This document shows, one piece after another, positions 1 to 64,000 of a DNA stretch of 64,000 nucleotides. The position numbers were made by a program, and so were the translations under genes. How positions within the stretch are numbered: the stretch's first letter is position 1; the number at the start of each line of letters is the position of its first letter. The notes beneath the pieces were generated by a model. That model made no database searches. It saw only the letters and a program-made list of their open reading frames with translations, and was not told where the DNA came from. Source of the stretch: Escherichia phage 215Ecol030PP; the sequence record PP328843.1. The stretch is one strand, 5' to 3'.

Positions 1-55
1 CTTTACCGATTTTCTCTTCAGTATGTGGTTTATAACCCTTAATATCTTCAATCAT
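1..55 (-). CDS. hypothetical protein, 3'-truncated by window edge (ATG at 55-53, N-terminus MIEDIKGYKPHTEEKIGK)
   Basis: ATG overlapping stop of upstream ORF (ATGATTGA); open frame runs off window start. Confidence 0.3.
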   Translation of the reverse strand, partial: MIEDIKGYKPHTEEKIGK

Positions 56-269
56 ATTTGACTTCCTCACCAGTGCATAAATCGTATTCAACTAAACGAA
101 TAGGTTCATGAATGCCATATCCCTGAACAGAAATTTCTGTCGTAGGATAAATTCCATCAATATCACCCATATTCCAGGCTTCATTAAATTGCTGTTCGCC
201 TGAATTACTAAACCACTCGGCGAAAGCATTTAGCACATCTTCAGAACCTTCAATAATTATCTTTGCCAT
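48..269 (-). CDS. hypothetical protein (73 aa)
   Basis: ORF track; ATG at 269 overlaps stop of upstream gene (ATGA-type coupling). Confidence 0.5.
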   Translation of the reverse strand: MAKIIIEGSEDVLNAFAEWFSNSGEQQFNEAWNMGDIDGIYPTTEISVQGYGIHEPIRLVEYDLCTGEEVKYD

Positions 270-631
270 TACAAACTCTCGGTAAAGGTACGAGCGATAA
301 CATCGCGCTGCTGTTCCGGAGTCAGAGAGTTAAAGCGAACTGCATAACCGGATACACGGATGGTCAGCTGCGGATATTTTTCCGGATGCTTAACTGCATC
401 TTCCAGAGTTTCACGACGCAGAACGTTAACGTTCAGGTGTTGACCACCTTCAATTTTAACTGTAGGTTGTGTTTCAATTTCAATTTCACGGGCATGCAAA
501 CCATAGAAAATTTCTGGGTCTACAAAAGAGTCCTCTTTAAAGGTTTTAGAAACGATAATTCGTGCTTGAATACCATCTTCAAAATAAATAGTACCTTTAT
601 GTGTGCCTTCAAGAATTTGATATGCTTTCAT
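269..631 (-). CDS. autonomous glycyl radical cofactor, YfiD/GrcA-like (120 aa)
   Basis: C-terminal ~55 aa carry glycyl-radical signature [29 protein letters not shown]; SD GAGG upstream of ATG at 631. Confidence 0.8.
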
Positions 632-638
632 ATAAACC

Positions 639-968
639 TCAATTAGAAAATAAATTTATCCAAGATTGTTCTTTAATTAAAAATGGCTCAGAATCATATG
701 CCATTAAACTCTGTGTGATTAGTCCTTTAAAAGGCCCATCAATAAATTCCATGGTAAAATATGGAATTTTATTCATTAGCCGTGCATTAGGAGCAGTACA
801 TAAAACTCTGCATCCTTTGAATACACCTTTTTGTAATTTGTATTGCTTGGGATAAAATTCGCTCAAAATGTTATTATTTGCTAAAATTTCAAAATGATTC
901 ACCAATTTATTTTTAATAGTTTTTGGCGAAAAATAAAGATATTCGAAAAGCTGAGTGTCTGTCATCAT
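639..968 (-). CDS. hypothetical protein (~109 aa from MMTDTQ start)
   Basis: ORF track 639..1019; internal Met gives ATGA overlap with upstream gene stop. Confidence 0.45.
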
Positions 969-1552
969 TGCATTCCGATTACGAAAAACTGTGGACGAGT
1001 AATACCACCAATACAACATTTAATATTACAGCAGCAGTGTACAGTGTCAATATGGACACTATAAATCTTATCCATATCAGGAGATTTGACAGGCTCATCA
1101 ATTATATACAAAATTCGCGAAAGCGATAAACCTCTGAACTTGCTTCCTTTATTACCAATAAAACTGCGTACAGAATCAGTAAATAAACGAAAACGTATAT
1201 CATCATTAGAATAACGTGAAAATTCCTTTTTAATGTTATTTGCAGAAATTTTAGCGTAAGCTGAAGTATTAGAAAGAACAATAACTGTTCCGCCATCATA
1301 CAACCAATTAGCAGCAAAGTTAGTCACAGCAATTGATTTACCAGATTGACGTCCACCGTCTAGTCGAAGTGTGCAATACTGTTTAAGTAAGTCTTCAAAT
1401 GGCGGGATATATTCGTTTTTACAAATTTCTTCTACTCTAGCATCAGAATGGTGTGTAAAAGCATTCATCAGGGATAGATAAGGACCAGTTAAAAATGTTC
1501 TCATTTTGTTCTCTCTAGGTTTGGGCCATTCCATGGCGCATGAATTGTCCAT
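965..1552 (-). CDS. P-loop NTPase-like protein (Walker A GGRQSGKS, Walker B-like YIIDEP); start ambiguous (1552/1534/1504)
   Basis: ORF track; Walker motifs read from translation. Confidence 0.55.
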   Translation of the reverse strand: MDNSCAMEWPKPRENKMRTFLTGPYLSLMNAFTHHSDARVEEICKNEYIPPFEDLLKQYCTLRLDGGRQSGKSIAVTNFAANWLYDGGTVIVLSNTSAYAKISANNIKKEFSRYSNDDIRFRLFTDSVRSFIGNKGSKFRGLSLSRILYIIDEPVKSPDMDKIYSVHIDTVHCCCNIKCCIGGITRPQFFVIGMQ

Positions 1553-1649
1553 TTCTGTATTTACCCATTACCGCACTTGGGCTCGACCTTATTACAGGTT
1601 GGCGGGAATCCCTCACAGAATCATGAGGTCCAGGTTATTCCCATGTTAT

Positions 1650-2066
1650 TTAAATGTAAATATTTTTGCCGTAATACTTATACCAGTGTGGCTTCATTAA
1701 AATTTTTTCATCGAGTCGTTGTTGACTCAACTTAATAGCTGATTTACATGGATTATAATCATTTTTCCATTCTACTGGAATATCGCTGATGTCAGGAACT
1801 TCAGTATCTTTTATACTGAACCCGCGTTTTAAGCATTCCGTTATAATGTCCGATTGACGCTTTCGCAAAAATTCTAACTTATCGTAAAAGAAAGTAACAT
1901 GACCAGAACCTAAAATAAATTTAGAAGATATTTTAAAATCTTTAACGCGCTTACCGTTTGCCACATGCTTACGAACTATACCAAAAACACGCGGCAATTC
2001 ACGGTATTCTGCGATTAAATGTTGATCAGCAAGTTCAGATACTAAAGTCAAATTAATACGAGTCAT
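1650..2066 (-). CDS. denV: endonuclease V (pyrimidine-dimer DNA glycosylase), 138 aa
   Basis: N-terminus [17 protein letters not shown]...[10 protein letters not shown] matches T4 endonuclease V; same length. Confidence 0.9.
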
Positions 2067-2125
2067 TTTATCCCTCCAAGTAACTGTGAATATACTATCA
2101 CAGTTTTAGGAGAAAGTAAACAACT

Positions 2126-2656
<531 letters not shown>

Positions 2657-3112
2657 TTAAAAGAGGTTGTTCATTATTCGGTAAAGTGAAGGACCCATCA
2701 CATATTGCCACTGAGTACGAGGAATAAGAGCAAAAGCGTCCATCTCTGGAATCATAACGCCATCTTTATTTTCAAAATAAGACTCGCAATGGCAATTTCT
2801 AAACATCTCATGCTCTACTGGAATCGTATAATAAAATAACTGTAAGTCTTTATTACTAGAATATTTAAATACACCTAGGTCTTCTAGAAGGTCTGGATTA
2901 TAATCGATAAAACCAGTCTCTTCTGAGCATTCTCTTTTTGCAGCTTCCAGTGCATTCAAATCAGAACTTTCTACACGGCCCTTTGGAATATCCCAGCGAT
3001 GTGCCATCATTCCAGGCTTACGAGAACCAGTAACCCGACCCATAAATAAATCTTTATCTTCTGTCATAAAGATAATACCAGCTGATAGTGTTTTCATTTT
3101 AATTTCCTGCAT
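2657..3112 (-). CDS. nudE: Nudix hydrolase (T4 e.1/NudE-like)
   Basis: Nudix box ...RECSEETGF...; position immediately upstream of e as in T4. Confidence 0.85.
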   Translation of the reverse strand: MQEIKMKTLSAGIIFMTEDKDLFMGRVTGSRKPGMMAHRWDIPKGRVESSDLNALEAAKRECSEETGFIDYNPDLLEDLGVFKYSSNKDLQLFYYTIPVEHEMFRNCHCESYFENKDGVMIPEMDAFALIPRTQWQYVMGPSLYRIMNNLF

Positions 3113-3582
3113 TCAGTGATAAAGTTATTTAAATTTTGAGTATATTTCTTTTCATCAAAAATCTTTTGTTGTCTGCGTAAACGCCATGGCATTTCAATGA
3201 ACATACGCCATATTCCTGATAATACTGCTGCTGTAAAAATATTAACAAGTATAGTTAAAAGAACCCAATCTCCTATTCTGTCCATTGGATTTTTTATAAA
3301 AAAGTAAAATACGAACGATGATATAGGAAGACTAATGATATACCACAGAAGAACCTTCTTATCTGTGAACCAATCAGCATTCGTTAACTTAGCGCGACCG
3401 TTTTGAATACATACGAACTTATCATCTGTTACAGTAAATGGCTTAACTGGTTGATATCCCATTCTAAACTCCCTAATCAACAAATTTTTCATATCTTCGG
3501 AACAGCCAGTCCAGTCAACTCTATCAACTGAAATGCCATCATCCCCATCATCTAAATCATACCAGCGAGTTTTTAAAATCAT
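3094..3582 (-). CDS. small membrane protein, paralog family member 1 (162 aa)
   Basis: hydrophobic segments; C-terminal NNFITECRKLK motif shared with neighbours. Confidence 0.55.
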   Translation of the reverse strand: MILKTRWYDLDDGDDGISVDRVDWTGCSEDMKNLLIREFRMGYQPVKPFTVTDDKFVCIQNGRAKLTNADWFTDKKVLLWYIISLPISSFVFYFFIKNPMDRIGDWVLLTILVNIFTAAVLSGIWRMFIEMPWRLRRQQKIFDEKKYTQNLNNFITECRKLK

Positions 3583-3941
3583 CTGATTTTCCTACAATCA
3601 CTCACAAACTCTTTCATTGATTCATTTTCAATATAAGACATATAGCTATTATATTCTTTTAATTGTATTTTGTAATCCTTTTTTCTTTGCCAATTTATTT
3701 TAAAATTATCATAATGAAAATATAGTATAGTGCCAAAGAATGAAAATAATGAAATTGCTATAGTAAAACGAAGTTCACTCCAAACCTCTGTTATAATTGC
3801 TGAACCATCGATGTTTAAAATAAAACAGTCAATCATTAATCCAATAAGACTACCCGCAAGAGCTGCAAATACTGACACGGCAAGAATTAACAGTGCCTCA
3901 AGAAACGAATATTTGACTTTATTTAGTTTTGGCTTTTGCAT
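3579..3941 (-). CDS. small membrane protein, paralog family member 2 (120 aa, 2 predicted TM)
   Basis: ORF track; TM stretches; C-terminal EFVSDCRKIR. Confidence 0.55.
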   Translation of the reverse strand: MQKPKLNKVKYSFLEALLILAVSVFAALAGSLIGLMIDCFILNIDGSAIITEVWSELRFTIAISLFSFFGTILYFHYDNFKINWQRKKDYKIQLKEYNSYMSYIENESMKEFVSDCRKIR

Positions 3942-4315
3942 CGTGATTCCTTAACAAATTTCATAATTTCATTAAATTCATACTCAGCAAGTTTAAGCTG
4001 GTGTTCCTTTTTAATCTTTTTACACTGAGCTTTCCAATCACGTACGCGTTTACGATAATGCCTTCCTTGATACCAGTATCCTACCCAATTTACGGGTACT
4101 AATAAAAGTGGAACTATTAATGGAAGAATTAGCATTAACACAAGTATTTCGCCAGAATCAATATCAGTCATAACATCTAAAACACCTCCAATAATCAATA
4201 GAATTACAAATGATATGAGTATAACAGGACCTATTAACACATCAGTAGAAATTATCTGACGCTTTGGTTCATACTTCACAGGTTTACTTGGAAGGTATAG
4301 TGATGGTTTTGACAT
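3923..4315 (-). CDS. small membrane protein, paralog family member 3 (start moved to MSKPS with SD TAAGGAA)
   Basis: ORF track 3923..4336; TM stretches; C-terminal KFVKESRCK. Confidence 0.5.
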   Translation of the reverse strand: MSKPSLYLPSKPVKYEPKRQIISTDVLIGPVILISFVILLIIGGVLDVMTDIDSGEILVLMLILPLIVPLLLVPVNWVGYWYQGRHYRKRVRDWKAQCKKIKKEHQLKLAEYEFNEIMKFVKESRCKSQN

Positions 4316-4898
4316 ATTCTCTACATTCCTTAACAAATTTTTCTAGTAATAAATCACTTTCAAAATTAGGATTTTCCACTAATTTATCAAAAAGATCATC
4401 AACAATATTCAAGATATTTCTTTTACTAAGAATACGTTTATTTTCATGCTTCGTTTCAGAATCAACTATAAGAGTAAAGAAATATTTCTTGCCCTGAAAT
4501 TTTACAGTAGTATCAATATAAAATAAATTTGACTTTTGTAAATTACGTTTAAACCATGCGTCACTTAAACTATAAACACCGAGATAATCAAAATCGTCGT
4601 TTAAATAACAAACCGTCCATTCAGGAGAAATGAAATCAGTAAATTCAACATCAAAATCACACGTCAATGAATGAATTGATTCAATACTGTTAATAAGTAT
4701 TCCAGGACGTATTAAAGACTTTTTACCTCTGGAAAATCTTCCAGAAAGACTTTCATCAGTTTCATATGAAGACCCCCAATAGTAATTACGTCCTTCTGCC
4801 ATGCGTTTAAGAGCATTTAGTAATTGGTCTGGAACATCAACCTGTCTTTGGAACTCTTCAAACATTGAATTGAAATCACTTTGCATTTTCATTTTCAT
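4284..4898 (-). CDS. hypothetical soluble protein (204 aa), shares C-terminal KFVKECRE motif
   Basis: ORF track. Confidence 0.5.
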   Translation of the reverse strand: MKMKMQSDFNSMFEEFQRQVDVPDQLLNALKRMAEGRNYYWGSSYETDESLSGRFSRGKKSLIRPGILINSIESIHSLTCDFDVEFTDFISPEWTVCYLNDDFDYLGVYSLSDAWFKRNLQKSNLFYIDTTVKFQGKKYFFTLIVDSETKHENKRILSKRNILNIVDDLFDKLVENPNFESDLLLEKFVKECREYVKTITIPSK

Positions 4899-4939
4899 TC
4901 CTATTTACTCCAAGTATAAGGGGCCGAAGCCCCTTATCA

Positions 4940-5533
4940 TTATTTCAGAGAATTAATGTATTCCTGAACATCGGCAGAGGTAGTTTCAACCCCAGAAATA
5001 TTACCGTTAAAGGTTTCAACTCGAGCAAGGGTATCTTCAATATCAACCTTAGTCAGCGCTGCAATTTCAACTACATCATCAGCAGTACTAATTCCAAGGG
5101 CATTCGCTGCACGAGTTTCACGGATATATTCCAATTTAACTGCAAGTTCTTGGCGAGCATCATCTAACTCAACTACTTTCTTAGCGATTTCAATTCGCAT
5201 TTCAGCATAACCATCAGCTTTAGTAGTCAACTGCTCAGCTGTTCGACGATATAGTAAACCGAGTTTAGCATGCATTGTTACATCTTGACCTTCGGAAAGA
5301 AGCTTGCGAATTTCACGCTCTTTTGATTCAGCCTGTTTATTCTTTTCAACGATAAGTTCACGAATACGCTTTTCTTCATTAATAGATTTAACGGAAGCAG
5401 TTTTTAGATCTTTAATTTTATCAAGTAGTTTTGCTGCCGCAGCAGTATACTGTTCTTCAACAGATAGATTTTTAGCCATAGCAGAACCAAGTTTAGTGCG
5501 AATAAACTCAACAATTTTCTTCAGTGTGTTCAT
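4940..5533 (-). CDS. coiled-coil protein (197 aa), weak PspA/IM30-like character
   Basis: heptad-rich K/E/L/A composition; SD AAGGAAA upstream. Confidence 0.5.
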
Positions 5534-5578
5534 AGTATTTCCTTAGGTTAATTAAGGGTTTTATAATCCATGGGAGTA

Positions 5579-5755
5579 TTATACTCCGGATAGTTTGTAA
5601 ACTATTTCAACATCGCCTTTTGCTGCTTTATAACCTTCAGCCCAAGATACAACCGAGTTTTTATCCGAAGATTCAAATTCTGGCATTGGGCTTTCGCCAA
5701 TGTTCACGCAGTATGTTTCTTCATTTTCGTCGAACCAAATAATTAAAGTAGTCAT
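5579..5755 (-). CDS. small hypothetical protein (~58 aa, below ORF-track cutoff)
   Basis: SD GGAGAAATAAATG then open frame MTTLIIWFDENEET... Confidence 0.35.
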   Translation of the reverse strand: MTTLIIWFDENEETYCVNIGESPMPEFESSDKNSVVSWAEGYKAAKGDVEIVYKLSGV

Positions 5756-5824
5756 TTATTTCTCCGTTTTCTGTATTTGTTTTGATAAGTCTATAATAAC
5801 ACCGTCCTTGGCGTTTGTACACAA

Positions 5825-6100
5825 TTATTTCATATTATTGAAATATTCTTCTGCGATTTCATCGTTATCATGGTAAACTTTAGAAGACAGTTTAACATAA
5901 CCTTCAGCAGTGAACATGTTAATCACAACCTTTACAGTATACCACTGACCATCTTCATTACCCATTACTGCGTAAGTTTCAAACATCGGATGATCAGGAC
6001 CGATAACTTTAATATCATTCACTGTACGACCAAAATCTTCTGAAACGCATTTCATAAAGAAGTTGAACAGTTCGCCGTAATTATCCATTTCGTTCTCCAA
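5825..6100 (-). CDS. hypothetical protein (91 aa)
   Basis: ORF track; preceded by early-promoter-like element. Confidence 0.5.
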   Translation of the reverse strand: MENEMDNYGELFNFFMKCVSEDFGRTVNDIKVIGPDHPMFETYAVMGNEDGQWYTVKVVINMFTAEGYVKLSSKVYHDNDEIAEEYFNNMK

Positions 6101-6131
6101 GTTGTTTTCTGTATCAGTAGTTGATAGTTGT

Positions 6132-6161
6132 ATAGTACCATAGAAGAACAGGGATGTAAAC
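6132..6161 (-). promoter_or_regulatory. early-promoter-like element GTTTAC-N18-TACTAT upstream of gene 5825-6100
   Basis: same hexamers and spacing as three copies in the IP locus. Confidence 0.45.
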
Positions 6162-6294
6162 CGTTTTGTGAAAAATTTTTTAAAAAGTTTTGGGGGAATT
6201 CTAGGGCAGGGAGGGGCAATTAAAGGATAGGATAATATATTATAAAGGATAGAAACTAAATGATGCCTAGAGAGGCCCGGAAAGGCCTAGATAC

Positions 6295-6322
6295 CAAAAA
6301 GCCCCAACCTTTTGGTCGGGGC
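6295..6322 (-). terminator. intrinsic terminator (GCCCC-stem hairpin plus U-run on minus strand) after gene 6331-6804
   Basis: hairpin GCCCCAACC...GGTCGGGGC followed by T5 on minus strand. Confidence 0.55.
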
Positions 6323-6330
6323 TAAGAATG

Positions 6331-6804
6331 TTATTTGATTTGTTTAGCAGACCAAATGCGGTCTTTAATAATTTTTTGGATGTCTTCAACATACTCAAGA
6401 GAGTGAACATGTGGATTATCTTTGAAACTATAAGCACGGGCTAACTTTTGGCCTTCGGTTTTGATTACTAAAAGCTCTTTAAGGATAGCTTCATATTTGG
6501 AGATAATTCCTTTAACAATATTTTTCTCTTGTGTGACTTTAGGATCTGCTTTAGGAGCAGGTTTACCTGAAGCCTTTGCAAAAGCAGCTCCAGTAGCAAC
6601 TAAACTTTTCCAAGCCATACTAACTGCATTCCCTGTAAATCCTTCGGCTTTCATATCACGAGCAAATTGGAATCGTGATTCATCGGAAGCATCTTTATAG
6701 GAATATTTACCCGCGGCAATGGCAGCTTTTGCAACAGCTTGAATTTCAGTGCTAGATGCTTCATTTAACACCGCTTCATTTAAAAATTGAGTATATGATT
6801 TCAT
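6331..6804 (-). CDS. internal-protein-like protein with capsid-targeting-sequence-like N-terminus MKSYTQFLNE (157 aa)
   Basis: ORF track 6331..6981 begins with TTG inside upstream tRNA-like element; ATG at 6804 has SD AGGAAA; late promoter TATAAATA upstream. Confidence 0.6.
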   Translation of the reverse strand: MKSYTQFLNEAVLNEASSTEIQAVAKAAIAAGKYSYKDASDESRFQFARDMKAEGFTGNAVSMAWKSLVATGAAFAKASGKPAPKADPKVTQEKNIVKGIISKYEAILKELLVIKTEGQKLARAYSFKDNPHVHSLEYVEDIQKIIKDRIWSAKQIK

Positions 6805-6842
6805 CTTATTTCCTGTTTTAATTCGGGGTTTTAATATACTAA

Positions 6843-6850
6843 TATTTATA
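6843..6850 (-). promoter_or_regulatory. late promoter TATAAATA upstream of IP-like gene 6331-6804
   Basis: exact motif on minus strand between terminator hairpin and SD. Confidence 0.5.
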
Positions 6851-6852
6851 CT

Positions 6853-6879
6853 AAAAAGCCCCAACCTTTCGGTCGGGGC
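6853..6879 (-). terminator. intrinsic terminator at 3' end of the tRNA/small-RNA transcription unit
   Basis: near-duplicate of the 6295-6322 hairpin, T-run on minus strand. Confidence 0.55.
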
Positions 6880-7196
6880 TAAGCCTTGCGGCAACCTTGT
6901 CGGGGTTCCACCTGCTAAGGCAAGTGTTTGTACGAAACGCCGGGATTCGAACCCGGTTATTAAGCAGTTGACGCTACTCAATATTTTTAAAAGGCCATAT
7001 CTCGACCATATCCGAACGTTCCGTCAAAAACGCTACTCGGCTTATGGCAAAGATATTTCCTCGAATCGATAATTCGGTGCGCCGTTTCTGCTGTGATATA
7101 AGGGGGCATTAACAAAACATAAAGATTTATTAATGCCAGTCCTTAAACAGGGAACATCAGTCCGACGACTTGCCGGTAGCGACCCGGCTTCTTGTC

Positions 7197-7272
7197 TGGT
7201 CGAGGCAGTAGGGATCGAACCTACGACCCAGGACTTAGAAGGTCCTTGCTCTTCCTTCTGAGCTATGCCCCG
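7197..7272 (-). tRNA. tRNA-Arg (anticodon TCT), CCA encoded
   Basis: hand-folded cloverleaf: 7-bp acceptor, D stem GCTC/GAGC, anticodon loop CTTCTAA, T-loop TTCGATC. Confidence 0.8.
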
Positions 7273-7276
7273 TAAT

Positions 7277-7352
7277 TGGGGTGACCGATGGGAGTCGAAC
7301 CCATGACTACGAGAATCACAATCTCGAGTTCTACCAACTGAACTACGGCCAC
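7277..7352 (-). tRNA. tRNA-His (anticodon GTG), CCA encoded
   Basis: hand-folded cloverleaf; anticodon loop TTGTGAT; T-arm ATGGG/CCCAT. Confidence 0.75.
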
Positions 7353-7443
7353 ATTAATACCTACTCCAACAATCAAGATGTCTTCACACGAAATTAAGAG
7401 AAGAGTGATCAGTTCAACCCCTATAATCGCGTCAAGTAGATAT

Positions 7444-7465
7444 TAATGTGACAGTTGTCACAAAT
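7444..7465. promoter_or_regulatory. perfect CRP-consensus-like palindrome TGTGA-N6-TCACA (TAATGTGACAGTTGTCACAAAT)
   Basis: both CRP half-sites and 6-bp spacing exact, A/T flanks; lies 3' of tRNA-Asn. Confidence 0.4.
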
Positions 7466-7466
7466 T

Positions 7467-7541
7467 TGGCGGACGTGATAGGATTCGAACCTATAACCAA
7501 TCGCTTAACAGGCGATCGCTCTGCCATTGAGCTACACATCC
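7467..7541 (-). tRNA. tRNA-Asn (anticodon GTT), CCA encoded
   Basis: hand-folded cloverleaf; anticodon stem ATCGC/GCGAT, loop CTGTTAA. Confidence 0.75.
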
Positions 7542-7545
7542 AAAT

Positions 7546-7632
7546 TGGTGGGGAGTGATGGAGTCGAACCACCCGAGTCGCAATGACAATGGATTTACAG
7601 TCCACACCGCTACCTCTACGGGATAACTCCCC
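7546..7632 (-). tRNA. tRNA-Tyr (anticodon GTA), type II with long variable arm, CCA encoded
   Basis: perfect 7-bp acceptor GGGGAGT/ACTCCCC; anticodon loop CTGTAAA. Confidence 0.75.
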
Positions 7633-7645
7633 TTAATTCTTAATT

Positions 7646-7720
7646 TGGTGGCCCTGGGTGGAATTGAACCACCATCTGGCGATTATGAGTCGCTTGCTTG
7701 AACCTTCCAGCTACAGGGCC
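7646..7720 (-). tRNA. tRNA with anticodon CAT (Met or lysidine-modified Ile, as T4 tRNA-Ile)
   Basis: perfect acceptor GGCCCTG/CAGGGCC, T-arm GGTGG/CCACC, anticodon loop CTCATAA. Confidence 0.75.
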
Positions 7721-7728
7721 AAATTTTC

Positions 7729-8214
7729 TTATTTTATGTAATATTTATTTAAAAACTTTCTAGCTTGAGTATGGCTAACATTTATAGCGTTTGCATAATT
7801 TTTAATAAAACCTCGTTCATCCATATTAAAATTTTCTAATATTTTTAATCGTCTAGTTATCTCATCTTGACTTAAGGTACTTGCATTATTTTTAGAAATT
7901 TTTTCTAAGGACTGTGCCGAGTGTTTTCGACCATTAAAATTAAAATTTTTAGATTTTGGAGGAAATCTAGCATTTAATCTCGCATCTTTTGTATTTTGAT
8001 TATTAGTTGCGCAATATATGTTATTTAATGAATATGGTCCTTTATCGCCGAAACGGCACATGCAGTATTCATGACCCTTTCTTCCACGCTTATCATAATT
8101 TCCCGTTGATTTCCACCAATGCAGCCATTCATCAAAAGTTAAATTCCATTCAATGTTTCTACGTATAGCAGAATTCCGCTGAGAAATATATTTTGCATAA
8201 TCTTCTTTCATCAC
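7729..8214 (-). CDS. putative HNH-family homing endonuclease embedded in the tRNA cluster (161 aa, GTG start)
   Basis: motif GHEYCMCRFGDKGPYSLNNIYCATNNQN resembles HNH core; basic C-terminal DNA-binding-like tail. Confidence 0.5.
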   Translation of the reverse strand: MMKEDYAKYISQRNSAIRRNIEWNLTFDEWLHWWKSTGNYDKRGRKGHEYCMCRFGDKGPYSLNNIYCATNNQNTKDARLNARFPPKSKNFNFNGRKHSAQSLEKISKNNASTLSQDEITRRLKILENFNMDERGFIKNYANAINVSHTQARKFLNKYYIK

Positions 8215-8258
8215 AAATTTCTCTACTTATTCAATACACTGAGCTAAATCAGCAAAAC

Positions 8259-8348
8259 TGGCGGAGGCGATAGGATTTGAACCTATGAGTCGCCGGAGCG
8301 ACTGCCGGTTTTCAAGACCGGTGCATTAAACCACTCTGCCACGCCTCC
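8259..8348 (-). tRNA. tRNA-Ser (anticodon TGA), type II, CCA encoded
   Basis: acceptor GGAGGCG/CGCCTCC; anticodon stem CCGGT/ACCGG, loop CTTGAAA; long variable arm. Confidence 0.8.
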
Positions 8349-8350
8349 AG

Positions 8351-8424
8351 TCTCCGCGGCAGGATTTGAACCTACGACATTCTGCTCCCAAAGCAGACGC
8401 TCTACCAAACTGAGCTACACGGAG
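8351..8424 (-). tRNA. tRNA-Pro (anticodon TGG), CCA not encoded; 2 nt from tRNA-Ser (dimeric precursor geometry)
   Basis: D stem GCTC/GAGC; anticodon stem TCTGC/GCAGA, loop TTTGGGA. Confidence 0.8.
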
Positions 8425-8434
8425 TAAATTAAAT

Positions 8435-8508
<74 letters not shown>

Positions 8509-8513
8509 AAATT

Positions 8514-8600
8514 TGGTGCGAGAAGTGGGACTCGAACCCACAAGGAAATCATTCCGCAGCATTTTAAGTGCTGTGCCTTTACCAATTTGGCCATTCTCGC
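8514..8600 (-). tRNA. tRNA-Leu (anticodon TAA), type II, CCA encoded
   Basis: acceptor GCGAGAA/TTCTCGC; anticodon stem CAGCA/TGCTG, loop CTTAAAA. Confidence 0.8.
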
Positions 8601-8601
8601 G

Positions 8602-8674
8602 CTGGGAATAAAGGACTCGAACCTTTGCATCCTGGAATCAAAATCCAGTGCCTTACCAACTTGGCTAATTCCCA
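8602..8674 (-). tRNA. tRNA-Gln (anticodon TTG), CCA not encoded; 1 nt from tRNA-Leu (dimeric precursor geometry)
   Basis: acceptor TGGGAAT/ATTCCCA; anticodon stem CTGGA/TCCAG, loop TTTTGAT. Confidence 0.8.
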
Positions 8675-8771
8675 ATTATTAACAAAGGCTCTTAAGCAAG
8701 AACCCTTGATGATAGAGGGTATTAATCAGTGCGATATGAGTTAATAATAACAAATAATTCTTAAAGCATAT

Positions 8772-9059
8772 TTACCATTTATAATAATACATATTTACGA
8801 TGCATTCAAGACCCAAAGGATTCTTGAAAATATCATATTCAAGAGGACCTTTTTCTGTTTCAATAAAGAAATCAAAATTTACTGTATTAAATTTACGTTC
8901 TTCCTTCACTAATTTAACTTGAGAAGATGAACGGTCAATGTAAACCTTTTCAACTTCAAAACATGTTAAAATGCCATAATCATCAATCAAAGCTTTAGCC
9001 GCGTCTTGATCATATTTATATCCATTTTCAACGGACGATACTTTCGCATAAAGAATCAT
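8772..9059 (-). CDS. hypothetical protein (95 aa)
   Basis: ORF track. Confidence 0.5.
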   Translation of the reverse strand: MILYAKVSSVENGYKYDQDAAKALIDDYGILTCFEVEKVYIDRSSSQVKLVKEERKFNTVNFDFFIETEKGPLEYDIFKNPLGLECIVNMYYYKW

Positions 9060-9061
9060 TA

Positions 9062-9460
9062 TCAGCCTTCATCAACAATAGTGTGAGTATTAGCATTTAC
9101 GATTTGCCACCAATCAAAGCGATTAGAATCCATCGGTTTGTTTTCATTTTCTTTGATAATGTCACGGAGTTCATCTTCAGAGAATGCTTTAGCAATTAAA
9201 TCGGTATACCCACCACGGGGATAATAATTATCACCTGCAAACAAAAGGAAATTTACCTTCCCGGAAGCAACATATGCTTCCTTAGGATACTTGTTTCCTG
9301 CGTGGTCAACCACTTCAATATAACGGTAAGGAATATCGGTTCTTTCAACCCATTGCCATGCCGCCGCAGGGGAATCGAAAGCATCTACACCTAAACGATT
9401 ATCTTCATCTTTAGACGGATTATTTTCGTAATCCGCATATACATAATATTCAACGTTCAT
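9062..9460 (-). CDS. hypothetical protein (132 aa)
   Basis: ORF track. Confidence 0.5.
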   Translation of the reverse strand: MNVEYYVYADYENNPSKDEDNRLGVDAFDSPAAAWQWVERTDIPYRYIEVVDHAGNKYPKEAYVASGKVNFLLFAGDNYYPRGGYTDLIAKAFSEDELRDIIKENENKPMDSNRFDWWQIVNANTHTIVDEG

Positions 9461-9648
9461 TATTCACCTTTAGAAATTTTATCCATAACAATAGCAATTA
9501 AACCAATTAAAAATGCTACTACAAGTGAAAAAACATTTTCTGCCGTAGTCAATAATCCGCATATAAATCCAACAAACATTGAAAAACTGAAAGCGGAAGC
9601 AGAAATTGCAATAGCAACATTTCGAATTAATTCACAACGTTTCATTTT
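9460..9648 (-). CDS. small membrane protein (62 aa from MKRCEL, 2 hydrophobic segments)
   Basis: ORF track 9460..9786 trimmed to Met with SD GAGGAG; upstream part is the promoter element. Confidence 0.5.
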   Translation of the reverse strand, partial: KMKRCELIRNVAIAISASAFSFSMFVGFICGLLTTAENVFSLVVAFLIGLIAIVMDKISKGE

Positions 9649-9673
9649 ATTCTCCTCAGTAGTAGATAGGGTA

Positions 9674-9703
9674 ATAGTATCACTACCCCATCTAAAAGTA
9701 AAC
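9674..9703 (-). promoter_or_regulatory. early-promoter-like element GTTTAC-N18-TACTAT, copy C
   Basis: repeated element with overlapping inverted repeat. Confidence 0.45.
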
Positions 9704-9937
9704 TTATTTTTTACGAAAAATTGATTTATTTTCTGCTGCCCATTTTTCAATAACTGCAGCAGGACCAGTAACAACAATTTTATCACCGTAATCTTCTGCG
9801 GCGAGTTGACCGAAATTATCTAATGCATCACGAAGAACTCCATGAGGCATTTCACCCATTTTATCTTTCTTGCCAGTGTAAATAAACTCAACTTTTACAT
9901 CAGCAGTTTCAGCAATAAATTCTTGGTAAGTTTTCAT
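9704..9937 (-). CDS. internal protein with canonical capsid targeting sequence MKTYQEFIAE (77 aa)
   Basis: N-terminus identical to T4 IP-type CTS; own promoter element upstream. Confidence 0.7.
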   Translation of the reverse strand: MKTYQEFIAETADVKVEFIYTGKKDKMGEMPHGVLRDALDNFGQLAAEDYGDKIVVTGPAAVIEKWAAENKSIFRKK

Positions 9938-9971
9938 TTTGATTTCCATTTGGTTTTGTTTTGATAGGGTA

Positions 9972-10001
9972 ATAGTATCACAACTAAAACCCTATGTAAA
10001 C
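9972..10001 (-). promoter_or_regulatory. early-promoter-like element GTTTAC-N18-TACTAT, copy B
   Basis: repeated element with overlapping inverted repeat. Confidence 0.45.
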
Positions 10002-10013
10002 AACTTTGTGAAA

Positions 10014-10271
10014 TTATTTTAAATCTTCTAATCGTTTCTTCATCTTAGAGCCATTTTTAGCAATTTCTCCTGCATCGGAGCATAATGCTAAAAGTGCTTT
10101 AACTTTAGTTTGGTCTCCTTTAAAAGATGAAGGATCGACCGCAGCAGCAAGTTCTTTAATACGAGAGAAAAGACGCTCAGCTTCAGCTAAAGCCATTCCA
10201 AGCTTTACTTCCATACCGTGGGAAGATTCAGTGATAGTAGTTTTTGTAGCAAACTCTTTGAAAGTTTTCAT
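10014..10271 (-). CDS. internal-protein-like protein, CTS-like N-terminus MKTFKEFATKTTITE (85 aa)
   Basis: ORF track; SD AGGAAA; own promoter element upstream. Confidence 0.6.
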   Translation of the reverse strand: MKTFKEFATKTTITESSHGMEVKLGMALAEAERLFSRIKELAAAVDPSSFKGDQTKVKALLALCSDAGEIAKNGSKMKKRLEDLK

Positions 10272-10302
10272 TTTTATTTTCCTAATTAATTTTGATGAGG
10301 TA

Positions 10303-10332
10303 ATAGTATCACTACCTCATCAGTATGTAAAC
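10303..10332 (-). promoter_or_regulatory. early-promoter-like element GTTTAC-N18-TACTAT, copy A
   Basis: repeated element with overlapping inverted repeat GATGAGGTA/TACCTCATC. Confidence 0.45.
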
Positions 10333-10344
10333 AACTTTGTGAAA

Positions 10345-11029
<685 letters not shown>

Positions 11030-11030
<1 letters not shown>

Positions 11031-11743
11031 TATAGTACCTTTAGTGTATTTTTAATTTTAGAAAAAAGTTCTTCAAGAGAACCATCGTTTGTAATTACTA
11101 AATCGCCATCACGAATTGGCAATCCAGCTTCTGTAATATGAGTATCATTGGATTTTTGACCAGAACGAACTACATGAATTACTGTAGCACCCATCGCCCT
11201 AGCCGCATCCATTTCATGATCTTGACGAGTATCAGGAACGATATAATAATCATAACCTGAGTTAAATTTATCAAGATAATCTAAAGCAAATAATTTTACC
11301 CAATACATGCGGTCGAAGTTATTAACAATCAAATCCGTACCTAGGGCTTGCATCAGACGACGGACTGACCATTGATCTTCAATATTATTTATAACGTCAG
11401 TAATCTTATTAAATGCTACGAAATTAACTGCGTCATCAAAAACAAACACACCCTTAATTGGGCTTTTACCGTTAAGATAGCAAAATGCTTGTTCCATAAT
11501 CGTGATTACTTCTGATTTAGTCAGATTTAAATTAGTCTCACGATCATAGTCAATTCCTTCAAACTCTTTACGAGTTAAGCAAGGATAGTCAGTGTTTGCT
11601 GCAAATACTCCCCATGCATAAGCCAATGCATCCTTAATAGGACCAGCAAGTTGGTATTTAACTGCAGAATAATTGCTCATGATAAAATCAGCAGTAGTAT
11701 CTTTTCCACTACGCTTTACGCCGCTTAAAAAGATTAGTTTCAT
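11030..11743 (-). CDS. 1: deoxynucleoside monophosphate kinase gp1 (241 aa from MKLIFLSG)
   Basis: near-identity to T4 gp1; Walker A GVKRSGKDT. Confidence 0.93.
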
Positions 11744-11792
11744 ATGTTTCTCCTCAAATTTAATTAAGATTATAACACACAAAACTGAAGCA

Positions 11793-12323
11793 TTAAACTT
11801 CTGCTATAATTTTACCATCTTTTTCTACTTGAAAATAGGTGTAAGGAATCGTAGCTGTACATACTAAAGCCGGGTCTGAATCTTCTGTGTAGCTAAATTC
11901 TACTTCAGATAGGTCAGAAACCCAAGGCTTATAAAAATTTATTGACATCACGATTTCAGTTTTGCTATTATCTAAGATGTAAAGCGTAATGTACTCAGGA
12001 CCTGTTTTTTGGGCAGTATTTTCACCTGTAAGATAGTTGCTAGTTCCTAGCATCCATTCATACATTCCTATCCATGACTTAAGTTCTTCATCAACTATAA
12101 ATCTCACAATGAGTGGATCATACTCAAATGTAACACCTGGACGTTGTGCTCGGCCCAGTCCAAACGGCCCAGTCACGGTATCAGTAACAGGTATTCTAAT
12201 TCCTGGAATAGGAACTGACTGAGCATTTAAAGTAAAAGCAGATGTAGTATTACTATGTGGTATTGATACTACAAAGTTAGTTGTATTTGCTTGGTTAAAA
12301 ATTTGTTGCAGAGCTTGCGACAT
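11793..12323 (-). CDS. 3: tail completion/sheath stabiliser gp3 (176 aa from MSQALQ, SD GAGGAA)
   Basis: matches T4 gp3; synteny. Confidence 0.9.
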   Translation of the reverse strand: MSQALQQIFNQANTTNFVVSIPHSNTTSAFTLNAQSVPIPGIRIPVTDTVTGPFGLGRAQRPGVTFEYDPLIVRFIVDEELKSWIGMYEWMLGTSNYLTGENTAQKTGPEYITLYILDNSKTEIVMSINFYKPWVSDLSEVEFSYTEDSDPALVCTATIPYTYFQVEKDGKIIAEV

Positions 12324-12429
12324 ATATTCCTCATAATGCTTTATAATTGTTGGTGGTATAATGGGTCTAAGTCCCTTCCATTCAATTCCATTTAGAACAA
12401 ACAACAGAAAAGAATGGAAGATAATAGAA

Positions 12430-13254
12430 TTAGATATTTGACCAGACTTTGTTTGCAGAGAAACGTTTTCCTTTGGAGTAGAAGCTTTGGAGTGGCATCA
12501 ACACAACGTTCGCCCAGTCTTTCGGGGCGATTTCAACAAGGCTACCCATAATATTACCAGGTATATATGCCTTAATCATTTGGTCTGCACCCCTAAATCC
12601 TTTCACTTGACTCCAATCAATTTTTAATTTCGTTTTATTAGTAATAGTAGGTGTATTTGCATATTGCTTTAAAAGCTCTTCTAGAAACTGTTGACGAGCT
12701 TTAGGTGGAATATAGTGCAAGTTTAATCCGTACATTAAATTATGCTTACCTAAACCAAGGTAAATTATCAAAGGAAATTTATCCCAGTAAGGAAGAGTTT
12801 CCTTGTGTTTAGCGTCATAAACAAAAGCATATATTCGTCCCGGCTGCGGGCGAACAACTTTATGTCCTTTTACTTGCTTAATAGTTTCAGCAAACCACTT
12901 TCTGGTTTTATTATTAATTGCTGCGCCTTCATTACGAATTTTATCACGCAATGTTTGCCTGAATGAATTTATCATAAGCAGTTGTCTTTCTTGCTTATTG
13001 AGTTTATTCATTGGTTTTGATTCAAGTTTTTGAATCTTTTCAGCTGTTTTAATTCCTGAAGCATATTTTGACATTGCTGAAGTAAACGTAGAGTATTTAA
13101 TTCCTCTTTCTTCAGCAAATTGCTTTCCTGTCATTCCTTTTGCTTTGGCCTTTTTATATTCAAGACCTATCTGAATCCATTTCTTTTCGTTTAATGATTG
13201 CTTAACCTTTGGAACTTGGGGAGTGCTTTCATTAATTATTTGAAAAATAGCCAT
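12430..13254 (-). CDS. 2: DNA end protector gp2 (274 aa)
   Basis: length and synteny with T4 gp2. Confidence 0.88.
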
Positions 13255-13706
13255 TATGCCCCCTTAAAGCCAAGAGCTCGTAATCCATCTTCTGTTAAAA
13301 TTCTAAATTTTATTCCACGCTTTTCAGCTAAAGCTTGCGCTGCTTTCCATTTGTCAGTATTAACGGAATATGTATAAATTTCATTCATAAATCTTTTCTT
13401 CGCTGCGGTTGTTAGATGTGCTGGTTTAACTGGTGGTTGTGTTTCTTTTTTAGGTTTTATTTCAATAAAAAATTCTTGTCCAGAAGAATCTTTCATCCAA
13501 ATATCCATGAAGTATCTACGTTTTTTCCCTTCTGCATTACAAAAATAAGGAATTACTGCTGTTTCACTACCCCATGCAATAATTTCTGGATTTTTATCTA
13601 ACCATTCAAAAAAGAATTTTTCCCAATTTGATCTATACGTAATTTTTTTAGGGTCACCTCTATACTTTGATATATTTTTAGGAACCCATTTTCCAGAATA
13701 TGCCAT
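13254..13706 (-). CDS. 4: head completion protein gp4 (150 aa)
   Basis: length and synteny; divergent late promoters shared with gene 53. Confidence 0.88.
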
Positions 13707-13717
13707 TGGATTCTCCT

Positions 13718-13725
13718 TATAAATA
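13718..13725 (+). promoter_or_regulatory. T4-type late promoter TATAAATA for gene 53
   Basis: exact TATAAATA ~29 nt upstream of ATG. Confidence 0.6.
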
Positions 13726-13732
13726 GATAATA

Positions 13733-13740
13733 TATTTATA
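13733..13740 (-). promoter_or_regulatory. T4-type late promoter TATAAATA for gene 4 (divergent from gene 53 promoter)
   Basis: exact motif on minus strand upstream of gene 4 start. Confidence 0.6.
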
Positions 13741-13753
13741 AACAGGAGGGCCC

Positions 13754-14344
13754 ATGCTCTTTACATTTTTTGACCCGATTGAATATGCGGCCAAAACGGT
13801 TAATAAAAACGCGCCGACTATTCCTATGACAGATATTTTTAGAAACTATAAAGACTATTTCAAACGTGCTCTTGCGGGATACCGCTTACGTACTTATTAT
13901 ATTAAAGGTTCACCCCGCCCGGAAGAATTAGCAAATACTATATATGGAAATCCACAGCTGTATTGGGTTTTATTGATGTGTAATGATAATTATGATCCAT
14001 ATTATGGATGGATTACTTCACAAGAAGCTGCTTATCAAGCATCTATACAAAAATACAAAAATGTAGGTGGAGACCAGATAGTATATCATGTGAATGAGAA
14101 CGGTGAAAAATTTTATAATTTAGTATCATACGATGATAATCCATATGTTTGGTATGACAAAGGCGATAAAGCTAGAAAATATCCTCAATATGAAGGAGCA
14201 CTTGCTGCGGTAGATACGTATGAAGATGCTGTTCTTGAAAATGAAAAACTTCGTCAAATAAAAATAATAGCAAAATCAGACATCAATTCATTTATGAACG
14301 ACCTTATACGTATAATGGAGAAATCTTATGGAAATGATAAGTAA
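13754..14344 (+). CDS. 53: baseplate wedge protein gp53 (196 aa)
   Basis: length/synteny; late promoter upstream. Confidence 0.9.
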   Translation: MLFTFFDPIEYAAKTVNKNAPTIPMTDIFRNYKDYFKRALAGYRLRTYYIKGSPRPEELANTIYGNPQLYWVLLMCNDNYDPYYGWITSQEAAYQASIQKYKNVGGDQIVYHVNENGEKFYNLVSYDDNPYVWYDKGDKARKYPQYEGALAAVDTYEDAVLENEKLRQIKIIAKSDINSFMNDLIRIMEKSYGNDK

Positions 14345-16058
14345 TAACCTTAATTGGTTTGTTGGTGTTGTTGAAGATAGAATGGACCCATTAAAATTAG
14401 GTCGTGTTCGTGTTCGTGTGGTTGGTCTGCATCCACCTCAAAGAGCACAAGGCGATGTAATGGGTATTCCAACTGAAAAATTACCATGGATGTCAGTTAT
14501 TCAACCTATAACTTCTGCAGCAATGTCTGGAATTGGAGGTTCTGTTACTGGACCGGTAGAAGGAACTAGAGTTTATGGTCATTTTTTAGACAAATGGAAA
14601 ACTAACGGAATTGTCCTTGGCACGTATGGTGGAATAGTTCGCGAAAAACCGAATAGACTTGAAGGATTTTCTGACCCGACTGGGCAATATCCTAGACGTT
14701 TAGGAAATGATACTAACGTACTAAACCAAGGCGGAGAAGTAGGATATGATTCGTCTTCTAACATTATCCAAGATAGTAACTTAGACACTGCAATAAATCC
14801 CGATGATAGACCACTATCAGAGATTCCAACCGATGATAATCCAAATATGTCAATGGCTGACATGCTTCGCCGTGATGAAGGATTAAGACTAAAAGTTTAT
14901 TGGGATACCGAAGGATATCCGACAATTGGTATTGGTCATCTTATCATGAAGCAGCCAGTTCGTGATATGACCCAAATTAATAAAGTTTTATCAAAACAAG
15001 TTGGTCGTGAAATTACCGGAAATCCAGGTTCTATTACAATGGAAGAAGCGGTAACTTTATTTGAACGCGATTTGGCTGATATGCAACGTGACATTAAATC
15101 ACATTCTAAAGTTGGCCCAGTTTGGAAAGCAGTTAATCGTTCTCGTCAAATGGCGTTAGAAAATATGGCATTTCAGATGGGTGTTGGTGGTGTAGCTAAA
15201 TTTAACACAATGTTAACTGCTATGTTAGCCGGAGATTGGGAAAAAGCATATAAAGCCGGTCGTGATTCATTGTGGTATCAACAAACAAAAGGCCGTGCAT
15301 CCCGTGTTACCATGATTATTCTTACGGGGAATTTGGAATCATATGGTGTTGAAGTGAAAACTCCAGCTAGGTCTTTATCGGCAATGGCTGCTACTGTAGC
15401 GAAGTCTTCTGACCCGGCTGACCCTCCTATTCCAAATGACTCGAGAATTTTATTCAAAGAACCAGTTTCTTCATATAAAGGCGAATATCCTTATGTGCAT
15501 ACAATGGAAACTGAAAGTGGACATATTCAGGAATTTGATGATACCCCTGGGCAAGAACGATACAGATTAGTTCATCCGACTGGAACTTATGAAGAAGTAT
15601 CACCATCAGGAAGAAGAACAAGAAAAACTGTTGATAATTTGTATGATATAACCAACGCTGATGGTAATTTTTTGGTAGCCGGCGATAAAAAGACTAACGT
15701 CGGTGGATCAGAAATTTATTACAACATGGATAATCGTCTTCACCAGATAGATGGAAGTAATACAATATTTGTACGTGGCGATGAAACTAAGACAGTTGAA
15801 GGTAATGGAACTATCTTAGTTAAAGGTAATGTTACTATTGTAGTTGAAGGTAATGCTGACATTACAGTTAAAGGAGATGCTACCACTTTAGTTGAAGGAA
15901 ATCAAACTAACACAGTAAATGGAAATCTTTCTTGGAAAGTTGCTGGGACAGTTGATTGGGACGTTGGTGGTGATTGGACAGAAAAAATGGCATCTATGAG
16001 TTCTATTTCATCTGGTCAATACACAATTGATGGTAGCCGTATAGACGTAGGTTTATAA
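14328..16058 (+). CDS. 5: baseplate hub and tail lysozyme gp5 (576 aa)
   Basis: OB-fold N-terminus, central lysozyme domain (DEGLRLKVYWDTEGYPTIGIGH), C-terminal VxGxxxxx beta-helix repeats. Confidence 0.95.
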   Translation: MEMISNNLNWFVGVVEDRMDPLKLGRVRVRVVGLHPPQRAQGDVMGIPTEKLPWMSVIQPITSAAMSGIGGSVTGPVEGTRVYGHFLDKWKTNGIVLGTYGGIVREKPNRLEGFSDPTGQYPRRLGNDTNVLNQGGEVGYDSSSNIIQDSNLDTAINPDDRPLSEIPTDDNPNMSMADMLRRDEGLRLKVYWDTEGYPTIGIGHLIMKQPVRDMTQINKVLSKQVGREITGNPGSITMEEAVTLFERDLADMQRDIKSHSKVGPVWKAVNRSRQMALENMAFQMGVGGVAKFNTMLTAMLAGDWEKAYKAGRDSLWYQQTKGRASRVTMIILTGNLESYGVEVKTPARSLSAMAATVAKSSDPADPPIPNDSRILFKEPVSSYKGEYPYVHTMETESGHIQEFDDTPGQERYRLVHPTGTYEEVSPSGRRTRKTVDNLYDITNADGNFLVAGDKKTNVGGSEIYYNMDNRLHQIDGSNTIFVRGDETKTVEGNGTILVKGNVTIVVEGNADITVKGDATTLVEGNQTNTVNGNLSWKVAGTVDWDVGGDWTEKMASMSSISSGQYTIDGSRIDVGL

Positions 16059-16084
16059 ATTTACATCATTAGAGAATTCAACAA

Positions 16085-16621
16085 TTGGCTAATATACTTC
16101 CAATGAGCGCTGATTTAGGAGAATCCATGGAAGGTTCTTCTATCGACGTCACCTTTACCGCTCAATTAGAAACAGGTGAAACGTTAGTATCTATAAATAT
16201 AACTAGTTACGAAGAAACTCCTGGGGTTTTAGTAGAAGAAAATCGCTTATACGGAACATATGAATCTGTGTTTGGATTTGGAAATGACGCGTTGAAATAT
16301 CGTTTAGGCGATGAATTTAAAACTGCTGCTTCATGGGAAGAACTTCCTACTGATTCTGATACTCAGTTGTATTTATGGAAAGCTCCTCAAAACCTCCAGA
16401 AGACATTCACTTACGAAGTAACATTAATATATGACTACCAAGAACAAAGTGAATCTGGAGGTTCTGGCAGTAATTCTAGGTCATCTTCTGATACTACTGA
16501 ACCGACAGATCCTCCTGCTCCAGTAAGAAAAACTCTCGTTAAAAATTATACTAAAACTATAGTTGGAAATTGGAGTCGTTGGGCTAATAAATTAAGAAGC
16601 TATGTGTATGAGAGGTCATAG
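16085..16621 (+). CDS. 5.1: gp5.1-like protein (178 aa)
   Basis: position after gene 5. Confidence 0.7.
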
Positions 16622-16915
16622 ATGTCAGGATTAAGTTATGATAAATGTGTTACTGCTGGTCATGAAGCATGGCCTCCAACAGTTGTGAATGCTACACAAA
16701 GTAAAGTATTCACTGGAGGAATTGCTGTTCTCGTAGCAGGTGATCCAATTACAGAACATACAGAAATTAAAAAGCCATATGAAACACATGGCGGAGTGAC
16801 ACAACCCAGAACTTCTAAGGTATATGTCACTGGAAAGAAAGCTGTTCAAATGGCTGATCCAATATCATGCGGTGATACTGTGGCTCAGGCATCATCTAAA
16901 GTATTCATTAAATAG
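16622..16915 (+). CDS. 5.4: PAAR-repeat spike tip protein gp5.4 (97 aa)
   Basis: length and position; PAAR-like G/A/P-rich repeats. Confidence 0.85.
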
Positions 16916-16923
16916 GATTTAAA

Positions 16924-18906
16924 ATGGCAAATACCCCTGTAAATTATCAATTAACAAGAACAGCAAATGCTATTCCCGAGATATTCGTCGGGGGTACGTT
17001 TGCTGAAATAAAACAAAACCTCATTGAATGGCTTAATGGCCAAAATGAATTTTTGGATTATGATTTTGAAGGCTCAAGATTAAACGTTCTGTGTGACCTT
17101 TTAGCTTATAATACATTGTACATTCAACAGTTTGGTAATGCTGCTGTGTATGAAAGCTTTATGCGTACTGCTAACTTACGAAGTTCAGTTGTTCAAGCTG
17201 CACAAGATAACGGATATTTACCTACTTCAAAATCCGCTGCGCAGACCGAAATTATGTTAACATGCACCGACGCATTGAATAGGAATTACATTACTATTCC
17301 TCGCGGAACTCGCTTTTTAGCATATGCAAAAGATACTTCTGTTAATCCATATAACTTCGTTTCTACCGAAGACGTTATTGCTATTCGTGATAAAAATAAC
17401 CAATATTTTCCGCGTTTAAAATTGGCCCAGGGACGTATAGTAAGAACTGAAATCATTTATGATAAATTAACACCTATTATCATTTATGATAAAAATATTG
17501 ATAGAAACCAGGTTAAATTATACGTTGATGGAGCAGAATGGATTAACTGGACAAGAAAGTCAATGGTTCATGCTGGTTCTACATCGACAATTTACTACAT
17601 GCGTGAAACTATTGATGGAAATACTGAATTCTATTTTGGTGAAGGTGAAATTTCTGTTAATGCTTCTGAAGGAGCTTTGACCGCTAATTATATCGGAGGT
17701 CTTAAACCTACTCAGAACTCTACGATTGTTATTGAGTACATCAGTACTAATGGTGCTGACGCGAACGGAGCAGTCGGATTTTCATACGCAGATACATTAA
17801 CAAATATAACTGTCATCAATATTAATGAAAATCCAAACGATGACCCAGATTTTGTTGGGGCAGATGGCGGCGGTGATCCAGAAGATATTGAGCGTATCCG
17901 CGAATTGGGTACTATTAAACGCGAAACCCAGCAACGCTGCGTAACTGCGACTGACTATGATACATTCGTTTCAGAGAGATTTGGTTCTATTATTCAAGCA
18001 GTTCAGACTTTCACTGATTCTACTAAACCTGGTTATGCATTTATTGCTGCTAAACCTAAATCAGGTCTGTATTTAACTACTGTACAGCGTGAAGATATTA
18101 AAAATTATCTCAAAGACTATAATTTAGCTCCTATTACGCCATCAATTATTTCTCCTAATTATCTTTTTATTAAGACTAATTTAAAAGTCACATATGCTTT
18201 AAATAAGCTGCAAGAATCCGAACAGTGGCTCGAAGGTCAAATAATTGATAAAATTGATCGTTATTATACCGAAGACGTAGAAATTTTTAATTCATCTTTC
18301 GCTAAATCTAAGATGTTGACATATGTAGATGATGCAGATCATTCTATCATTGGCTCATCAGCGACAATTCAAATTGTTCGTGAAGTACAAAACTTCTATA
18401 AAACGCCTGAAGCAGGTATTAAATACAATAATCAAATAAAAGATCGTTCTATGGAATCTAATACGTTTTCATTTAATTCTGGACGAAAGGTTGTAAATCC
18501 TGATACTGGTTTAGAAGAAGATGTATTATATGACGTTCGCATAGTATCAACAGACCGAGATTCTAAAGGAATTGGTAAAGTTATTATTGGTCCATTTGCT
18601 TCTGGCGATGTTACAGAAAATGAAAACATTCAGCCATATACAGGCAACGATTTTAACAAATTAGCAAATTCTGATGGACGCGACAAATACTATGTTATCG
18701 GTGAAATAAATTATCCAGCTGATGTGATTTATTGGAATATCGCTAAAATTAATTTAACATCTGAAAAATTTGAAGTTCAGACCATCGAATTATATTCTGA
18801 CCCAACCGATGATGTTATCTTTACTCGCGACGGTTCACTGATTGTATTTGAAAATGACTTACGTCCACAATACTTAACTATCGATTTGGAGCCTATATCA
18901 CAATGA
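16924..18906 (+). CDS. 6: baseplate wedge protein gp6 (660 aa)
   Basis: length identical to T4 gp6; synteny. Confidence 0.92.
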   Translation: MANTPVNYQLTRTANAIPEIFVGGTFAEIKQNLIEWLNGQNEFLDYDFEGSRLNVLCDLLAYNTLYIQQFGNAAVYESFMRTANLRSSVVQAAQDNGYLPTSKSAAQTEIMLTCTDALNRNYITIPRGTRFLAYAKDTSVNPYNFVSTEDVIAIRDKNNQYFPRLKLAQGRIVRTEIIYDKLTPIIIYDKNIDRNQVKLYVDGAEWINWTRKSMVHAGSTSTIYYMRETIDGNTEFYFGEGEISVNASEGALTANYIGGLKPTQNSTIVIEYISTNGADANGAVGFSYADTLTNITVININENPNDDPDFVGADGGGDPEDIERIRELGTIKRETQQRCVTATDYDTFVSERFGSIIQAVQTFTDSTKPGYAFIAAKPKSGLYLTTVQREDIKNYLKDYNLAPITPSIISPNYLFIKTNLKVTYALNKLQESEQWLEGQIIDKIDRYYTEDVEIFNSSFAKSKMLTYVDDADHSIIGSSATIQIVREVQNFYKTPEAGIKYNNQIKDRSMESNTFSFNSGRKVVNPDTGLEEDVLYDVRIVSTDRDSKGIGKVIIGPFASGDVTENENIQPYTGNDFNKLANSDGRDKYYVIGEINYPADVIYWNIAKINLTSEKFEVQTIELYSDPTDDVIFTRDGSLIVFENDLRPQYLTIDLEPISQ

Positions 18907-21900
18907 CAGTAAAAGCACCTTCAGTCACTAGTCTCAGAATTTCCAAGTTATCCGCAAATCAGGTGCAAGTACGCTGGGATGACGTTGGTGCTAATTTCTA
19001 CTATTTTGTAGAAATCGCTGAGACAAAAACGAACTCGGGGGAAAATCTCCCGAGTAATCAATACAGATGGATTAACTTAGGATATACTGCAAATAACAGC
19101 TTCTTTTTTGATGATGCTGACCCATTGACATCATACATTATCAGAGTAGCTACAGCTGCGCAAGATTTTGAGCAGTCTGATTGGATTTATACCGAAGAGT
19201 TTGAAACTTTTGCTACAAATGCTTATACATTTCAAAACATGATTGAAATGCAATTAGCCAATAAATTCATTCAGGAAAAATTTACTCTTAATAATTCTGA
19301 TTATGTTAATTTTAACAATGACACTATAATGGCTGCATTGATGAATGAATCATTTCAATTCAGCCCATCGTATGTTGATGTTTCATCAATAAGTAATTTT
19401 ATTATTGGTGAAAATGAGTATCATGAAATACAAGGTTCTATTCAGCAAGTATGTAAGGATATTAACCGAGTTTATTTGATGGAATCAGAAGGAATTCTAT
19501 ATCTTTTTGAGCGCTATCAACCTGTAGTTAAAGTATCCAATGATAAAGGACAAACCTGGAAAGCCGTAAAGCTCTTCAATGACCGTGTAGGATATCCTTT
19601 ATCTAAGACAGTATATTACCAATCTGCGAACACAACATACGTTCTAGGATACGACAAGATTTTCTATGGCCGTAAATCGACTGACGTTAGATGGTCAGCA
19701 GATGATGTCAGATTCAGTTCGCAGGATATAACATTTGCTAAACTTGGCGACCAGTTACATTTAGGATTTGATGTAGAAATCTTTGGTACTTATGCGACTT
19801 TACCAGCGAATGTATATCGTATAGCTGAAGCCATTACTTGTACGGATGATTATATCTATGTTGTTGCCAGAGATAAAGTTAGATATATAAAAACGAGCAA
19901 TGCACCTATAGATTCTGATCCATTATCTCCAACATATTCGGAAAGGCTATTTGAATCTGATACAATGACTATAACTGGAAATCCTAAAGCAGTATGCTAT
20001 AAAATGGATTCTATTGGTGATAAAGTTTTTGCTCTTATTATCGGTGAAGTTGAAACATTAAATGCTAATCCTAGAACGTCAAAAATAATTGATTCTACTG
20101 ATAAAGGAATATATGTTTTAAATCATGACACAAAAACGTGGAAAAGAGTTTTTGGCAACACTGAAGAAGAAAGAAGACGTATTCAACCTGGGTATGCGAA
20201 TATGTCAACTGATGGTAAATTAGTTTCTCTATCTTCGAGTAATTTTAAATTTTTAAATGATAACGTTGTTAATGACCCTGAAACTGTAGCAAAATATCAG
20301 TTAATCGGTGCCGTTAAATATGAATTTCCTCGTGAATGGTTAGCTGATAAGCATTATCATATGATGGCATTTATAGCAGATGAAAAGTCTGATTGGGAAA
20401 CTTTTACGCCTCAGCCAATGAAATACTACGCAGAACCGTTCTTTAATTGGTCTAAAAAATCTAACACACGCTGTTGGATAAACAACTCTAATAGAGCTGT
20501 AGTAGTTTATGCTGATTTAAAATACACTAAAGTTATAGAAAATATTCCGGAAACATCACCAGATAGATTAGTTCATGAATACTGGGATGATGGTGATTGT
20601 ACGATAGTAATGCCAAATGTTAAATTCACGGGATTTAAAAAATATGCGTCTGGGATGCTTTTTTATAAATCTTCTGGTGAAATAATTTCTTATTATGATT
20701 TTAACTATCGAGTGAGAGACACGGTTGAAATAATTTGGAAGCCAACTGGAATATTTTTAAAAGCATTTTTACAAAACCAAGAGCGTGAAACTCCTTGGTC
20801 ACCGGAAGAAGAGCATGGATTAGCTGATCCTGATTTAAGACCATTGATTGGCACAATGATGCCTGATTCTTATTTACTACAAGATTCGAATTTTGAGGCA
20901 TTTTGCGAAGCATATATTCAATATCTTTCTGATGGATATGGAACTCAGTATAACAATTTACGAAATTTAATTCGTAACAAATATCCACGAGAAGAGCATG
21001 CATGGGAATATTTGTGGTCAGAGATATATAAAAGAAACATTTATTTAAATGCTGACAAACGTGATGCTGTTGCAAGATTTTTTGAATCACGTAGCTATGA
21101 TTTTTATTCTACTAAAGGAATTGAAGCATCATACAAGTTTCTTTTTAAAGTTCTTTATAATGAAGAAGTTGAAATTGAAATTGAATCTGGGGCTGGTACT
21201 GAATATGACATAATCGTTCAATCTGATTCTTTGACTGAAGATTTAGTAGGACAAACGATTTATACAGCCACAGGAAGATGTAATGTTACTTATATAGAAA
21301 GAAGTTATTCTAATGGTAAATTGCAATGGACCGTAACTATTCATAATCTTTTGGGAAGATTAATTGCTGGTCAAGAAGTTAAAGCAGAAAGACTCCCTAG
21401 TTTTGAAGGCGAAATTATTCGTGGCGTTAAAGGAAAGGATTTGCTTCAAAACAATATAGACTATATTAATAGAAGTAGATCATACTATGTAATGAAAATT
21501 AAATCCAATTTACCTTCTTCCCGCTGGAAATCTGACGTTATTCGTTTTGTTCATCCAGTAGGATTTGGATTTATAGCAATTACCCTTTTAACAATGTTTA
21601 TTAATGTTGGTTTAACTCTTAAACATACAGAGACTATAATTAATAAATACAAAAACTATAAATGGGATTCTGGATTGCCTACTGAATATGCTGATAGAGT
21701 AGCTAAATTAACTCCAACTGGTGAAATTGAGCATGATTCAGTAACAGGCGAAGCAATTTATGAGCCTGGCCCAATGGCTGGTGTAGAATATCCTCTTCCT
21801 GATGACTATAATGCTGAAAATAATAATTCAATATTTCAAGGTCAATTGCCGTCTGAACGACGTAAATTAATGAGTCCCCTATTTGATGCTTCTGGAACAA

Positions 21901-22001
21901 CATTTGCGCAATTTAGGGATTTAGTTAATAAACGTCTAAAAGATAATATAGGAAATCCAAGAGACCCTGAAAATCCAACACAGGTTAAAATAGATGAATG
22001 A
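18903..22001 (+). CDS. 7: baseplate wedge protein gp7 (1032 aa)
   Basis: length identical to T4 gp7; synteny. Confidence 0.92.
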   Translation: MTVKAPSVTSLRISKLSANQVQVRWDDVGANFYYFVEIAETKTNSGENLPSNQYRWINLGYTANNSFFFDDADPLTSYIIRVATAAQDFEQSDWIYTEEFETFATNAYTFQNMIEMQLANKFIQEKFTLNNSDYVNFNNDTIMAALMNESFQFSPSYVDVSSISNFIIGENEYHEIQGSIQQVCKDINRVYLMESEGILYLFERYQPVVKVSNDKGQTWKAVKLFNDRVGYPLSKTVYYQSANTTYVLGYDKIFYGRKSTDVRWSADDVRFSSQDITFAKLGDQLHLGFDVEIFGTYATLPANVYRIAEAITCTDDYIYVVARDKVRYIKTSNAPIDSDPLSPTYSERLFESDTMTITGNPKAVCYKMDSIGDKVFALIIGEVETLNANPRTSKIIDSTDKGIYVLNHDTKTWKRVFGNTEEERRRIQPGYANMSTDGKLVSLSSSNFKFLNDNVVNDPETVAKYQLIGAVKYEFPREWLADKHYHMMAFIADEKSDWETFTPQPMKYYAEPFFNWSKKSNTRCWINNSNRAVVVYADLKYTKVIENIPETSPDRLVHEYWDDGDCTIVMPNVKFTGFKKYASGMLFYKSSGEIISYYDFNYRVRDTVEIIWKPTGIFLKAFLQNQERETPWSPEEEHGLADPDLRPLIGTMMPDSYLLQDSNFEAFCEAYIQYLSDGYGTQYNNLRNLIRNKYPREEHAWEYLWSEIYKRNIYLNADKRDAVARFFESRSYDFYSTKGIEASYKFLFKVLYNEEVEIEIESGAGTEYDIIVQSDSLTEDLVGQTIYTATGRCNVTYIERSYSNGKLQWTVTIHNLLGRLIAGQEVKAERLPSFEGEIIRGVKGKDLLQNNIDYINRSRSYYVMKIKSNLPSSRWKSDVIRFVHPVGFGFIAITLLTMFINVGLTLKHTETIINKYKNYKWDSGLPTEYADRVAKLTPTGEIEHDSVTGEAIYEPGPMAGVEYPLPDDYNAENNNSIFQGQLPSERRKLMSPLFDASGTTFAQFRDLVNKRLKDNIGNPRDPENPTQVKIDE

Positions 22002-22998
22002 TTCAAGTGTTATCTATCGTGCGATAGTTACTTCAAAATTTAGAACAGAAAAAATGTTGAATTTTTATAATTCAATTGGAAGTGGTCCGGATAAAAACAC
22101 TATCTTTATTACATTTGGAAGATCAGAACCGTGGTCATCAAACGAAAATGAGGTGGGATTTGCCCCACCTTATCCCACCGATTCTGTGTTAGGTGTAACT
22201 GACATGTGGACTCATATGATGGGAACCGTGAAGGTTCTTCCATCTATGCTTGACGCAGTTATTCCTCGTCGAGATTGGGGAGATACTAGATATCCGGATC
22301 CATACACATTTAGAATTAACGATATTGTAGTGTGTAACTCAGCTCCTTACAACGCTACTGAATCAGGCGCAGGCTGGTTAGTATATCGTTGTTTAGATGT
22401 TCCTGATACCGGAATGTGTTCAATCGCATCTTTAACTGATAAGGATGAATGCCTTAAATTAGGCGGAAAATGGACACCTTCTGTTAGGTCAATGACTCCT
22501 CCTGAAGGTCGAGGAGATGCTGAAGGAACAATTGAACCTGGGGACGGGTATGTATGGGAATATCTATTTGAGATTCCACCCGATGTATCTATAAATAGAT
22601 GCACGAATGAATATATCGTGGTTCCTTGGCCTGAGGAATTAAAAGAAGACCCAACTAGATGGGGGTATGAAGATAATCTCACTTGGCAACAAGATGATTT
22701 TGGATTAATTTACCGGGTTAAGGCAAATACTATCCGTTTTAAAGCATATTTAGATTCAGTTTACTTTCCTGATGCTGCATTGCCAGGAAATAAAGGATTT
22801 AGACAAATATCAATAATCACGAATCCTCTTGAAGCTAAAGCTCATCCAAATGACCCAAACGTTAAAGCTGAAAAGGATTATTATGATCCAGAAGATTTAA
22901 TGAGGCATTCGGGTGAAATGATTTATATGGAAAATAGGCCACCTATTATCATGGCAATGGATCAAACAGAAGAAATCAATATTCTGTTTACATTTTAA
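21994..22998 (+). CDS. 8: baseplate wedge protein gp8 (334 aa)
   Basis: length/synteny. Confidence 0.92.
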   Translation: MNDSSVIYRAIVTSKFRTEKMLNFYNSIGSGPDKNTIFITFGRSEPWSSNENEVGFAPPYPTDSVLGVTDMWTHMMGTVKVLPSMLDAVIPRRDWGDTRYPDPYTFRINDIVVCNSAPYNATESGAGWLVYRCLDVPDTGMCSIASLTDKDECLKLGGKWTPSVRSMTPPEGRGDAEGTIEPGDGYVWEYLFEIPPDVSINRCTNEYIVVPWPEELKEDPTRWGYEDNLTWQQDDFGLIYRVKANTIRFKAYLDSVYFPDAALPGNKGFRQISIITNPLEAKAHPNDPNVKAEKDYYDPEDLMRHSGEMIYMENRPPIIMAMDQTEEINILFTF

Positions 22999-23003
22999 AT
23001 TAA

Positions 23004-23028
23004 GGGAGCCCATGGGCTCCCTTTTTCT
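23004..23028 (+). terminator. intrinsic terminator after gene 8
   Basis: GGGAGCCCATGGGCTCCC then T-run. Confidence 0.6.
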
Positions 23029-23029
23029 T

Positions 23030-23037
23030 TATAAATA
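23030..23037 (+). promoter_or_regulatory. late promoter TATAAATA for gene 9
   Basis: exact motif directly after gene 8 terminator hairpin. Confidence 0.6.
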
Positions 23038-23061
23038 CTATAAACTCATAAGGAAACCGCT

Positions 23062-23928
23062 ATGTTCATTCAAGAACCAAAGAAATTGATTGATACCGGC
23101 GAAATTGGTAACGCTTCTACTGGTGATATCTTATTCGACGGTGGTAATAAAATTAATAGTGATTTTAACGCAATTTATAATGCGTTTGGCGATCAGCGTA
23201 AAATGGCAGTAGCAAATGGCACTGGAGCAGATGGTCAAATTATCCATGCTACTGGATATTATCAAAAGCACTCTATCGCGGAGTACGCAACTCCAGTGAA
23301 AGTTGGCACTAGACATGATATTGATACCTCTACTGTAGGTGTTAAAGTTATTATTGAAAGAGGAGAACTTGGCGATTGTGTTGAATTCATTAACTCTAAT
23401 GGATCAATATCAGTTACTAATCCTTTAACGATTCAGGCTATTGATTCAATTAAAGGCGTTTCAGGTAATTTAGTAGTAACTAGCCCATATAGTAAAGTAA
23501 CTTTACGCTGTATTTCATCTGATAATTCTACATCGGTTTGGAATTATTCTATTGAAAGTATGTTTGGACAAAAGGAATCACCAGCTGAAGGTACATGGAA
23601 TATTTCTACATCCGGATCAGTTGATATTCCACTATTTCATCGCACTGAATACAATATGGCTAAATTGCTAGTTACGTGCCAATCAGTAGATGGAAGAAAA
23701 ATTAAAACAGCAGAAATAAATATTCTTGTAGATACTGTTAATTCAACGGTCATTTCTTCTGAATATGCTGTCATGCGGGTTGGGAATGAAACCGAAGAAG
23801 ACGAAATCGCTAATATTGCATTTAGTATTAAAGAAAATTATGTAACGGCGACTATAAGTTCTTCAACTGTCGGTATGAGAGCAGCAGTTAAAGTTATCGC
23901 TACGCAGAAAATCGGGGTGGCTCAATAA
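23062..23928 (+). CDS. 9: baseplate wedge, long-tail-fibre connector gp9 (288 aa)
   Basis: length/synteny; late promoter upstream. Confidence 0.92.
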   Translation: MFIQEPKKLIDTGEIGNASTGDILFDGGNKINSDFNAIYNAFGDQRKMAVANGTGADGQIIHATGYYQKHSIAEYATPVKVGTRHDIDTSTVGVKVIIERGELGDCVEFINSNGSISVTNPLTIQAIDSIKGVSGNLVVTSPYSKVTLRCISSDNSTSVWNYSIESMFGQKESPAEGTWNISTSGSVDIPLFHRTEYNMAKLLVTCQSVDGRKIKTAEINILVDTVNSTVISSEYAVMRVGNETEEDEIANIAFSIKENYVTATISSSTVGMRAAVKVIATQKIGVAQ

Positions 23929-25733
23929 TGAAACAAAATATTAATATCGGTAATGTTGTTGATGATGGTACCGGTGACTACCTGCGTAAAGGTGGTATAA
24001 AAATAAATGAAAACTTTGATGAACTTTATTATGAACTTGGCGATGGAGATGTTCCATATTCAGCCGGTGCCTGGAAAACTTATAATGCTTCATCCGGTCA
24101 AACATTAAAAGCTAAGTGGGGAAAATCATACGCTATTAATACCTCTTCTGGAAGAGTAACTTTACAACTTCCTAAAGGAACTGTTAATGATTATAATAAA
24201 GTAATTAGAGCTAGGGATGTATTTGCAACATGGAACATTAATCCAGTTACTTTAGTAGCTGCTTCTGGGGATACAATTAAAGGGTCGTCATCGTCAGTTG
24301 AAATTAATATTCAATTTAGTGATTTAGAGCTCGTTTATTGTGCTCCAGGACGTTGGGAATATGTCAAAAACAAACAAATTGACAAAATTATTAGTTCAGA
24401 TATTAGTAATGTAGCACGTAAAGAATTTTTAGTCGAAGTTCAAGGACAAACAGACTTTTTAGATGTTTTCCGCGGAACTAGCTATAATGTTAATAACATC
24501 CGAGTAAAACACCGCGGTAATGAATTATATTATGGCGATGTATTTAGTGAAAACAGTGACTTTGGCTCTCCTGGGGAAAATGAAGGAGAATTGATTCCTC
24601 TTGATGGATTTAATATTAGGTTAAGACAGCCTTGTAATATTGGTGACACTGTTCAAATTGAAACATTTATGGATGGTATATCACAATGGAGAAGTTCATA
24701 TACAAGACGCCAAATAAAAGTATTAGATTCAAAATTAACGTCAAAAACTTCTTTAGAAGGAAGTATTTACGTTACTGATTTATCAACAATGAAATCAATT
24801 CCATTCTCTGCATTTGGATTAATTCCTGGAGAACCTATTAATCCTAATTCTCTTGAAGTTCGTTTTAATGGAATTTTACAACAACAAGCTGGAACAGCAG
24901 GATATCCTCTGTTTTTGTGTGAAGGTGCTAACTCAGATACGCAAGCAGGATGTATATCTCTTGGTGGTGAATGGAAAGAATCGAACACAGATTATTCTAT
25001 AGAATATGAAGATGGAAAACCTACCAGTCTTTTATTTGATAGAAAATTTGAATCAGGTGATATAATCGTTATAACATGGTTTAATAATGATTTAGGAACT
25101 CTTTTAGAAAAAGATGACATTATTGAATTAACTGATGACCGTTATGTTAGTAAAGGATCATCTACTGAAGTTACTGGGGATGTAGCCTTAACAGATTTTG
25201 ATAAAATCGGTTGGCCAAATGTTGAAAAAGTTGATTCTTATACTAGAACGTATAATTCAATATCATCTATTTTCGATAGCATTTATCCCGTAGGTTCAAT
25301 TTATGAAAATGCTATAAACCCAAATAATCCGGTGACTTATATGGGGTTTGGTTCGTGGAAATTATTTGGTAAAGGACAAGTTTTAGTAGGATGGAATGAT
25401 GATGTTACGGATCCAAACTTTGCTTTAAACAATAATGATTTAGATTCTAGCGGAAATCCTTCACACACTGCCGGTGGAACAGTTGGAACAACGTCAGTAA
25501 CGCTTGAAAATGCAAATCTTCCTGCGACTAAAACTGACGAAAGAGTTTTAATTGAAGATGAAAATGGATCAGTTATTATTGGAGGTTGTCAATATGACCC
25601 AGACGAAACTGGTCCTATATATACAAAATATCGTGAAGACTACGCAACAACAAACTCTTCACATACTCCTCCTACTAATATTAGTAATATTCAACCGTCT
25701 ATTACTGTATACCGTTGGATAAGGATTGCATAA
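23928..25733 (+). CDS. 10: baseplate wedge protein gp10 (601 aa)
   Basis: length/synteny. Confidence 0.92.
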
Positions 25734-26392
25734 TGAGTTTACTTAATAATAAAGCGGGAGTTATTTCCCGCTTAGCAGATTTTCTTGGTTTTAGAACTAA
25801 GAAAAATGATATTTCGGTTATGAATAATCAGCCAGTAGGCGCTGTAACAATTTCACAAATAGCAAAAGGTTTTTATGACCCGAATGTAGAATCTGCTATC
25901 AATGATGTTAGAAATATGGCAGAGCAACCGGTTGGAGCTGTATTAGTTAATATAAGCGGCGTATCTCCTACTGGCGTGCAACAAACCGACTATTGGTCAT
26001 TTGAAGGAACTGTTACTGATACTTCAGTCAAATCAGGTGACCCAGTTATTGTTAACATGTTTGGTATTCCAGTTAAAGCTACTAATGGAATGACTTCAAT
26101 TGAATTTACTAGTGCCGTTAGAATAGCTCTACAGGAAATGGTTGTAAAATTTATTGCAATTGATTCATTTGAAGACCATCCTACCATAGGAAATAAAATA
26201 CAAGTTAAGTATTTAGATAACCAAGAACATATCTTAGAACAATACTCTGATAAAGGAATTACTTTCAAACAGGAAATAATTTCTCCTTCTAAACCTGGGT
26301 ATGGAACTTGGCAATTATTAGGTGCGCAAACTGTTACGCTAGATAGTCACACACAACCTACAGTATTTTATTATTTTGAGAGAGTAGCATGA
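25733..26392 (+). CDS. 11: baseplate wedge/short-tail-fibre attachment gp11 (219 aa from MSLLNNKAG; TAATG overlap with gene 10)
   Basis: N-terminus matches T4 gp11. Confidence 0.92.
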
Positions 26393-27939
26393 GTAACAAT
26401 ACATATCAGCACGTATCAAATGAATCAAAATATGTTAAATTCGATCCTACTGGATCGAATTTTCCTGGCACTGTTACGACAGTACAGTCTGCATTATCAA
26501 AAATAAGTAATATCGGCGTAAATGGTATTCCTGATGCAACTATGGAAGTTAAAGGAATAGCAATGATTGCGTCAGAGCAAGAGGTTTTAGATGGAACTAA
26601 TAATTCTAAAATCGTTACACCAGCTACATTAGCAACAAGATTATTGTATCCAAATGCTACTGAAACTAAATATGGTTTAACGCGTTATTCAACAAATGAA
26701 GAAACATTAAAAGGCTCAGATAATAATTCATCAATAACACCACAAAAACTGAAATACCACACTGACGATGTGTTCAAAAATAGATATTCGTCTGAGTCAT
26801 CAAACGGGGTTATTAAAATATCATCTACACCTGCAGCTTTGGCTGGAGTTGATGATACTACTGCGATGACTCCGCTAAAAACCCAAAAACTTGCAATAAA
26901 ATTAATTTCGCAAATAGCTCCTTCAGAAGACACTGCAACAGAATCGGTGAGAGGAGTAGTTCAATTATCTACTGTTGCACAAATTCGTCAAGGAACTCTC
27001 CGCGAAGGATATGCAATTTCCCCGTATACCTTTATGAATTCTGTTGCAACACATGAATATAAGGGTGTTATACGCCTAGGAACGCAGACTGAAATTAATA
27101 ATAATTTGGGTGGTGTTGCAGTAACAGGTGAAACACTAAATGGTCGAGGAGCTACCGGTTCTATGCGTGGAGTAGTTAAATTAACGACGCAAGCCGGTAT
27201 TGCCCCTGAAGGTGATAGCTCTGGAGCATTAGCATGGAACGCAGATGTAATTAATACTCGTGGTGGACAAACTATTAATGGTTCTTTAAATTTAGACCAT
27301 CTTACAGCAAATGGAATTTGGTCACGCGGTGGAATGTGGAAAAATGGCGATCAACCTGTTGCCACTGAAAGATATGCGTCCGAACGAGTTCCGGTTGGAA
27401 CTATTATGATGTTTGCGGGTGATTCAGCACCTCCAGGTTGGATTATGTGTCATGGTGGAACCGTGTCAGGTGACCAATTTCCTGATTATAGAAACGTAGT
27501 TGGAACAAGATTTGGTGGCGATTGGAATAATCCTGGCGTTCCTGATATGCGGGGTCTTTTCGTCAGAGGAGCCGGCACAGGCGGTCATATTTTAAATCAA
27601 CGTGGACAAGATGGCTATGGAAAGGATAGACTGGGCGTAGGATGTGACGGAATGCATGTTGGTGGTGTTCAGGCACAACAAATGTCATACCATAAACATG
27701 CTGGTGGTTGGGGTGAATATAACAGAAGTGAAGGCCCATTTGGCGCGTCAGTTTATCAAGGATATCTTGGAACTAGAAAATATTCCGACTGGGATAATGC
27801 TTCATACTTCACTAATGATGGATTTGAATTAGGTGGACCGAGAGATGCTCATGGTACACTTAATCGTGAAGGATTAATTGGTTATGAAACTAGACCATGG
27901 AATATATCATTAAACTATATTATTAAAGTTCATTACTAA
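26389..27939 (+). CDS. 12: short tail fibre gp12 (516 aa)
   Basis: synteny; repetitive fibrous sequence. Confidence 0.9.
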
Positions 27940-27948
27940 GGATTACAA

Positions 27949-29406
27949 ATGATTGAATTAAAAGAGTTACCTTTTGTTGATAGCGTTCCTGACGAAGGTC
28001 AGGAACGTATTTCATGGATTAAAAATGGTGAAGAAATATTAGGAGCTAGTACTAAGTATGGAAATGATGGATCAATGAATAGACCAATTGTTTCCGTGTT
28101 TAAAAACGTCGAAGTTCTTGATGAAAATGTGGGAATTCTTAAAACTGCCATTGAAACATCACAGAAAGATATTAAAACAATTCAAGGAGTTTTAGATGTA
28201 TCAGGAGATATAGAAGCACTATCGCAGATCAGTGTTAATAAAAATGACATATCGAATTTAAAGACACTTACCAGTGAACACACTGATATATTAACTGGAA
28301 CTAATAATACAGTTGACAAAATTATTGCTGATATAGGTCCATTTAATGATGAAGAAAACTCTGTTTATAGAACAATTAGAAATGATTTATTGTGGATTAA
28401 ACAGGAATTAGGACAATATTCTGGCCAAGACATTAACGGTCTTCCTGTTGTTGGTAATGCTAGCACAGGAATGAAACACAGAATAATAACAAATAGTACA
28501 TTATTATCTTCACAAGGCATTCGTTTAAGCGAATTAGAAAATAAATTTACTGAATCTGACGTAGGATCATTAACTGTTGAAGTTGGTAAATTACGTGATG
28601 AACTTGGTAATAAACCAGTAGATTTTGGGCCAAATATTTATAATAGATTAAACACTATAGATGATAAACAAACTTTAATAAATTCTGATATAGCAGAAAT
28701 TAAATCTTCTATTGGATACCCAGAAAATGTTTCTATAATAACAGAAATTAATAATAACAAAAGTAGCATTGAAGCTATTAATAATGAATTAAATCAGAGT
28801 GAAGGTGTTAAACAGCGCTTAACGGCTATTGAAACTTCTATAGGTTCAGATGATATTCCTTCTAGTATTAAAGGAAAAATTAAAAATCACACAACTTCTA
28901 TTGAGTCTTTAAACGGAATTGTTGGTGAAAACACTTCGTCTGGATTAAGAGCGAATGTTTCGTGGTTAAATCAAATTGTTGGAACTGACTCTAGCGGAGG
29001 ACAGCCATCTCCTTCTGGATCTCTATTAAATAAAGTTTCAGTGATTGAAGGAGAAGTTTCAGTTTTAAACAATAATGTTCAAAATATACAAGTTGAAATA
29101 GGAAATAATAGAACAGGAATTAAAGGTCAAGTTATTGAACTTACTTCACTTATAAATGGAAATAATCCTGACGGATCAACTGTTGAAGAACGAGGATTAA
29201 CTAATTCTATAAAAACGAATGAAACCAACATTGCGGCAGTCACACATGAAGTAAATACAGCTAAAGACAATATATCCTCTTTACAGAGCAGCGTTCAAGC
29301 TCTACAAGAAGCAGGTTATATTCCTGAAGCTCCAAAAGATGGCCAAGCTTACGTTCGTAAAGACGGCGAATGGGTATTGCTTTCTACCTTTTTATCACCA
29401 GCATAA
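27949..29406 (+). CDS. wac: fibritin (whisker) with C-terminal foldon
   Basis: C-terminus [27 protein letters not shown] foldon; coiled-coil body. Confidence 0.95.
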
Positions 29407-29437
29407 CATGGGGCCGCAAGGCCCCAAAGGATTTTAA

Positions 29438-31948
<2,511 letters not shown>

Positions 31949-31989
31949 TAAATATTATAAACTAATTAAAGCCCAGATTAGGAGAAATC

Positions 31990-35130
<3,141 letters not shown>

Positions 35131-35158
35131 TATTAAAGCATATTAAAGAGGATTAAAA

Positions 35159-37138
35159 ATGACTTTATTATCTCCGGGCATTGAGCTCAAAGAAACTACG
35201 GTTCAAAGCACCGTGGTTAATAACTCTACTGGTACAGCAGCTTTGGCCGGTAAATTCCAGTGGGGTCCTGCTTTTCAGATTAAACAGGTTACAAATGAAG
35301 TAGATTTAGTTAATACTTTTGGTCAACCAACCGCTGAAACTGCTGACTATTTTATGTCTGCGATGAATTTCTTGCAGTACGGAAATGACTTACGAGTAGT
35401 TCGTGCTGTTGATAGAGATACCGCTAAAAACTCATCTCCGATTGCCGGTAATATTGAATACACAATTTCTACCCCAGGTAGTAACTACGCAGTTGGAGAT
35501 AAAATCACGGTCAAATATGTTTCAGATGCTATTGAAACTGAAGGTAAAATTACTGAAGTAGACGTAGATGGAAAAATTAAGAAAATTAATATTCCTACTG
35601 CAAAAATTATCGCTAAAGCTAAAGAAGTCGGTGAATATCCAGCACTAGGTTCTAACTGGACTGCGGAAATTTCTTCATCTTCCTCTGGTTTAGCTGCAGT
35701 AATAACTCTTGGAAAAATTATTACTGATTCTGGTATTTTATTAGCTGAAATTGAAAATGCTGAAGCTGCTATGACAGAGGTTGGCTTTCAAGCAAATCTC
35801 GAAAAATACGGAATTCCAGGAGTAGTAGCGCTTTATCCAGGCGAATTAGGCGATAAAATTGAAATTGAAATCGTATCTAAAGCTGACTATGCAAAAGGAG
35901 CTTCTGCATTACTCCCAATTTATCCAGGTGGTGGTACTCGTGCATCTACTGCTAAAGCAGTGTTTGGATATGGACCACAAACTGATTCACAGTACGCTAT
36001 TATAGTTCGTCGTAATGATGCTATTGTTCAAAGCGTTGTTCTTTCAACTAAGCGTGGTGAAAAAGATATTTACGATAGTAACATCTATATCGATGACTTT
36101 TTCGCAAAAGGTGGTTCAGAATATATTTTTGCAACTGCACAAAACTGGCCAGAAGGCTTCTCTGGAATTTTAACTCTGTCTGGTGGATTATCATCAAATG
36201 CTGAAGTAACAGCAGGAGATTTGATGGAAGCTTGGGACTTCTTTGCTGACCGTGAATCCGTTGATGTTCAATTGTTTATTGCGGGTTCTTGTGCCGGTGA
36301 ATCTTTAGAAACAGCATCTACTGTCCAAAAACACGTCGTTTCAATTGGGGATGCTCGCCAAGATTGCTTAGTATTGTGCTCTCCTCCGCGTGAAACTGTA
36401 GTTGGAATTCCTGTAACTCGTGCTGTTGATAACTTAGTCAATTGGAGAACCGCAACAGGTTCATACACTGATAATAACTTTAATATCAGTTCAACCTACG
36501 CAGCAATTGATGGTAACTACAAGTATCAGTATGACAAATATAATGATGTGAATCGTTGGGTTCCATTAGCAGCTGATATTGCTGGTTTATGCGCAAGAAC
36601 TGATAACGTATCTCAGACTTGGATGTCTCCAGCTGGTTATAATCGTGGCCAAATTTTGAACGTTATTAAACTGGCTATTGAAACTCGCCAAGCTCAGCGC
36701 GACCGTTTATACCAAGAAGCTATCAACCCGGTAACTGGTACAGGTGGTGATGGTTACGTATTGTATGGTGATAAAACAGCTACTTCTGTTCCTTCTCCGT
36801 TTGATCGTATTAACGTTCGTCGTCTGTTTAATATGTTGAAAACGAATATCGGACGTAGTTCAAAATATCGTTTGTTCGAATTAAACAACGCGTTTACTCG
36901 TTCATCATTCCGCACAGAAACTGCCCAGTACTTACAGGGAATTAAAGCTCTCGGTGGAATTTATGAATATCGTGTAGTTTGCGATACAACAAATAACACT
37001 CCGTCAGTAATTGATAGAAATGAGTTTGTTGCAACATTCTACATCCAACCTGCGCGCAGTATAAATTATATCCAACTTAACTTCGTTGCGACTGCTACTG
37101 GTGCAGATTTCGATGAGTTAACTGGTCTTGCAGGTTAA
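35159..37138 (+). CDS. 18: tail sheath protein gp18 (659 aa)
   Basis: length/synteny; late promoter upstream. Confidence 0.95.
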   Translation: MTLLSPGIELKETTVQSTVVNNSTGTAALAGKFQWGPAFQIKQVTNEVDLVNTFGQPTAETADYFMSAMNFLQYGNDLRVVRAVDRDTAKNSSPIAGNIEYTISTPGSNYAVGDKITVKYVSDAIETEGKITEVDVDGKIKKINIPTAKIIAKAKEVGEYPALGSNWTAEISSSSSGLAAVITLGKIITDSGILLAEIENAEAAMTEVGFQANLEKYGIPGVVALYPGELGDKIEIEIVSKADYAKGASALLPIYPGGGTRASTAKAVFGYGPQTDSQYAIIVRRNDAIVQSVVLSTKRGEKDIYDSNIYIDDFFAKGGSEYIFATAQNWPEGFSGILTLSGGLSSNAEVTAGDLMEAWDFFADRESVDVQLFIAGSCAGESLETASTVQKHVVSIGDARQDCLVLCSPPRETVVGIPVTRAVDNLVNWRTATGSYTDNNFNISSTYAAIDGNYKYQYDKYNDVNRWVPLAADIAGLCARTDNVSQTWMSPAGYNRGQILNVIKLAIETRQAQRDRLYQEAINPVTGTGGDGYVLYGDKTATSVPSPFDRINVRRLFNMLKTNIGRSSKYRLFELNNAFTRSSFRTETAQYLQGIKALGGIYEYRVVCDTTNNTPSVIDRNEFVATFYIQPARSINYIQLNFVATATGADFDELTGLAG

Positions 37139-37232
37139 TACGGTGCATTCTAAAGGCCTGTTTCGGCAGGCCATATAAATACACTATATCCTTAATTCTT
37201 TAATTCTATATGCCCTAGGTTAAACATAGGGA

Positions 37233-37240
37233 TATAAATA
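37233..37240 (+). promoter_or_regulatory. late promoter TATAAATA for gene 19 (second copy at 37174-37181)
   Basis: exact motifs upstream of ATG 37255. Confidence 0.6.
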
Positions 37241-37254
37241 CTACAGAGGCTAAT

Positions 37255-37746
37255 ATGTTTGTAGATGATGTAACACGAGCGTTTGAATCTGGTGATTTTG
37301 CTCGACCTAACTTATTCCAAGTAGAAATTTCTTATCTTGGACAAAATTTTACGTTTCAATGTAAAGCCACTGCTTTACCAGCTGGTATTGTAGAAAAAAT
37401 TCCAGTCGGATTTATGAACCGTAAAATTAACGTAGCAGGTGATCGTACATTCGATGACTGGACTGTTACAGTAATGAACGATGAAGCTCATGATGCTCGT
37501 CAGAAGTTCGTTGATTGGCAAAGCATTGCTGCGGGGCAAGGAAACGAAATTACTGGTGGAAAACCTGCAGAGTATAAAAAGAGCGCTATCGTTCGTCAAT
37601 ATGCTCGTGACGCTAAAACAGTAACAAAAGAAATTGAAATTAAAGGTCTGTGGCCTACTAACGTGGGTGAACTTCAATTAGATTGGGATTCAAACAATGA
37701 AATCCAAACATTTGAAGTAACTCTTGCTCTCGATTATTGGGAATAA
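37255..37746 (+). CDS. 19: tail tube protein gp19 (163 aa)
   Basis: length/synteny; two TATAAATA motifs upstream. Confidence 0.95.
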   Translation: MFVDDVTRAFESGDFARPNLFQVEISYLGQNFTFQCKATALPAGIVEKIPVGFMNRKINVAGDRTFDDWTVTVMNDEAHDARQKFVDWQSIAAGQGNEITGGKPAEYKKSAIVRQYARDAKTVTKEIEIKGLWPTNVGELQLDWDSNNEIQTFEVTLALDYWE

Positions 37747-37778
37747 AATGAATGGGGAGAAATCCCCATCCTGCTTAA

Positions 37779-39403
<1,625 letters not shown>

Positions 39404-39404
<1 letters not shown>

Positions 39405-39643
39405 TGGAAGGTTTAATTGAAGCTATTAAATCAAACGACCTCGTAGCCGCTCGTAAATTATTTGCTGAAGCCATGGCTGCAAGAACGACTGATTTAATTA
39501 AAGAAGAAAAAATCGCTATCGCTCGTAATTTCTTAATCGAAGGTGAAGAACCTGATGACGAGGATGATGACGAAGACGAAGATAGTGATGATAAAGACGA
39601 CAAAAAAGACAAAGACTCTGACGAAGACGAGGATGATGAATAA
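39404..39643 (+). CDS. 67: prohead core protein gp67 (acidic C-terminus)
   Basis: length/synteny; D/E-rich tail. Confidence 0.9.
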
Positions 39644-40068
39644 TGCTTCTGATCCCTGAAACTCATGAATTAGTTCTCGAGAATGTCGAAGCACTTATTC
39701 CTGAAGCACAGGGTCGCTTTGACGAATTGTCTTCTGCTTTAAATAAAGACGATATAAATACAATTGTCGAGAATATGCTTGATGATGAAACTGATTTAGC
39801 GGTTGCATTAGCTTCTATTAATGAAAATATGCCGTTAAATGAATTTATCGTTAAACATGTTTCTGCCCGTGGTGAAATTACTCGCACTAAAGATCGCAAA
39901 ACCCGCGAACGTAATGCATTTCAAACTACCGGGTTGTCTAAAGCAAAACGTAGACAAATTGCTCGTAAAGCTACCAAAACGAAGATTGCCAATCCAGCAG
40001 GTCAATCTCGTGCTCAGCGTAAGCGTAAAAAAGCTCTTAAACGCCGTAAAGCATTAGGATTAAGCTAA
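39643..40068 (+). CDS. 68: prohead core protein gp68
   Basis: length/synteny. Confidence 0.9.
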
Positions 40069-40706
40069 TGAATGAACCCCAATTACTAATTGAAACTTGG
40101 GGTCAACCTGGCGAAATTATTGATGGCGTACCAATGCTTGAATCTCATGATGGAAAAGACTTAGGTTTAAAACCGGGTTTATACATCGAAGGAATATTCA
40201 TGCAAGCGGAAGTCGTCAATAGAAATAAACGTCTTTATCCAAAACGTATATTAGAAAAAGCGGTAAAAGACTATATTAATGAGCAAGTTTTAACTAAACA
40301 AGCTCTCGGAGAATTAAATCATCCTCCACGCGCTAATGTTGACCCGATGCAAGCCGCTATCATTATAGAAGATATGTGGTGGAAAGGAAATGACGTATAC
40401 GGACGAGCTCGTGTTATTGAAGGTGACCATGGTCCTGGAGATAAATTAGCAGCTAATATTCGTGCCGGATGGATTCCAGGAGTTTCTTCTCGTGGATTAG
40501 GTTCATTGACTGACACAAATAAAGGTTATCGTATCGTAAACGAAGGATTCAAATTAACTGTAGGTGTTGATGCAGTATGGGGTCCAAGTGCTCCAGATGC
40601 ATGGGTAACTCCTAAGGAAATTACCGAATCACAGACGGCGGAAGCCGATACAAGTGCCGATGACGCCTATATGGCTCTCGCAGAGGCCATGAAAAAAGCG
40701 TTATAA
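40068..40706 (+). CDS. 21: prohead core protease gp21 (212 aa)
   Basis: length/synteny. Confidence 0.93.
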   Translation: MNEPQLLIETWGQPGEIIDGVPMLESHDGKDLGLKPGLYIEGIFMQAEVVNRNKRLYPKRILEKAVKDYINEQVLTKQALGELNHPPRANVDPMQAAIIIEDMWWKGNDVYGRARVIEGDHGPGDKLAANIRAGWIPGVSSRGLGSLTDTNKGYRIVNEGFKLTVGVDAVWGPSAPDAWVTPKEITESQTAEADTSADDAYMALAEAMKKAL

Positions 40707-40709
40707 ATA
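40702..40709 (+). promoter_or_regulatory. late promoter TATAAATA for gene 22
   Basis: exact motif overlapping gene 21 stop. Confidence 0.6.
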
Positions 40710-40736
40710 TTATTATCTAAACAACAGGACTACAAA

Positions 40737-41546
40737 ATGCTTAAAGAACAACTGATTGCCGAAGCGCAGAAAATTGATGCTTCCGTTGCTCTTGATAGTA
40801 TTTTCGAATCAGTTAATATTTCTCCGGAAGCAAAAGAAACTTTCGGCACTGTATTCGAAGCTACCGTCAAGCAGCACGCCGTTAAATTAGCTGAATCTCA
40901 TATCGCTAAAATTGCTGAAAAAGCAGAAGAAGAAGTAGAAAAAAATAAAGAAGAAGCAGAAGAAAAAGCTGAGAAGAAAATCGCTGAGCAAGCTTCTAAA
41001 TTCCTTGACCATCTTGCAAAAGAATGGCTCACTGAAAATAAATTAGCAGTAGATAAAGGTATCAAAGCCGAACTGTTTGAATCCATGCTTGGTGGATTGA
41101 AAGAGCTCTTTGTTGAACACAACGTTGTTGTTCCAGAAGAATCAGTTGATGTTGTAGCTGAAATGGAAGAAGAGCTGCAAGAACATAAAGAAGAATCAGC
41201 TCGTCTGTTCGAAGAACTCAATAAGCGTGACGCATATATCAATTATGTGCAGCGTGAAGTGGCATTGAGCGAAAGTACTAAAGATCTGACTGAGTCTCAA
41301 AAAGAAAAAGTCTCTGCTCTGGTCGAAGGTATGGATTATTCAGATGCATTCTCAAGTAAATTGAGTGCAATCGTAGAAATGGTGAAGAAATCTAATAAAG
41401 ATGAAAGCACTATTACTGAGAGTATAAATACTCCTGATACTGAAGCAGCCGGACTGAATTTCGTCACTGAAGCTGTAGAAGATAAAGCTGCACCTGGTGC
41501 AGAAGATATTGTAAGTGTATATGCGAAAGTCGCATCTCGTTTCTAA
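40737..41546 (+). CDS. 22: prohead core scaffold gp22 (269 aa)
   Basis: acidic coiled-coil; length/synteny. Confidence 0.93.
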   Translation: MLKEQLIAEAQKIDASVALDSIFESVNISPEAKETFGTVFEATVKQHAVKLAESHIAKIAEKAEEEVEKNKEEAEEKAEKKIAEQASKFLDHLAKEWLTENKLAVDKGIKAELFESMLGGLKELFVEHNVVVPEESVDVVAEMEEELQEHKEESARLFEELNKRDAYINYVQREVALSESTKDLTESQKEKVSALVEGMDYSDAFSSKLSAIVEMVKKSNKDESTITESINTPDTEAAGLNFVTEAVEDKAAPGAEDIVSVYAKVASRF

Positions 41547-41564
41547 TTTTAAAGGTTAACACAA

Positions 41565-43130
41565 ATGACTATCAAAACTAAAGCTGAACTTTTGAACAAA
41601 TGGAAGCCATTACTGGAAGGTGAAGGTTTACCGGAAATTGCTAATAGCAAACAAGCGATTATCGCTAAAATCTTTGAAAACCAGGAAAAAGATTTCCAGA
41701 CAGCTCCGGAATATAAAGACGAAAAAATTGCTCAGGCATTCGGTTCTTTCTTAACAGAAGCTGAAATCGGTGGTGACCACGGTTACAATGCTACCAACAT
41801 CGCTGCAGGTCAGACTTCTGGCGCAGTAACTCAGATTGGCCCAGCTGTTATGGGTATGGTACGTCGTGCTATTCCTAACCTGATTGCTTTCGATATTTGC
41901 GGTGTTCAGCCGATGAACAACCCGACTGGCCAGGTATTCGCAATGCGCGCAGTATATGGTAAAGACCCAATTGCTTCCGGTGCTAAAGAAGCATTCCACC
42001 CAATGTATGGTCCAGATGCAATGTTCTCTGGTCAGGGTGCTGCTAAGAAATTCCCAGCTCTGGCTGCTAGCACACAAACCACAGCAGGTGATATCTATAC
42101 TCACTTCTTCCAGGACACTGGTACTGTGTATCTGCAAGCTTCTGCTCAAGTAACAATTAGTGCAAGCGCAACTGATGCAGATAAATTAGATGCTGAAATT
42201 AAGAAACAAATGGAAGCTGGTGCACTGGTAGAAATCGCTGAAGGTATGGCTACTTCTATCGCTGAACTTCAGGAAGGTTTTAACGGTTCTACCGATAACC
42301 CATGGAATGAAATGGGCTTCCGTATCGATAAACAAGTTATCGAAGCTAAATCTCGTCAGCTGAAAGCTGCTTACTCTATTGAATTAGCACAAGACCTTCG
42401 CGCTGTTCACGGTATGGATGCTGATGCTGAACTGTCTGGTATTCTGGCTACCGAAATCATGCTGGAAATCAACCGCGAAGTTGTTGATTGGATTAACTAC
42501 TCCGCACAGGTTGGTAAATCTGGTATGACCCTGACTCCGGGTTCTAAAGCTGGTGTATTTGACTTCCAGGACCCAATCGATATTCGTGGTGCTCGCTGGG
42601 CAGGTGAATCCTTTAAAGCTCTGTTGTTCCAGATTGACAAAGAAGCAGTTGAAATTGCTCGTCAGACCGGTCGTGGTGAAGGTAACTTCATTATCGCTTC
42701 CCGTAACGTAGTTAACGTTCTGGCTTCAGTTGATACTGGCATTTCTTATGCTGCACAGGGTCTGGCTACCGGCTTTAACACTGATACTACCAAGTCAGTA
42801 TTTGCTGGTGTTCTGGGTGGTAAATACCGTGTATATATCGACCAGTATGCTAAACAGGATTATTTCACTGTAGGTTATAAAGGTCCGAACGAAATGGATG
42901 CTGGTATTTACTATGCTCCATATGTAGCTCTGACTCCGCTGCGTGGTTCCGATCCGAAGAACTTCCAACCGGTAATGGGATTCAAAACTCGTTACGGTAT
43001 CGGTATCAACCCATTTGCAGAATCCGCTGCTCAGGCTCCGGCTTCTCGCATCCAGAGCGGTATGCCTTCTATTCTGAATAGCCTTGGTAAAAACGCTTAC
43101 TTTAGACGTGTATATGTTAAAGGTATCTAA
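41565..43130 (+). CDS. 23: major capsid protein gp23 (521 aa)
   Basis: length as T4 gp23; terminator hairpin downstream. Confidence 0.97.
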   Translation: MTIKTKAELLNKWKPLLEGEGLPEIANSKQAIIAKIFENQEKDFQTAPEYKDEKIAQAFGSFLTEAEIGGDHGYNATNIAAGQTSGAVTQIGPAVMGMVRRAIPNLIAFDICGVQPMNNPTGQVFAMRAVYGKDPIASGAKEAFHPMYGPDAMFSGQGAAKKFPALAASTQTTAGDIYTHFFQDTGTVYLQASAQVTISASATDADKLDAEIKKQMEAGALVEIAEGMATSIAELQEGFNGSTDNPWNEMGFRIDKQVIEAKSRQLKAAYSIELAQDLRAVHGMDADAELSGILATEIMLEINREVVDWINYSAQVGKSGMTLTPGSKAGVFDFQDPIDIRGARWAGESFKALLFQIDKEAVEIARQTGRGEGNFIIASRNVVNVLASVDTGISYAAQGLATGFNTDTTKSVFAGVLGGKYRVYIDQYAKQDYFTVGYKGPNEMDAGIYYAPYVALTPLRGSDPKNFQPVMGFKTRYGIGINPFAESAAQAPASRIQSGMPSILNSLGKNAYFRRVYVKGI

Positions 43131-43145
43131 TCTTTGACGATTTAA

Positions 43146-43175
43146 GGGACCTTCGGGTCCCTTTAGTTGTTTTTA
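43146..43175 (+). terminator. intrinsic terminator after gene 23
   Basis: GGGACCTTCGGGTCCC (UUCG loop) then T-rich run. Confidence 0.6.
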
Positions 43176-43178
43176 TGG

Positions 43179-43186
43179 TATAAATA
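43179..43186 (+). promoter_or_regulatory. late promoter TATAAATA for gene 24
   Basis: exact motif after gene 23 terminator. Confidence 0.6.
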
Positions 43187-43213
43187 AATCATATAAACTG
43201 AAAGGAAAGCGCA

Positions 43214-44497
43214 ATGGCTAAAATCAACGAACTTCTGCGCGAATCAACCACAACGAATAGCAACTCAATCGGTCGCCCAAATCTCGTTGCTTTGACTCGC
43301 GCTACCACTAAATTAATATATTCTGACATTGTAGCAACGCAAAGAACTAATCAACCTGTTGCTGCTTTTTATGGTATCAAATACCTTAACCCAGACAATG
43401 AATTTACATTTAAAACTGGTGCTACTTACGCTGGCGAAGCCGGATATGTAGACCGAGAACAAATCACAGAATTAACAGAAGAGTCTAAATTAACTCTCAA
43501 TAAAGGCGATTTATTCAAATATAATAATATCGTTTATAAAGTATTAGAAGATACACCATTTGCTGATATTGAAGAAAGCGATTTAGAATTAGCTCTTCAG
43601 ATTGCAATCGTTCTTTTAAAGGTTCGTCTATTTTCTGATGCTGCAGTAACAAGCAAATTTGAAAACTCTGATAGCGAAATTGCGGATGCTAGATTCCAGA
43701 TTAATAAATGGCAAACCGCAGTTAAATCTCGTAAACTTAAAACTGGCATCACAGTTGAATTAGCACAAGATTTAGAAGCAAACGGATTCGATGCTCCTAA
43801 TTTCTTGGAAGATTTGCTTGCAACTGAAATGGCGGATGAAATCAATAAAGATATTCTGCAGTCTTTGATTACAGTATCAAAACGCTATAAAGTTACAGGA
43901 ATTACTGATACTGGATTCATTGATTTGAGTTATGCATCTGCACCTGAAGCTGGTCGTTCATTATACCGAATGGTATGTGAAATGGTTTCACATATCCAGA
44001 AAGAATCAACTTATACAGCAACGTTCTGTGTTGCTTCAGCTCGTGCCGCTGCGATTCTTGCTGCATCAGGTTGGTTAAAACATAAACCAGAAGATGACAA
44101 ATATCTTTCACAAAATGCCTACGGGTTCTTAGCTAATGGTTTACCGCTTTATTGCGATACCAACAGTCCATTAGATTATGTAATCGTTGGCGTAGTAGAA
44201 AATATTGGTGAAAAAGAAATTGTTGGATCAATTTTCTATGCTCCGTATACAGAAGGTCTTGACTTAGATGACCCTGAACATGTAGGTGCATTTAAAGTTG
44301 TAGTTGATCCAGAAAGTTTGCAGCCATCTATCGGTTTATTAGTTAGATATGCTTTATCTGCAAATCCTTACACTGTAGCAAAAGATGAAAAAGAAGCAAG
44401 AATAATTGATGGTGGAGACATGGATAAAATGGCGGGTCGTTCAGATTTGTCTGTTTTATTAGGTGTTAAGCTACCAAAAATTATTGTTGATGAATAA
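43214..44497 (+). CDS. 24: capsid vertex protein gp24 (427 aa)
   Basis: length/synteny; late promoter upstream. Confidence 0.95.
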   Translation: MAKINELLRESTTTNSNSIGRPNLVALTRATTKLIYSDIVATQRTNQPVAAFYGIKYLNPDNEFTFKTGATYAGEAGYVDREQITELTEESKLTLNKGDLFKYNNIVYKVLEDTPFADIEESDLELALQIAIVLLKVRLFSDAAVTSKFENSDSEIADARFQINKWQTAVKSRKLKTGITVELAQDLEANGFDAPNFLEDLLATEMADEINKDILQSLITVSKRYKVTGITDTGFIDLSYASAPEAGRSLYRMVCEMVSHIQKESTYTATFCVASARAAAILAASGWLKHKPEDDKYLSQNAYGFLANGLPLYCDTNSPLDYVIVGVVENIGEKEIVGSIFYAPYTEGLDLDDPEHVGAFKVVVDPESLQPSIGLLVRYALSANPYTVAKDEKEARIIDGGDMDKMAGRSDLSVLLGVKLPKIIVDE

Positions 44498-44502
44498 AAC
44501 AA

Positions 44503-44525
44503 AGGGACCTTTCGGTCCCTTTTTA
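44503..44525. terminator. bidirectional terminator between convergent genes 24 and rnlB
   Basis: AGGGACCTTTCGGTCCCT flanked by A-run and T-run. Confidence 0.6.
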
Positions 44526-44526
44526 T

Positions 44527-45531
44527 TTAGCTCACCAATTCAATCCAAGCCGGACGAAGTACATCTTGCACCATTTTAACTAATTCCTTTTTAATCAAAG
44601 AAGGATTATCTGCTTGAGTTAAAGTAATACCTTCACGAGAAGTTTCTTCCAAAATATCTTGAACAGTTAGTCCCATCACCTTTCCAAAATCTTTAGGACC
44701 AATTTCACCAATTTTAGAAATAACGTTATTTACTCGGTTCAGTGTAACGTAACAAGCTAAAATTCCAACCAATTTGTTATCAGCTTCTGACAGTTCAACT
44801 TTAGCTTTAATAGGCTTATCAGACTTTTTCTTTTCACTAAATTTAGAGTTCTTGCATTTGATAGCTACGCGATTGCCATTAGGCATCCAAGAAGGATAAC
44901 AAGGTTTCAATACATATCCTTCAGCGGTAAATACTTCGCCTTTTACTTCAGCATTCCAAACGCATTTATTTGCATCAACTAATCCAGCATGGTCTACCGT
45001 AAAATTATAATCCTGGACGACAGAATCTAAATCATTTGGCAATTTAATAAGTTCTTCAAATTTACCGCGACCTAAAAGTGGAGCCATTTTAAATTTAAAT
45101 GTATTGCAGAATGATTCCATCATATAATCATCGACATAAGTCACATCACCACTTTCTGTAGTAACAATAATGTCAAATACATAAAAATCTTTATCGCCAT
45201 AATCGACATTCTTCTGAATGCCAGGTCCAGCGAATTCGCCAAAAACTTGATAAGATACAACCGCTGAAGTTTCCATAATATCTTGTACTGCTTTAATGGA
45301 ATCAGCGTAATTCTTCAAAATAATTTCATACCCAAAGAAATCTTCAGCAGGAAGAATAGGACCAGTACGTTTAGCACAAGTTGCTTTATCGCGTTCAATA
45401 ATCAGTGAGAAATTTGTGCCATGAATCTTTTCACGAGCTACCCATTCGCCGCCAGTCAATCCTAAACTATAAAGTTTTTCAATGAATTTAGAATTGTAAT
45501 GATTTTCAAGACTGCTATACTTTTTAAACAT
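44527..45531 (-). CDS. rnlB: RNA ligase 2 (334 aa)
   Basis: nucleotidyltransferase motif I KIHGTN; length/synteny. Confidence 0.9.
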
Positions 45532-45540
45532 AATTAATCC

Positions 45541-45819
45541 TCAAAATGTAATTTCTAACCAATCACCATCACGCTGGTCACTATTGACTTTAAAGCTAAA
45601 TCCTTCTTTTCTCAGCCAATCACCAATTTCTTCAGTAATCAATTTATCGCGAGCAGTGCAATAATAACTAAAATATGTTTTACCTTGTTCAGCTGCTTTA
45701 TTAGCAAGTTCCGAAAAATCTTTAATAAAACACTCTAGCTTAAACTGTTTGCTTTTAAGTGCTTTTTCGCGTAATTGATTAGCAAAAGATTCATTTTCAT
45801 AAAGATCATACTGTTCCAT
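45541..45819 (-). CDS. hypothetical protein (T4 24.2 position, 92 aa)
   Basis: ORF track; synteny. Confidence 0.55.
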   Translation of the reverse strand: MEQYDLYENESFANQLREKALKSKQFKLECFIKDFSELANKAAEQGKTYFSYYCTARDKLITEEIGDWLRKEGFSFKVNSDQRDGDWLEITF

Positions 45820-46021
45820 TTTTCACCTTCTTATTAATATGTCTTTTTCTATAGACAACTTTTTCTCGAGTCTCAAATTTATTCTTAGCAGTCATAGCTC
45901 GAGCCCATAATACAGCCACTTCTTTCGCCTGTAAGTTCAATTCACGAGCAATTTCAATGAATGACTTTCCAGACTCATGAAGAGTAAACACCACAACCTC
46001 AGTTCTCATAATCAATCTCAT
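45806..46021 (-). CDS. hypothetical small protein, possible HTH (T4 24.3 position, 71 aa)
   Basis: ORF track; segment ESGKSFIEIARELNLQAKEV is HTH-like. Confidence 0.5.
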   Translation of the reverse strand: MRLIMRTEVVVFTLHESGKSFIEIARELNLQAKEVAVLWARAMTAKNKFETREKVVYRKRHINKKVKNGTV

Positions 46022-46080
46022 GTTATCGAGTTGGTGCCATTATATACATCGTTTTCTGATTGTGGTTTGTGTGCTTTCAA

Positions 46081-46105
46081 AATGAAGAAAGGGGCCGAAG
46101 CCCCT
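46081..46105 (-). terminator. terminator hairpin after hoc
   Basis: AGGGGCCGAAGCCCCT with T-rich tract on minus strand. Confidence 0.5.
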
Positions 46106-46109
46106 GAGA

Positions 46110-47528
46110 TTATGGATAGGTATAGATGATACCAGTTTCTAAAGCAGTTTTATGAATGATGTATCCATTACGCGATTCTTGGACATCAACTTCTGGATAA
46201 TCTTTCATCATCTTCTGAAGAGTGTAACGATGCAGGTAGTATTTACTATCTGGATCTTCAGTTTTCCAATCTTTACCTTCTTCAGTCATTTTTTGGATTT
46301 CATCCATAACCCACCAACCGCACCAGATGTAAGCTGAGCTACGATGTGGAAGAGGATGAACATAAGGTAATTCACCTTCTGGTTCCGGAGCAGCTTTATC
46401 AGTTACCTGAACTTGACCTTCTGCTGTAATAGTTTTGCTATCATAATCAGCAGCAGTAACAGTTGCAGTAACTTCAATAGTTTGACTTCCAACAGATGAT
46501 GTATCAACGGTGTATACATTAGTTGACCCTTCTACAGGAGAAGAATCTTTCTTCCATGAATACGTAATTTGCGCTTCTTCCGGAGCATCCGTAACGTTAG
46601 CAGTAAATGTAGCCGAAGCATCTTGCTGAACATTAATAGAAGGAGGAGTCAATGTAACCTGTGGATTCATTGTCTTCTTATTAACTGTCAATGATACTTC
46701 ATTAGAAGTAACTTCCTTTTCATTATAATTTTCTGCAGTTACTTGGGCTACGCATTTAATTCTTTTTACTCCACTTGTAGTTGGAGTATAGTTAAATGTA
46801 GAGTTAGTTTCTCCACCAACTTGTGAATCATCTACATACCACTGATACGTAGCAGACGCTCCGTCAGGTTGAGAAGCTAATGCAGCAGTAAATTGAACCG
46901 GGGTTCCAATTACTCCAGCAGCAGGACTAGCAGGAGTTACTGCCAAGGTAGTTGTCTGTGTCTTTTTATTAACTGTCAATGATACTTCATTGGAAGTAAC
47001 GCTCAGTGCATCATAATCTGTCGCAGTTACTTGAGCTACACACTTAATTTTTTTAACTCCGCTTGTAGTAGGAGTATAATTGAATGTAGCAGAAGTTGCT
47101 TCGCTCACAGGAGAACCGTCAACGTACCATTGATACGTAGCAGATGCGCCCGATGGCTGCGAAGCTAAAGCAGCAGTAAATTCAACAGCTGTTCCGATTA
47201 CTCCTTCTGGAGGACTATTAGGAGTTACAGCTAAGGTAGTTGTCTGTGTCTTATTTTGAACTGTGATAGTTGTACTAATTTCAGCTGTTTCAGCTTCAGC
47301 TTCTGGAACTGTATTTGTTGCAACCACTTTAATAGTCTTTTGACCAGCAGGTCCTTTTAATACATAATTAAAGGTTGCTTCAGCTCCATCCTGTGGAACA
47401 TTATCTACACTCCAAGCATAGGTAATAGTTCCACCTTCAGTTTGACCACTGGGTGCAGCAGTAAACTGCTTGGTTTCATCAATAACCCCCGTTGGTGTTT
47501 TAGGAGTTATATCAACTGTAAAAGTCAT
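46110..47528 (-). CDS. hoc: highly immunogenic outer capsid protein Hoc, 472 aa with four Ig-like domains plus capsid-binding C-terminus
   Basis: Ig-like repeats and conserved C-terminal domain; synteny between 24.3 and inh. Confidence 0.88.
   Translation of the reverse strand: MTFTVDITPKTPTGVIDETKQFTAAPSGQTEGGTITYAWSVDNVPQDGAEATFNYVLKGPAGQKTIKVVATNTVPEAEAETAEISTTITVQNKTQTTTLAVTPNSPPEGVIGTAVEFTAALASQPSGASATYQWYVDGSPVSEATSATFNYTPTTSGVKKIKCVAQVTATDYDALSVTSNEVSLTVNKKTQTTTLAVTPASPAAGVIGTPVQFTAALASQPDGASATYQWYVDDSQVGGETNSTFNYTPTTSGVKRIKCVAQVTAENYNEKEVTSNEVSLTVNKKTMNPQVTLTPPSINVQQDASATFTANVTDAPEEAQITYSWKKDSSPVEGSTNVYTVDTSSVGSQTIEVTATVTAADYDSKTITAEGQVQVTDKAAPEPEGELPYVHPLPHRSSAYIWCGWWVMDEIQKMTEEGKDWKTEDPDSKYYLHRYTLQKMMKDYPEVDVQESRNGYIIHKTALETGIIYTYP
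46677..47252 (-). repeat. tandem duplication of two ~288-bp units encoding adjacent Ig-like domains of Hoc (~85% aa identity)
   Basis: protein repeat KTQTTTLAVTP...SNEVSLTVNK occurs twice in tandem; DNA similarity visible at 46680 vs 46965. Confidence 0.8.
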
Positions 47529-47537
47529 AAGTTATCC

Positions 47538-48218
47538 TTATTTTAATGTTACGAAAGAAGAATTACGTGTTTCACGAATTAGAACTGATCCGTCACGATT
47601 AATGTAGTAAATTAAGCTAAATAAAGTTTGGTGTGCTGACGCGTGTTCAAAACTAGTTGGGTGAGATTTCCAATCCGGAGTTTCAGCAATCCACTGGTAA
47701 ATCCACCAAGGAACGGTGCAGAATCCTGGATTTTTTCCAATCAGCTGAAGATTCGGACTAAAGTTTTCCGGAAGAGTAAATACAGACAGCTTTTCAGATT
47801 CAATAATCTCAGCTACAGCCTGCTCGAATTTTTCTTCAACAAAAGGAGTATCTTCAATCAAAACATCGGTATTTTCAGGAATTTTATCCGTTTCTACTAC
47901 TTCAATTTTAATGTCAGATTTAACCGGAGAATCAATCAGAAGTGCTGCTTCTGGATTGACTTCTTCATCGTCATATTTTAATCCGTCTGCGGCATCAGCA
48001 GCATCAATTAAGTCTTTAATAGATAACCCATCAGTCTCTGGCATAGGTTCACTAGCGAGCTTCTGGAGAGCTTCTTCAATATCATTAACGATATTATCAA
48101 AAGATTTATTCTTTTTGACCTTTATACCAAACTGTTCAGCATATTCAGCTAATTTAGCTTTAGCTTCTTTGTTATCATCAAGAGCCTTCAGCTCTGCAAT
48201 ATAATCTTTATCTATCAT
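47538..48218 (-). CDS. inh: inhibitor of prohead protease (226 aa)
   Basis: length/synteny. Confidence 0.85.
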   Translation of the reverse strand: MIDKDYIAELKALDDNKEAKAKLAEYAEQFGIKVKKNKSFDNIVNDIEEALQKLASEPMPETDGLSIKDLIDAADAADGLKYDDEEVNPEAALLIDSPVKSDIKIEVVETDKIPENTDVLIEDTPFVEEKFEQAVAEIIESEKLSVFTLPENFSPNLQLIGKNPGFCTVPWWIYQWIAETPDWKSHPTSFEHASAHQTLFSLIYYINRDGSVLIRETRNSSFVTLK

Positions 48219-48268
48219 AATATTTCCTCAGTATAAATATAGATATATTTATTACATGGTATTTAGAC

Positions 48269-49780
48269 ATGACTGACATTAAAGTACATTTTTATGATTT
48301 TAGTCACGTGAGAATTGATTGTGAAGAAAGTACATTTCATGAACTCCGTGATTTCTTTAGCTTTGAAGCTGATGGGTATCGTTTTAATCCGAAGTACAGA
48401 TATGGCCACTGGGATGGACGAATCCGTCTGTTAGATTATAATCGTCTTCTTCCATTCGGCTTAGTCGGGCAAATTAAAAAGTTCTGTGATAACTTTGGCT
48501 ATAAAGCCTGGATTGACCCACAAATTAACGAAAAAGAAGAATTATCAAGAAAAGATTTTGATGAATGGCTTTCTAAATTAGAAATCTATTCAGGAAATAA
48601 AAGAATTGAACCACACTGGTATCAAAAAGATGCAGTGTTCGAAGGATTAGTTAATCGTCGTAGAATTCTTAATCTTCCAACATCCGCTGGTAAATCTTTA
48701 ATTCAAGCTTTGCTTGCGCGATATTATTTGGAAAATTATGAAGGTAAAATTCTTATCATTGTTCCAACAACTGCTCTGACAACTCAGATGGCTGATGACT
48801 TCGTCGACTATCGTTTATTCAGTCATGCAATGATAAAGAAAATTGGTGGCGGAGCATCAAAAGATGATAAATATAAAAATGATGCACCGGTCGTTGTTGG
48901 TACATGGCAAACTGTAGTAAAACAACCGAAAGAATGGTTCTCACAGTTTGGAATGATGATGAATGATGAATGTCATCTTGCTACAGGAAAAAGTATTTCA
49001 TCTATCATATCAGGTTTAAATAACTGCATGTTCAAATTTGGTCTATCAGGTTCATTACGTGATGGCAAAGCCAATATCATGCAGTATGTTGGAATGTTTG
49101 GTGAAATATTTAAGCCAGTAACGACTTCTAAGTTAATGGAAGATGGACAAGTAACTGAGCTAAAAATTAATAGTATTTTTCTTCGCTATCCCGATGAGTT
49201 CACTACTAAATTAAAGGGAAAAACTTACCAAGAAGAAATAAAAATTATTACTGGGCTCAGTAAAAGAAATAAATGGATCGCTAAATTAGCTATTAAGCTT
49301 GCACAAAAAGATGAAAACGCTTTTGTCATGTTTAAACATGTATCGCATGGTAAAGCTATTTTCGATTTAATTAAAAATGAATACGATAAAGTTTATTACG
49401 TATCAGGGGAAGTTGATACCGAAACCCGCAACGTAATGAAAACCTTAGCTGAAAATGGTAAAGGAATAATTATAGTAGCTAGTTATGGTGTATTTTCTAC
49501 TGGTATTTCAGTTAAAAATCTGCATCATGTTGTTTTAGCGCACGGCGTTAAATCAAAAATCATTGTATTACAAACAATCGGTCGTGTATTACGTAAGCAT
49601 GGTTCTAAAACAATCGCAACAGTCTGGGACCTCATAGATGACGCGGGCGTCAAGCCAAAATCTGCTAATACGAAAAAGAAATATGTTCATTTGAACTATC
49701 TTTTAAAACACGGCATTGATCGTATTCAGCGCTACGCAGATGAAAAATTTAATTACGTAATGAAAACAGTTAATTTATAA
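48269..49780 (+). CDS. uvsW: UvsW DNA/RNA helicase (503 aa)
   Basis: SF2 helicase motifs (PTSAGKS, DECH); length/synteny. Confidence 0.93.
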   Translation: MTDIKVHFYDFSHVRIDCEESTFHELRDFFSFEADGYRFNPKYRYGHWDGRIRLLDYNRLLPFGLVGQIKKFCDNFGYKAWIDPQINEKEELSRKDFDEWLSKLEIYSGNKRIEPHWYQKDAVFEGLVNRRRILNLPTSAGKSLIQALLARYYLENYEGKILIIVPTTALTTQMADDFVDYRLFSHAMIKKIGGGASKDDKYKNDAPVVVGTWQTVVKQPKEWFSQFGMMMNDECHLATGKSISSIISGLNNCMFKFGLSGSLRDGKANIMQYVGMFGEIFKPVTTSKLMEDGQVTELKINSIFLRYPDEFTTKLKGKTYQEEIKIITGLSKRNKWIAKLAIKLAQKDENAFVMFKHVSHGKAIFDLIKNEYDKVYYVSGEVDTETRNVMKTLAENGKGIIIVASYGVFSTGISVKNLHHVVLAHGVKSKIIVLQTIGRVLRKHGSKTIATVWDLIDDAGVKPKSANTKKKYVHLNYLLKHGIDRIQRYADEKFNYVMKTVNL

Positions 49781-49793
49781 GGGCTTCGGCCCT

Positions 49794-50036
49794 TTGGAGA
49801 AAAAGATGTTACTAGGATTTAAACAATTTCTTTATGAAGCTTCTATTGATGAATTTATGGGTAAAATTGCCTCTTGCCAAACATTAGAAGGTCTAGAAGA
49901 ACTTGAAGCTTATTACAAGAAAAGAGTCAAAGAAACTGAATTAAAAGATACTGATGACATCTCAGTCAGAGATGCTTTGGCAGGAAAAAGAGCTGAATTA
50001 GAAGATTCAGATGATGAAGTAGAAGAAAGTTTTTAA
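49794..50036 (+). CDS. uvsW.1: UvsW.1 small acidic protein
   Basis: position and length. Confidence 0.8.
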   Translation: MEKKMLLGFKQFLYEASIDEFMGKIASCQTLEGLEELEAYYKKRVKETELKDTDDISVRDALAGKRAELEDSDDEVEESF

Positions 50037-50090
50037 ATAAAAAAGGCCCAACCAAAAAGGAAGGGCCAAAACTATAGACTAAAGGTCACA

Positions 50091-50258
50091 CTATAGCAAA
50101 AGTTGTGTTTCATTTAATTGTTCTTCCGAACTTTCTGAAACTGGTAGTTCTTTAATGTAATTATAGCAAGGCCCAGGATGTACAGGACCTTTGTCTGTTT
50201 CAACAACCAATGCAGAATCGATTGGAGTTTTACAGACAACACAAATCTTATCTGACAT
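50091..50258 (-). CDS. small Cys-containing protein (~55 aa, below ORF-track cutoff; T4 uvsY.-1 position)
   Basis: SD GAGGAGACAATC then ATG; frame MSDKICVVCKTPIDSALVV... Confidence 0.4.
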   Translation of the reverse strand: MSDKICVVCKTPIDSALVVETDKGPVHPGPCYNYIKELPVSESSEEQLNETQLLL

Positions 50259-50286
50259 GATTGTCTCCTCTGAATTATATATCTAT

Positions 50287-50511
50287 TTATACAACTCTCA
50301 TATGCATATCAATGCCCATATCTTTAGAATAAAAATATTCATCAAGATATCCAGCAAATTTTCCTTTAATATAAAGGACATCTTCACCACACGGGTGGTC
50401 GGCCAGGATACGAATATCCTGACGCTTGAGATTATGCTTTTTCATTAAGAATTGAATTTCCGTTTCAAATTCTTCTTCATAATTAAAAGCATCATCAATG
50501 CTATATCTCAT
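50287..50511 (-). CDS. hypothetical protein (T4 uvsY.-2 position, 74 aa)
   Basis: ORF track; synteny. Confidence 0.6.
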   Translation of the reverse strand: MRYSIDDAFNYEEEFETEIQFLMKKHNLKRQDIRILADHPCGEDVLYIKGKFAGYLDEYFYSKDMGIDMHMRVV

Positions 50512-50924
50512 TATTTTCCAGCCTCAAATGCTCGCATGTCTTGAATATGCTTAATAGCAAATCCACGTGATTTAATAGCATCAAGAGCTCCGCTACAGAA
50601 ATCTAATAAAATCCCCCAATACTGTAACGAGGTATCAACCTTTAAAACATCCTTATCAGCTGATAGAACTGTCTTCATTTCTGATTTCTCGTAACGATCC
50701 ATACTAAATTCATCACCATCTCCTCGTCCCGAGTAGTAGTCTAATCTAGCTTTAAGAGCAACTTTTTTCTGTGCGTCAATTCTAAGCATTTCCTTTTTAA
50801 TACTTGAATGCTTATTAAGCCATTTACTATATAACATCACATTATTAGCTGCTTCATACTGTAATTTAGTCGAATCTATAAACACATCTTTCTTCAATTC
50901 TTCTTGAAGATCTTCTAATCTCAT
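50511..50924 (-). CDS. uvsY: recombination mediator UvsY (137 aa)
   Basis: length/synteny. Confidence 0.93.
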   Translation of the reverse strand: MRLEDLQEELKKDVFIDSTKLQYEAANNVMLYSKWLNKHSSIKKEMLRIDAQKKVALKARLDYYSGRGDGDEFSMDRYEKSEMKTVLSADKDVLKVDTSLQYWGILLDFCSGALDAIKSRGFAIKHIQDMRAFEAGK

Positions 50925-50990
50925 ATTGTTCTCTATTCAATTGTTATTGGATGGACTTAGATTCATTATACCACGTTTATACGTGAAGCA

Positions 50991-51389
50991 TTATACTCTG
51001 TTACTGGAAGCCAGTTGTAGTTTTATCTGCTCAATATCATCAGGGTTATCGATGACCGAAAAGCGTATTTCTACTATCAGAGTATAATCATCATAAACTG
51101 GTATTACATTAACTGCTAATTTATCAATACGTGGCTCGTAGTTTCTTACTGCGCTTTCAATATTGCGCTCAACTGTGTCAGCAGTAAGAGGAGTCATATT
51201 TTCAAAAAGCTGGTCTGATAAATCACATCCAAATTCAGGGTCAAACGGTCTTGAACCTTTTCTTGTTGTAATAATTCCCAAAAGACTGTTTTTAATTGAC
51301 CTTAATCCAAGTGATCTGGAAACATCTTTGTTCCAATCCATTTTCATTTCCGGGTCAATATCAGAATAAAGCTTATTAATATTTGCCAT
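50991..51389 (-). CDS. 25: baseplate wedge protein gp25 (132 aa)
   Basis: length/synteny. Confidence 0.93.
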   Translation of the reverse strand: MANINKLYSDIDPEMKMDWNKDVSRSLGLRSIKNSLLGIITTRKGSRPFDPEFGCDLSDQLFENMTPLTADTVERNIESAVRNYEPRIDKLAVNVIPVYDDYTLIVEIRFSVIDNPDDIEQIKLQLASSNRV

Positions 51390-52015
51390 TATAGTAACTC
51401 AAAGAACTCTTTGAGGCCTCTTATTACGTGAGCATGGGTTTTTCCACACTCTGGACACTTAATTGGAACAGCCAAATAAACGGTAGGTTTTAAAAGCATA
51501 TCTTTTATAGCTACAATATCTGACTCTGTGATGATAGAATATAAATCTTCTAGTTCCTTTTCATTTAAGTCTTCAACTGGAATGCTTTCCCCGTTAGCAT
51601 GAATCGTTTCTATACATGATACTATCATGTGGGCTATATTTTTATCATCAAAAATTTTAGGGTATCGGAATTTAATTTTAATGTCACCCAGTGTATACCA
51701 GAGGTCTTCTGGTGCATCTATTTGTGTATGTAATAGATTTATATGGGTTGGTATTTCAGTTCCACAGGTGCACTTCCAGGAGTTTTCATGATTAACTTCT
51801 CCAAGAGAATGCGCCCATAAATGAATCAGCAGTAGTTCTGATTCTTGACGGTTTAAATCTTTTGCATTTGTGCATTCTTTGATTAGCTTTTTAACGATCT
51901 CTTCTACTGAACCGTTCTTTTTAGCAGTAATAAGCTCTAGATATTCTTTAAGAGTAAATGCGCGACAGTTGATTATTTTAGAACCAACTCTCACATCAAA
52001 TTTGTATTCATACAT
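51389..52015 (-). CDS. 26: baseplate hub protein gp26 (208 aa from MYEYKF)
   Basis: ORF track 51389..52075 trimmed to T4-like start. Confidence 0.85.
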
Positions 52016-52064
52016 ATTTAGCTCCTTTATTATCATATTTATAAATAGAATAAAAGGAGCATCT

Positions 52065-52814
52065 ATGGCAAACATTATTCGTTGTAAATTACCAGATGGT
52101 GTTCATCGTTTTAAACCATTTACGGTAGAAGATTATCGAGATTTTTTGTTAGTTCGAAACGATATAGAACATCGGTCACCACAAGAACAAAAAGAAATAA
52201 TTGCTGATTTAATTGCCGATTATTTTGGAGACTATCCGAAGACTTGGCAACCATTTATATTTTTGCAGGTATTTGTAGGGTCAATAGGTAAAACAAAAGT
52301 ACCAGTCACATTCGTATGTCCAAAATGTAAAAAAGAAAAGACAGTTCCATTTGAAATATATCAAAAAGAATTAAAGGAACCTGTTTTTGATGTAGCTAAT
52401 GTTAAAATTAAATTAAAGTTTCCTTCTGAGTTTTATGAAAATAAAGCAAAGATGATTACTGAAAATATTCATTCTGTTCAAGTAGATGAAATTTGGTATG
52501 ATTGGAAGGAAATTAGCGAATCAAGTCAAATAGAACTTGTTGATGCAATCGAGATAGAAACATTAGAAAAAATTCTCGATGCAATGAATCCTATTAATTT
52601 AACTCTACATATGTCCTGCTGTGATAAGTATGTAAAAAAATACACTGATATAGTAGATGTGTTTAAGCTATTAGTTAACCCAGATGAAATATTTACTTTT
52701 TATCAAATTAATCACACACTCGTAAAAAGTAATTATAGCTTAAATTCAATAATGAAAATGATTCCTGCCGAGCGCGGATTCGTATTAAAACTGATTGAGA
52801 AGGATAAACAATAA
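52065..52814 (+). CDS. 51: baseplate hub assembly protein gp51 (249 aa from MANIIR, SD AAGGAG)
   Basis: ORF track 51870..52814 trimmed; divergent from gene 26. Confidence 0.88.
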
Positions 52815-53989
52815 TGAGTATGTTGCAACGCCCTGGATATCCAAATCTCAGCGTTAAATTATTTGATAGCTACGACGCTTGGAGTAATAATAGATTTGTT
52901 GAATTAGCTGCTACTATTACCACATTAACTATGCGGGATTCTCTTTATGGCCGAAATGAAGGAATGCTGCAGTTTTATGATTCTAAAAATATTCATACAA
53001 AAATGGATGGAAATGAAATAATTCAGATTTCTGTAGCTAATGCAAACGATATTAATAATGTTAAAACACGAATTTATGGATGTAAGCATTTTTCCGTGTC
53101 AGTAGATTCAAAGGGTGATAACATCATTGCTATTGAATTGGGAACTATTCATTCTATAGAAAATCTTAAATTTGGCAGACCGTTTTTCCCTGATGCAGGT
53201 GAATCTATAAAGGAAATGCTTGGTGTCATTTATCAAGACCGCACGCTATTAACTCCAGCGATAAATGCTATAAATGCTTATGTTCCTGATATTCCATGGA
53301 CTAGCACATTTGAAAACTATTTGTCGTATGTTAGAGAAGTTGCTCTAGCTGTAGGAAGTGACAAATTTGTATTTGTATGGCAAGACATCATGGGAGTTAA
53401 CATGATGGATTATGATATGATGATAAATCAAGAACCATATCCAATGATTGTCGGTGAGCCATCTTTAATAGGTCAATTCATCCAAGAACTAAAATACCCA
53501 TTAGCGTATGATTTCGTTTGGTTGACTAAATCGAATCCTCACAAACGTGACCCAATGAAAAACGCTACTATCTATGCTCATTCATTTTTAGATTCTTCAT
53601 TGCCAATGATTACTACAGGAAAAGGCGAAAACTCTATTGTAGTGTCAAGGTCAGGTGCTTATTCTGAAATGACTTATAGGAATGGATATGAAGAAGCTAT
53701 TCGTCTTCAAACTATGGCGCAATATGATGGCTATGCTAAATGTTCTACTGTCGGTAATTTTAACTTGACCCCTGGCGTTAAAATTATTTTTAATGATAGT
53801 AAAAACCAATTTAAAACAGAATTTTACGTTGATGAAGTTATTCATGAATTATCAAATAATAATTCAGTAACTCATCTATATATGTTCACTAATGCAACGA
53901 AACTGGAAACAATAGACCCAGTTAAGGTTAAAAATGAATTTAAATCTGATACTACCACTGAAGAAAGCAGTTCTTCCAATAAGCAATAA
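52814..53989 (+). CDS. 27: baseplate hub protein gp27 (391 aa)
   Basis: length/synteny. Confidence 0.93.
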
Positions 53990-54467
53990 AGAAGTTTCTA
54001 TTCCTAAAATGGGTCTTAAACATTATAACATTTTAAAGGATGTTAAAGGTCCTGATGAAAATTTAAAACTTCTTATTGATTCTATTTGTCCGAATTTATC
54101 ACCGGCAGAAGTTGATTTCGTTTCTATTCATTTATTGGAATTTAATGGAAAGATTAAATCTCGTAAAGAAATAGATGGCTATACTTATGACATTAATGAT
54201 GTTTATGTATGCCAAAGATTGGAATTTCAATACCAAGGAAATACATTTTATTTTAGACCGCCTGGAAAATTTGAACAATTTTTAACGGTGAGCGATATGT
54301 TATCTAAATGCTTGCTTAAGGTCAATGATGAAGTTAAAGAAATTAATTTTCTTGAGATGCCAGCATTCGTTTTAAAATGGGCAAATGATATTTTTACAAC
54401 TTTAGCAATTCCTGGCCCTAATGGTCCAATAACCGGAATTGGCAATATTATTGGATTATTTGAATGA
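53934..54467 (+). CDS. 28: baseplate hub distal protein gp28 (177 aa)
   Basis: length/synteny. Confidence 0.85.
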
Positions 54468-56236
54468 AAAAGCCACAAGAAATGCAAACGATGCGTAGAA
54501 AAGTTATTTCAGATAATAAACCAACACAGGAAGCGGCTAAATCCGCTTCTAACACTTTATCTGGACTTAACGATATATCTACGAAATTGGATGATGCTCA
54601 AGCTGCTTCTGAATTAATTGCTCAAACGGTCGAAGAAAAATCAAATGAAATAATTGGAGCAATTGATAATGTAGAAAGCGCAGTGAGTGATACTACTGCC
54701 GGTTCTGAATTAATTGCTGAAACTGTCGAAATTGGCAACAATATTAATAAAGAAATCGGTGAATCACTCGGAAGTAAATTAGATAAATTAACGAGTTTAC
54801 TCGAGCAAAAAATCCAGACAGCCGGAATTCAACAAACAGGAACTAGTTTAGCTACGGTTGAAAGCGCTATTCCTGTTAAAGTTGTTGAGGACGATACAGC
54901 TGAATCTGTTGGTCCTTTATTACCGGCTCCTGAAGCAGTTAATAATGATCCTGATGCTGATTTTTTCCCTACCCCTCAGCCAGTTGAACCTAAACAAGAA
55001 TCGCCAGAAGAAAAACAGAAAAAAGACGCATTTAACTTAAAATTATCTCAAGCTTTAGATAAATTAACGAAGACTGTTGATTTTGGATTTAAGAAATCCA
55101 TTTCAATTACTGATAAAATATCGAGCATGTTATTTAAGTATACTGTCAGTGCTGCTATTGAAGCCGCTAAAATGACTGCAATGATATTGGCTGTTGTTGT
55201 CGGAATAGATCTGTTGATGGTTCATTTCAAATATTGGTCAGATAAATTTTCGCAGGCTTGGGATTTGTTTAGTACAGACTTTACTAAATTCTCTAGCGAA
55301 ACCGGAACATGGGGTCCTTTATTACAAAGCATCTTTGGTTCTATTGATAAAATTAAGAAGCTGTGGGAAGCTGGAGATTGGGGCGGATTGACAGCAGCTA
55401 TTGTAGAAGGACTTGGAAAGGTTCTTTTTAATTTAGGAGAGCTTATTCAGCTTGGAATGGCTAAATTATCTGCTGCAATTCTTCGAGTCATTCCTGGCAT
55501 GAAGGATACCGCTGATGAAGTAGAAGGAAGAGCACTAGAAAATTTCCAAAATACTACAAATGCTTCTCTTAACAAAGAAGACCAAGAAAAAGTTGCAAAC
55601 TATCAATATAAAAGAATGAATGGAGAACTTGGTCCGATAGCAAAAGGACTAGACAAAATTGCGAACTGGAAAACTCGTGCATCTAACTGGATTCGTGGTG
55701 TTGATAATAAAGAAGCACTAACGACTGATGAAGAGAGAGCAGATGAAGAAGAAAAATTAAAGCAACTTTCTCCGGAGGAAGCTAAAATTGCTTTAATGAA
55801 AGCTAATGAAGCTCGTGCTGCTATGAATCGTTTTGATGAATATGCTAATTCAGCTGATATGAGTAAAGATTCAACAGTTAAATCAGTTGAAGCTGCCTAT
55901 GAAGACCTTAAAAAACGGATGGATGACCCGGATTTAAATAATTCACCGGCAGTTAAAAAAGAACTTGCTGCTAGATTTTCTAAAATTGATGCTACTTATC
56001 AAGAGCTCAAGAAAAATCAGCCTAATGCCAAACCTGAAACTTCTGCTAAATCACCAGAAGCGAAACAAGTCCAGGTGATTGAAAAGAACAAAGCACAGCA
56101 AGCTCCTGTTCAACAAGCATCTCCTTCAATCAATAATACTAATAATGTTATTAAGAAAAATACTGTCGTTCATAATATGACACCCGTAACGAGCACGACT
56201 GCTCCTGGTGTATTTGATGCGACTGGAGTTAATTAA
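54464..56236 (+). CDS. 29: tail tape-measure/baseplate hub protein gp29 (590 aa)
   Basis: length/synteny. Confidence 0.92.
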   Translation: MKKPQEMQTMRRKVISDNKPTQEAAKSASNTLSGLNDISTKLDDAQAASELIAQTVEEKSNEIIGAIDNVESAVSDTTAGSELIAETVEIGNNINKEIGESLGSKLDKLTSLLEQKIQTAGIQQTGTSLATVESAIPVKVVEDDTAESVGPLLPAPEAVNNDPDADFFPTPQPVEPKQESPEEKQKKDAFNLKLSQALDKLTKTVDFGFKKSISITDKISSMLFKYTVSAAIEAAKMTAMILAVVVGIDLLMVHFKYWSDKFSQAWDLFSTDFTKFSSETGTWGPLLQSIFGSIDKIKKLWEAGDWGGLTAAIVEGLGKVLFNLGELIQLGMAKLSAAILRVIPGMKDTADEVEGRALENFQNTTNASLNKEDQEKVANYQYKRMNGELGPIAKGLDKIANWKTRASNWIRGVDNKEALTTDEERADEEEKLKQLSPEEAKIALMKANEARAAMNRFDEYANSADMSKDSTVKSVEAAYEDLKKRMDDPDLNNSPAVKKELAARFSKIDATYQELKKNQPNAKPETSAKSPEAKQVQVIEKNKAQQAPVQQASPSINNTNNVIKKNTVVHNMTPVTSTTAPGVFDATGVN

Positions 56237-56244
56237 GGAATAAT

Positions 56245-57339
56245 ATGGCAATTGTTAAAGAAATAACTGCTGATTTAATTAAAAAGTCCGGTGAGAAAAT
56301 TTCAGCCGGACAGAGTACTAAATCAGAAGTAGGAACTAAAACATACACAGCCCAGTTTCCAACTGGGCGTGCTAGTGGTAATGACACTACAGGGGACTTC
56401 CAGGTAACAGATCTATATAAGAATGGATTATTATTTACTGCATACAATATGTCATCTAGGGATTCTGGAAGTCTTAGATCGATGAGATCTAACTACTCTT
56501 CTTCATCTTCGAGTATTTTACGTACAGCTAGAAACACTATTAGTAGTACAGTATCAAAACTATCAAATGGATTAATATCAAATAATAATTCAGGAACAAT
56601 AAGTAAATCTCCTATCGCAAACATTCTTTTACCGAGATCTAAATCTGATGTTGATACATCATCACATAGATTTAATGATGTTCAAGAAAGCCTTATCAGT
56701 AGAGGCGGAGGTACTGCTACTGGAGTGCTAAGTAATATTGCTTCAACCGCAGTATTTGGGGCACTGGAAAGTATAACACAAGGTATAATGGCTGATAATA
56801 ATGAACAGATTTATACGACAGCCAGAAGTATGTATGGTGGTGCTGAAAATAGAACTAAAGTGTTTACATGGGATTTGACTCCACGTTCAACAGAAGATTT
56901 AATGGCTATTATTAATATCTATCAATATTTTAACTATTTTTCTTATGGTGAAACGGGTAAATCTCAATATGCTGCTGAAATAAAGGGGTATTTAGATGAT
57001 TGGTATCGTTCTACGTTAATTGAACCTTTATCTCCGGAAGACGCAGCTAAAAATAAAACACTATTTGAGAAAATGACATCGAGTTTAACTAACGTTCTTG
57101 TAGTTTCAAACCCGACAATTTGGATGGTGAAAAACTTTGGTGCAACATCTAAGTTTGATGGAAAAACGGAAATATTCGGTCCATGTCAAATCCAGAGTAT
57201 CAGATTTGATAAAACACCTAATGGTAACTTTAACGGATTAGCTATTGCTCCAAATCTCCCTAGTACATTTACTCTCGAGATTACTATGAGAGAAATTATC
57301 ACGTTAAACCGTGCTTCTTTATATGCGGGGACTTTTTAA
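56245..57339 (+). CDS. 48: baseplate tail-tube cap gp48 (364 aa)
   Basis: length/synteny. Confidence 0.92.
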   Translation: MAIVKEITADLIKKSGEKISAGQSTKSEVGTKTYTAQFPTGRASGNDTTGDFQVTDLYKNGLLFTAYNMSSRDSGSLRSMRSNYSSSSSSILRTARNTISSTVSKLSNGLISNNNSGTISKSPIANILLPRSKSDVDTSSHRFNDVQESLISRGGGTATGVLSNIASTAVFGALESITQGIMADNNEQIYTTARSMYGGAENRTKVFTWDLTPRSTEDLMAIINIYQYFNYFSYGETGKSQYAAEIKGYLDDWYRSTLIEPLSPEDAAKNKTLFEKMTSSLTNVLVVSNPTIWMVKNFGATSKFDGKTEIFGPCQIQSIRFDKTPNGNFNGLAIAPNLPSTFTLEITMREIITLNRASLYAGTF

Positions 57340-58304
57340 TGTATTCTTTAGAGGAATTTAATAATCAAGCAATAAACGCAGATTTCCAACGTAATAATAT
57401 GTTTAGCTGCGTTTTTGCAACAACTCCATCAACTAAAAGCTCTTCGTTGATAAGTTCAATTAGCAACTTTTCTTATAATAACTTGGGCCTAAATTCAGAT
57501 TGGTTAGGATTAACTCAAGGCGATATTAATCAGGGAATTACCACGCTAATTACTGCTGGCACACAAAAACTGATAAGAAAATCAGGGGTTAGTAAATATC
57601 TTATTGGTGCCATGAGTCAACGTACAGTTCAAAGTTTATTAGGCTCATTTACAGTTGGTACATATTTAATTGACTTCTTTAACATGGCATATAACTCATC
57701 TGGATTGATGATATACTCCGTAAAAATGCCAGAGAATAGATTATCCTATGAAACTGACTGGAACTATAATTCTCCTAATATTCGTATAACCGGAAGAGAA
57801 TTAGACCCTTTGGTTATTTCATTTAGAATGGATTCAGAGTCGTGTAATTATCGTGCAATGCAAGACTGGGTTAACGCTGTTCAAGACCCAGTAACTGGAT
57901 TGCGTGCTTTGCCGCAAGATGTCGAGGCAGATATTCAGGTTAATCTTCATTCTCGCAATGGATTACCACATACTGCGGTGATGTTCACTGGATGCATTCC
58001 AGTGTCCGTAAGCGCTCCTGAGTTATCATATGATGGAGATAACCAAATAACTACATTTGATGTTACTTTTGCGTATAGAGTGATGCAGGCTGGAGCAGTT
58101 GATAGACAAGCTGCCCTTGAATGGCTTGAATCTGCTACTATAAATGGTATTCAAAGCGTTCTCGGAAATAGTGGAGGTGTTACTGGACTATCTAATTCGC
58201 TTTCACGACTTAGTAGATTAGGGGGAACTGCAGGAAGCATTTCAAATATTAATACTATGACAGGAATTGTCAATTCGCAAAGTAAAATATTAGGAGCAAT
58301 ATAA
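57339..58304 (+). CDS. 54: baseplate tail-tube initiator gp54 (321 aa)
   Basis: length/synteny. Confidence 0.92.
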   Translation: MYSLEEFNNQAINADFQRNNMFSCVFATTPSTKSSSLISSISNFSYNNLGLNSDWLGLTQGDINQGITTLITAGTQKLIRKSGVSKYLIGAMSQRTVQSLLGSFTVGTYLIDFFNMAYNSSGLMIYSVKMPENRLSYETDWNYNSPNIRITGRELDPLVISFRMDSESCNYRAMQDWVNAVQDPVTGLRALPQDVEADIQVNLHSRNGLPHTAVMFTGCIPVSVSAPELSYDGDNQITTFDVTFAYRVMQAGAVDRQAALEWLESATINGIQSVLGNSGGVTGLSNSLSRLSRLGGTAGSISNINTMTGIVNSQSKILGAI

Positions 58305-58308
58305 CAAT

Positions 58309-58332
58309 GGGGACCGAAAGGTCCCCATATTT
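58309..58332. terminator. bidirectional terminator between gene 54 and convergent minus-strand gene
   Basis: GGGGACCGAAAGGTCCCC then T-run. Confidence 0.6.
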
Positions 58333-58623
58333 TTATTTACGGAATGAAATGAAAGCAGCAACTGAAGCAACTAAACTGTCTTCAATATAAACTTCAATTT
58401 TTACCGGAGCTTCTGACTCAAATTTACCTGTTACTACACCCTGAAAAATACTTTCAGTCTGTTCTGGCTTTGAAAAATTTTCAGAAGGAAAAATTCCAAA
58501 CTTTTTATCTGTTCCGAAAATTTTGATAAATTCATCATAAACCGCTTCGTTAAAAGCATTATCAGCAGGAATAACGCCTTCAACTACAAGTTCTTGACCT
58601 AAAAAGCGTAAAGAAGATTTCAT
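58333..58623 (-). CDS. hypothetical protein (96 aa; T4 alt.-x position)
   Basis: ORF track. Confidence 0.5.
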   Translation of the reverse strand: MKSSLRFLGQELVVEGVIPADNAFNEAVYDEFIKIFGTDKKFGIFPSENFSKPEQTESIFQGVVTGKFESEAPVKIEVYIEDSLVASVAAFISFRK

Positions 58624-58655
58624 TTTGTGTTCCTCATGTTATGTCAGTAAGACTA

Positions 58656-59042
58656 CTATAACACAACACGAGGGACTTGTAAACTACATTTTGAACTTTT
58701 TAGTACGCGTAATAGGCATGCGTCGATTTTATACTGTTTCATTGTTTGAAGAGCAGTATCAAAAACAGCATTAATGACGCCAATTGGATTTCCACCCAAG
58801 TTTCTAAGCTTAACCAGTGATAATTTCTCGTTGACACCTATCATTACGATATGCATCATTTTATCGCCTGGCTTAACGTTTTTATTTGTATCACCGCCAG
58901 AGGTGTATGTACAAAATCTAAATCCAGGAAGCACGCTTTCTTCGTCGGCTTGAATAGCAAAAATTTGAGGTATTTTATGCTTAGGATTTAAGTTAACAAC
59001 CGGCGCCGAAGCGCCGTCAAATAATTATGTAATAAGTTCCAT
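58656..59042 (-). pseudogene. diverged paralog of the alt N-terminal region, interrupted by in-frame TAA at codon 6 (MELIT*), open again from GTG at 58934 (92 aa)
   Basis: ~60% aa identity to Alt residues ~8-110 (PGFR.CTYTSGGDTN, DKMMHIV, QTM.QYKIDAC.LR.LKS); ATGGAACTTATTACATAA begins 3 nt after alt stop. Confidence 0.6.
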
Positions 59043-59045
59043 GAT

Positions 59046-61103
59046 TTATCCTTGAACGAACTTGTAAGGCATGTTTGCAATATCTATGCAAGACGCAATA
59101 ATTCCAAGAGATGATTCTACTTTCTGTTTAACATTTGATGAAACAAATGATGCAAAGTCAACTCTGTCTTCTATTTCAATATCACCTGTCATTGCAACTA
59201 CTTCACCGGTTTCCATTAAACGGTCTCCGTCATAAATTACCGATTCGGTGAGTTCTTCTGTGGTCATAACTTCAGCTTGAATAAGCTTGTTGTTAGTTCT
59301 AACTGTTCCATCGTTGTAAGATGCATCGGTTATTTTATTAACTTTGACCATTAATCCACGTGGCAAAATGACTTCCATTTCATTTGAAGGCGCTAAACTT
59401 CCACCAGGTAAAACAACATTGACCTTATCAGCCCCAGTAATAACCCATCCAATTCCAACTAAATTATCGCTAGAATTTACTAGTCCTTCATCAGTTTTAT
59501 CAATAGAAACACTTAGACGTTTTTCGTCTGGTAAAACACCTATAGATGAATCAGTCATCCAAGTACCAAAAATATTTGGATATAATGATGTTGACACAAA
59601 GTTTCTAAAATAAAAAACTCGATTTTTTACCATTGCTTCATATATTGAAGGTAACATTCGTTGTGAACGATACAAAGTAATACCTTTTGGTAATCGTTCA
59701 CCATTTTTAAAGGCTGAATCTAAATTATCAATGGCTTGTTCTATTTCAGGTGCTGTTAAAATACTTGTACGCTCATCTGGATTATATAATCCCAAAAGAG
59801 CATTATTTATGTCTACATATCCTGAACCTACATATTCACGAATTCCGCGTTTTTGCGCTGGCGTGTATTTAGATGAATCTTTATTTTCGACTATAGGATG
59901 TAATGACCATCCAGCGGTAAGAGCATATCCACGTAATTCTCTTCGAATAATCTTTGTTTTTATTGCATTCCAAGAATTTTGTACTAACTCATTTGCAGCA
60001 TCTTGGTTTAAATGCGAATGTCTGTTAATATTTCTTTCAAACCAGGCACCTTTATATTTTTCTAAAGTATCATCGACGATAGAAGCAATAGTTTCTAAAG
60101 TTTTTATTGAAGTAATAGATTCTTTTCGTAATTTTTCTAAAGCTTTATTTTTTATTTCTGCATTAATAATGGATTCTTTATCTTCAGGAATTATAGAAGC
60201 TTCTCTGAATGCCATCCCAGCTGTAACACTGCTAAGAGCATTCTCTAGTGCAAATCCTGAAGTAGAAATTACCGTTAATTCATTAGAATCAGAAATTAAA
60301 GGCGCGTCCGCTGGTTTATTTAATTCTGCCGCTGAAGCCTCAAATTTTTGAAACATCGGTGTTTCAAATCTAGAAGATTCCAATGATTGACTTTGTGCAA
60401 TTGCTCTACGGGAAATTTTAACTTTAACGATTACAGCTTGGTCAGAACGTTTATCATTTTCTTGTGCAATAGATGCTGCAATTGCCTCATTTTTAGTTAC
60501 TTGAGCTCCAGTATCTTTATTGATATAAACATCACCGACCTTCGATTCAACCTTAGTAAAGAGCTCGGTACTAATTTCCGGAACTCCTGGAATGTCTTCT
60601 AGTGATACATTTTTGCGATGTATAAGAATATATGCATACTTTTTATCATAATCCCAGAGTTCCTTAAGAAGGACGTATCTGCCACCTGAACGACTACGGA
60701 TAAGTCTATCAGCAATAACTTGAATTTGTCGAGCTTGACCAGCAGTTTTAGACTTAAGAATACGAAGCATACAGGCATCAATTTTATACTGACGCATCGT
60801 CTGCATTGCAACAGTAAAAACTGAATTGATATAATTAATTGGGCTTGGACCAAGACCTTTCAATTTAGCAATTGAACCTTTAGCGGTTAATGTAAAAGGA
60901 ACAATATGCATCATTTTATCGCCCATCTTTAAATCACGATTAGTGTCACCTCCAGATGTATAGGTACATAAACGAAAGCCTGGTTGTTCAATTGCATCAT
61001 CAACATGAACTGAAAAAATTTGCGGTATTTTCTTCTTTGGATTTAAGTTTGTAATCGGAAGAGTAGTATCTTCGTCAAATAATTCTGTAATTAGTTCCAT
61101 CAT
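59046..61103 (-). CDS. alt: ADP-ribosyltransferase Alt (685 aa), packaged virion protein
   Basis: length/synteny; late promoter TATAAATA upstream. Confidence 0.92.
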   Translation of the reverse strand: MMELITELFDEDTTLPITNLNPKKKIPQIFSVHVDDAIEQPGFRLCTYTSGGDTNRDLKMGDKMMHIVPFTLTAKGSIAKLKGLGPSPINYINSVFTVAMQTMRQYKIDACMLRILKSKTAGQARQIQVIADRLIRSRSGGRYVLLKELWDYDKKYAYILIHRKNVSLEDIPGVPEISTELFTKVESKVGDVYINKDTGAQVTKNEAIAASIAQENDKRSDQAVIVKVKISRRAIAQSQSLESSRFETPMFQKFEASAAELNKPADAPLISDSNELTVISTSGFALENALSSVTAGMAFREASIIPEDKESIINAEIKNKALEKLRKESITSIKTLETIASIVDDTLEKYKGAWFERNINRHSHLNQDAANELVQNSWNAIKTKIIRRELRGYALTAGWSLHPIVENKDSSKYTPAQKRGIREYVGSGYVDINNALLGLYNPDERTSILTAPEIEQAIDNLDSAFKNGERLPKGITLYRSQRMLPSIYEAMVKNRVFYFRNFVSTSLYPNIFGTWMTDSSIGVLPDEKRLSVSIDKTDEGLVNSSDNLVGIGWVITGADKVNVVLPGGSLAPSNEMEVILPRGLMVKVNKITDASYNDGTVRTNNKLIQAEVMTTEELTESVIYDGDRLMETGEVVAMTGDIEIEDRVDFASFVSSNVKQKVESSLGIIASCIDIANMPYKFVQG

Positions 61104-61123
61104 ATCCTCTCTATTGTTTATTC

Positions 61124-61131
61124 TATTTATA
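61124..61131 (-). promoter_or_regulatory. late promoter TATAAATA for alt
   Basis: exact motif on minus strand just upstream of alt start. Confidence 0.55.
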
Positions 61132-61136
61132 AAATT

Positions 61137-61154
61137 AAAGGCCCGAAGGCCTTT
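61137..61154 (-). terminator. terminator hairpin overlapping stop of gene 61153-61341, preceding alt late promoter
   Basis: AAAGGCCCGAAGGCCTTT then T-rich tract on minus strand. Confidence 0.5.
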
Positions 61155-61341
61155 AATAATCTAGTGGTAAGAGAGTACGGTATATTTCAAACTTTGGACC
61201 TTTTTCATAGGCATCAAATGTTTCTGTGAATTTATTATAAGCATATGCATCTACAAATTCGAGAATGACTTGTGATACAGAAGTAGAAACATCTCCACCT
61301 TCTTTTTGAGCAATGACAATTGTTTCTAAGTAAGCTTTCAT
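61153..61341 (-). CDS. hypothetical small protein (62 aa)
   Basis: ORF track; ATGA overlap with gene 30 stop. Confidence 0.5.
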   Translation of the reverse strand: MKAYLETIVIAQKEGGDVSTSVSQVILEFVDAYAYNKFTETFDAYEKGPKFEIYRTLLPLDY

Positions 61342-62801
61342 AGACCAGTTACCTCATGAAAATCACCAAATACATCTTCGAACGTATTAGCTTTAGTTTT
61401 ATCTTCGCGTAAACGAATCGCAATCGGAAGAAATAATTTAACGTAATCAGTGCGGCCATCAGATTTTAACCAACCGTTGCATTCGCACTCTAGAATTTTT
61501 CCAATATAATAATTTTGGTTTTCCATAATGCGAGTACGGTCAAGTTCATGCGATTTTACACCGGCTTTATCTTTTAAGCCTGAACCAGCATTTACTTTAA
61601 TTTTTCCACACTCTGATTCAAGAATAAATCCACCTGCTTTAGTAGGGTCTTTACGGTGAGGATAAATTCCTACAATTTTTAAATCAACATCAATTACTTC
61701 TTTAAATTTATAGAGATTTTTTGAACGAGCATTTTCCCATAATCCATCGATATTTTTGAGAATAATACCTTCAAGACCTTGGTCAATATACTTTTTATAA
61801 ATTACCTTAGCTTCATCTAGGTTATTTACTACTTGGTTTTCAATTAAAATTACTTTATCATAGCCTGATGTCATTTGTTCTAGTTTAGAAAAACGTACAT
61901 CATATTTCAAACGAAATGCAGGAAGACCGTATATTTCTACCAACGGAACATAGTCCCAGACCTGAAACTTCATGCATTGAGCTTCTTTTTCAGAAATGGT
62001 TCCCTTTAAAGATTTATTAGCGATTCCATTAGAAGTAGTACGTGATTCAGCTACTTCGGCGAATTCTTTGGCTTTACTAATTTCAGGATAAGCATCAAAA
62101 AGAAAATCTAGGCCTTCTGGCTCCTTTTTAACTTGCTCATGGTATACCAATTCGCCATCAATTAACACGCCTTCTGGATGAATCTGGCGGGCTTCAGCGG
62201 TCATTTTGATTAATTCTTCCTTAAGAAGATCTAATCCTAGATATTCATTACCGGCTCGTGATAAAAGACGAACATCATCTAATTCATCACCTCTGACTTC
62301 GGCAAAGCACCGAGCTCCATCAGCTTTTAACTGGGCAAAGGCTGGAAATTTGATATTCTTATTAATGCCTTTTTCATCATAAGAACTTGCAAGCATTTGA
62401 GGTTGTTCAGGAATTAAACCTGGCCAAACTTTGTTTGCAATAGATACCGAAGCACCGCATTCAAGGTCTCGCATCATCACTCGACGCAAAACTTCAACAT
62501 CATCTTTTTTACCATCGGTGATGTATCCAGTTAATTCCTCAATTGCCGCATTTCCAGTCAATTTCCGAGTAGCTAACGTGAATTCAATGAAGTCAAGCAT
62601 ATCGGTAAGAGTCAACATTCCAAAACTCTGGGTAGCAATACCAGGTTTAGGCCATTTCTTGATATAATACTGCAACCCACGAGAATAAGTCAGACGATAT
62701 ACTCGTTTAAGCAATTCATTATCTTTATTCTTTTCAAGAATTGCTTGCTTCTGCTTAGTTGAACCAATAGATGCTATTTCGTTCAGAATTTTAAGAATCA
62801 T
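61338..62801 (-). CDS. 30: ATP-dependent DNA ligase gp30 (487 aa)
   Basis: ligase motif I KADGAR; length as T4 gp30. Confidence 0.95.
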   Translation of the reverse strand: MILKILNEIASIGSTKQKQAILEKNKDNELLKRVYRLTYSRGLQYYIKKWPKPGIATQSFGMLTLTDMLDFIEFTLATRKLTGNAAIEELTGYITDGKKDDVEVLRRVMMRDLECGASVSIANKVWPGLIPEQPQMLASSYDEKGINKNIKFPAFAQLKADGARCFAEVRGDELDDVRLLSRAGNEYLGLDLLKEELIKMTAEARQIHPEGVLIDGELVYHEQVKKEPEGLDFLFDAYPEISKAKEFAEVAESRTTSNGIANKSLKGTISEKEAQCMKFQVWDYVPLVEIYGLPAFRLKYDVRFSKLEQMTSGYDKVILIENQVVNNLDEAKVIYKKYIDQGLEGIILKNIDGLWENARSKNLYKFKEVIDVDLKIVGIYPHRKDPTKAGGFILESECGKIKVNAGSGLKDKAGVKSHELDRTRIMENQNYYIGKILECECNGWLKSDGRTDYVKLFLPIAIRLREDKTKANTFEDVFGDFHEVTGL

Positions 62802-63067
62802 TGTTCATCCTTCAGAGTTTGGTTTACAGCTCTATTATAAATCAATTCATCATTAAGCTCAGTCAAAGACTTATGATATGTGGTTCTAACTTTATTTCCT
62901 TGCATCCAGTGCTTGACGTAAATGAAACCTTGCTCTACACATTTTTTAAAAATTCGTTCGTCTTTTTGAGCTCGGAATTCTGGATTGCATCTAAAAAATT
63001 GATTTACGTGACCGTAATCACGTGTAGTATTACCTTCATTTTCATAAATGGTATGAACAACAAACAT
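62798..63067 (-). CDS. hypothetical protein (T4 30.1 position, 89 aa)
   Basis: ORF track; synteny. Confidence 0.6.
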   Translation of the reverse strand: MFVVHTIYENEGNTTRDYGHVNQFFRCNPEFRAQKDERIFKKCVEQGFIYVKHWMQGNKVRTTYHKSLTELNDELIYNRAVNQTLKDEQ

Positions 63068-63906
63068 TAGAATGCTCCTTGGAAAATATTATCACCACTA
63101 GTAGGTCTATTATACAAATACTCTATGCCACCAGGTTTAATATAGTTCCATGTCTGAAACGGATGTGTCTGATATGGATGATATAGATGATTATAAGGAT
63201 TAAATCCAGGAGTTCTCCAGGTAGTGTTCCAAGGAAAAGAATCGTTTTTGATCATCTTCTCAATTACATCTTTTATAACTTTTTCACTATCAAAACTTTC
63301 TTTATTTTCCTTCGATGGAAAAAGCTTATTCTCTACATCATTCCATGTATAAACTCGCTGAGCAGTTTTTGGAATATTGTCACGTTCTCCTCGAGCCATC
63401 CAATAAACCGGAACATTTAATATTTCACTCGCGTGGTCGCAGTGGTGAGCGAGATCGTCAATATAACAAATTACGTTATATTTCTCTTTTGCCTTTTTAA
63501 ACAACTCTTCTTTTGAAGAATCATGACCACACATCATTACTTCTGAGAAGGCACCAGGAAAAAGAGCATTCAAATTAAATTGACGATTTAATAGAGCGTC
63601 AATAGAATCACCCAGCGCTGTAACAGCTACAAAATTATAATCTTCTTTTAATTTGTTAATTACACACAGAGCATCTTTATATGGAGACAAGTAACGAATA
63701 AAATCTGAACGATTGTATTTTTCAATTAACTTGACGCCAAGTTCTTCGTCACAATTAAAAAGTTTACCAGGAGAAATAAATTTTTCATCTTGGATCATTT
63801 TTAAAATATGTTCCAATGGAAGATTATATTTCTGGGCAAAATAAGGAAGACCCGATTGCCAGCTTAAACATACTCCATCAATATCAGTTAAAATAGTAGG
63901 CTTCAT
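63067..63906 (-). CDS. HAD-superfamily hydrolase-like protein (T4 30.2 position, 279 aa)
   Basis: N-terminal ILTDIDGV resembles HAD motif I. Confidence 0.65.
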   Translation of the reverse strand: MKPTILTDIDGVCLSWQSGLPYFAQKYNLPLEHILKMIQDEKFISPGKLFNCDEELGVKLIEKYNRSDFIRYLSPYKDALCVINKLKEDYNFVAVTALGDSIDALLNRQFNLNALFPGAFSEVMMCGHDSSKEELFKKAKEKYNVICYIDDLAHHCDHASEILNVPVYWMARGERDNIPKTAQRVYTWNDVENKLFPSKENKESFDSEKVIKDVIEKMIKNDSFPWNTTWRTPGFNPYNHLYHPYQTHPFQTWNYIKPGGIEYLYNRPTSGDNIFQGAF

Positions 63907-64000
63907 AGAGAGTCTCTTAATAGGTTTAACACATCAATAAATTCAGCTTCGGTTAGTATTGTATCATCTTTTGTTAGACCACTAGCCATGCTGTGCTTCA
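63903..64000 (-). CDS. hypothetical protein, 5'-truncated by window edge (T4 30.3 position)
   Basis: open frame enters from window end; stop overlaps start of downstream gene. Confidence 0.35.
   Translation of the reverse strand, partial: KHSMASGLTKDDTILTEAEFIDVLNLLRDSL

What the first reader, a model, noticed from the sequence alone, without database searches (positions are those of the whole stretch)
6887..7196. ~300 nt structured non-coding region 3' of tRNA-Arg with a degenerate tRNA-like element
Between tRNA-Arg and the terminator at 6853-6879 there is no convincing ORF, but there is a canonical T-arm (CCGGGTTCGAATCCCGG, ~6940-6956) without a proper D-arm or acceptor stem, plus several stable hairpins (CGAAT-loop-ATTCG at ~7062-7076; 8-bp stem GGCATTAA/TTAATGCC at ~7104-7139; GCCGG/CCGGC at ~7172-7188). 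T4 encodes two stable small RNAs of unknown function (species 1 and 2, bands C and D) in its tRNA region; this may be their counterpart or a novel tRNA-derived RNA. The ORF-track protein 6331..6981 starts with TTG inside this element and is probably over-extended.
Basis: partly seen in the sequence, partly recalled or inferred. Interest (0 to 1): 0.4.

Follow-up and report, generated by a model that had tools for sequence, protein, structure and literature searches.

The report
T4 rnaC/rnaD stable RNA orthologs
The ~300-nt non-coding stretch after tRNA-Arg holds this T4-like phage's copies of two long-known stable small RNAs of unknown function (T4 rnaD and rnaC), and comparing relatives shows rnaC is a tRNA-shaped RNA whose two main loops pair with each other.

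Summary
The window is a Tequatrovirus, 100% identical to RB14 over 6880-7196. The tRNA cluster is on the minus strand. The flagged region aligns base for base with T4 rnaD (species 2 RNA; window 7195-7076) and rnaC (species 1 RNA; 7069-6931, 136/139 identical). A conserved ~50-nt trailer and an intrinsic terminator follow. Its function is still described as unknown in papers from 2010, 2022 and 2025.

New here is a covariation-backed structure for rnaC from 34 distinct sequences in 10 genera. It is a four-way junction. There is also a T arm, a 70-nt arm of constant length where tRNA has a D arm, and a 10-bp hairpin where tRNA has an anticodon arm. The two hexaloops, UUGACG and CGUCAA, are perfectly complementary in every sequence, with two independent compensatory switches. 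An invariant CAA occupies the CCA slot. rnaC often sits exactly in a tRNA slot between two tRNAs. There is no Rfam family, no bacterial homologue and no antisense target.

Most likely both RNAs are cut out by tRNA-processing enzymes, and rnaC acts as a protein-binding tRNA mimic.

The parts
7197..7272 (-). tRNA-Arg(UCU), the last tRNA of the cluster, with CCA encoded. It is the upstream neighbour in the same transcription unit.
   Evidence: ARAGORN; Rfam tRNA, 63.9 bits.
7076..7195 (-). rnaD (T4 species 2 RNA ortholog), 120 nt. It consists of a 5' hairpin plus a long irregular hairpin, and ends in ...GGCGCACC.
   Evidence: Aligns with T4 rnaD, 71053-71171. MFE -39.1 kcal/mol, z = -3.8. RNAalifold on 11 sequences gives 10 pairs with compensatory change.
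7172..7188 (-). rnaD hairpin 1: a 5-bp stem GCCGG/CCGGC with an invariant 7-nt loop GUCGCUA.
   Evidence: The loop and four pairs are invariant in 11 sequences. The closing pair switches between G-C and A-U.
7105..7137 (-). Hypervariable tip of the long rnaD hairpin (GGCAUUAA...UUAAUGCC).
   Evidence: Three unrelated sequence versions (window/T4 type, T2 type, VR25/CLBP2 type) all form a hairpin here.
7070..7075 (-). Spacer GAAUUA between rnaD and rnaC. It is the same A/U-rich spacer type that separates tRNAs in this cluster, and is the presumed endonuclease site.
   Evidence: In other genera, 'CCA-AAUUA' from a tRNA precedes rnaC.
6931..7069 (-). rnaC (T4 species 1 RNA ortholog), 139 nt. It is a tRNA-shaped four-way junction.
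   Evidence: 136/139 identical to T4 rnaC. z = -4.1. RNAalifold gives 27 of 42 pairs compensatory. Pair counts: 93.8% paired, 29 of 49 pairs with double changes, 0 of 500 shuffles as good. CM R1 scores it at 158 bits.
7062..7068 (-). rnaC acceptor stem, 5' strand CGAUUCG. It pairs with 6939-6933.
   Evidence: Compensatory A-U/G-C and G-C/A-U changes occur. The two U.U mismatches become U-A and C-G in Tegunavirus.
6992..7061 (-). rnaC 'big arm' (nt 9-78), in the position of a tRNA D arm. It has five short helices and ends in the hexaloop UUGACG.
   Evidence: Helices 3-6 carry 15 compensatory pairs. The stretch that carries it (between the CGAGGA and GGCCT motifs) stays at 61-62 nt even where its sequence is entirely replaced.
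7022..7027 (-). Loop 1, UUGACG. It is the proposed kissing partner of loop 2.
6958..6983 (-). rnaC hairpin 2: a 10-bp stem with the hexaloop CGUCAA at 6973-6968, in the position of the anticodon arm.
   Evidence: 8 of 10 pairs are compensatory. Real tRNAs align their anticodon arm here under the CM.
6940..6956 (-). rnaC T arm, CCGGG-UUCGAAU-CCCGG.
   Evidence: The stem covaries (G-C, U-A, A-U).
6933..6939 (-). rnaC acceptor stem, 3' strand CGUUUCG. It is followed by U138 and a variable discriminator-like A139 (6932-6931).
6881..6930 (-). 3' trailer. It begins with a CAA (6930-6928) that is invariant in all 39 contexts and occupies the CCA slot. Three small hairpins follow.
   Evidence: The trailer is also kept in Dhakavirus CLBP2, which lacks rnaC, and in RB69.
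6852..6880 (-). Intrinsic terminator of the tRNA/rnaD/rnaC transcription unit.
   Evidence: 10-bp stem, 7 G-C pairs, U tract.

Best explanation
The region encodes the orthologs of phage T4 rnaD (species 2 RNA) and rnaC (species 1 RNA). Both are co-transcribed with the tRNA cluster up to the terminator at 6880-6857. They are then released from that precursor by the host nucleases that mature tRNAs.

**rnaC.** It is a tRNA mimic. Its two ends form an acceptor stem of 7 bp, with an optional eighth pair. That stem stacks on a T arm, which is the minihelix read by RNase P, RNase Z/BN and the CCA-adding enzyme. The experimentally based T4 ends (nt 1 and nt 139) coincide with the 5' end of that stem and with the discriminator position. 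In place of CCA the genome carries an invariant CAA.

The decoding half of a tRNA is replaced. A 70-nt arm of fixed length and a 10-bp hairpin occupy the D-arm and anticodon-arm positions. Their hexaloops, UUGACG and CGUCAA, pair with each other. The result is either a closed ring within one molecule or a bridge between two molecules. Either way, no anticodon-like loop is left free.

rnaC therefore cannot decode and is unlikely to act as an antisense RNA. The most likely mode of action is binding a protein that recognises the tRNA acceptor/T-arm or elbow. In T-even phages the tRNA cluster is an anti-defence locus, so the leading candidate partner is a tRNA-targeting host defence or processing enzyme.

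**rnaD.** It is an independent structured RNA. It has an invariant-loop hairpin plus a long hairpin with a free-to-vary tip, and it is retained in Dhakavirus, where rnaC is absent.

**Shown versus inferred.**
- Shown here: orthology, secondary structure, loop complementarity, and genomic context.
- Inferred: the processing enzymes, whether the kiss is intra- or intermolecular, and the function.

**Sub-probabilities.**
- Orthology: 0.97.
- Cloverleaf-like fold: 0.85.
- Loop-loop pairing: 0.7.
- Maturation by tRNA enzymes: 0.7.
- Protein-binding tRNA mimic: 0.45.
- Specifically anti-defence: 0.2.
For: **Orthology and synteny.** The window is 100% identical to RB14 over this region, and rnaC/rnaD are annotated in RB3. 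rnaC is also annotated in RB33, ATK47 and RB68.

**Fold.**
- MFE z-scores are -4.1 and -3.8.
- RNAalifold independently gives the four-way junction.
- On 19 sequences, 93.8% of cells are paired and 29 of 49 pairs show double changes. This compares with 4-9 pairs when the partners are slid, and no shuffle out of 500 does as well.
- The acceptor stem covaries. The rival internal 'acceptor' ACGGAACG suggested by a weak tRNA-Sec hit breaks in EcS1 and phiR1-RT.

**Kissing loops.**
- All six pairs form in all 34 distinct sequences.
- Only three loop-pair variants exist: UUGACG/CGUCAA, UUGGCG/CGCCAA and UUGAUG/CAUCAA. That means two independent compensatory events and no uncompensated change.
- The stems flanking both loops covary, so the local hairpins are real.
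- The stretch that carries the big arm is fixed at 61-62 nt despite sequence replacement.

**tRNA-like context.**
- rnaC lies exactly between two tRNAs in EcS1, Pet-CM3-4 and LC53. Flanking tRNA-like sequence (a 5' ...GCCA end and a 3' GCAUCC start) in KM16 and PS49 indicates the same arrangement, although no tRNAs are annotated there.
- It has the same AAUUA spacer as tRNAs, plus an invariant CAA after a variable discriminator-like base.
- The rnaC covariance model weakly aligns real tRNAs arm for arm.

**Expression and function in the literature.**
- T4 RNAC and RNAD are discrete late RNAs on Northern blots, with function unknown (PMC9697503; PMC3014915).
- A convergent SNP arose in rnaD in all lines of a T4-like phage evolved on the semi-permissive host ECOR34 (PMC12685909).
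- The T-even tRNA locus counters tRNA-cleaving defences (PMC13096335).

**From my own recollection of the older literature, not verified here.** A dimeric species 2 + species 1 precursor (p2Sp1) is cut by RNase E, and T4 deletions removing the tRNA region are viable on laboratory hosts.
Against: - There are no expression or end-mapping data for this phage, and the enzymes are inferred.
- The loop-loop pairing rests on only two evolutionary events. Its geometry (an intramolecular ring needs a sharp bend in the big arm) was not modelled.
- The T loop is not canonical in Winklervirus or Entb_45 (UGCAUUC, UGCAUCC and UGCAUGC), so full tRNA mimicry is not universal.
- The acceptor stem carries two conserved U.U mismatches, and the 3' tail is CAA, not CCA.
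- rnaC is missing from Dhakavirus CLBP2 and from the Aeromonas phage 44RR tRNA cluster, so it is dispensable.
- No protein partner or phenotype is known.
Confidence: 0.6

Rival explanations
1. Base-pairing regulatory sRNAs. rnaC and/or rnaD act in trans by antisense pairing with phage or host mRNAs, as Hfq-type sRNAs do.
For: They are small, abundant, late-accumulating non-coding RNAs (PMC9697503). rnaD has an invariant 7-nt loop and invariant single-stranded stretches.
Against: - The conserved rnaC loops are complementary to each other rather than left free.
- No complementarity beyond chance (11-12-mers in AT-rich sequence) was found to the other 64 kb of the window.
- The rnaD-rnaC duplex energy is not better than shuffles, with 80 of 300 as good.
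- The mature RNAs lack the terminator hairpin and U tail typical of Hfq sRNAs, which lies about 50 nt downstream.
- Host targets were not searched.
Confidence: 0.12
2. A cis-acting 3' module of the tRNA operon. The structured region mainly protects the polycistronic tRNA precursor from 3' exonucleases or directs its processing. On this view the stable fragments are by-products with no trans function.
For: The region lies between the last tRNA and the terminator. A conserved trailer plus terminator follows it. It shares spacer and processing signals with tRNAs.
Against: - rnaC keeps its whole fold, loop complementarity and fixed arm length when it sits in the middle of tRNA clusters, or at their start in Tegunavirus, far from any 3' end.
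- A mere protective hairpin would not need 29 covarying pairs and two matched hexaloops.
Confidence: 0.1
3. A decaying tRNA pseudogene or neutral spacer. On this view the T arm is a relic and the hairpins are fortuitous.
For: ARAGORN and the Rfam tRNA model do not call it. The region lies inside a tRNA cluster prone to rearrangement, with insertions in T2 and RB69.
Against: - The element is conserved across 10 genera, with compensatory rather than random substitutions, including in the non-tRNA arms.
- It is 136/139 identical to T4, while neighbouring DNA and the rnaD tip diverge.
- It is known as an abundant stable RNA in T4.
Confidence: 0.02
4. Small protein genes. On this view the short ORFs in the region (34-42 aa) are the functional products, as many automatic annotations imply.
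For: ORFs 6987-7115(-), 6968-7072(+) and 7133-7261(+) exist. Several GenBank records annotate hypothetical proteins here.
Against: - The ORFs use weak starts and cross the rnaD/rnaC boundary or the tRNA-Arg gene.
- Substitutions are paired across stems rather than codon-patterned.
- Indels of 1-2 nt are tolerated.
- T4 reference annotation and Northern data define RNAs here.
Confidence: 0.02

Closest known systems
Phage T4 rnaC (species 1 RNA, band C) and rnaD (species 2 RNA, band D), NC_000866 70908-71046 and 71053-71171
   Same: The order is identical: tRNA-Arg, rnaD, 6-nt spacer, rnaC, trailer, terminator. rnaC is 136/139 identical. The rnaD 5' 48 nt and 3' 22 nt are nearly identical.
   Different: The tip of the long rnaD hairpin differs by substitutions and two 1-nt indels. 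The tRNA set upstream also differs: this phage has His, Asn, Tyr and Met and lacks Thr, Ile and segB. These are strain-level differences only.
Canonical tRNA (Rfam RF00005)
   Same: rnaC has an acceptor stem closed by the two ends, a 5-bp T stem with a GUUCGAAUC loop, and a four-helix junction topology. It sits in tRNA slots with tRNA-type spacers.
   Different: - It has no D arm, and no 5-bp anticodon stem with a 7-nt loop.
- The 70-nt arm and the 10-bp hairpin have loops that pair with each other.
- There are tandem U.U mismatches in the acceptor stem.
- CAA stands in place of CCA.
- It is not detected by ARAGORN or the Rfam tRNA model.
tRNA-like domain of tmRNA, and other acceptor/T-arm mimics such as viral 3' tRNA-like structures and bacterial YrlA Y RNAs (from established knowledge)
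   Same: These also keep the acceptor/T-arm half of tRNA as a handle for tRNA enzymes while replacing the decoding half.
   Different: - rnaC has no tag reading frame and no G3.U70; position 3:70 is G-C or A-U.
- ARAGORN finds no tmRNA.
- No Rfam hit to tmRNA or any other family is significant; the best non-tRNA E-values are 0.098-8.4, all far below gathering scores.
- In YrlA the RNA ends form the Ro-binding stem, not the acceptor stem.
Loop-loop (kissing) complexes: TAR-TAR* and ColE1 RNA I/RNA II fully paired loops, and phi29 pRNA, whose two complementary loops link monomers into a ring (from established knowledge)
   Same: They have two hairpin loops with complete Watson-Crick complementarity, maintained by covariation. 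Fully paired hexaloops are sterically possible.
   Different: There is no sequence or genomic relation. T4 packaging needs no RNA. Whether the rnaC loops pair within one molecule or between molecules is unknown.

Membership tests
T4 rnaC (species 1 RNA) | Sequence orthology to T4 70908-71046 | tested here: met
   136/139 identical and gap-free. Scores 158 bits against the family covariance model.
T4 rnaC (species 1 RNA) | Position downstream of the tRNA cluster and rnaD, upstream of the operon terminator | tested here: met
T4 rnaC (species 1 RNA) | Accumulates as a discrete stable ~140-nt RNA in infected cells | not testable with these tools
   Shown for T4 by Northern blot (PMC9697503). There are no data for this phage.
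T4 rnaD (species 2 RNA) | Sequence orthology to T4 71053-71171, starting directly after tRNA-Arg | tested here: met
   Aligned over 116 of 119 nt with three 1-nt indels. The conserved 5' and 3' blocks are present.
tRNA (RF00005) | Acceptor stem formed by the 5' and 3' ends, stacked on a T arm | tested here: met
   Covarying 7-bp stem, with an eighth A-U pair in some sequences, plus a T arm.
tRNA (RF00005) | D arm, and a 5-bp anticodon stem with a 7-nt loop presenting an anticodon | tested here: not met
   These are replaced by a 70-nt arm and a 10-bp hairpin with a 6-nt loop that pairs with the other arm. Neither ARAGORN nor the Rfam tRNA model calls it.
tRNA (RF00005) | 3' CCA, either encoded or added | tested here: inconclusive
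   The genome has an invariant CAA after a variable discriminator-like base. Whether CCA is added after trimming cannot be told from sequence.
tmRNA | tRNA-Ala-like domain with G3.U70 plus a tag-peptide reading frame | tested here: not met
   ARAGORN finds no tmRNA. The only tmRNA-family hit is a 17-nt T-arm fragment at E = 8.4. Pair 3:70 is G-C, A-U or G.U in one sequence.
Hfq-type base-pairing sRNA | A free conserved seed complementary to mRNA targets, and a 3' terminator hairpin with a U tail in the mature RNA | tested here: not met
   No complementarity above chance was found within the window. The conserved loops are self-complementary. The terminator lies about 50 nt beyond the mature 3' end mapped in T4. 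Host targets were not tested.
Any curated Rfam family (release 15) | Match at gathering score | tested here: not met
   Only the 10 tRNAs reach threshold in the window. Within 6780-7300 the best non-tRNA E-values are 0.098-8.4, all far below gathering scores.

The most novel reading that the evidence does not exclude
rnaC is a new class of tRNA mimic. It keeps an acceptor/T-arm handle, which gets it matured and recognised like a tRNA. This handle is attached to a rigid ring, or to a dimer, locked by a 6-bp kissing interaction between the loops standing in for the D and anticodon arms. It would act as a decoy or inhibitor for a tRNA-targeting host defence nuclease or other tRNA-binding enzyme, which would explain a 50-year-old orphan RNA. 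rnaD would be a second, independent host-range RNA, consistent with the convergent SNP seen on ECOR34.
Probability: 0.15. Interest if true: 0.75.

Novelty: already known. Interest (0 to 1): 0.33.

Why it matters
As a genome feature this is ordinary: it is the expected rnaD/rnaC pair of a T-even phage. Still, these are among the oldest orphan RNAs in molecular biology. They were sequenced in the 1970s, and papers from 2010 to 2025 still call their function unknown.

The comparative structure derived here turns that open question into concrete experiments. The key elements are the real acceptor stem, the matched hexaloops, the fixed arm length, the CAA in the CCA slot and the residence in tRNA slots across 10 genera.

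The work also supplies a seed alignment and model for a missing Rfam family. It flags hundreds of GenBank records in which these RNAs are unannotated or covered by spurious 'hypothetical protein' calls.

Tried and rejected
- **Rfam.** Searches at gathering score and at E <= 10 find no family. The weak tRNA-Sec-like hit (E = 1.7) pairs the 3' strand with an internal segment, ACGGAACG. That pairing breaks in EcS1 and phiR1-RT, so it is rejected in favour of the terminal acceptor stem.
It is not conserved in T4 or in other genera, and it is split by the rnaD/rnaC boundary.
- **Antisense targets.** Exact complements of 11 nt or more to rnaC/rnaD elsewhere in the window are only AT-rich chance matches. 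The rnaD-rnaC duplex is no better than shuffles.
- **Origin from a specific tRNA.** Local alignment of rnaC to the 10 tRNAs of the window finds only the T loop.
- **Host homologue.** A structure-anchored pattern found nothing in 185,579 bacterial and archaeal genomes. Metagenome hits were all the same phage clades.
- **Wider viral search.** The loose pattern returned 42 viral loci. Of the 31 not already held, 23 failed the covariance model and are false positives.
- **Aeromonas phage 44RR.** In its tRNA cluster the model hits only genuine tRNAs, at 7-16 bits.
- **Literature.** Searches for a recent functional study found none, and one query was wasted on 'RNase F' word matches. The 1970s-80s primary papers and the 2003 T4 genome review are not in the library.
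- **Neighbouring ORFs.** Pfam finds nothing for the two neighbouring ORFs.
Full report
**What the window is**

The window is a T4-like phage of the genus Tequatrovirus. The 501 bases around the finding match about 730 phage records at 80-99% identity. Bases 6880-7196 are 100% identical to phage RB14 (H31).

ARAGORN and Rfam find ten tRNA genes, all on the minus strand from 8674 down to 7197. The last is tRNA-Arg(UCU) at 7272-7197. The finding must therefore be read on the minus strand, from 7196 down to about 6850.

**Observation check**

- The T arm CCGGGUUCGAAUCCCGG is at 6956-6940.
- The hairpins are at 7076-7062, 7137-7105 and 7188-7172.
- The terminator is at 6880-6857.

The T-loop motif GGTTCRANTCC occurs nine times in 64 kb against 0.18 expected by chance. 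Eight copies are in tRNAs and the ninth is here. Only 34-42 aa ORFs overlap the region. The two RNA segments fold much better than dinucleotide shuffles, with z = -4.1 and -3.8 and 0 of 200 shuffles as stable.

The ORF 6331..6981 begins with a TTG inside the RNA and reads through the terminator. The real start is the ATG at 6804, preceded by AGGAAAUAAG. That gives 157 aa and matches a 474-nt CDS annotated in phage NBG2 and PHROG 2280.

**Identity**

The T4 reference record annotates two misc_RNAs immediately after tRNA-Arg: rnaD ("species 2 RNA", 119 nt) and rnaC ("species 1 RNA", 139 nt). The window aligns with this segment end to end.
- rnaD maps to 7195-7076.
- A 6-nt spacer, GAAUUA, maps to 7075-7070.
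- rnaC maps to 7069-6931, with 136 of 139 bases identical and no gap.

Records for RB3, RB33, RB68 and ATK47 carry rnaC and/or rnaD annotations under the same matches.

The literature held here still gives no function:
- "their biological roles are unknown" (PMC3014915).
- "RNAs of yet unknown functions", classified as late RNAs and confirmed by Northern blot (PMC9697503).
- A 2025 experimental-evolution study found one convergent SNP, inside rnaD, in all lines of a T4-like phage adapted to the semi-permissive host ECOR34 (PMC12685909).

There is no Rfam family for either RNA.

**Anatomy of rnaC from comparative data**

BLAST at low stringency, two pattern scans of viral contigs, one scan of metagenomes and a covariance model (R1) gathered 34 distinct rnaC sequences. 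The sequences come from these genera:
- Tequatrovirus
- Mosigvirus (RB69, where the RNA is unannotated)
- Gaprivervirus
- Karamvirus
- Kanagawavirus
- Kagamiyamavirus
- Moonvirus
- Tegunavirus
- Winklervirus
- Marfavirus

RNAalifold, given no hint, predicts a four-way junction with 42 pairs, 27 of them showing compensatory change. Counting my slightly extended version on 19 sequences gives these results:
- 93.8% of cells are paired.
- 29 of 49 pairs have changes on both sides.
- No shuffle out of 500 does as well.
- Only 4-9 pairs show double changes when the partners are slid by 1-3 columns.

The helices are as follows.
1. **Acceptor stem.** Nt 2-8 pair with nt 131-137.
   - Pair 4:135 switches between A-U and G-C.
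   - Pair 3:136 switches between G-C, A-U and G.U.
   - The two U.U mismatches of most lineages become U-A and C-G in Tegunavirus.
   - Nt 1 is A in five of the 19 sequences and then pairs with the invariant U138.
2. **Three-bp helix.** An invariant AGG/CCU helix opens the big arm.
3. **Big arm.** It spans nt 9-78 and has four further short helices, all of which covary.
4. **Linker.** An A-rich 8-nt linker follows.
5. **Hairpin 2.** It has 10 bp, of which 8 are compensatory, and a 6-nt loop.
6. **T arm.** One nucleotide later comes the T arm, joined directly to the acceptor 3' strand.

The internal 'acceptor' ACGGAACG that a weak tRNA-Sec-like Rfam hit suggested (E = 1.7) loses its pairing in EcS1 and phiR1-RT and is rejected.

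Under the model, genuine tRNAs align arm for arm at 7-16 bits. Their D arm falls on the big arm and their anticodon arm on hairpin 2. The topology is that of a cloverleaf.

**Loop-loop pairing**

The apical hexaloop of the big arm is UUGACG (7027-7022). The loop of hairpin 2 is CGUCAA (6973-6968). These are perfect Watson-Crick complements.

Across the 34 distinct sequences only three combinations occur:
- UUGACG/CGUCAA in 25 sequences.
- UUGGCG/CGCCAA in 6 sequences (Marfavirus-type).
- UUGAUG/CAUCAA in 3 sequences (Tegunavirus).

That amounts to two independent double substitutions and no uncompensated change, so pairing is 100%. Both flanking stems covary, so the local hairpins are real and the loop complementarity is a tertiary or intermolecular contact.

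The big arm's sequence is almost wholly replaced in KLB31, KMB17 and Marfavirus. The stretch that carries it nonetheless stays at 61-62 nt, and the following segment at 32-34 nt. That is what a ring closure or a symmetric dimer would demand.

From established knowledge, fully paired hexaloop kisses are sterically feasible (TAR-TAR*). Complementary loops can also link monomers, as in phi29 pRNA. Sequence alone cannot decide between the intramolecular and intermolecular cases, and two events is modest evidence. I put the pairing at about 0.7.

**tRNA-type context and ends**

In EcS1, Pet-CM3-4 and LC53, rnaC sits exactly between two annotated tRNAs. In KM16 and PS49 no tRNAs are annotated there, but the flanks have the same form: a ...GCCA end upstream and a GCAUCC... 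start downstream. In Tegunavirus rnaC opens a cluster. In the T4 group it follows rnaD.

The spacer in front, AAUUA or a similar sequence after a tRNA's CCA or after rnaD's ...ACC(A/G), is the same A/U-rich type that separates the tRNAs of this window.

After the stem come the invariant U138 and then a variable base (A, C or U) that behaves like a discriminator. Next comes CAA, which is invariant in all 39 sequence contexts whatever follows it. CAA thus occupies the CCA slot.

The T4-annotated ends, nt 1 and nt 139, coincide with the 5' end of the 8-position stem and with the discriminator. These are where RNase P (or an RNase E cut in the spacer) and RNase Z/BN would cut a CCA-less pre-tRNA. 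This step is inference from established tRNA-processing rules plus my unverified recollection that the species 2-species 1 dimer precursor is an RNase E substrate.

**rnaD and the trailer**

rnaD occurs only in the T4-proximal genera: Tequatrovirus, Mosigvirus, Gaprivervirus and Dhakavirus. It has a 5-bp hairpin with an invariant loop GUCGCUA, whose closing pair switches between G-C and A-U. It also has a long irregular hairpin. The base of that hairpin is invariant, while its tip exists in three unrelated sequence versions that all fold.

Dhakavirus CLBP2 keeps rnaD and the trailer but lacks exactly the rnaC module, so the two RNAs are separable.

The ~50-nt trailer (6930-6881) is conserved and forms three small hairpins before the terminator.

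**Mechanism**

rnaC has no free anticodon-like loop, so it cannot decode. No antisense target stands out. It has no bacterial homologue. It is under strong structural selection across 10 genera.

It does retain the acceptor/T-arm minihelix, the part of tRNA that proteins read. The best-supported model is therefore an RNA matured like a tRNA that acts by binding a tRNA-recognising protein.

T-even tRNA clusters are now known to counter tRNA-cleaving defences such as Septu (PMC13096335). rnaD also shows a host-specific adaptive SNP. An anti-defence or host-range role is thus the leading specific guess, but it is only association, at about 0.2.

Points against:
- Winklervirus and Entb_45 have non-canonical T loops.
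- The tail is not CCA.
- rnaC is absent from Dhakavirus and from the Aeromonas phage 44RR tRNA cluster.
- No partner is known.

**Verdict**

Its intrinsic interest as a scan hit is low to moderate.

The added value is the covariation-supported architecture of rnaC, especially the matched hexaloops and the CAA tail. Together these give specific experiments for an old open question.

Noticed in passing
window 6300-6323 and 6857-6880 (minus strand), flanking ORF 6331-6804: Two near-identical terminator hairpins (AGCCCCGACC-A/G-AAAGGUUGGGGCU plus a U tract) bracket a 157-aa ORF of unknown function (PHROG 2280, no Pfam hit). In T4, no CDS is annotated for about 280 nt downstream of rnaC (the next one is e.8). 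It looks like a gene cassette inserted or exchanged by recombination between duplicated terminators.
   Followed up: partly
window 7729-8214 (minus strand): A 161-aa ORF (PHROG 16521, unknown function, no Pfam hit) lies in the 538-nt gap between the two tRNA sub-clusters. In T4 the corresponding inter-subcluster gap holds the homing endonuclease segB. It may be another mobile or anti-defence gene in the tRNA locus.
   Followed up: partly
window 7353-7466, palindrome at 7447-7462: The 114-nt gap between tRNA-His and tRNA-Asn contains a perfect inverted repeat, TGTGACA-GT-TGTCACA, and a TTGACG motif on the minus strand. This could be an internal promoter or operator, or a processing site, within the tRNA cluster.
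   Followed up: no
L010 (T2) 152-502, L011 (UFV09) 152-502, L072 (RB69) 19421-19765: In T2, UFV09 and RB69 a CDS of about 350 nt is inserted between tRNA-Arg and rnaD. rnaD therefore does not need to abut tRNA-Arg. Only AAGAA upstream of its first hairpin stays conserved.
   Followed up: partly
L008 (Dhakavirus CLBP2) around 770-860: The rnaC module, with its spacer, is precisely absent: rnaD ...GGCGCACC-GA joins directly to the trailer ACACUUGCC. rnaC thus behaves as a discrete insertable or deletable unit.
   Followed up: partly
L074-L075 (Winklervirus) 121-260 and L004 (Entb_45) 709-848: In these lineages the rnaC T loop is UGCAUUC, UGCAUCC or UGCAUGC instead of UUCGAAU, while the stem, the acceptor and the kissing loops are kept. 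The canonical T-loop sequence is therefore not essential to the family.
   Followed up: no
L072 (RB69 RefSeq) 19160-19430; L011 575-870; L025 307-553; many hits: rnaC and rnaD are unannotated in RB69 and in most of the ~800 matching records. In many records they are overlaid with 'hypothetical protein' CDS calls, which is a systematic annotation error in T4-like phage genomes.
   Followed up: partly
window 7040-7032 and 6980-6972 (rnaC nt 30-38 and nt 90-98): The 9-mer GAGUAGCGU occurs twice in rnaC, each time ending at the start of (or one base into) one of the two hexaloops. This hints that the two kissing hairpins arose by internal duplication. The rnaD loop CGCUAC is complementary to the GUAGCG inside this repeat, but that could be chance.
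   Followed up: no

What the first reader, a model, noticed from the sequence alone, without database searches (positions are those of the whole stretch)
7353..7466. Consensus CRP-type palindrome TGTGA-N6-TCACA in the gap between tRNA-Asn and tRNA-His
The sequence TAATGTGACAGTTGTCACAAAT at 7444-7465 matches both half-sites and the spacing of the E. coli cAMP-receptor-protein consensus (AAATGTGA-N6-TCACATTT) exactly, in a 113-bp tRNA-free gap. A perfect host global-regulator site inside a phage tRNA operon could couple tRNA expression to host carbon status, act as a decoy, or be a processing hairpin (6-bp stem) by coincidence.
Basis: partly seen in the sequence, partly recalled or inferred. Interest (0 to 1): 0.5.

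Follow-up and report, generated by a model that had tools for sequence, protein, structure and literature searches.

The report
RNA hairpin guarding phage tRNA-His leader
The "CRP site" is most likely not a protein-binding site but the DNA image of a small RNA hairpin at the edge of a conserved, apparently undescribed structured leader that sits directly in front of tRNA-His in T4-like phages.

Summary
The palindrome TGTGAcagttgTCACA is really at 7447-7462. One exact match is found where 0.10 is expected per 64 kb. The window is a Tequatrovirus (T2/T4-like). All its tRNAs lie on the minus strand, inside one transcription unit that ends at a terminator at 6880-6857.

The CRP reading is not supported:
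- There is no promoter-like site next to it on the transcribed strand.
- Only one arm is conserved in four other genera.
- Three other lineages have a palindrome on that same arm, but with N10, N5 or a non-CRP core.
- T-even DNA carries glucosyl-hydroxymethylcytosine, and ModA-modified polymerase cannot interact with CRP.

What is there is a roughly 95-nt structured RNA (7353-7447, minus strand) lying flush against tRNA-His. It has a 14-bp closing helix P1, a variable hairpin P2 and a 4-bp hairpin P3. Covariation supports it across at least nine phage lineages, and Rfam has no match.

The five bases 5' of P1 (GUCAC) are complementary to tRNA-His G1-C5, so P1 could invade the acceptor stem. The upstream arm (UGUGAC) nearly copies the tRNA-His 5' junction and can tie up that flank. 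This decoy role is inferred and untested. A 6-bp stem with a tetraloop on this flank gives TGTGA-N6-TCACA automatically.

The parts
7467..7541 (-). tRNA-Asn (GUU), CCA encoded; upstream neighbour in the transcript
   Evidence: ARAGORN; Rfam tRNA 74.1 bits
7463..7466 (-). 4-nt AAUU linker between the tRNA-Asn CCA end and hairpin P0 (A/U-rich, single-stranded)
7457..7462 (-). P0 5' (distal) arm UGUGAC. It is the 'decoy': 5 of 6 bases identical to the tRNA-His junction U-1 G1 U2 G3 G4 C5. On the plus strand it is GTCACA, containing the TCACA half-site.
   Evidence: the comparison with 7348-7353 is read directly from the sequence
7453..7456 (-). P0 loop AACU. These are the only polymorphic positions of the palindrome within Tequatrovirus (AACU / AGUU / AAUU).
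   Evidence: alignment A3
7447..7452 (-). P0 3' (proximal) arm GUCACA, made of the conserved flank GUCAC (7452-7448) plus the first base of P1 (A7447). The flank is complementary to tRNA-His G1-C5 (P1ext).
   Evidence: conservation; pairing with the tRNA-His 5' end
7353..7447 (-). Conserved tRNA-His leader element, a three-way junction RNA of about 95 nt
   Evidence: covariance model R1: 106 bits on the minus strand against 16 bits on the plus strand; fold z-score -4.36; 355 phage records hold it
7434..7447 (-). P1 5' strand AUUAAUAUCUACUU
7386..7432 (-). P2, a variable hairpin domain. Three unrelated sequence types (a, b, c) occur in different genera, and each folds as a hairpin.
   Evidence: the type-c compensatory stem was read
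7368..7382 (-). P3 hairpin GACA-UCUUGAU-UGUU (4 bp, 7-nt loop; the loop is UCAUGAU in all other lineages that have P3)
   Evidence: pair 79:91 seen as GC, CG, UA, AU and GU
7353..7366 (-). P1 3' strand GAGUAGGUAUUAAU; its last base, U7353, is position -1 of tRNA-His
7277..7352 (-). tRNA-His (GUG). G1-C5 (7352-7348) can pair with the flank. U at -1, C73, so no encoded G-1.
7197..7272 (-). tRNA-Arg (UCU), 4 nt after tRNA-His
6929..7195 (-). Homologues of T2L species II (rnaD, about 7195-7075) and species I (rnaC, 7068-6929) stable RNAs; the downstream part of the same transcription unit
   Evidence: blastn against the AJ880101 features; annotation
6857..6880 (-). Intrinsic-terminator-like hairpin (10 bp, 7 GC, T-run) ending the tRNA/stable-RNA unit

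Best explanation
The palindrome is the DNA image of an RNA hairpin (P0) in the polycistronic tRNA precursor read from the minus strand.

Its 3' arm (GUCACA) is the conserved 5' flank plus the first base of a roughly 95-nt structured leader. That leader lies flush against the 5' end of phage tRNA-His. It consists of a 14-bp closing helix P1, a variable hairpin P2 and a 4-bp hairpin P3.

The flank GUCAC is complementary to tRNA-His G1-C5. P1 can therefore be prolonged by 5 bp into the acceptor stem (P1ext), which would hold tRNA-His in a non-cloverleaf form. The 5' arm (UGUGAC) is a near copy of the tRNA-His 5' junction (UGUGGC). It is transcribed first, so it can tie up the flank as a decoy and leave the acceptor strand free to fold and be processed.

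The arm sequences TGTGA/TCACA are thus dictated by the tRNA-His 5' sequence. The N6 spacing is simply a tetraloop plus the closing C:G pair.

Shown: the structure and covariation of P1 and P3, the flank-to-tRNA complementarity, the recurrence of P0 with other loop lengths, and the computed energies. Inferred: that P0 acts as an anti-sequestor during folding and processing, the order of folding, and which nucleases act.
For: Location and distribution:
- The element always lies directly 5' of tRNA-His, whatever the upstream tRNA is (Asn here, Gln or Ser elsewhere). This holds in Tequatro-, Karam-, Gelderland-, Roskilde-, Winkler-, Jiaoda-, Kanagawa- and Gualtarvirus phages.

Structure:
- P1+P3 on 13 distinct sequences: 99.6% of cells paired, 5 pairs with changes on both sides, 0 of 500 shuffles as good, slid controls at most 51%.
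- P1 on 13 lineages including distant ones: 96.7% paired, 7 pairs with double changes.
- Strand specificity: 106 bits on the minus strand against 16 on the plus strand.

Flank pairing:
- The flank GUCAC pairs contiguously with G1-C5 (92.3% of cells paired).
- The minimum-free-energy fold of flank+leader+tRNA forms P1ext in every lineage folded that has the flank: window, CW742, Proteus, Cronus and L009, and D479 and phiAS5.

Energies for the window:
- P0+P1+cloverleaf: -55.7 kcal/mol.
- P1+P1ext without the acceptor stem: -50.9.
- P1+cloverleaf without P0: -48.5.
- So P0 reverses the preference towards the folded tRNA.

Recurrence of P0 on the same flank, with other loops:
- STP4-a: GUGACA-gauuau-UGUCAC.
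- Vibrio phage D479: GAUGUGA-ggcaa-UCACAUC.
- Aeromonas phiAS5: AUGUAAC-uc-GUUACAU, with a C:G to U:A double change.

Other:
- P0 as RNA: -7.2 kcal/mol. Within Tequatrovirus only its loop varies.
Against: - No experiment or transcript-end data were available, so the function is inferred.
- P0 is absent in Karam- and Roskildevirus and in Proteus/Melville, which keep the flank. The flank itself is absent where an upstream tRNA abuts P1. So neither is indispensable.
- P1ext has no pair changed on both sides; only one-sided changes were seen.
- Nearest-neighbour energies ignore tRNA tertiary structure and modification, so the 2-5 kcal/mol differences are soft.
- The phiAS5 P0 is weak and RNAfold did not choose it.
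- Within-genus conservation of the arms is not significant. By my estimate about 1 change is expected in 12 nt and 0 were seen.
Confidence: 0.55

Rival explanations
1. The hairpin is a plain RNA processing or stability signal, not a decoy. It sits 4 nt after the tRNA-Asn CCA end, behind an A/U-rich linker (AAUU). It could mark an RNase E-type cut that releases tRNA-Asn. It could block 3' exonucleases, or cap the 5' end of the released spacer RNA. Stacked on P1, it could offer a roughly 20-bp helix to RNase III. The leader would then accumulate as a stable by-product, like T4 species I/II RNAs.
For: The hairpin lies 4 nt from the CCA end and directly abuts P1 with no linker. The same transcription unit already makes two non-tRNA stable RNAs, rnaD and rnaC, whose roles are unknown (PMC3014915). 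REP3 and STP4-a kept P0 and the leader after losing tRNA-His. That fits a role independent of tRNA-His.
Against: It does not explain why the distal arm copies the tRNA-His junction in four lineages. It does not explain why the flank is complementary to G1-C5. In D479 and phiAS5 the hairpin is not next to an upstream tRNA 3' end. No cleavage data are available.
Confidence: 0.22
2. The palindrome is a neutral DNA feature. It could be a quasi-palindrome left by recombination or template switching at a cassette boundary in a region shuffled by homing endonucleases, with no function as RNA or as a protein site.
For: The [gap + tRNA-His] cassette is absent from T2L (Asn, 4 nt, Arg). In the window it is bounded by short direct repeats, CCAAAT and CCCAAT. 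SegB-type endonucleases cut at the 3' ends of tRNA genes, preferentially in T2L tRNA-Asn (PMC2330249). The loop variants AACT and AGTT are reverse complements, as template switching in a hairpin would produce. Within-genus conservation of the arms is not statistically informative.
Against: An inverted repeat on the same conserved flank occurs in four lineages, with different loops and one compensatory change. That is not expected of a scar. The proximal arm is conserved across genera as part of the leader.
Confidence: 0.12
3. It is a functional CRP-cAMP binding site on phage DNA that regulates transcription of tRNA-His/Arg, or that titrates CRP.
For: The 10-of-10 core match and N6 spacing, with A/T-rich flanks. 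The core is better than the lac site (TGTGA-N6-TCACT; established knowledge). Naked dC-DNA of this sequence would probably bind CRP in vitro (inference). The site is identical in at least 174 Tequatrovirus records.
Against: - No sigma-70-like promoter lies downstream on the minus strand. Promoter-like hits in the region (5) are no more than in shuffles (6.3).
- I found no MotA-box or late-promoter motif in the gap by reading the sequence.
- The T4 cluster is read as one transcript from a middle promoter upstream of the cluster (PMC2330249). By homology the same is inferred here; the terminator is at 6880-6857.
- Other genera keep only one half-site. Other lineages have N10, N5 or a TGTAA core.
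- Cytosines in T4 DNA carry a bulky glucosyl-hydroxymethyl group in the major groove, and ModA-modified polymerase cannot interact with CRP (PMC2988021).
- One site per genome cannot titrate CRP.
Confidence: 0.03
4. It is a DNA site for some other dimeric protein (phage or host), a homing-endonuclease target, or a cruciform.
For: It is a perfect 6+6 inverted repeat. The region is a known arena for homing endonucleases (PMC2330249), and a homing-endonuclease-like ORF lies nearby (7729-8214; REP1 annotation).
Against: Arm spacing varies (2, 4, 5 and 6 nt) among lineages, which does not suit a fixed dimer. G:U pairs and the strand-specific model score point to RNA. The SegB recognition site is asymmetric and lies inside tRNA genes (PMC2330249).
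Confidence: 0.04

Closest known systems
CRP (cAMP receptor protein) operator, consensus AAATGTGA-N6-TCACATTT
   Same: Identical 5+5 core and N6 spacing, with A/T-rich flanks.
   Different: No partner promoter. It lies inside a tRNA transcript. The geometry is not conserved in relatives. The DNA is expected to be glucosyl-hmC modified. The arms are explained by complementarity to the tRNA-His 5' end.
T4 species I and II stable RNAs (rnaC, rnaD) of the T-even tRNA operon
   Same: A non-tRNA structured RNA encoded on the same strand in the same polycistronic tRNA unit. It is presumably released by tRNA processing enzymes. Function unknown (PMC3014915).
   Different: No detectable sequence or structure homology: model R1 hits only 7353-7447 in the window, not the rnaC/rnaD region. 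It is tied to tRNA-His rather than to the 3' end of the operon, and it is absent from T4 and T2L themselves.
Alternative-pairing (sequestor / anti-sequestor) RNA control elements, as in attenuators and riboswitch expression platforms
   Same: Three segments in which the middle one (GUCACA) can pair either with an upstream near-copy (UGUGAC) or with the downstream target (UGUGGC of tRNA-His). The upstream partner is made first.
   Different: The target is a tRNA acceptor strand, not a terminator or a ribosome-binding site. No ligand or sensing domain has been identified, and the switch may simply be a folding aid.
Structured 5' leaders of pre-tRNAs that influence RNase P cleavage (for example the unusual -1 cleavage of E. 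coli pre-tRNA-His directed by G-1:C73)
   Same: A helix lies immediately adjacent to the RNase P site of a tRNA-His precursor.
   Different: Here -1 is U, paired with the first base of P1 and not with C73. No G-1 is encoded. The helix is 14 bp and belongs to a three-way junction.

Membership tests
CRP binding site / CRP-dependent promoter | Two-fold symmetric site with TGTGA-N6-TCACA core | tested here: met
   Exact match at 7447-7462; 3 of 12 non-core consensus positions match (my count).
CRP binding site / CRP-dependent promoter | Positioned relative to a sigma-70 promoter (centred near -41.5, -61.5, etc.) that it can regulate | tested here: not met
   No promoter-like site lies downstream on the minus strand. 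The only nearby hit is on the plus strand (7455-7484, 9 of 12), antisense to the tRNAs. The total number of hits (5) is not above shuffles (6.3).
CRP binding site / CRP-dependent promoter | Both half-sites and the N6 spacing conserved in orthologous regions of relatives | tested here: not met
   Conserved only within the near-identical Tequatrovirus set. Karam-, Gelderland- and Roskildevirus keep only GTCACA. STP4-a has N10, D479 has N5 and phiAS5 has a TGTAA core.
CRP binding site / CRP-dependent promoter | Accessible major groove at the G:C pairs of the half-sites, and a polymerase able to respond to CRP | not testable with these tools
   Genus-level knowledge: T-even DNA carries glucosyl-hmC, a bulky major-groove group, and ModA-modified RNAP cannot interact with CRP (PMC2988021). 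The hmC genes were not looked for in this window.
CRP binding site / CRP-dependent promoter | Binding of CRP-cAMP and crp/cya-dependent expression | not testable with these tools
   Needs EMSA or footprinting and infection of mutant hosts.
T-even tRNA-operon stable RNAs (rnaC/rnaD) | Encoded on the tRNA strand within the tRNA transcription unit | tested here: met
T-even tRNA-operon stable RNAs (rnaC/rnaD) | Homology to rnaC or rnaD | tested here: not met
   rnaC and rnaD map to 6929-7195. Model R1 finds nothing there.
T-even tRNA-operon stable RNAs (rnaC/rnaD) | Accumulates as a discrete stable RNA in infected cells | not testable with these tools
   No transcript data for phages carrying this cassette were found.
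Any Rfam 15 family (ribozymes, riboswitches, T-box, sRNAs, tRNA-like) | Match to a curated covariance model | tested here: not met
   No match in the gap at E<=1. Only noise at E>4 when the 161-nt stretch was searched alone. None in variant types b and c.
Intrinsic terminator | GC-rich stem followed by a U-run | tested here: not met
   Not flagged by the scan. The stem has 3 G:C pairs but is followed by UUAAUAU.
Conserved structured RNA (generic) | Base pairs maintained by compensatory changes, strand-specific | tested here: met
   P1 and P3; 106 against 16 bits.
Sequestor / anti-sequestor RNA switch | Mutually exclusive pairings of one segment with two alternative partners, both conserved | tested here: inconclusive
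   Both pairings exist, and they recur in four lineages. But P1ext lacks double compensatory changes, several lineages lack P0 or the flank, and no functional data exist.

The most novel reading that the evidence does not exclude
The tRNA-His leader (P1/P2/P3, with the flank and the decoy hairpin) is a new class of cis-acting phage RNA that controls the 5' maturation of a phage tRNA-His lacking an encoded G-1. The flank, or the GCCA end of the upstream tRNA, would hold the acceptor 5' strand in a roughly 19-bp helix. The decoy hairpin, which is the 'CRP palindrome', would release it. This could couple tRNA-His release to processing of the upstream tRNA, or to a signal sensed by the conserved P3 loop (UCAUGAU, which contains a His codon).
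Probability: 0.2. Interest if true: 0.7.

Novelty: new variant of a known kind. Interest (0 to 1): 0.45.

Why it matters
As a CRP site the finding would have implied that host catabolite control reaches into a T-even tRNA operon. That reading does not hold, which guards against over-reading consensus matches in hyper-modified phage DNA.

What it uncovers is a conserved structured RNA tied to phage tRNA-His. It is supported by covariation, has no Rfam match, and I found no description of it in the searched literature. A 2010 review states that no riboswitch or regulatory small RNA had been functionally characterised in T4, and that the roles of RNAC and RNAD are unknown (PMC3014915).

Every phage tRNA-His gene checked here has U at position -1. 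The element therefore gives a concrete, testable handle on how phage tRNA-His is folded, cut and made chargeable. It also bears on how spacer RNAs in phage tRNA operons work.

Tried and rejected
- First pattern scan of viral contigs (CGTNTGAAGNCNTCNTGA): almost all of the 120 stretches returned were chance matches.
- Stricter pattern: 6 loci, which gave the Cronus type-c variant.
- Metagenome scan: 5 real matches among 120, none new.
- Rfam at permissive thresholds: nothing.
- Literature searches for a described element, for phage tRNA-His G-1, and for CRP on T4 DNA: no prior description found. This covers open-access text only.
- Internal promoter for CRP to act on (plus reading the gap for MotA-box and TATAAATA motifs): none.
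- Homology to rnaC/rnaD: none.
- Loop-loop kissing between the P2 loop and the P3 loop. This is attractive for type b, where both loops carry UCAUGA. Only 4 bp are possible in type a, and it is not supported in type c. Left as speculation.
- T-box-like reading. The flank contains CAC and the P3 loop contains CAU, both complementary to the tRNA-His anticodon loop. But the window's own P3 loop is UCUUGAU, and several lineages lack the flank. Not pursued.
- Miniature transposon reading (P1 arms as terminal inverted repeats, the decoy as a target-site duplication). Rejected because the pairing is strand-specific with many G:U pairs, changes are compensatory, and the supposed duplication is 2-6 nt from the repeat rather than adjacent.
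- Small ORFs in the gap: only spurious ORFs overlapping tRNAs.
- A formal CRP weight-matrix score was not computed, because no curated matrix was available offline.

Full report
**Observation**

The 22-mer TAATGTGACAGTTGTCACAAAT is at 7444-7465, and the core TGTGA-N6-TCACA at 7447-7462. It lies in the 114-bp gap (7353-7466) between tRNA-His (7277-7352) and tRNA-Asn (7467-7541). Both tRNAs, like all ten in the window, are on the minus strand. The exact core occurs once in 64 kb against 0.10 expected, and 10 of 100 shuffles had a match. With one mismatch allowed there is still one match against 2.33 expected. As a bare pattern it is only mildly surprising.

**Context**

The region is 97.5% identical to Tequatrovirus phages (REP1, vB_Eco_F26, T2-like), and the cluster matches 1122 phage records.

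Transcript order on the minus strand is:
- Gln, Leu, Gly, Pro, Ser;
- an ORF (7729-8214);
- Met(CAU), Tyr, Asn;
- the gap;
- His, Arg;
- rnaD (about 7195-7075) and rnaC (7068-6929);
- a strong terminator-like hairpin at 6880-6857.

For T4, the tRNA cluster is read as one primary transcript from a middle promoter just upstream of the cluster, ending after species I RNA (PMC2330249). I infer the same for this window by homology. T2L lacks the gap and tRNA-His altogether (Asn, 4 nt, Arg). The gap and tRNA-His therefore form a variable cassette.

**Test of the CRP reading**

- No sigma-70-like promoter lies on the minus strand near the site. The region's promoter-like hits (5) do not exceed shuffles (6.3). 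I found no MotA-box or late-promoter motif in the gap by reading it.
- Outside Tequatrovirus only the arm next to the leader (minus-strand GUCACA) is conserved. Karam-, Gelderland- and Roskildevirus phages have no second half-site.
- Three other lineages carry an inverted repeat on that same arm, but with non-CRP geometry:
  - Salmonella phage STP4-a: GUGACA-gauuau-UGUCAC (N10);
  - Vibrio phage D479: GAUGUGA-ggcaa-UCACAUC (N5);
  - Aeromonas phage phiAS5: AUGUAAC-uc-GUUACAU (core TGTAA).
- In T4 each cytosine carries a glucosylated hydroxymethyl group that fills the major groove. ModA-modified RNA polymerase cannot interact with CRP in vitro (PMC2988021). I apply this to the window by genus-level inference.
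- Within Tequatrovirus only the central loop/spacer varies (AACT, AGTT, AATT). That fits either reading and does not discriminate.

I put a functional CRP site at about 3%.

**What the gap contains**

The gap is not a featureless spacer. Its sequence matches 355 phage records. The conserved part runs from about 7363 to 7454 and is 75-89% identical in Enterobacter, Klebsiella, Salmonella and Proteus phages. In every case it lies directly 5' of tRNA-His, whatever tRNA is upstream.

The minus strand folds with a z-score of -4.36. RNAalifold on 13 distinct sequences gives a 14-bp closing helix P1 and a 4-bp hairpin P3. Between them lies a variable domain, P2, which comes in three unrelated sequence types that each form a hairpin.

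Pair counts for P1+P3:
- 99.6% of cells paired;
- five pairs with changes on both sides;
- 0 of 500 shuffles as good;
- at most 51% paired when the partners are slid.

A covariance model built from this alignment scores 106 bits on the minus strand at 7353-7447 and 16 bits on the plus strand. It finds nothing else in the window, including rnaC and rnaD. Rfam 15 has no match for any variant. I found no description of the element in the searchable literature.

More distant phages keep reduced forms:
- Edwardsiella PEi26 has P1 alone as a hairpin between tRNA-Asn and tRNA-His.
- Morganella MP1 has P1 with a 30-nt interior.
- D479 and phiAS5 have P1-like hairpins flush with tRNA-His.

On trimmed constructs from 13 lineages, P1 is 96.7% paired, with seven pairs changed on both sides.

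**How the palindrome fits**

The proximal arm of the palindrome is the conserved flank GUCAC (7452-7448) plus A7447, the first base of P1. The flank is complementary, contiguously with P1, to tRNA-His G1-C5 (GUGGC, 7352-7348). P1 can therefore extend by 5 bp into the acceptor stem (P1ext).

Thermodynamic folding of flank+leader+tRNA-His forms this extended helix in every lineage I folded that has the flank:
- the window, CW742, Proteus phage, Cronus and a metagenomic Karamvirus-like contig (L009);
- D479 and phiAS5.

Across 13 lineages, 92.3% of P1ext cells pair. Where the flank is missing, the upstream tRNA's 3' GCCA plus one nucleotide occupies the same register and keeps four of the five pairs.

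The distal arm UGUGAC (7462-7457) matches the tRNA-His junction U-1 GUGGC at five of six positions. The distal arms in D479 (GAUGUGA against GAU|GUGG) and phiAS5 (AUGUAAC against AU|GUGAC) likewise mimic their own junctions.

Energies for the window's sequence:

| Structure | Energy (kcal/mol) |
|---|---|
| P0 + P1 + cloverleaf | -55.7 |
| P1 + P1ext, acceptor stem open | -50.9 |
| P1 + cloverleaf, no P0 | -48.5 |

Without P0 the sequestered form wins by 2.4 kcal/mol. With P0 the folded tRNA wins by 4.8. P0 alone is -7.2 kcal/mol.

I therefore read the palindrome as a decoy (anti-sequestor) hairpin. It is made first during transcription. It ties up a flank that would otherwise invade the tRNA-His acceptor stem.

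This also explains the resemblance to CRP. UCACA is the wobble-tolerant complement of U-1 G1 U2 G3 G4, so UGUGA must follow as its partner. A 6-bp stem with a tetraloop then gives N6.

**Limits**

- All functional statements are inferences.
- P0 is missing in several lineages that keep the flank. The flank is missing in others.
- P1ext shows only one-sided changes.
- The energies ignore tRNA tertiary structure.
- REP3 and STP4-a kept P0 and the leader after losing tRNA-His, which may point to a role independent of tRNA-His.

Hence the rivals: a plain processing or stability hairpin (0.22), a neutral quasi-palindrome at a cassette boundary in a region shuffled by homing endonucleases (0.12), another DNA-level site (0.04), and CRP (0.03).

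**Comparison with known systems**

The element works most like an alternative-pairing RNA element placed in a pre-tRNA leader. By location it belongs with the non-tRNA stable RNAs of the T-even tRNA operon (rnaC, rnaD; roles unknown, PMC3014915). It is not homologous to them. It is not a member of any Rfam family. It fails the CRP-site tests for promoter context and for conservation.

**Verdict**

- The CRP interpretation is not supported.
- The underlying object is a conserved, apparently undescribed tRNA-His leader RNA. I rate it a new variant of a known kind, of moderate interest (0.45).
- The most novel reading not excluded is a dedicated maturation-control device for a G-1-less phage tRNA-His, at about 0.2 probability.

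Noticed in passing
window 7352-7353 (minus strand); also L003-L009, L129-L136, L262-L269: The phage tRNA-His gene has U at position -1 and C73, so the G-1 that E. coli HisRS uses as an identity element is not encoded. U-1 pairs with the first base of P1 instead. The same U-1 is seen in every tRNA-His checked, including Vibrio phage D479 and mycobacteriophage Catera.
   Followed up: partly
L003, L132, L155, L262, L265 (upstream tRNA 3' end plus 1 nt, then P1): Where the GUCAC flank is absent, three different upstream tRNAs (Gln, Asn, Ser) all end in GCCA exactly one nucleotide before P1. That places GCCA in register to pair with U2-C5 (UGGC) of tRNA-His.
   Followed up: partly
L138 (Escherichia phage REP3) and L005 401-520 (Salmonella phage STP4-a): Two phages independently lost tRNA-His. 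The deletions start within its first few bases. Both kept the leader element and the P0 hairpin.
   Followed up: partly
window 7453-7456; L137, L138, L139: The only polymorphism in the palindrome among Tequatroviruses is its 4-nt loop: AACT, AGTT (the reverse complement) and AATT. This looks like hairpin-templated switching or stepwise mutation.
   Followed up: partly
window 7372-7378; alignment A2 columns 82-88: The P3 loop is UCAUGAU in every other lineage that has P3. That sequence contains the His codon CAU and the self-complementary UCAUGA, and type-b P2 loops carry the same UCAUGA. In this window and the other Tequatroviruses it is UCUUGAU.
   Followed up: partly
L004 503-614, L006 about 500-606, L005 about 580-680: Karam- and Gelderlandvirus phages carry a further conserved stretch of about 115 nt between tRNA-Gln and the leader. 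It has long internal complementarity (for example CCAUUUAU/AUAAAUGG). It may be another structured RNA or a degenerate tRNA.
   Followed up: no
window 6929-7195 and 6857-6880: Homologues of T2L species II (partial, with a diverged middle) and species I (97% identical) stable RNAs follow tRNA-Arg directly, and are followed by a strong terminator-like hairpin. T2L has the ORF trna.2 between tRNA-Arg and rnaD; blastn found no match to it anywhere in this window.
   Followed up: partly
window 7729-8214 (minus strand): A 161-aa ORF lies between tRNA-Ser and the CAU-anticodon tRNA. The equivalent ORF in REP1 is annotated as a putative site-specific homing endonuclease. Other relatives have different inserts here.
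   Followed up: no
window 7646-7720: ARAGORN and the T2L record call the CAU-anticodon tRNA Met, but the REP1 record calls it Ile. It may be a lysidine-type tRNA-Ile.
   Followed up: no
L267 (Klebsiella phage KB57, Vequintavirinae) 288-350: A phage of a different subfamily also has a long stem (AGUGCU...AGCACU) enclosing about 45 nt upstream of a related tRNA-His. It is separated from the tRNA by 5 nt and is not detectably homologous to the leader.
   Followed up: no

What the first reader, a model, noticed from the sequence alone, without database searches (positions are those of the whole stretch)
9460..10344. Internal-protein cassette: three tandem promoter-hairpin-gene units, two with capsid-targeting N-termini
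Upstream of acb1/57B there are three unit-length modules, each a GTTTAC-N18-TACTAT element with an inverted repeat, an SD, and a small gene. Two products start with the internal-protein capsid targeting sequence (MKTYQEFIAE exact; MKTFKEFATKTTITE variant with an I-x-E cleavage context) and the third is a 62-aa two-TM membrane protein. In T4 this position holds ipI, whose product is injected with the DNA and inhibits the GmrSD restriction system; the locus is known to be hypervariable. These divergent, probably packaged proteins are strong candidates for uncharacterised injected anti-defence effectors.
Basis: partly seen in the sequence, partly recalled or inferred. Interest (0 to 1): 0.65.

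Follow-up and report, generated by a model that had tools for sequence, protein, structure and literature searches.

The report
Known T-even ip5/ip6 internal-protein cassette
This stretch of a T4-like phage genome carries two already named genes (ip5 and ip6) for small proteins that are probably packed into the phage head and injected with the DNA. Each gene sits behind a repeated promoter-hairpin unit of a kind described in 1994 and again in 2010-2014, so the arrangement is ordinary, although what the two proteins target is still unknown.

Summary
On the minus strand, downstream of 57B/acb1, there are three promoter-hairpin-SD-gene units. Two products carry T4 capsid-targeting leaders: MKTYQEFIAE, identical to T4 IPII/IPIII, and MKTFKEFATKTTITE, of the IPI type.

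It is not new. The region is 99.5-99.8% identical to the best-matching of 204 sequenced Tequatroviruses with the same arrangement. There the genes are annotated ip5 and ip6 (ipV/ipVI in Yersinia phage PST). Ip5 is 100% identical to the RB15 Ip5 record deposited with the 1994 description of this hyperplastic IP locus.

The third gene is not an internal protein. It is trna.4 (61 aa, not 62), 100% identical to T4 Trna.4, and forms the conserved flank.

[quoted passage not shown] T4's ipI-trna.4 spacer is an exact chimera of two of the window's units, as PeSL-mediated cassette exchange predicts.

The mature Ip5 model is a helical hairpin and the mature Ip6 model is ferredoxin-like. Neither resembles IPI*, IPII* or IPIII*. 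Their targets remain unknown. A 2025 study tested ip4-10 against a GmrSD panel and found no reproducible inhibition.

Verdict: already known, low interest. In passing, an unannotated 157-aa ORF at 6331-6804 has a CTS-like leader and a late promoter.

The parts
10345..10803 (-). 57B/acb1, the conserved left flank of the IP locus
   Evidence: Pfam Acb1 3.4e-60. Annotated 57B in fFiEco06, PST and T4.
10272..10344 (-). PeSL unit 1: early-type promoter (TTTACA 10331-10326, TACTAT 10308-10303), hairpin 10293-10322, SD AGGA
   Evidence: Identical to the T4 57B-ipI spacer.
10014..10271 (-). ip5, 85 aa. The leader is codons 1-15 (10227-10271), MKTFKEFATKTTITE, with predicted gp21 cleavage after E15 to give a 70-aa mature protein of pI 9.2.
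   Evidence: PHROG 3499 1.2e-49. 100% identical to RB15 Ip5 and PST IpV. I-T-E-S invariant in homologues. AF2 model has two long helices.
9938..10013 (-). PeSL unit 2: promoter 10000-9972, interrupted hairpin 9956-10003, weak SD GGA
   Evidence: Its left part equals the left part of the T4 ipI-trna.4 spacer.
9704..9937 (-). ip6, 77 aa. The leader is codons 1-10 (9908-9937), MKTYQEFIAE, with predicted cleavage after E10 to give a 67-aa mature protein of pI 6.5.
   Evidence: PHROG 8111 1.2e-52. Annotated ip6/ipVI. Leader identical to T4 IPII/IPIII. AF2 pLDDT 82, beta-alpha-beta-beta-alpha-beta.
9646..9703 (-). PeSL unit 3: promoter 9702-9674, hairpin 9663-9694, SD GAGGAG
   Evidence: Its right part equals the right part of the T4 ipI-trna.4 spacer.
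9460..9645 (-). trna.4, a 61-aa predicted two-TM membrane protein. It is the conserved right flank and not an internal protein.
   Evidence: 100% identical to T4 Trna.4. PHROG 1692. Hydropathy. T4 annotation 'predicted membrane protein'.
40068..40703 (+). Gene 21 prohead protease. It acts in trans and would remove the Ip5/Ip6 leaders.
   Evidence: tblastn 99.5% identity to T4 gp21. The gp22 scaffold at 40737-41543 is 98% identical.

Best explanation
The region is the 57B-trna.4 internal-protein hyperplastic locus of a T2/PST-like Tequatrovirus. It carries the known alleles ip5 and ip6 in place of T4 ipI, followed by the conserved membrane-protein gene trna.4.

Each gene is preceded by a PeSL. 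This is a T4 early-type sigma-70 promoter (TTTACW-N17-TACTAT) whose -10 element lies inside a 13-14 bp hairpin.

Shown:
- Gene identity.
- The leaders.
- The repeats and hairpins.
- The chimeric relation of T4's joint to the window's joints.

Inferred from T4 biology:
- The genes are transcribed early and the proteins accumulate until head assembly.
- The N-terminal capsid-targeting sequence docks pre-Ip5 and pre-Ip6 into the gp22 scaffolding core.
- gp21 cleaves after ITE15 (Ip5) and IAE10 (Ip6).
- The roughly 7.5-kDa mature proteins stay in the head and are injected with the DNA.

Inferred by analogy only: once in the cell they bind and block a host defence nuclease, as IPI*, Ip2 and Ip3 each block one GmrSD variant. 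The target is unknown.

The PeSLs also serve as short portable homologies. Through them, ip cassettes are inserted, deleted and exchanged between phages.
For: Identity and annotation:
- 99.5-99.8% nucleotide identity over 1.9 kb to the best-matching of 204 phage genomes that cover at least 80% of the query.
- Annotated ip5/ip6/Trna.4 there.
- PHROG 3499, 8111 and 1692.

Leaders:
- The Ip6 leader is identical to that of T4 IPII/IPIII.
- The Ip5 leader aligns with the IPI leader.
- Residues 4 and 7 (targeting) and 8 and 10 (processing), and the L/I-x-E rule, are described in PMC9026906.
- The cleavage context is invariant across homologues.
- gp21 and gp22 in the window are 99.5% and 98% identical to T4's.

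PeSLs:
- Promoters and hairpins.
- They match the published PST/T4 consensus TTTACW-N17-TAYWAT.
- Hairpins of unrelated stem sequence but the same -10-in-loop layout occur at the T4 ipIII, ipII and denV joints and at the window's e-denV joint.
- There is one compensatory A-U to G-C change between units 1 and 3 (sequence).

Exchange:
- The T4 57B-ipI spacer is identical to unit 1, and the T4 ipI-trna.4 spacer equals the left of unit 2 plus the right of unit 3.
- RB15 has five such cores around ip5-ip9-ip7-ip8.
- The last five codons and stop of ip5 repeat the 57B 3' end (repeat D1, 86% over 71 nt).

Timing: in T4 omics, ipI, ipII and ipIII are 'early RNA, late protein'.

Analogy: Ip1, Ip2 and Ip3 each inhibit a distinct GmrSD.
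Against: - There is no virion proteomics or injection evidence for Ip5 or Ip6 in the literature I could search.
- ip4-10 gave no reproducible inhibition of the GmrSD variants tested.
- Mature Ip5 and Ip6 share no sequence with IPI*, IPII* or IPIII*.
- Mature Ip6 is not basic (pI 6.5), unlike the classical IPs.
- The hairpins lack a following U-run, and the terminator scan found none, so a terminator role is not evident from sequence.
Confidence: 0.85

Rival explanations
1. Ip5 and Ip6 are packaged but act inside the head or during ejection, for example in charge neutralisation, DNA condensation or priming of ejection. On this reading they have no host defence target.
For: The classical IPs are abundant, basic and bind DNA at low salt (PMC9026906). 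Mature Ip5 is basic with pI 9.2. ip4-10 showed no reproducible GmrSD inhibition.
Against: All three T4 IPs that have been resolved turned out to be specific GmrSD inhibitors. The locus is hypervariable in gene content between near-identical phages, which is typical of arms-race genes rather than housekeeping head components. Mature Ip6 is near-neutral with pI 6.5.
Confidence: 0.2
2. The proteins are not packaged. They are ordinary early cytoplasmic accessory proteins, and the leader is carried along only because its DNA is part of the recombination homology shared by the cassettes.
For: The promoters are of the early type. The leader-coding DNA belongs to a direct repeat between ip5 and ip6, 77% over 44 nt (D2).
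Against: The Ip6 leader is residue-for-residue the 10-aa sequence shown to be sufficient for capsid targeting and processing. The I/L-x-E site is kept even where the leader length changes, as in MQTYQTFITE|SSHG in P0004. T4 ipI uses the identical promoter unit and is packaged. T4 IPs are early-RNA, late-protein.
Confidence: 0.06
3. The promoter-hairpin repeats are purely regulatory, one early promoter and attenuator per gene. Their similarity reflects selection on promoter function, not a role as recombination joints.
For: -35 and -10 elements are constrained anyway. Promoter and terminator activity of PeSLs was shown experimentally in RB49/phi1.
Against: Identity extends well beyond the hexamers: a 14-mer core exact in three copies, a 71-nt family, and extension into the 3' coding ends of 57B and ip5. 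T4's ipI-trna.4 joint is an exact left/right chimera of two window joints. PeSL-to-PeSL mini-circles were demonstrated for RB49/phi1.
Confidence: 0.15

Closest known systems
[not shown]
   Same: Ip5 is 100% identical to the RB15 and PST copies, and the best Ip6 matches are also 100% identical. The position between 57B and trna.4, the leaders and the flanking promoter-hairpin units are all the same.
   Different: Nothing of substance. This window is one more copy of a common allele combination: 204 records carry the whole arrangement.
T4 IPI / IPI* (GmrSD inhibitor) at the same locus
   Same: Same genomic slot and an identical upstream PeSL. The leader is related, with an ITE cleavage site. The mature protein is small, 70 aa against 76 aa, and basic.
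   Different: The mature sequences are unrelated. No GmrSD target is known, and the panel test of ip4-10 was negative.
T4 IPII and IPIII (inhibitors of GmrSD-ECOR21 and GmrSD-ECOR17)
   Same: Ip6 has exactly their 10-aa CTS, MKTYQEFIAE.
   Different: The mature domains are unrelated. IPII and IPIII sit in the e-denV locus, which is empty in this phage.
PeSL (promoter-early stem-loop) mobile regulatory cassettes (Arbiol 2010, PMC2839356; Comeau 2014, PMC4122927)
   Same: An early promoter plus a stem-loop overlapping the -10 element, occupying the whole spacer from stop codon to SD. They are clustered in a hyperplastic region and lie next to indels between close relatives. They match the PST/T4 consensus.
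   Different: No G-run/C-run stems as in RB49/phi1. Activity was not measured here.

Membership tests
T4-type internal proteins (CTS-bearing, head-packaged, injected) | N-terminal capsid-targeting sequence, with an aromatic residue at position 4 and Phe at position 7 | tested here: met
   Ip6 MKTYQEFIAE is identical to T4 IPII/IPIII. Ip5 MKTFKEF... aligns with the IPI leader. The residue roles come from PMC9026906.
T4-type internal proteins (CTS-bearing, head-packaged, injected) | gp21 cleavage motif L/I-x-E at the end of the leader | tested here: met
   IAE10 in Ip6 and ITE15 in Ip5. I8 and E10 (Ip6) and I13-T14-E15 (Ip5) are invariant in the homologue alignments.
T4-type internal proteins (CTS-bearing, head-packaged, injected) | Encoded in one of the two IP hyperplastic loci (57B-trna.4 or e-denV) | tested here: met
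T4-type internal proteins (CTS-bearing, head-packaged, injected) | The same genome encodes the cognate prohead protease and scaffold | tested here: met
   gp21 99.5% and gp22 98% identical to T4.
T4-type internal proteins (CTS-bearing, head-packaged, injected) | Physically present in virions in processed form and ejected into the host | not testable with these tools
   No proteomic report for Ip5 or Ip6 was found in the searchable literature.
PeSL regulatory cassettes | Sigma-70-like early promoter fitting TTTACW-N17-TAYWAT (PST/T4 type) | tested here: met
   Three sites. Consensus from PMC4122927.
PeSL regulatory cassettes | Stable stem-loop within or overlapping the promoter | tested here: met
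   dG -17.4 to -18.2 kcal/mol, z -3.9 to -4.3. The same layout with other stem sequences occurs at four further joints.
PeSL regulatory cassettes | Located at indel or replacement boundaries between close relatives | tested here: met
   The T4 joint is a chimera of window units 2 and 3. RB15 has five cores around four ip genes.
PeSL regulatory cassettes | Measured promoter and terminator/attenuator activity | not testable with these tools
   Indirect only. T4 ipI, which has the identical unit, is early at RNA level. No U-run terminator was found by scan.
IPI*-like GmrSD inhibitors | Sequence or fold relationship of the mature domain to IPI*, Ip2 or Ip3 | tested here: not met
   [not shown]
IPI*-like GmrSD inhibitors | Inhibits a GmrSD-type type IV restriction enzyme | not testable with these tools
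   Published panel test of ip4-10 found no reproducible inhibition.

The most novel reading that the evidence does not exclude
Ip5 (helical hairpin) and/or Ip6 (ferredoxin-like) are injected inhibitors of a host defence that is not among the GmrSD clades tested so far. Candidates are another modified-DNA-dependent nuclease or glycosylase, or a system unrelated to restriction. That would extend the 'one Ip, one defence variant' rule beyond Ip1-3.
Probability: 0.4. Interest if true: 0.45.

Novelty: already known. Interest (0 to 1): 0.15.

Why it matters
As a genome feature it adds nothing. The genes, their leaders, the locus polymorphism and the promoter-hairpin joints are all in the literature and in database annotation.

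Its residual value is practical. Ip5 and Ip6 are common, present in about 245-270 sequenced phages. They are probably injected, and they still have no target at a time when Ip1-3 have all been resolved as specific GmrSD inhibitors. They are therefore reasonable candidates for anti-defence screens and matter for predicting the host range of therapeutic T4-like phages.

The window also gives a clean example of a chimeric PeSL joint that supports cassette exchange.

Tried and rejected
- Pfam gave nothing above threshold for Ip5, Ip6 or Trna.4.
- PDB sequence search gave no meaningful hit.
- Foldseek against viral models found only Ip6 relatives for Ip6 and nothing significant for Ip5.
- The exhaustive HMMER search with Ip6 returned a 6899-aa and a 491-aa protein with many matched stretches. 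On inspection these are a low-complexity Ala/Lys/Asp repeat protein and an NHL-repeat protein. I rejected them as repeat-inflated chance matches.
- I considered that the hairpins are intrinsic terminators. No U-run follows them and the scan found none, so I call them attenuator or structure elements only on the strength of the PeSL papers.
- I looked for a late promoter directly upstream of ip5 and ip6 and found none. The nearest minus-strand TATAAATA is inside gene 1 at 11386-11393. T4 omics shows the IPs are early-RNA, late-protein, so a late promoter is not required.
- Repoila et al. 1994 itself (PMC395341) is not held. Its content is cited through later papers and its GenBank record.

Full report
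**What is there**

The genes in 9460-10344 lie on the minus strand. In the direction of transcription the order is:
- 57B/acb1, 10345-10803 (Pfam Acb1, 3.4e-60)
- an 85-aa ORF, 10014-10271
- a 77-aa ORF, 9704-9937
- a 61-aa ORF, 9460-9645
- trna.3, trna.2 and a cluster of ten tRNA genes

Each of the three spacers contains GTTTAC-N18-TACTAT, which is equivalent to TTTAC(A/T)-N17-TACTAT. The core GTGATACTATTACC occurs exactly three times in the 64 kb window, only at these sites. The shuffle test, which allows up to 2 mismatches, found 6 matches (3 exact, 3 with 2 mismatches) against a mean of 0.38, and no shuffle reached 6. The units form a 71-nt direct-repeat family.

Each unit folds into a hairpin that places the -10 hexamer in its loop and 3' arm. 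dG is -17.4 to -18.2 kcal/mol and z is about -4.
- The third protein is 61 aa, not 62.
- The units are downstream of 57B in transcriptional terms.

**Identity**

The 1.9-kb stretch matches 772 phage records, and 204 of them cover at least 80% of it. The 30 best-matching of these are 99.5-99.8% identical: Escherichia, Yersinia and Salmonella Tequatroviruses such as EC101, fFiEco06, fPS-65 and the PYps phages.

- In fFiEco06 the genes are annotated ip5, ip6 and Trna.4.
- In Yersinia phage PST they are ipV, ipVI and tRNA.4.
- PHROGs places the two proteins in 'internal head protein' (phrog_3499, 1.2e-49) and 'internal virion protein' (phrog_8111, 1.2e-52).
- That record belongs to the 1994 description of T-even genomic polymorphism. 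Later papers cite it for 'at least 10' Ip proteins recognised by their signal sequence and for the original observation of shuffling within the IP locus.
- The 61-aa protein is 100% identical to T4 Trna.4, annotated as a predicted membrane protein. Hydropathy shows two hydrophobic segments.

T4 has 57B-ipI-trna.4 at this place. In this phage ipI is replaced by ip5 plus ip6, and trna.4 is the conserved flank rather than a third cassette gene.

**The leaders**

Ip6 begins MKTYQEFIAE, exactly the first ten residues of T4 IPII and IPIII. According to the review of Black's work:
- These ten residues are sufficient for incorporation into the head.
- Residues 4 and 7 matter for targeting, and residues 8 and 10 for processing.
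- gp21 cleaves after Glu in L/I-x-E.

Ip5 begins MKTFKEFATKTTITE|S and aligns with the longer IPI leader MKTFKEFTSTTTPVSTITE|A. In the few homologues that exist, the ITE-SSHG and IxE contexts are invariant even where leader length differs. The window also encodes a gp21 protease 99.5% identical and a gp22 scaffold 98% identical to T4's.

Packaging, processing to proteins of about 7.5 kDa (70 aa, pI 9.2; 67 aa, pI 6.5) and injection are therefore well-founded inferences. They are not shown. I found no virion proteomics for Ip5 or Ip6.

**The repeated units**

They fit the published PeSL elements:
- an early sigma-70-like promoter with an AT-rich upstream region;
- a stem-loop, most often between the boxes or overlapping the -10;
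- an SD and start codon at the 3' end;
- clustering in hyperplastic regions next to indels.

The consensus given for the PST/T4 pair is TTTACW-N17-TAYWAT.

The layout, rather than the stem sequence, is conserved. The T4 e-ipIII, ipIII-ipII and ipII-denV joints and the window's own e-denV joint all fold with the -10 in the loop but with unrelated stems. Units 1 and 3 differ by one compensatory pair (sequence). None is followed by a U-run.

Evidence for exchange comes from three comparisons:
- T4's 57B-ipI spacer is identical to unit 1. T4's ipI-trna.4 spacer equals the left part of unit 2 joined to the right part of unit 3 within the shared core.
- RB15 has five such cores around four ip genes.
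- The repeat upstream of ip6 extends into the last five codons and the stop of ip5, which copy the 3' end of 57B. This is the footprint expected if a cassette integrated by a single crossover.

In T4 time-resolved omics, ipI, ipII and ipIII are classed 'early RNA, late protein' and trna.4 RNA is early. Early promoters in front of head-internal proteins are therefore the norm.

**Function**

Mature Ip5 and Ip6 show no sequence similarity to IPI*, IPII*, IPIII* or RB15 Ip7-9 and no PDB sequence relatives.

- Ip5 is modelled as two long helices at pLDDT 71, with no significant viral match.
- An exhaustive HMMER search with Ip6 found only T4-like phage relatives plus two repeat-inflated artefacts.
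- Ip5 has a paralogue, 54% identical in the mature part, with a different leader (MKTYSEFLSE) in the e-denV locus of other Tequatroviruses. Leaders and mature domains are thus themselves reassorted between the two loci.

The only functional guide is analogy. Ip1, Ip2 and Ip3 of T4 each inhibit one GmrSD variant without cross-protection. However, ip4-10 tested against further active GmrSD variants gave no reproducible inhibition. My best reading is that Ip5 and Ip6 are injected, stoichiometric inhibitors of host defence proteins not yet identified, with a probability of about 0.4-0.5. The main rival is a role inside the head or in ejection.

**Verdict**

But the genes, the leaders, the hypervariable locus and the promoter-hairpin joints are already described and annotated. 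Novelty: already known. Interest is low. What remains is the open question of the Ip5 and Ip6 targets.

**Seen in passing**

- **The second IP locus is empty.** denV (1650-2066) and e (2126-2620) are adjacent, with a single PeSL between them.
- **A 157-aa ORF at 6331-6804 (-) has a CTS-like leader.**
  - It starts MKSYTQFLNE|AVLNE|A, with Tyr4, Phe7, Leu8 and Glu10.
  - A terminator hairpin and the T4 late-promoter box TATAAATA lie just upstream.
  - Homologues in Mosigvirus and Jiaodavirus keep a leader of this kind (MKSYAEFLTE, MKFKEFLIE) and the upstream layout.
  - It is 'hypothetical protein' in every annotated record listed of 511 matches, and has no Pfam or named PHROG family.
  - It is absent from T4, where the site is a clean indel flanked by a 36-nt repeat.
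  - It looks like an unrecognised internal-protein candidate outside the two classical loci.
- **A 161-aa ORF of unknown family interrupts the tRNA cluster** at 7729-8214.

Noticed in passing
window 6331-6804 (-), upstream elements to 6883: 157-aa ORF starting MKSYTQFLNE|AVLNE|ASS, a capsid-targeting-like leader (Y4, F7, L8, E10). A GC hairpin with T-run and the T4 late-promoter box TATAAATA (6843-6850) lie just upstream. Homologues in Mosigvirus (MKSYAEFLTE) and Jiaodavirus (MKFKEFLIE) keep the leader. It is 'hypothetical protein' in every annotated record listed of 511 matching phage records. It is absent from T4, where the roughly 520-bp segment is an indel flanked by a 36-nt direct repeat (6291-6326 / 6848-6883). 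It is a possible unrecognised internal protein.
   Followed up: partly
window 2067-2125 (between denV 1650-2066 and e 2126-2620, - strand): The second classical IP locus, which holds ipII and ipIII in T4, is empty here. A single promoter-hairpin unit joins e to denV. Ip5 and Ip6 are thus the only classical-type IP genes in these two loci.
   Followed up: partly
window 7729-8214 (-): 161-aa ORF (phrog_16521, unknown function, no Pfam hit) inserted in the tRNA cluster between tRNA-Met and tRNA-Ser. Compared with fFiEco06, the cluster here has an extra tRNA-His and lacks tRNA-Thr. T4 has the segB homing endonuclease elsewhere in the cluster.
   Followed up: partly
window 10014-10029 and 10345-10360 (-): The last five codons plus stop of ip5 (E-D-L-K-stop) are a near-exact copy of the 3' end of 57B (D-D-L-K-stop). 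The inter-cassette repeat therefore reaches into coding sequence. This looks like the footprint of cassette integration by a single crossover.
   Followed up: partly
L008 1201-1482 (Escherichia phage HMD-9, e-denV locus): A paralogue of Ip5, 54% identical in the mature part, with a different leader (MKTYSEFLSE) sits next to the lysozyme gene in about 228 other phages. This shows that leaders and mature domains reassort between the two IP loci.
   Followed up: partly
window 11386-11393 (-), inside gene 1: This is the nearest T4 late-promoter box (TATAAATA) upstream of 57A-57B-ip5-ip6 on the coding strand. It could give late read-through transcription of the IP genes if the hairpins do not terminate.
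   Followed up: no

What the first reader, a model, noticed from the sequence alone, without database searches (positions are those of the whole stretch)
46677..47252. Hoc carries an extra Ig-like domain created by tandem duplication
Two consecutive ~96-aa segments of Hoc are ~85% identical (KTQTTTLAVTP...SNEVSLTVNK), giving four Ig-like domains plus the capsid-binding C-terminus (472 aa versus 376 aa in T4). Hoc Ig domains project from the capsid and mediate adherence to mucus or bacterial surfaces; domain-number variation changes the reach and valency of the display arm.
Basis: partly seen in the sequence, partly recalled or inferred. Interest (0 to 1): 0.4.

Follow-up and report, generated by a model that had tools for sequence, protein, structure and literature searches.

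The report
Known four-Ig-domain Hoc variant
This T4-like phage carries the common 472-residue form of the capsid decoration protein Hoc, in which the second Ig-like domain is present twice in tandem; the form was annotated in GenBank years ago and occurs in about a third of sequenced relatives, so it is ordinary.

Summary
They are 79% identical at both the nucleotide and protein level, not ~85%. The interpretation also holds: T4 Hoc (376 aa) has one such unit. [quoted passage not shown]

It is not new. GenBank AY101183 (phage RB30 hoc, 472 aa, 92.6% identical to this protein) carries the depositor's note [quoted passage not shown]. In an evenly spaced sample of 60 of 656 matching phage records, 19 have the 1419-nt two-copy gene and 33 the ~1131-nt one-copy gene. 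Three-copy forms (568 aa) also exist.

The two copies are older than the split between this phage and RB30 (dS 0.71 between copies, 0.23-0.31 between orthologous copies). Both are under purifying selection (dN/dS about 0.2), and they differ mainly in predicted loops.

The likely mechanism is out-of-register recombination at an 18-nt linker microhomology that flanks domain 2, followed by unequal recombination and patchwise exchange among alleles. The functional effect, a longer fibre with a second copy of a reported mucin-binding motif, is inferred and was not tested.

The parts
46110..47528 (-). hoc coding sequence, 472 aa plus TAA stop (46110-46112)
   Evidence: ORF list. 96.6% nt identity to hoc of phage Pu-Krd-SF1 and 100% coverage in hundreds of Tequatrovirus records annotated Hoc. 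T4 Hoc 5vf3_Z matches at E = 8.6e-222.
47253..47528 (-). Ig-like domain 1 (aa 1-92)
   Evidence: AF2 beta-sandwich with pLDDT 87-95. Corresponds to the RB30 misc_feature 'immunoglobulin-like domain' at 30-311.
46965..47252 (-). Ig-like domain 2, first copy (D2a, aa 93-188), 'A-type' middle loop (SPVSEATSATF)
   Evidence: Seven predicted strands, pLDDT 89-96. Orthologous to RB30 D2a (dS 0.31, against 0.72 to RB30 D2b).
46677..46964 (-). Ig-like domain 2, second copy (D2b, aa 189-284), 'B-type' middle loop (SQVGGETNSTF); the copy that matches T4's single D2
   Evidence: Pfam PKD best stretch 197-267. dS to T4 D2 is 0.23, against 0.80 for D2a. 99.7% nt identity to the same unit of phage NBG2.
46395..46676 (-). 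Ig-like domain 3 (aa 285-378)
   Evidence: Pfam Ig_3 and I-set at 289-374. AF2 beta-sandwich, pLDDT 86-93.
46113..46394 (-). C-terminal capsid-binding domain (aa 379-472)
   Evidence: 92/94 identical to T4 Hoc 283-376. It retains the residues that PMC10385173 names at the gp23 interface (T4 Y293, H295, R300, W306, W309, W310, D313, E355-G359; here numbered +96), read directly from the sequence. The AF2 model is poor here (pLDDT below 50).
47247..47264 (-). Linker microhomology at the D1/D2a junction (ACAGTTCAAAATAAGACA)
   Evidence: 15/18 identical to the D2b/D3 junction. The same holds in T4. It marks the outer edge of the TRF array.
46959..46976 (-). Duplication junction D2a/D2b (ACAGTTAATAAAAAGACA; protein ...SLTVNK|KTQTTT...)
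   Evidence: Its left half matches the D2b/D3 junction and its right half matches the D1/D2a junction.
46671..46688 (-). Linker microhomology at the D2b/D3 junction (ACAGTTAATAAGAAGACA)
   Evidence: It marks the other edge of the TRF array, 46671-47264.
47535..47539 (-). Shine-Dalgarno AAGGA, 6 nt upstream of the hoc ATG, overlapping the inh stop codon
   Evidence: Read directly from the sequence.
46079..46104 (-). Terminator-like hairpin GGGGC-TTCG-GCCCC followed by a T-rich run, just after the hoc stop
   Evidence: Read directly from the sequence. A 'terminator' feature is annotated at the same place in phage NBG2 (H16/H17).

Best explanation
This is the ordinary two-copy (472-aa, 'RB30/PP01/RB27-type') allele of the Tequatrovirus head decoration gene hoc. 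Hoc is a monomeric fibre. Its C-terminal domain sits at the centre of each gp23 hexamer, and a string of Ig-like domains points outward. Here domain 2 is present twice in tandem, giving D1-D2a-D2b-D3-Cterm.

Origin (inferred). An out-of-register recombination took place between the 18-nt near-identical linker sequences that flank D2 (ACAGTTnAnAAnAAGACA, encoding TV-x-N/K-K-T). This duplicated exactly one 288-nt domain, in frame. Once two 288-nt repeats exist, unequal homologous recombination can raise or lower the copy number; 1, 2 and 3 copies are all observed. Ordinary recombination between co-infecting phages shuffles short loop-coding patches among copies and alleles.

Consequence (inferred from published T4 Hoc work). 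The capsid anchor is unchanged. The fibre should be about one Ig domain longer, roughly +45 A on T4's ~180 A. It displays two non-identical D2 modules, each retaining the NEVSLT motif whose S-L-T residues were reported as the MUC2-binding site of a related Hoc. This would change the reach, valency and fine specificity of weak adhesion to mucus glycans or bacterial surfaces.
For: Shown here.
- Tandem 288-nt repeat and exact in-frame 96-aa units.
- One unit in T4 and three in UGKSEcP1.
- Lengths of the top-120 protein clusters: 376 aa in 74, 472 in 29 and 568 in 7, with a few one-off lengths; classed by D2 copy number they are 81 one-copy, 30 two-copy and 9 three-copy.
- Four confident beta-sandwiches whose best PDB matches are four-Ig strings.
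- C-terminal domain 92/94 identical to T4.
- RB30 hoc record with the depositor's note on the intragenic repeat and four Ig-like features; window Hoc is 92.6% identical to RB30 Hoc.
- About one third of sampled Tequatrovirus records have the 1419-nt form (19 of 52 full-length matches).
- Linker microhomology, 15/18 nt, at both edges of D2 in this phage and in T4, coinciding with the edges of the TRF array.
- Copies under purifying selection (pN 0.13, pS 0.46, dN/dS 0.2) and positionally orthologous to the RB30 copies (dS 0.31 and 0.23, against 0.72-0.99 across paralogs).
- 16 of the 20 amino-acid differences fall in predicted loops (P = 0.006).
- Mosaicism: the same variant patches occur in units at all positions. 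The window's D2b is 99.7% identical to that of NBG2, while the whole gene is only 95.0% identical.

From the literature.
- T4 Hoc is a ~180 A fibre with the capsid anchor at the C terminus; the number of Ig domains varies from 1 to 10 among Hoc homologues; D2 and D3 bind E. coli surfaces (PMC10385173).
- S183/L184/T185 of D2 are needed for MUC2 binding in phage PNJ-9 Hoc (PMC11853027). These are the SLT of NEVSLT, present here at residues 183-185 and 279-281.
Against: No function was measured for this or any other two-copy allele. No paper in the searchable library compares 1-, 2- and 3-copy Hoc. The microhomology-mediated origin is inferred from present-day sequences only. The direction of change in any given lineage (gain or loss) is unresolved. 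T4's single D2 is a chimera: D2b-like over nt 25-216 and D2a-like over nt 217-264. A single in-register deletion from an A-B array would produce the opposite arrangement, so extra recombination must be invoked. The C-terminal domain was poorly modelled (pLDDT below 50), so its fold rests on sequence identity to T4.
Confidence: 0.9

Rival explanations
1. The array was born already divergent. Unequal (linker-to-linker) recombination between two co-infecting phages carrying different single-copy alleles, one A-type and one B-type, joined them in tandem. On this view there was no intragenic duplication followed by slow divergence.
For: Single-copy alleles of all three middle-loop types exist (A 22, B 52, C 8 cluster representatives). 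The copies differ at dS 0.71, two to three times the orthologous divergence. hoc alleles are highly mosaic. Recombination between co-infecting T4-type phages is frequent (general knowledge).
Against: The array order is strongly biased (A-B in 24 of 32 two-copy sequences counted, which include the window and RB30; A first in all 9 three-copy representatives), and the copies are positionally orthologous between this phage and RB30. This fits one or a few old events equally well. The data here cannot separate the two scenarios.
Confidence: 0.3
2. The multi-copy form is ancestral within Tequatrovirus, and the T4-type 376-aa Hoc is a secondary deletion product. On this view the domain is 'extra' only relative to the reference phage.
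For: The paralogs are older than the split between the compared alleles. Single-copy alleles carry any of the three paralog types or chimeras of them, as repeated collapse of an A-B-C array would produce. 288-nt repeats with long identical ends are good substrates for deletion.
Against: Published, more distant Hoc proteins such as RB49 have three Ig domains (PMC10385173). Single-copy forms are the majority (33 against 19 in the sample). T4's B(N-terminal part)/A(C-terminal part) chimera is the opposite of what one simple deletion would give.
Confidence: 0.3
3. The repeat is an assembly artefact, such as a mis-joined or artificially expanded repeat.
For: Tandem repeats can be mis-assembled in short-read data (general knowledge).
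Against: The copies differ at 61 of 288 nt, so they cannot be collapsed or expanded by mistake. The reading frame is intact. The same architecture is present in many independently sequenced genomes and in a Sanger-era single-gene record.
Confidence: 0.01

Closest known systems
Hoc of phage RB30 (GenBank AY101183.1, protein AAM52483.1)
   Same: 472 aa, with the same D1-D2a-D2b-D3-Cterm layout. The tandem repeat is at the same position, and the depositor annotated it as 'intragenic repeat led to appearance of additional immunoglobulin-like domain'. It is 92.6% aa and 92.2% nt identical to the window gene, and the copies are positionally orthologous.
   Different: 35 amino-acid differences, concentrated in the variable loop patches of D1, D2a and D2b. 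The C-terminal loop patch of D2b is ADDYNAKEV in RB30 and AENYNEKEV here.
Hoc of phage T4 (NP_049793.1; PDB 5vf3 chain Z and related entries)
   Same: Same gene position, the same D1, D3 and capsid-binding domain (C-terminal domain 92/94 identical), and the same D2 family.
   Different: T4 has a single D2 (376 aa) and no tandem repeat. Its D2 is D2b-like for the first three quarters and D2a-like in the last variable patch.
472-aa Hoc of PP01, RB27, NBG2, IME340, Pu-Krd-SF1 and many other Tequatrovirus phages
   Same: Full-length 1419-nt matches at 92-96.6% identity, annotated Hoc or PKD-domain protein. About one third of sampled records have this form.
   Different: Allelic differences only. 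No database sequence found here is more than 96.6% (nt) or 96% (aa) identical to the window gene or protein.
Three-copy Hoc (568-570 aa) of phages UGKSEcP1 and UGKSEcP2 and related metagenomic sequences
   Same: The same 288-nt D2 unit in tandem, with the same linkers.
   Different: 3.1 copies instead of 2.1. The third unit is usually the 'C-type' (SLVDGETTTTF ... TTVGAKTVK).
Hoc-like proteins with other numbers of Ig domains (Klebsiella phage PMBT63, four Ig; Serratia phage Muldoon, ten Ig; E. coli phage PNJ-9, two Ig)
   Same: A capsid-binding domain plus a variable-length string of Ig-like domains. Variation in domain number is already described as a feature of the family (PMC13435897, PMC10385173, PMC11853027).
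   Different: These are more distant proteins. Their extra or missing domains are not the recent D2 tandem copies seen here.

Membership tests
Hoc (highly immunogenic outer capsid protein / Hoc-like head decoration) of T4-type phages | C-terminal capsid-binding domain with the conserved gp23-contact residues (T4 Y293, H295, R300, W309, W310, D313, loop E355-S-R-N-G359) | tested here: met
   Residues 379-472 are 92/94 identical to T4 283-376. All the named residues (from PMC10385173) are present at +96, read directly from the sequence.
Hoc (highly immunogenic outer capsid protein / Hoc-like head decoration) of T4-type phages | N-terminal string of Ig-like (PKD/I-set-like) beta-sandwich domains | tested here: met
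   Pfam PKD at 2.6e-11, above its cut-off, plus Ig_2, Ig_3 and I-set near theirs. AF2 gives four seven-stranded sandwiches with pLDDT of about 90. The top Foldseek matches are four-Ig strings at E of about 1e-12.
Hoc (highly immunogenic outer capsid protein / Hoc-like head decoration) of T4-type phages | Overall sequence homology to T4 Hoc | tested here: met
   phmmer against PDB 5vf3_Z gives E = 8.6e-222 in two stretches that together cover the whole protein.
Hoc (highly immunogenic outer capsid protein / Hoc-like head decoration) of T4-type phages | Conserved genomic position between inh and 24.3/24.2/rnlB | tested here: met
   Window ORFs compared with the T4 annotation.
Hoc (highly immunogenic outer capsid protein / Hoc-like head decoration) of T4-type phages | One monomer bound at the centre of each gp23 hexamer on the mature capsid; dispensable for growth | not testable with these tools
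   Needs virion proteomics, cryo-EM or genetics.
Hoc (highly immunogenic outer capsid protein / Hoc-like head decoration) of T4-type phages | Weak adhesion to mucin glycans or bacterial surfaces through the Ig-like domains | not testable with these tools
   Only motif conservation could be checked: the NEVSLT motif of D2 (SLT reported as critical in PMC11853027) is present in both copies.
Two-copy (RB30-type, 472-aa) Hoc allele class | In-frame tandem 288-nt repeat of domain 2 between D1 and D3 | tested here: met
   compared with the RB30 repeat_region at 367-944 and Ig-like features at 312-599 and 600-887.
Two-copy (RB30-type, 472-aa) Hoc allele class | First and second copies orthologous to the first and second copies of other members | tested here: met
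   dS for WIN D2a against RB30 D2a is 0.31 and for D2b against D2b 0.23, while cross-paralog values are 0.72-0.99. The A-B middle-loop order is shared by 24 of the 32 two-copy sequences counted (30 cluster representatives plus the window and RB30).

The most novel reading that the evidence does not exclude
The D2 array of Tequatrovirus hoc may be a copy-number-variable cassette system. It has one to three ordered paralogous Ig modules (types A, B and C), and their loop-coding patches are reshuffled among copies and alleles by recombination. On this reading it works as a population-level diversity generator for a capsid adhesin, with copy number and loop combinations tuned to the mucosal or bacterial surfaces of a niche, and is not a neutral length polymorphism. 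The polymorphism and the mosaicism are shown here. Their adaptive role is not tested, and the searched library held no systematic description of them.
Probability: 0.25. Interest if true: 0.4.

Novelty: already known. Interest (0 to 1): 0.1.

Why it matters
The finding matters little as a discovery. The duplicated Ig-like domain in Hoc was annotated in GenBank long ago (accession AY101183), the 472-aa form is common in sequenced T4-like phages, and variation in Ig-domain number among Hoc proteins is stated in the literature. Its practical value is modest. Hoc is the standard T4 display and vaccine scaffold and the model protein for phage adherence to mucus, so natural 1-, 2- and 3-copy alleles offer ready-made variants for testing how fibre length and domain valency affect mucus or cell binding. 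That test has apparently not been done.

Tried and rejected
- Counting copies per genome by megablast with a single 288-nt unit failed. The paralogs are too divergent (79%) for the second copy to be reported, so 'places_in_record' was mostly 1 even in two-copy phages.
- A 120-nt query across the D2a/D2b junction was also uninformative. The tool joins non-colinear pieces, so known two-copy phages such as PP01 appeared as '2 pieces'. The count was taken instead from the span of the full-gene match in an evenly spaced sample.
- Five literature searches found no paper in the held library that describes the RB30-type repeat or compares 1-, 2- and 3-copy Hoc. Only the GenBank annotation and general statements on domain-number variation were found.
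- An exact T4 late-promoter motif (TATAAATA) was not found on the hoc strand in 47401-48400. One-mismatch versions (TCTAAATA, AATAAATA) lie upstream of inh. Expression signals were not pursued further.
- The AF2 model of the C-terminal domain was poor (pLDDT below 50), probably because the alignment contained only close relatives. Its assignment rests on sequence identity to T4.
- RB49 Hoc (crystal structure of three Ig domains) did not appear among the top 50 Foldseek matches or in phmmer at E <= 0.01. This was not pursued.
- Assembly artefact and chance similarity were considered and rejected.

Full report
**1. The observation**

The window is a Tequatrovirus (T4-like) genome segment. A 22-kb stretch around the finding is about 97% identical to many T4-like coliphages and Shigella phages. 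The local gene order rnlB-24.2-24.3-hoc-inh-uvsW is that of T4.

The finding lies inside the minus-strand ORF 46110-47528 (472 aa). Tandem Repeats Finder reports one array at 46671-47264 with period 288, 2.1 copies, 79% matches and score 750. The repeat finder gives two 288-nt copies 288 nt apart.

Shuffling one unit gives 8.5 +/- 2.7 identities (maximum 20 in 20,000 trials) against 76 observed. The other Ig-like domains of the protein are only 31-45% identical to each other or to these units.

**2. What it is**

The protein is Hoc.
- It matches T4 Hoc (PDB 5vf3_Z, 376 aa) at E = 8.6e-222 in two stretches. The best stretch aligns query 189-472 with chain 93-376, which means a 96-residue insertion relative to T4.
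- T4 hoc (L001) has one copy of the unit and no tandem repeat.
- Pfam reports PKD (2.6e-11) and Ig_2, Ig_3 and I-set matches across the N-terminal 375 residues.
- An AlphaFold2 model built on 46 relatives has pLDDT of about 90 over residues 1-378. It shows four consecutive seven-stranded beta-sandwiches (1-91, 93-187, 189-283, 285-376), and the two repeat units have the same strand pattern.
- Its best PDB matches are four-Ig strings: Dscam1 N-terminal four Ig domains, Sidekick Ig1-4 and ICAM-5 D1-D4, at E of about 1e-12.
- The C-terminal 94 residues are 92/94 identical to T4. They keep every residue that Fokine et al. (PMC10385173) place at the gp23 interface. The AF2 model of that part was poor, so this rests on sequence.
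- The gene has an AAGGA ribosome-binding site overlapping the inh stop codon. A GC-rich hairpin followed by a T-rich run lies just after its own stop.

**3. It is already on record and common**

GenBank AY101183.1 is a single-gene record for hoc of phage RB30 (1419-nt CDS, 472 aa). It annotates Ig-like domains at nt 30-311, 312-599, 600-887 and 888-1172 (and labels 1173-1445 the same way). The window protein is 92.6% identical to it over the full length without gaps.

A megablast of the window gene against 50,697 phage records finds 656 records. Full-length 1419-nt matches include PP01, RB27, NBG2, IME340 and many others, annotated Hoc or PKD-domain protein. In an evenly spaced sample of 60 of those 656 records:
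- 19 have a one-piece match spanning about 1419 nt (two copies);
- 33 have a two-piece match spanning about 1131 nt (one copy);
- 8 are partial or distant.

So roughly a third of sequenced relatives carry this form.

In the large protein collection, the 120 best cluster representatives have lengths of 376 aa (74), 472 (29) and 568 (7), with a few one-off lengths near these. Classed by D2 copy number they are 81 one-copy, 30 two-copy and 9 three-copy, in steps of exactly 96 residues. A three-copy example, phage UGKSEcP1, shows 3.1 copies of the 288-nt period at the DNA level.

The literature states in general terms that Hoc homologues carry from one to ten Ig-like domains (PMC10385173). It also describes individual variants that lack a domain or carry an additional one (PMC11853027, PMC13435897). 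I found no paper in the searchable library that deals specifically with the Tequatrovirus D2 repeat.

**4. How it most likely arose and evolves (inference from sequence)**

*Linker microhomology.* The D1/D2 and D2/D3 junctions share an 18-nt near-identical linker sequence, ACAGTTnAnAAnAAGACA, which encodes TV-x-N/K-K-T. The match is 15/18 both in this phage and in single-copy T4. The TRF array (46671-47264) begins and ends exactly at these two sites. Out-of-register recombination between them would duplicate precisely one domain in frame and give the observed junction ...SLTVNK|KTQTTT....

*Age of the copies.* By Nei-Gojobori counts, the two copies differ at pS 0.46 (dS 0.71) and pN 0.13, for a dN/dS of about 0.2, so both are maintained by purifying selection. 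Each is closer to the same-position copy of RB30 (dS 0.31 and 0.23) than to the other-position copy (0.72-0.99). The duplication therefore predates the divergence of these alleles.

*Where the copies differ.* Sixteen of the 20 amino-acid differences fall in predicted loops (hypergeometric P = 0.006). They cluster in three patches, at unit positions 12-24, 46-55 and 78-84.

*Three paralog types.* Across 120 cluster representatives the middle patch defines three types:
- A: SPVxEATxATF;
- B: SQVGGETNSTF;
- C: SLVDGETTTTF, with TTVGAKTVK.

*Order and mosaicism.* Among 32 two-copy sequences (30 cluster representatives plus the window and RB30), A-B accounts for 24. Among the 9 three-copy representatives, A-B-C accounts for 4. 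Variants A-C, B-C, A-A, A-A-C and A-B-A also occur, and two sequences carry a much more divergent unit that could not be typed. Single-copy alleles can be A (22), B (52) or C (8). The other variable patches assort almost freely among types and positions. The window's D2b is 99.7% identical to that of phage NBG2, although the whole genes are only 95.0% identical. T4's single D2 is D2b-like over nt 25-216 and D2a-like over nt 217-264.

*Reading.* Together this indicates an old duplication or duplications, followed by unequal recombination that changes copy number and by patchwise recombination between alleles. The data do not settle two points. One is whether the array was born by intragenic duplication or by joining two already-divergent alleles. 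The other is whether T4's single copy is ancestral or a collapsed array.

**5. Likely consequence (inference from published work on T4 Hoc)**

The capsid anchor is unchanged, so the protein should occupy hexamer centres as in T4. T4 Hoc extends about 180 A from the capsid and consists of four domains (PMC10385173). One more Ig domain should therefore add roughly 45 A.

D2 and D3 were reported to bind E. coli surfaces (PMC10385173). In the Hoc of phage PNJ-9, residues S183, L184 and T185 at the end of D2 are required for MUC2 binding (PMC11853027). These correspond to the SLT of the NEVSLT motif, which is invariant in both copies here (residues 180-185 and 276-281). The two-copy fibre thus presents two D2 modules with the same reported binding motif but different loops. 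No experiment on such an allele was found.

**6. Verdict**

The finding is already known: it was explicitly annotated for RB30 and is present in about a third of sequenced Tequatrovirus genomes. Interest is low.

The one mildly interesting by-product is the ordered 1-3-copy A/B/C module polymorphism with loop-patch shuffling. It would merit a systematic recombination-aware analysis and a functional comparison of natural alleles.

Noticed in passing
window 48219-48268 (between inh, 47538-48218 minus strand, and uvsW, 48269-49780 plus strand): Only a 50-nt gap separates inh and uvsW. T4 has the GIY-YIG homing endonuclease gene segE at this position. This is the usual presence/absence polymorphism of a mobile endonuclease.
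   Followed up: partly
L003 1201-2082 (phage UGKSEcP1 hoc); proteins P0001-P0008: Three-copy Hoc alleles (568-570 aa; 3.1 copies of the 288-nt unit) exist in isolates and metagenomes. The third unit is usually a distinct 'C-type'.
   Followed up: partly
proteins P0040 (472 aa, unit at 189-284) and P0043 (567 aa, units at 189-284 and 285-380): Some multi-copy Hoc proteins carry a much more divergent second or third unit (for example KAQTTTLAVTPASPAAVEIGTATTFTANVSNQP...). This suggests that a heterologous Ig module was swapped in, or that an older paralog survives.
   Followed up: no
window 46110-47528 compared with window 36000-58000: hoc is a local diversity hot spot. The 22-kb surrounding region is about 97% identical to many phages, while hoc is at best 96.6% and typically 88-93% identical. 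No database protein found is more than 96% identical to this allele.
   Followed up: partly
hit H247, Shigella phage KNP5 (NC_055713.1 109965-112036): The hoc match in KNP5 is split into two pieces spanning 2072 nt and covers only 76% of the query. This suggests an insertion or rearrangement inside or next to hoc.
   Followed up: no
window 48269-49780: The uvsW ORF is 503 aa here, whereas the T4 RefSeq record annotates a 1764-nt uvsW and notes sequence discrepancies for this section. Related phages list two helicase CDS at this position. This is probably the known uvsW / uvsW.1 annotation difference.
   Followed up: no

Follow-up and report, generated by a model that had tools for sequence, protein, structure and literature searches.

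What is the 387-nt segment that lies between alt and alt.-3 in Escherichia phage 215Ecol030PP, opens like alt itself and meets a stop at its sixth codon? We studied it within a 64,000-nt stretch of the phage sequence record PP328843.1 (hereafter, the window), where it occupies positions 58656-59042 on the minus strand. The segment is very probably a non-functional remnant, that is, a pseudogene and deletion scar, of a second full-length Alt-type ADP-ribosyltransferase gene. We name this second alt-like gene, which encodes 685 aa with an ADP-ribosyltransferase domain, altB.

An interrupted Alt-like frame between alt and alt.-3

The window belongs to a Tequatrovirus (T4-like) genome, in which DNA ligase (gene 30, 61338-62801), alt.1 (61153-61341), alt, the remnant and alt.-3 follow one another on the minus strand, and genes 48 and 54 lie on the plus strand, converging on the alt.-3 side. 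The upstream gene alt (59046..61103, minus strand; altA ortholog) encodes 685 aa with an intact ADP-ribosyltransferase domain (PF03496, E 8e-35). Its product is 98.5% identical to T4 Alt, and sequence comparison showed the gene to be orthologous to the first member of the tandem pair described below, not to altB. Downstream is alt.-3 (58333..58623, minus strand; 96 aa), a DUF5498 gene (PF17602, E 1e-64). The promoter scan placed a putative early-type promoter for alt.-3 at 58655..58683 on the same strand (TTTACA-17 nt-TATAGT with a TG upstream of the -10 box), and the final stop of the remnant, TAG, falls within its -10 hexamer. The identical promoter sequence precedes alt.-3 in phage PP01, there downstream of an intact altB, and in phage Lutter a promoter is annotated at this position.

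The remnant begins 3 nt past the end of alt: the alt stop TAA (59048-59046) is followed by ATC and then by an ATG at 59042-59040, from which the frame reads ATG GAA CTT ATT ACA TAA. This TAA, a GAA to TAA nonsense codon at position 6 (59027-59025), is followed by a frame that stays open for 122 codons and ends only at the TAG at 58658-58656. The whole 128-codon frame translates as MELIT, stop, LFDGASAPVVNLNPKHK...LRVLKSSKCSLQVPRVVL, stop. Translation thus bears out the first-pass annotation, which had noted that the alt start recurs 3 nt beyond the alt stop, is interrupted by TAA as its sixth codon and leads into an open frame.

In BLASTP, residues 7-128 of the remnant matched the Alt protein of the window with 67/111 identical residues (60%), 76% positives and an E value of 9e-46, residues 7-117 aligning with Alt residues 8-118 across a single 1-residue gap. 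This similarity is far beyond chance, and the ~60% identity to the Alt N-terminal region that had been proposed from the sequence is therefore real; the same value rules out a recent duplication artefact, as had been argued. The proposal of ~115 Alt-like residues stands up to codon ~116, but the last 12 codons of the open frame (SKCSLQVPRVVL, followed by the stop; 58656..58694, minus strand) are not Alt-like. Alignment with full-length altB identified this tail as the final 11 nt ahead of the altB stop codon together with that codon, all in the +1 frame, and then intergenic/promoter sequence.

In profile searches, the remnant matched phrog_23015, the family of T4 alt.-1 (E 2.6e-40), and phrog_15247, that of T4 alt.-2 (E 1.7e-48); the Alt family, phrog_802, was matched at profile positions 2-120 of 674 only. 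Since the N-terminal region conserved between Alt and altB reaches to about residue 240, the domain is cut short in the remnant. A Pfam scan of the remnant returned no match, and the ADP-ribosyltransferase catalytic domain PF03496 is absent. The Rfam scan yielded nothing credible, its one chance match (IRES_APC, E = 0.5) lying inside alt.-3.

Alignments with T4, fPS-2 and ELT1 identified the segment as the ortholog of T4 alt.-1 plus alt.-2 (NC_000866 123065-123450; P39495, P39494), which occupy the same locus between alt and alt.-3 on the same strand, show the same deletion junction and are ~97% identical at the nucleotide level. The two alleles differ in how the frame is broken. T4 has GAA at codon 6, and in it a run of five A (58879..58883 of the window, minus strand, where it is intact) is reduced to four, a -1 frameshift that leaves alt.-1 (61 aa) and alt.-2 (67 aa). 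In the window, codon 6 is TAA and the frame is not shifted; gene callers consequently report a 92-aa ORF with a GTG start (58932..58934; ORF 58656..58934, minus strand), which the first-pass annotation had correctly taken from the ORF list and which is also annotated in SG1, fPS-2, fPS-90, AV119 and EC128. The synteny of the locus is shared with T4, fPS-2, ELT1 and N2. The closest match in allele state is g192c of Yersinia phage fPS-2 (LR215722), which has the same 92-aa call, is 97.7% identical in nucleotide sequence with few point differences, and is annotated as 'similar to N-terminal of RNA polymerase-ADP-ribosyltransferase Alt, putative pseudogene'.

The full-length paralog and the deletion junction

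To place the remnant among its relatives, we searched 50,697 phage records by tblastn with the repaired 128-aa remnant sequence. Some records matched residues 1-128, and several hundred matched residues 1-116 only, at 97-98% identity; the latter matches sit inside genes annotated as Alt-like ADP-ribosyltransferases. Eight full-length copies were sampled (PP01, RB33, Sf22, RB3, Ec_MI-02, KNP5 and two IMG/VR contigs), and all eight share one layout: alt (684-697 aa), 3 nt, an intact 685-aa altB and then alt.-3. The ADP-ribosyltransferase exoenzyme domain (PF03496) covers altB residues 416-620. In all eight, the 116 N-terminal residues are 97-98% identical to the remnant. In the RB32-like, PP01 and Sf22 phages (for example PP01 YP_010073571, RB33 AIT74833 and Sf22 gp95), the second paralog also agrees with the remnant in its location, in starting 3 nt past the alt stop and in a hairpin described below. 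The paralog in these phages is intact, with 685 aa and PF03496, whereas the window lacks 1,699 bp including that domain. Annotators of RB33 and RB3 labelled the full-length gene 'alt.-2', and that of Sf22 is described as 'distinct from ... T4 Alt'.

The full-length altB and alt proteins are only 43-46% identical, which indicates an old duplication. In two contigs of more distant Tevenvirinae (L010 and L011), alt is likewise present as a full-length tandem pair (696-697 and 707 aa), so the two-gene state is itself old. The IMG/VR scan with the remnant gave only 8 loci, a number too small for population analysis, so individual GenBank phage records were sampled instead; a large protein database held 3 matches for the remnant and 5 for Alt residues 1-262.

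Split alt-type genes were also seen elsewhere. In a third contig (L009, 3501-5623; IMGVR_UViG_2974573174_000001), the second alt paralog, intact at 707 aa in L010 and L011, is divided into ORFs of 392 aa and 315 aa, by either independent decay of the second copy or sequencing error. The 323-aa 'ADP-ribosyltransferase' of Salmonella phage Melville (MF957259) was considered as an independent N-terminal-only protein and rejected, as it is part of the single alt of that phage (L037, 5001-7108), which is split into a 323-aa ORF with PF26846 ('Tevenvirinae_ADPRT'), a 38-nt gap and a 365-aa ORF with PF03496; either a frameshift or a sequencing error would account for the split.

The junction between the Alt-like part of the remnant and its tail was located by BLASTN of the window against PP01. 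Two collinear matches (positions 4443-4848 and 6539-6942 of the PP01 locus, L004) overlap by 9 nt in the query and are separated by a 1,699-nt gap in the subject. A repeat survey found the 9-mer CTAAA(A/G)AGT at altB gene offsets 339 and 2038, 1,699 nt apart, in 8/8 full-length genes, the pair being a perfect 9/9 match in five of them. Every sampled remnant (n=25) has a single copy, at 58695..58703 (minus strand) in the window, where it reads CTAAAAAGT. One copy in the remnants and two in altB is, on sequence grounds, a signature of deletion between short direct repeats, which agrees with the earlier suggestion of a recombination scar. PF03496 lies wholly inside the missing 1,699 bp, and as 1699 = 3 x 566 + 1, the tail is read in a shifted frame.

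The junction is uniform in its sequence: a single CTAAAAAGT followed by TCAAAATGTAGTTTAC is found alike in 25/25 sampled remnants, barring a 1-nt deletion in the A-run of F25 and a T to C change in the flank in AV121. Of ~500 phage records with the altB 5' region, 88 fully matched a junction-spanning query. Another junction-spanning query, of 901 nt, gave a similar figure: it aligned without interruption in 90 of 502 records. The truncated state is thus the minority and derived one, and T4 lies within it.

These observations are best explained as follows. The ancestral order, kept by most Tequatrovirus genomes, would be alt, 3 nt, altB (685 aa), the alt.-3 promoter and alt.-3. Illegitimate recombination between the two CTAAAAAGT copies (altB nt 340-348 and 2039-2047), or slippage from one to the other during replication, is likely to have deleted 1,699 bp in the lineage to which T4 and this phage belong, taking codons ~117 to ~680 and with them the whole catalytic domain. 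The 5' 116 codons would thereby have been joined out of frame to the last nucleotides of altB, so that the frame continues as far as the -10 box of the alt.-3 promoter, where it ends. Freed from selection, the truncated gene would then have gained different disabling lesions in different genomes, here the change of GAA to TAA at codon 6.

Lesions and relaxed constraint

We aligned 25 remnants, picked for diversity and not at random, with eight full-length 5' regions. TAA at codon 6 was present in 12/25 of the sampled remnants and the -1 frameshift (A5 to A4) in 13/25; four carried both (ELT1, pSe_SNUABM_01, Lutter and slur03), and another four (N2, SYGD1, FL23 and AV121) carried neither, their 128-codon ORF being open. 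Further lesions were a second 1-nt deletion, causing a frameshift, in F25 and a start codon changed from ATG to GTG in LH2. Overall, lesions were found in 21/25 remnants and in 0/8 full-length genes (Fisher p = 3.6e-5).

The polymorphisms in the 348 shared nt followed the same division. Those found only in remnants comprised 13 non-synonymous changes and one stop against 10 synonymous ones, and those that were shared or private to full-length genes comprised 3 non-synonymous against 25 synonymous changes (N:S 14:10 vs 3:25, Fisher p = 3.5e-4, in a small, non-random sample and with counts that ignore recombination). An excess of this kind is the pattern expected once purifying selection is lifted, and together with the out-of-frame deletion, the nonsense codon and the distribution of lesions it speaks for the decaying pseudogene that the first-pass annotation had listed among its readings. 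The ratio of 14:10 is still under the ~3.6:1 neutral expectation from site counts, a crude figure (binomial p = 0.026). Variants imported by recombination from full-length alleles outside the sample (8 of ~400 were sampled) may have lowered it, as may transition bias, and some residual constraint is conceivable.

Remnants and full-length genes have haplotype blocks in common, and the two main lesions are found in every combination (both, either one alone, neither), which indicates that the locus has been shuffled by recombination or has undergone recurrent slippage or deletion. One change, G33D, is private to the window.

Alternative readings, expression and annotation of the locus

The DNA may have been kept for an action in cis, with a hairpin as a 3' stabiliser or weak terminator of the alt mRNA and the 3' end bearing the alt.-3 promoter; this is compatible with a dead coding function, and we consider it unlikely. 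The hairpin (CGGCGC-UUCG-GCGCCG; 59001..59016, minus strand) spans remnant codons 9-14, lies 25 nt past the alt stop and has a perfect 6-bp GC stem closed by a UUCG loop in an otherwise AT-rich region (RNA fold, centroid -12.8 kcal/mol). Its stem is invariant in 33/33 sequences, the promoter-like site (10/12 match) overlaps the last codons of the remnant, and in T4 the transcript class changes across the region, from late (alt) through middle (alt.-1/alt.-2) to early (alt.-3). However, the hairpin lacks a U-run and the terminator scan gave no call there, the folding z-score of its 81-nt context is only -1.5, and it also lies within the coding sequence of intact altB. Conservation of the stem tells little, as almost every position in the first 75 nt is invariant. 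The hairpin is absent from alt itself and from the second alt paralogs of more distant phages, and no cis role is proposed for the ~300 nt between hairpin and promoter.

It is also rather improbable that the remnant still encodes a working small protein, either the 92-aa GTG product or a 67-aa, Alt.-2-like product from an ATG, which might mimic the Alt N-domain as a decoy or associate with Alt or the prohead core. The length of the frame left open past the TAA is in its favor, as is the status of the C-terminal 67 residues, which form the family phrog_15247 and are an annotated CDS in many genomes. The N:S of remnant-private variants lies below the strict neutral expectation, and in T4 the alt.-1 stop and the alt.-2 ATG share nucleotides (ATGA), which would permit translational coupling. 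Against it, the GTG is not preceded by a good Shine-Dalgarno sequence (GACGAAGAAAGC GTG) and the ATG (codon 62) only by a 3-nt AGG. The product would vary from genome to genome (128, 92, 61+67 or 67 aa), F25 having an altered C-terminus, and the C-terminal half has non-synonymous changes as well (K80R, L82M, G83S, P86Q, T96A and F111L). A weak structural hint points the same way: in an AlphaFold2 model of Alt 1-262 (mean pLDDT 53.6), the cut at ~117 falls inside an alpha/beta unit that reaches ~163.

The start of the frame bears on the same issue. The start context of altB is kept in the remnant (AAGGA, 6 nt, ATG), and ribosomes initiating from this preserved Shine-Dalgarno and ATG would make only the pentapeptide MELIT, which equals the Alt propeptide minus its last residue. 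The T4 protease gp21 cuts six N-terminal residues off Alt at the motif ITE-6 (PMC5694885), in agreement with the earlier statement that the Alt N-terminus takes part in proteolytic processing. It is thus precisely the P1 Glu codon that has become TAA, probably by coincidence, and the intact motif is absent from the remnant of the window. A GTG or ATG product would likewise be without the MELITE propeptide, the site of gp21 processing in Alt.

Expression data from T4 are in line with this. Transcripts of alt.-1 and alt.-2 were detected and classed as 'middle', but the entry for either protein is NA (not detected); both Alt and Alt.-3 were found, with alt transcribed late and Alt.-3 classed early/early (PMC9697503 Table S2). 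The missing Alt.-1 and Alt.-2 are weak evidence, as they concern the T4 allele only and small proteins are hard for mass spectrometry. A separately expressed packaged fragment, another of the readings first offered, is thus disfavored for this allele: its TAA replaces the P1 Glu, products starting downstream would lack the N-terminus, the lesions differ between lineages, and the T4 counterparts went undetected.

Several expression signals were tried as candidates and rejected. A T4 middle promoter with a MotA box at TGCTT (58929-58933) has unsuitable spacing to any TAnnnT, as judged by eye. For a translational bypass like that of gene 60, there is no matching pair of take-off and landing codons, the stop is not contained in the hairpin but precedes it by 8 nt, and the same hairpin occurs in stop-free intact altB. 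Programmed frameshifting at the T4 A-run does not fit with frameshift and nonsense alleles occurring in all four combinations.

Two counterpoints to a pseudogene should be mentioned. The 387-nt remnant persists in 88 records without further deletion, and the four phages with neither lesion have an open 128-codon ORF that includes MELITE, so that a truncated protein might be functional in some phages. It is improbable, in our view, that the remnant has been retained for an RNA element (the hairpin, defining or shielding the alt mRNA 3' end) or, in N2, SYGD1, FL23 and AV121, for a catalytically dead protein bearing MELITE; if such a protein were made, it would enter proheads and compete with Alt or modulate its loading.

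It is very improbable that the segment arose when the 5' end of the neighboring alt was duplicated in tandem and later diverged. The remnant adjoins alt, has the same MELITE-type start and is 60% identical to Alt residues 8-118, and T4 alt.-1 and alt.-2 have been called apparent paralogous duplications of alt (Nolan et al. 2006, PMC1524935). But the same site holds a full-length gene with a nearly identical N-terminus in most relatives, the 3' tail of the remnant comes from the 3' end of that gene, read out of frame, the junction consists of a single copy of a repeat found twice in it, and the split between alt and altB is much older, given their low identity and the tandem pair in distant contigs. 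The first-pass description of the segment as a paralog of the Alt N-terminus therefore stands, although it is a remnant of an independent full-length altB and not a copy of the adjacent 5' end. The same holds in comparison with T4 Alt (gpAlt), the packaged ADP-ribosyltransferase: the remnant belongs to the same N-terminal family (60% over 111 aa, MELIT identical) but is a paralog without the catalytic domain and with a stop in place of Glu-6 of ITE-6. Least probable of all is that the TAA is a sequencing or assembly error hiding an open 128-codon ORF: it is a single-base difference from T4 and N2 (GAA), but a substitution and not a homopolymer-length error, and a 55-nt allele-specific megablast, in which every 28-nt seed word spans the T, matched the allele at 100% in 44 phage records from different laboratories and hosts (phages of Escherichia, Salmonella, Yersinia and Shigella).

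In essence, the locus is already known from Nolan et al. (2006; PMC1524935) and from the fPS-2 annotation, and altB in this lineage is very probably an ordinary decaying pseudogene. An explicit reconstruction, with a full-length altB, a 1,699-bp repeat-mediated out-of-frame deletion and a spectrum of lesions, was not found in the searchable literature; what is added here is routine comparative inference. It has consequences for annotation: dozens of Tequatrovirus genomes carry 92-aa CDSs called 'RNA polymerase-ADP-ribosyltransferase' or 'hypothetical protein' here, which should be combined into a single entry marked as a pseudogene, and the same applies to T4 alt.-1 and alt.-2. Most wild relatives of the laboratory model T4 still have a second virion-type ADP-ribosyltransferase, altB, which T4 itself would have lost; this is relevant to studies of ADP-ribosylation in host takeover, defence and counter-defence. 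The locus is also a clear case in nature of a gene that lost the sequence between 9-nt direct repeats and then decayed in steps. Its import for biology at large is small.

A few observations concern the neighboring genes. The call for alt starts with ATGATG (MMELITE..., 61098-61103); T4 annotation and ITE-6 processing indicate that the second ATG is the real start, so that the MMELITE given in the first-pass annotation probably has one M too many. The alt genes of the window (59046-61103, minus strand) and T4 are mosaic relative to the first alt of PP01, N2 and ELT1: the first ~240 and last ~80 alignment columns are 95-100% identical, and the middle, including the ADP-ribosyltransferase domain, only 17-74%, a pattern that suggests allelic replacement of the catalytic part. 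Between the converging alt.-3 and 54, a hairpin with a 9-bp stem (ATGGGGACC-GAAA-GGTCCCCAT, 58307-58328) received a terminator call on both strands, and a bidirectional terminator is annotated there in other phage records. In T4, mutants with a C-terminal extension of Alt.-3 escape the CmdTAC defence system (PMC11618068), and the alt.-3 CDS of fPS-90 is slightly shorter, at 279 nt vs 291 nt.
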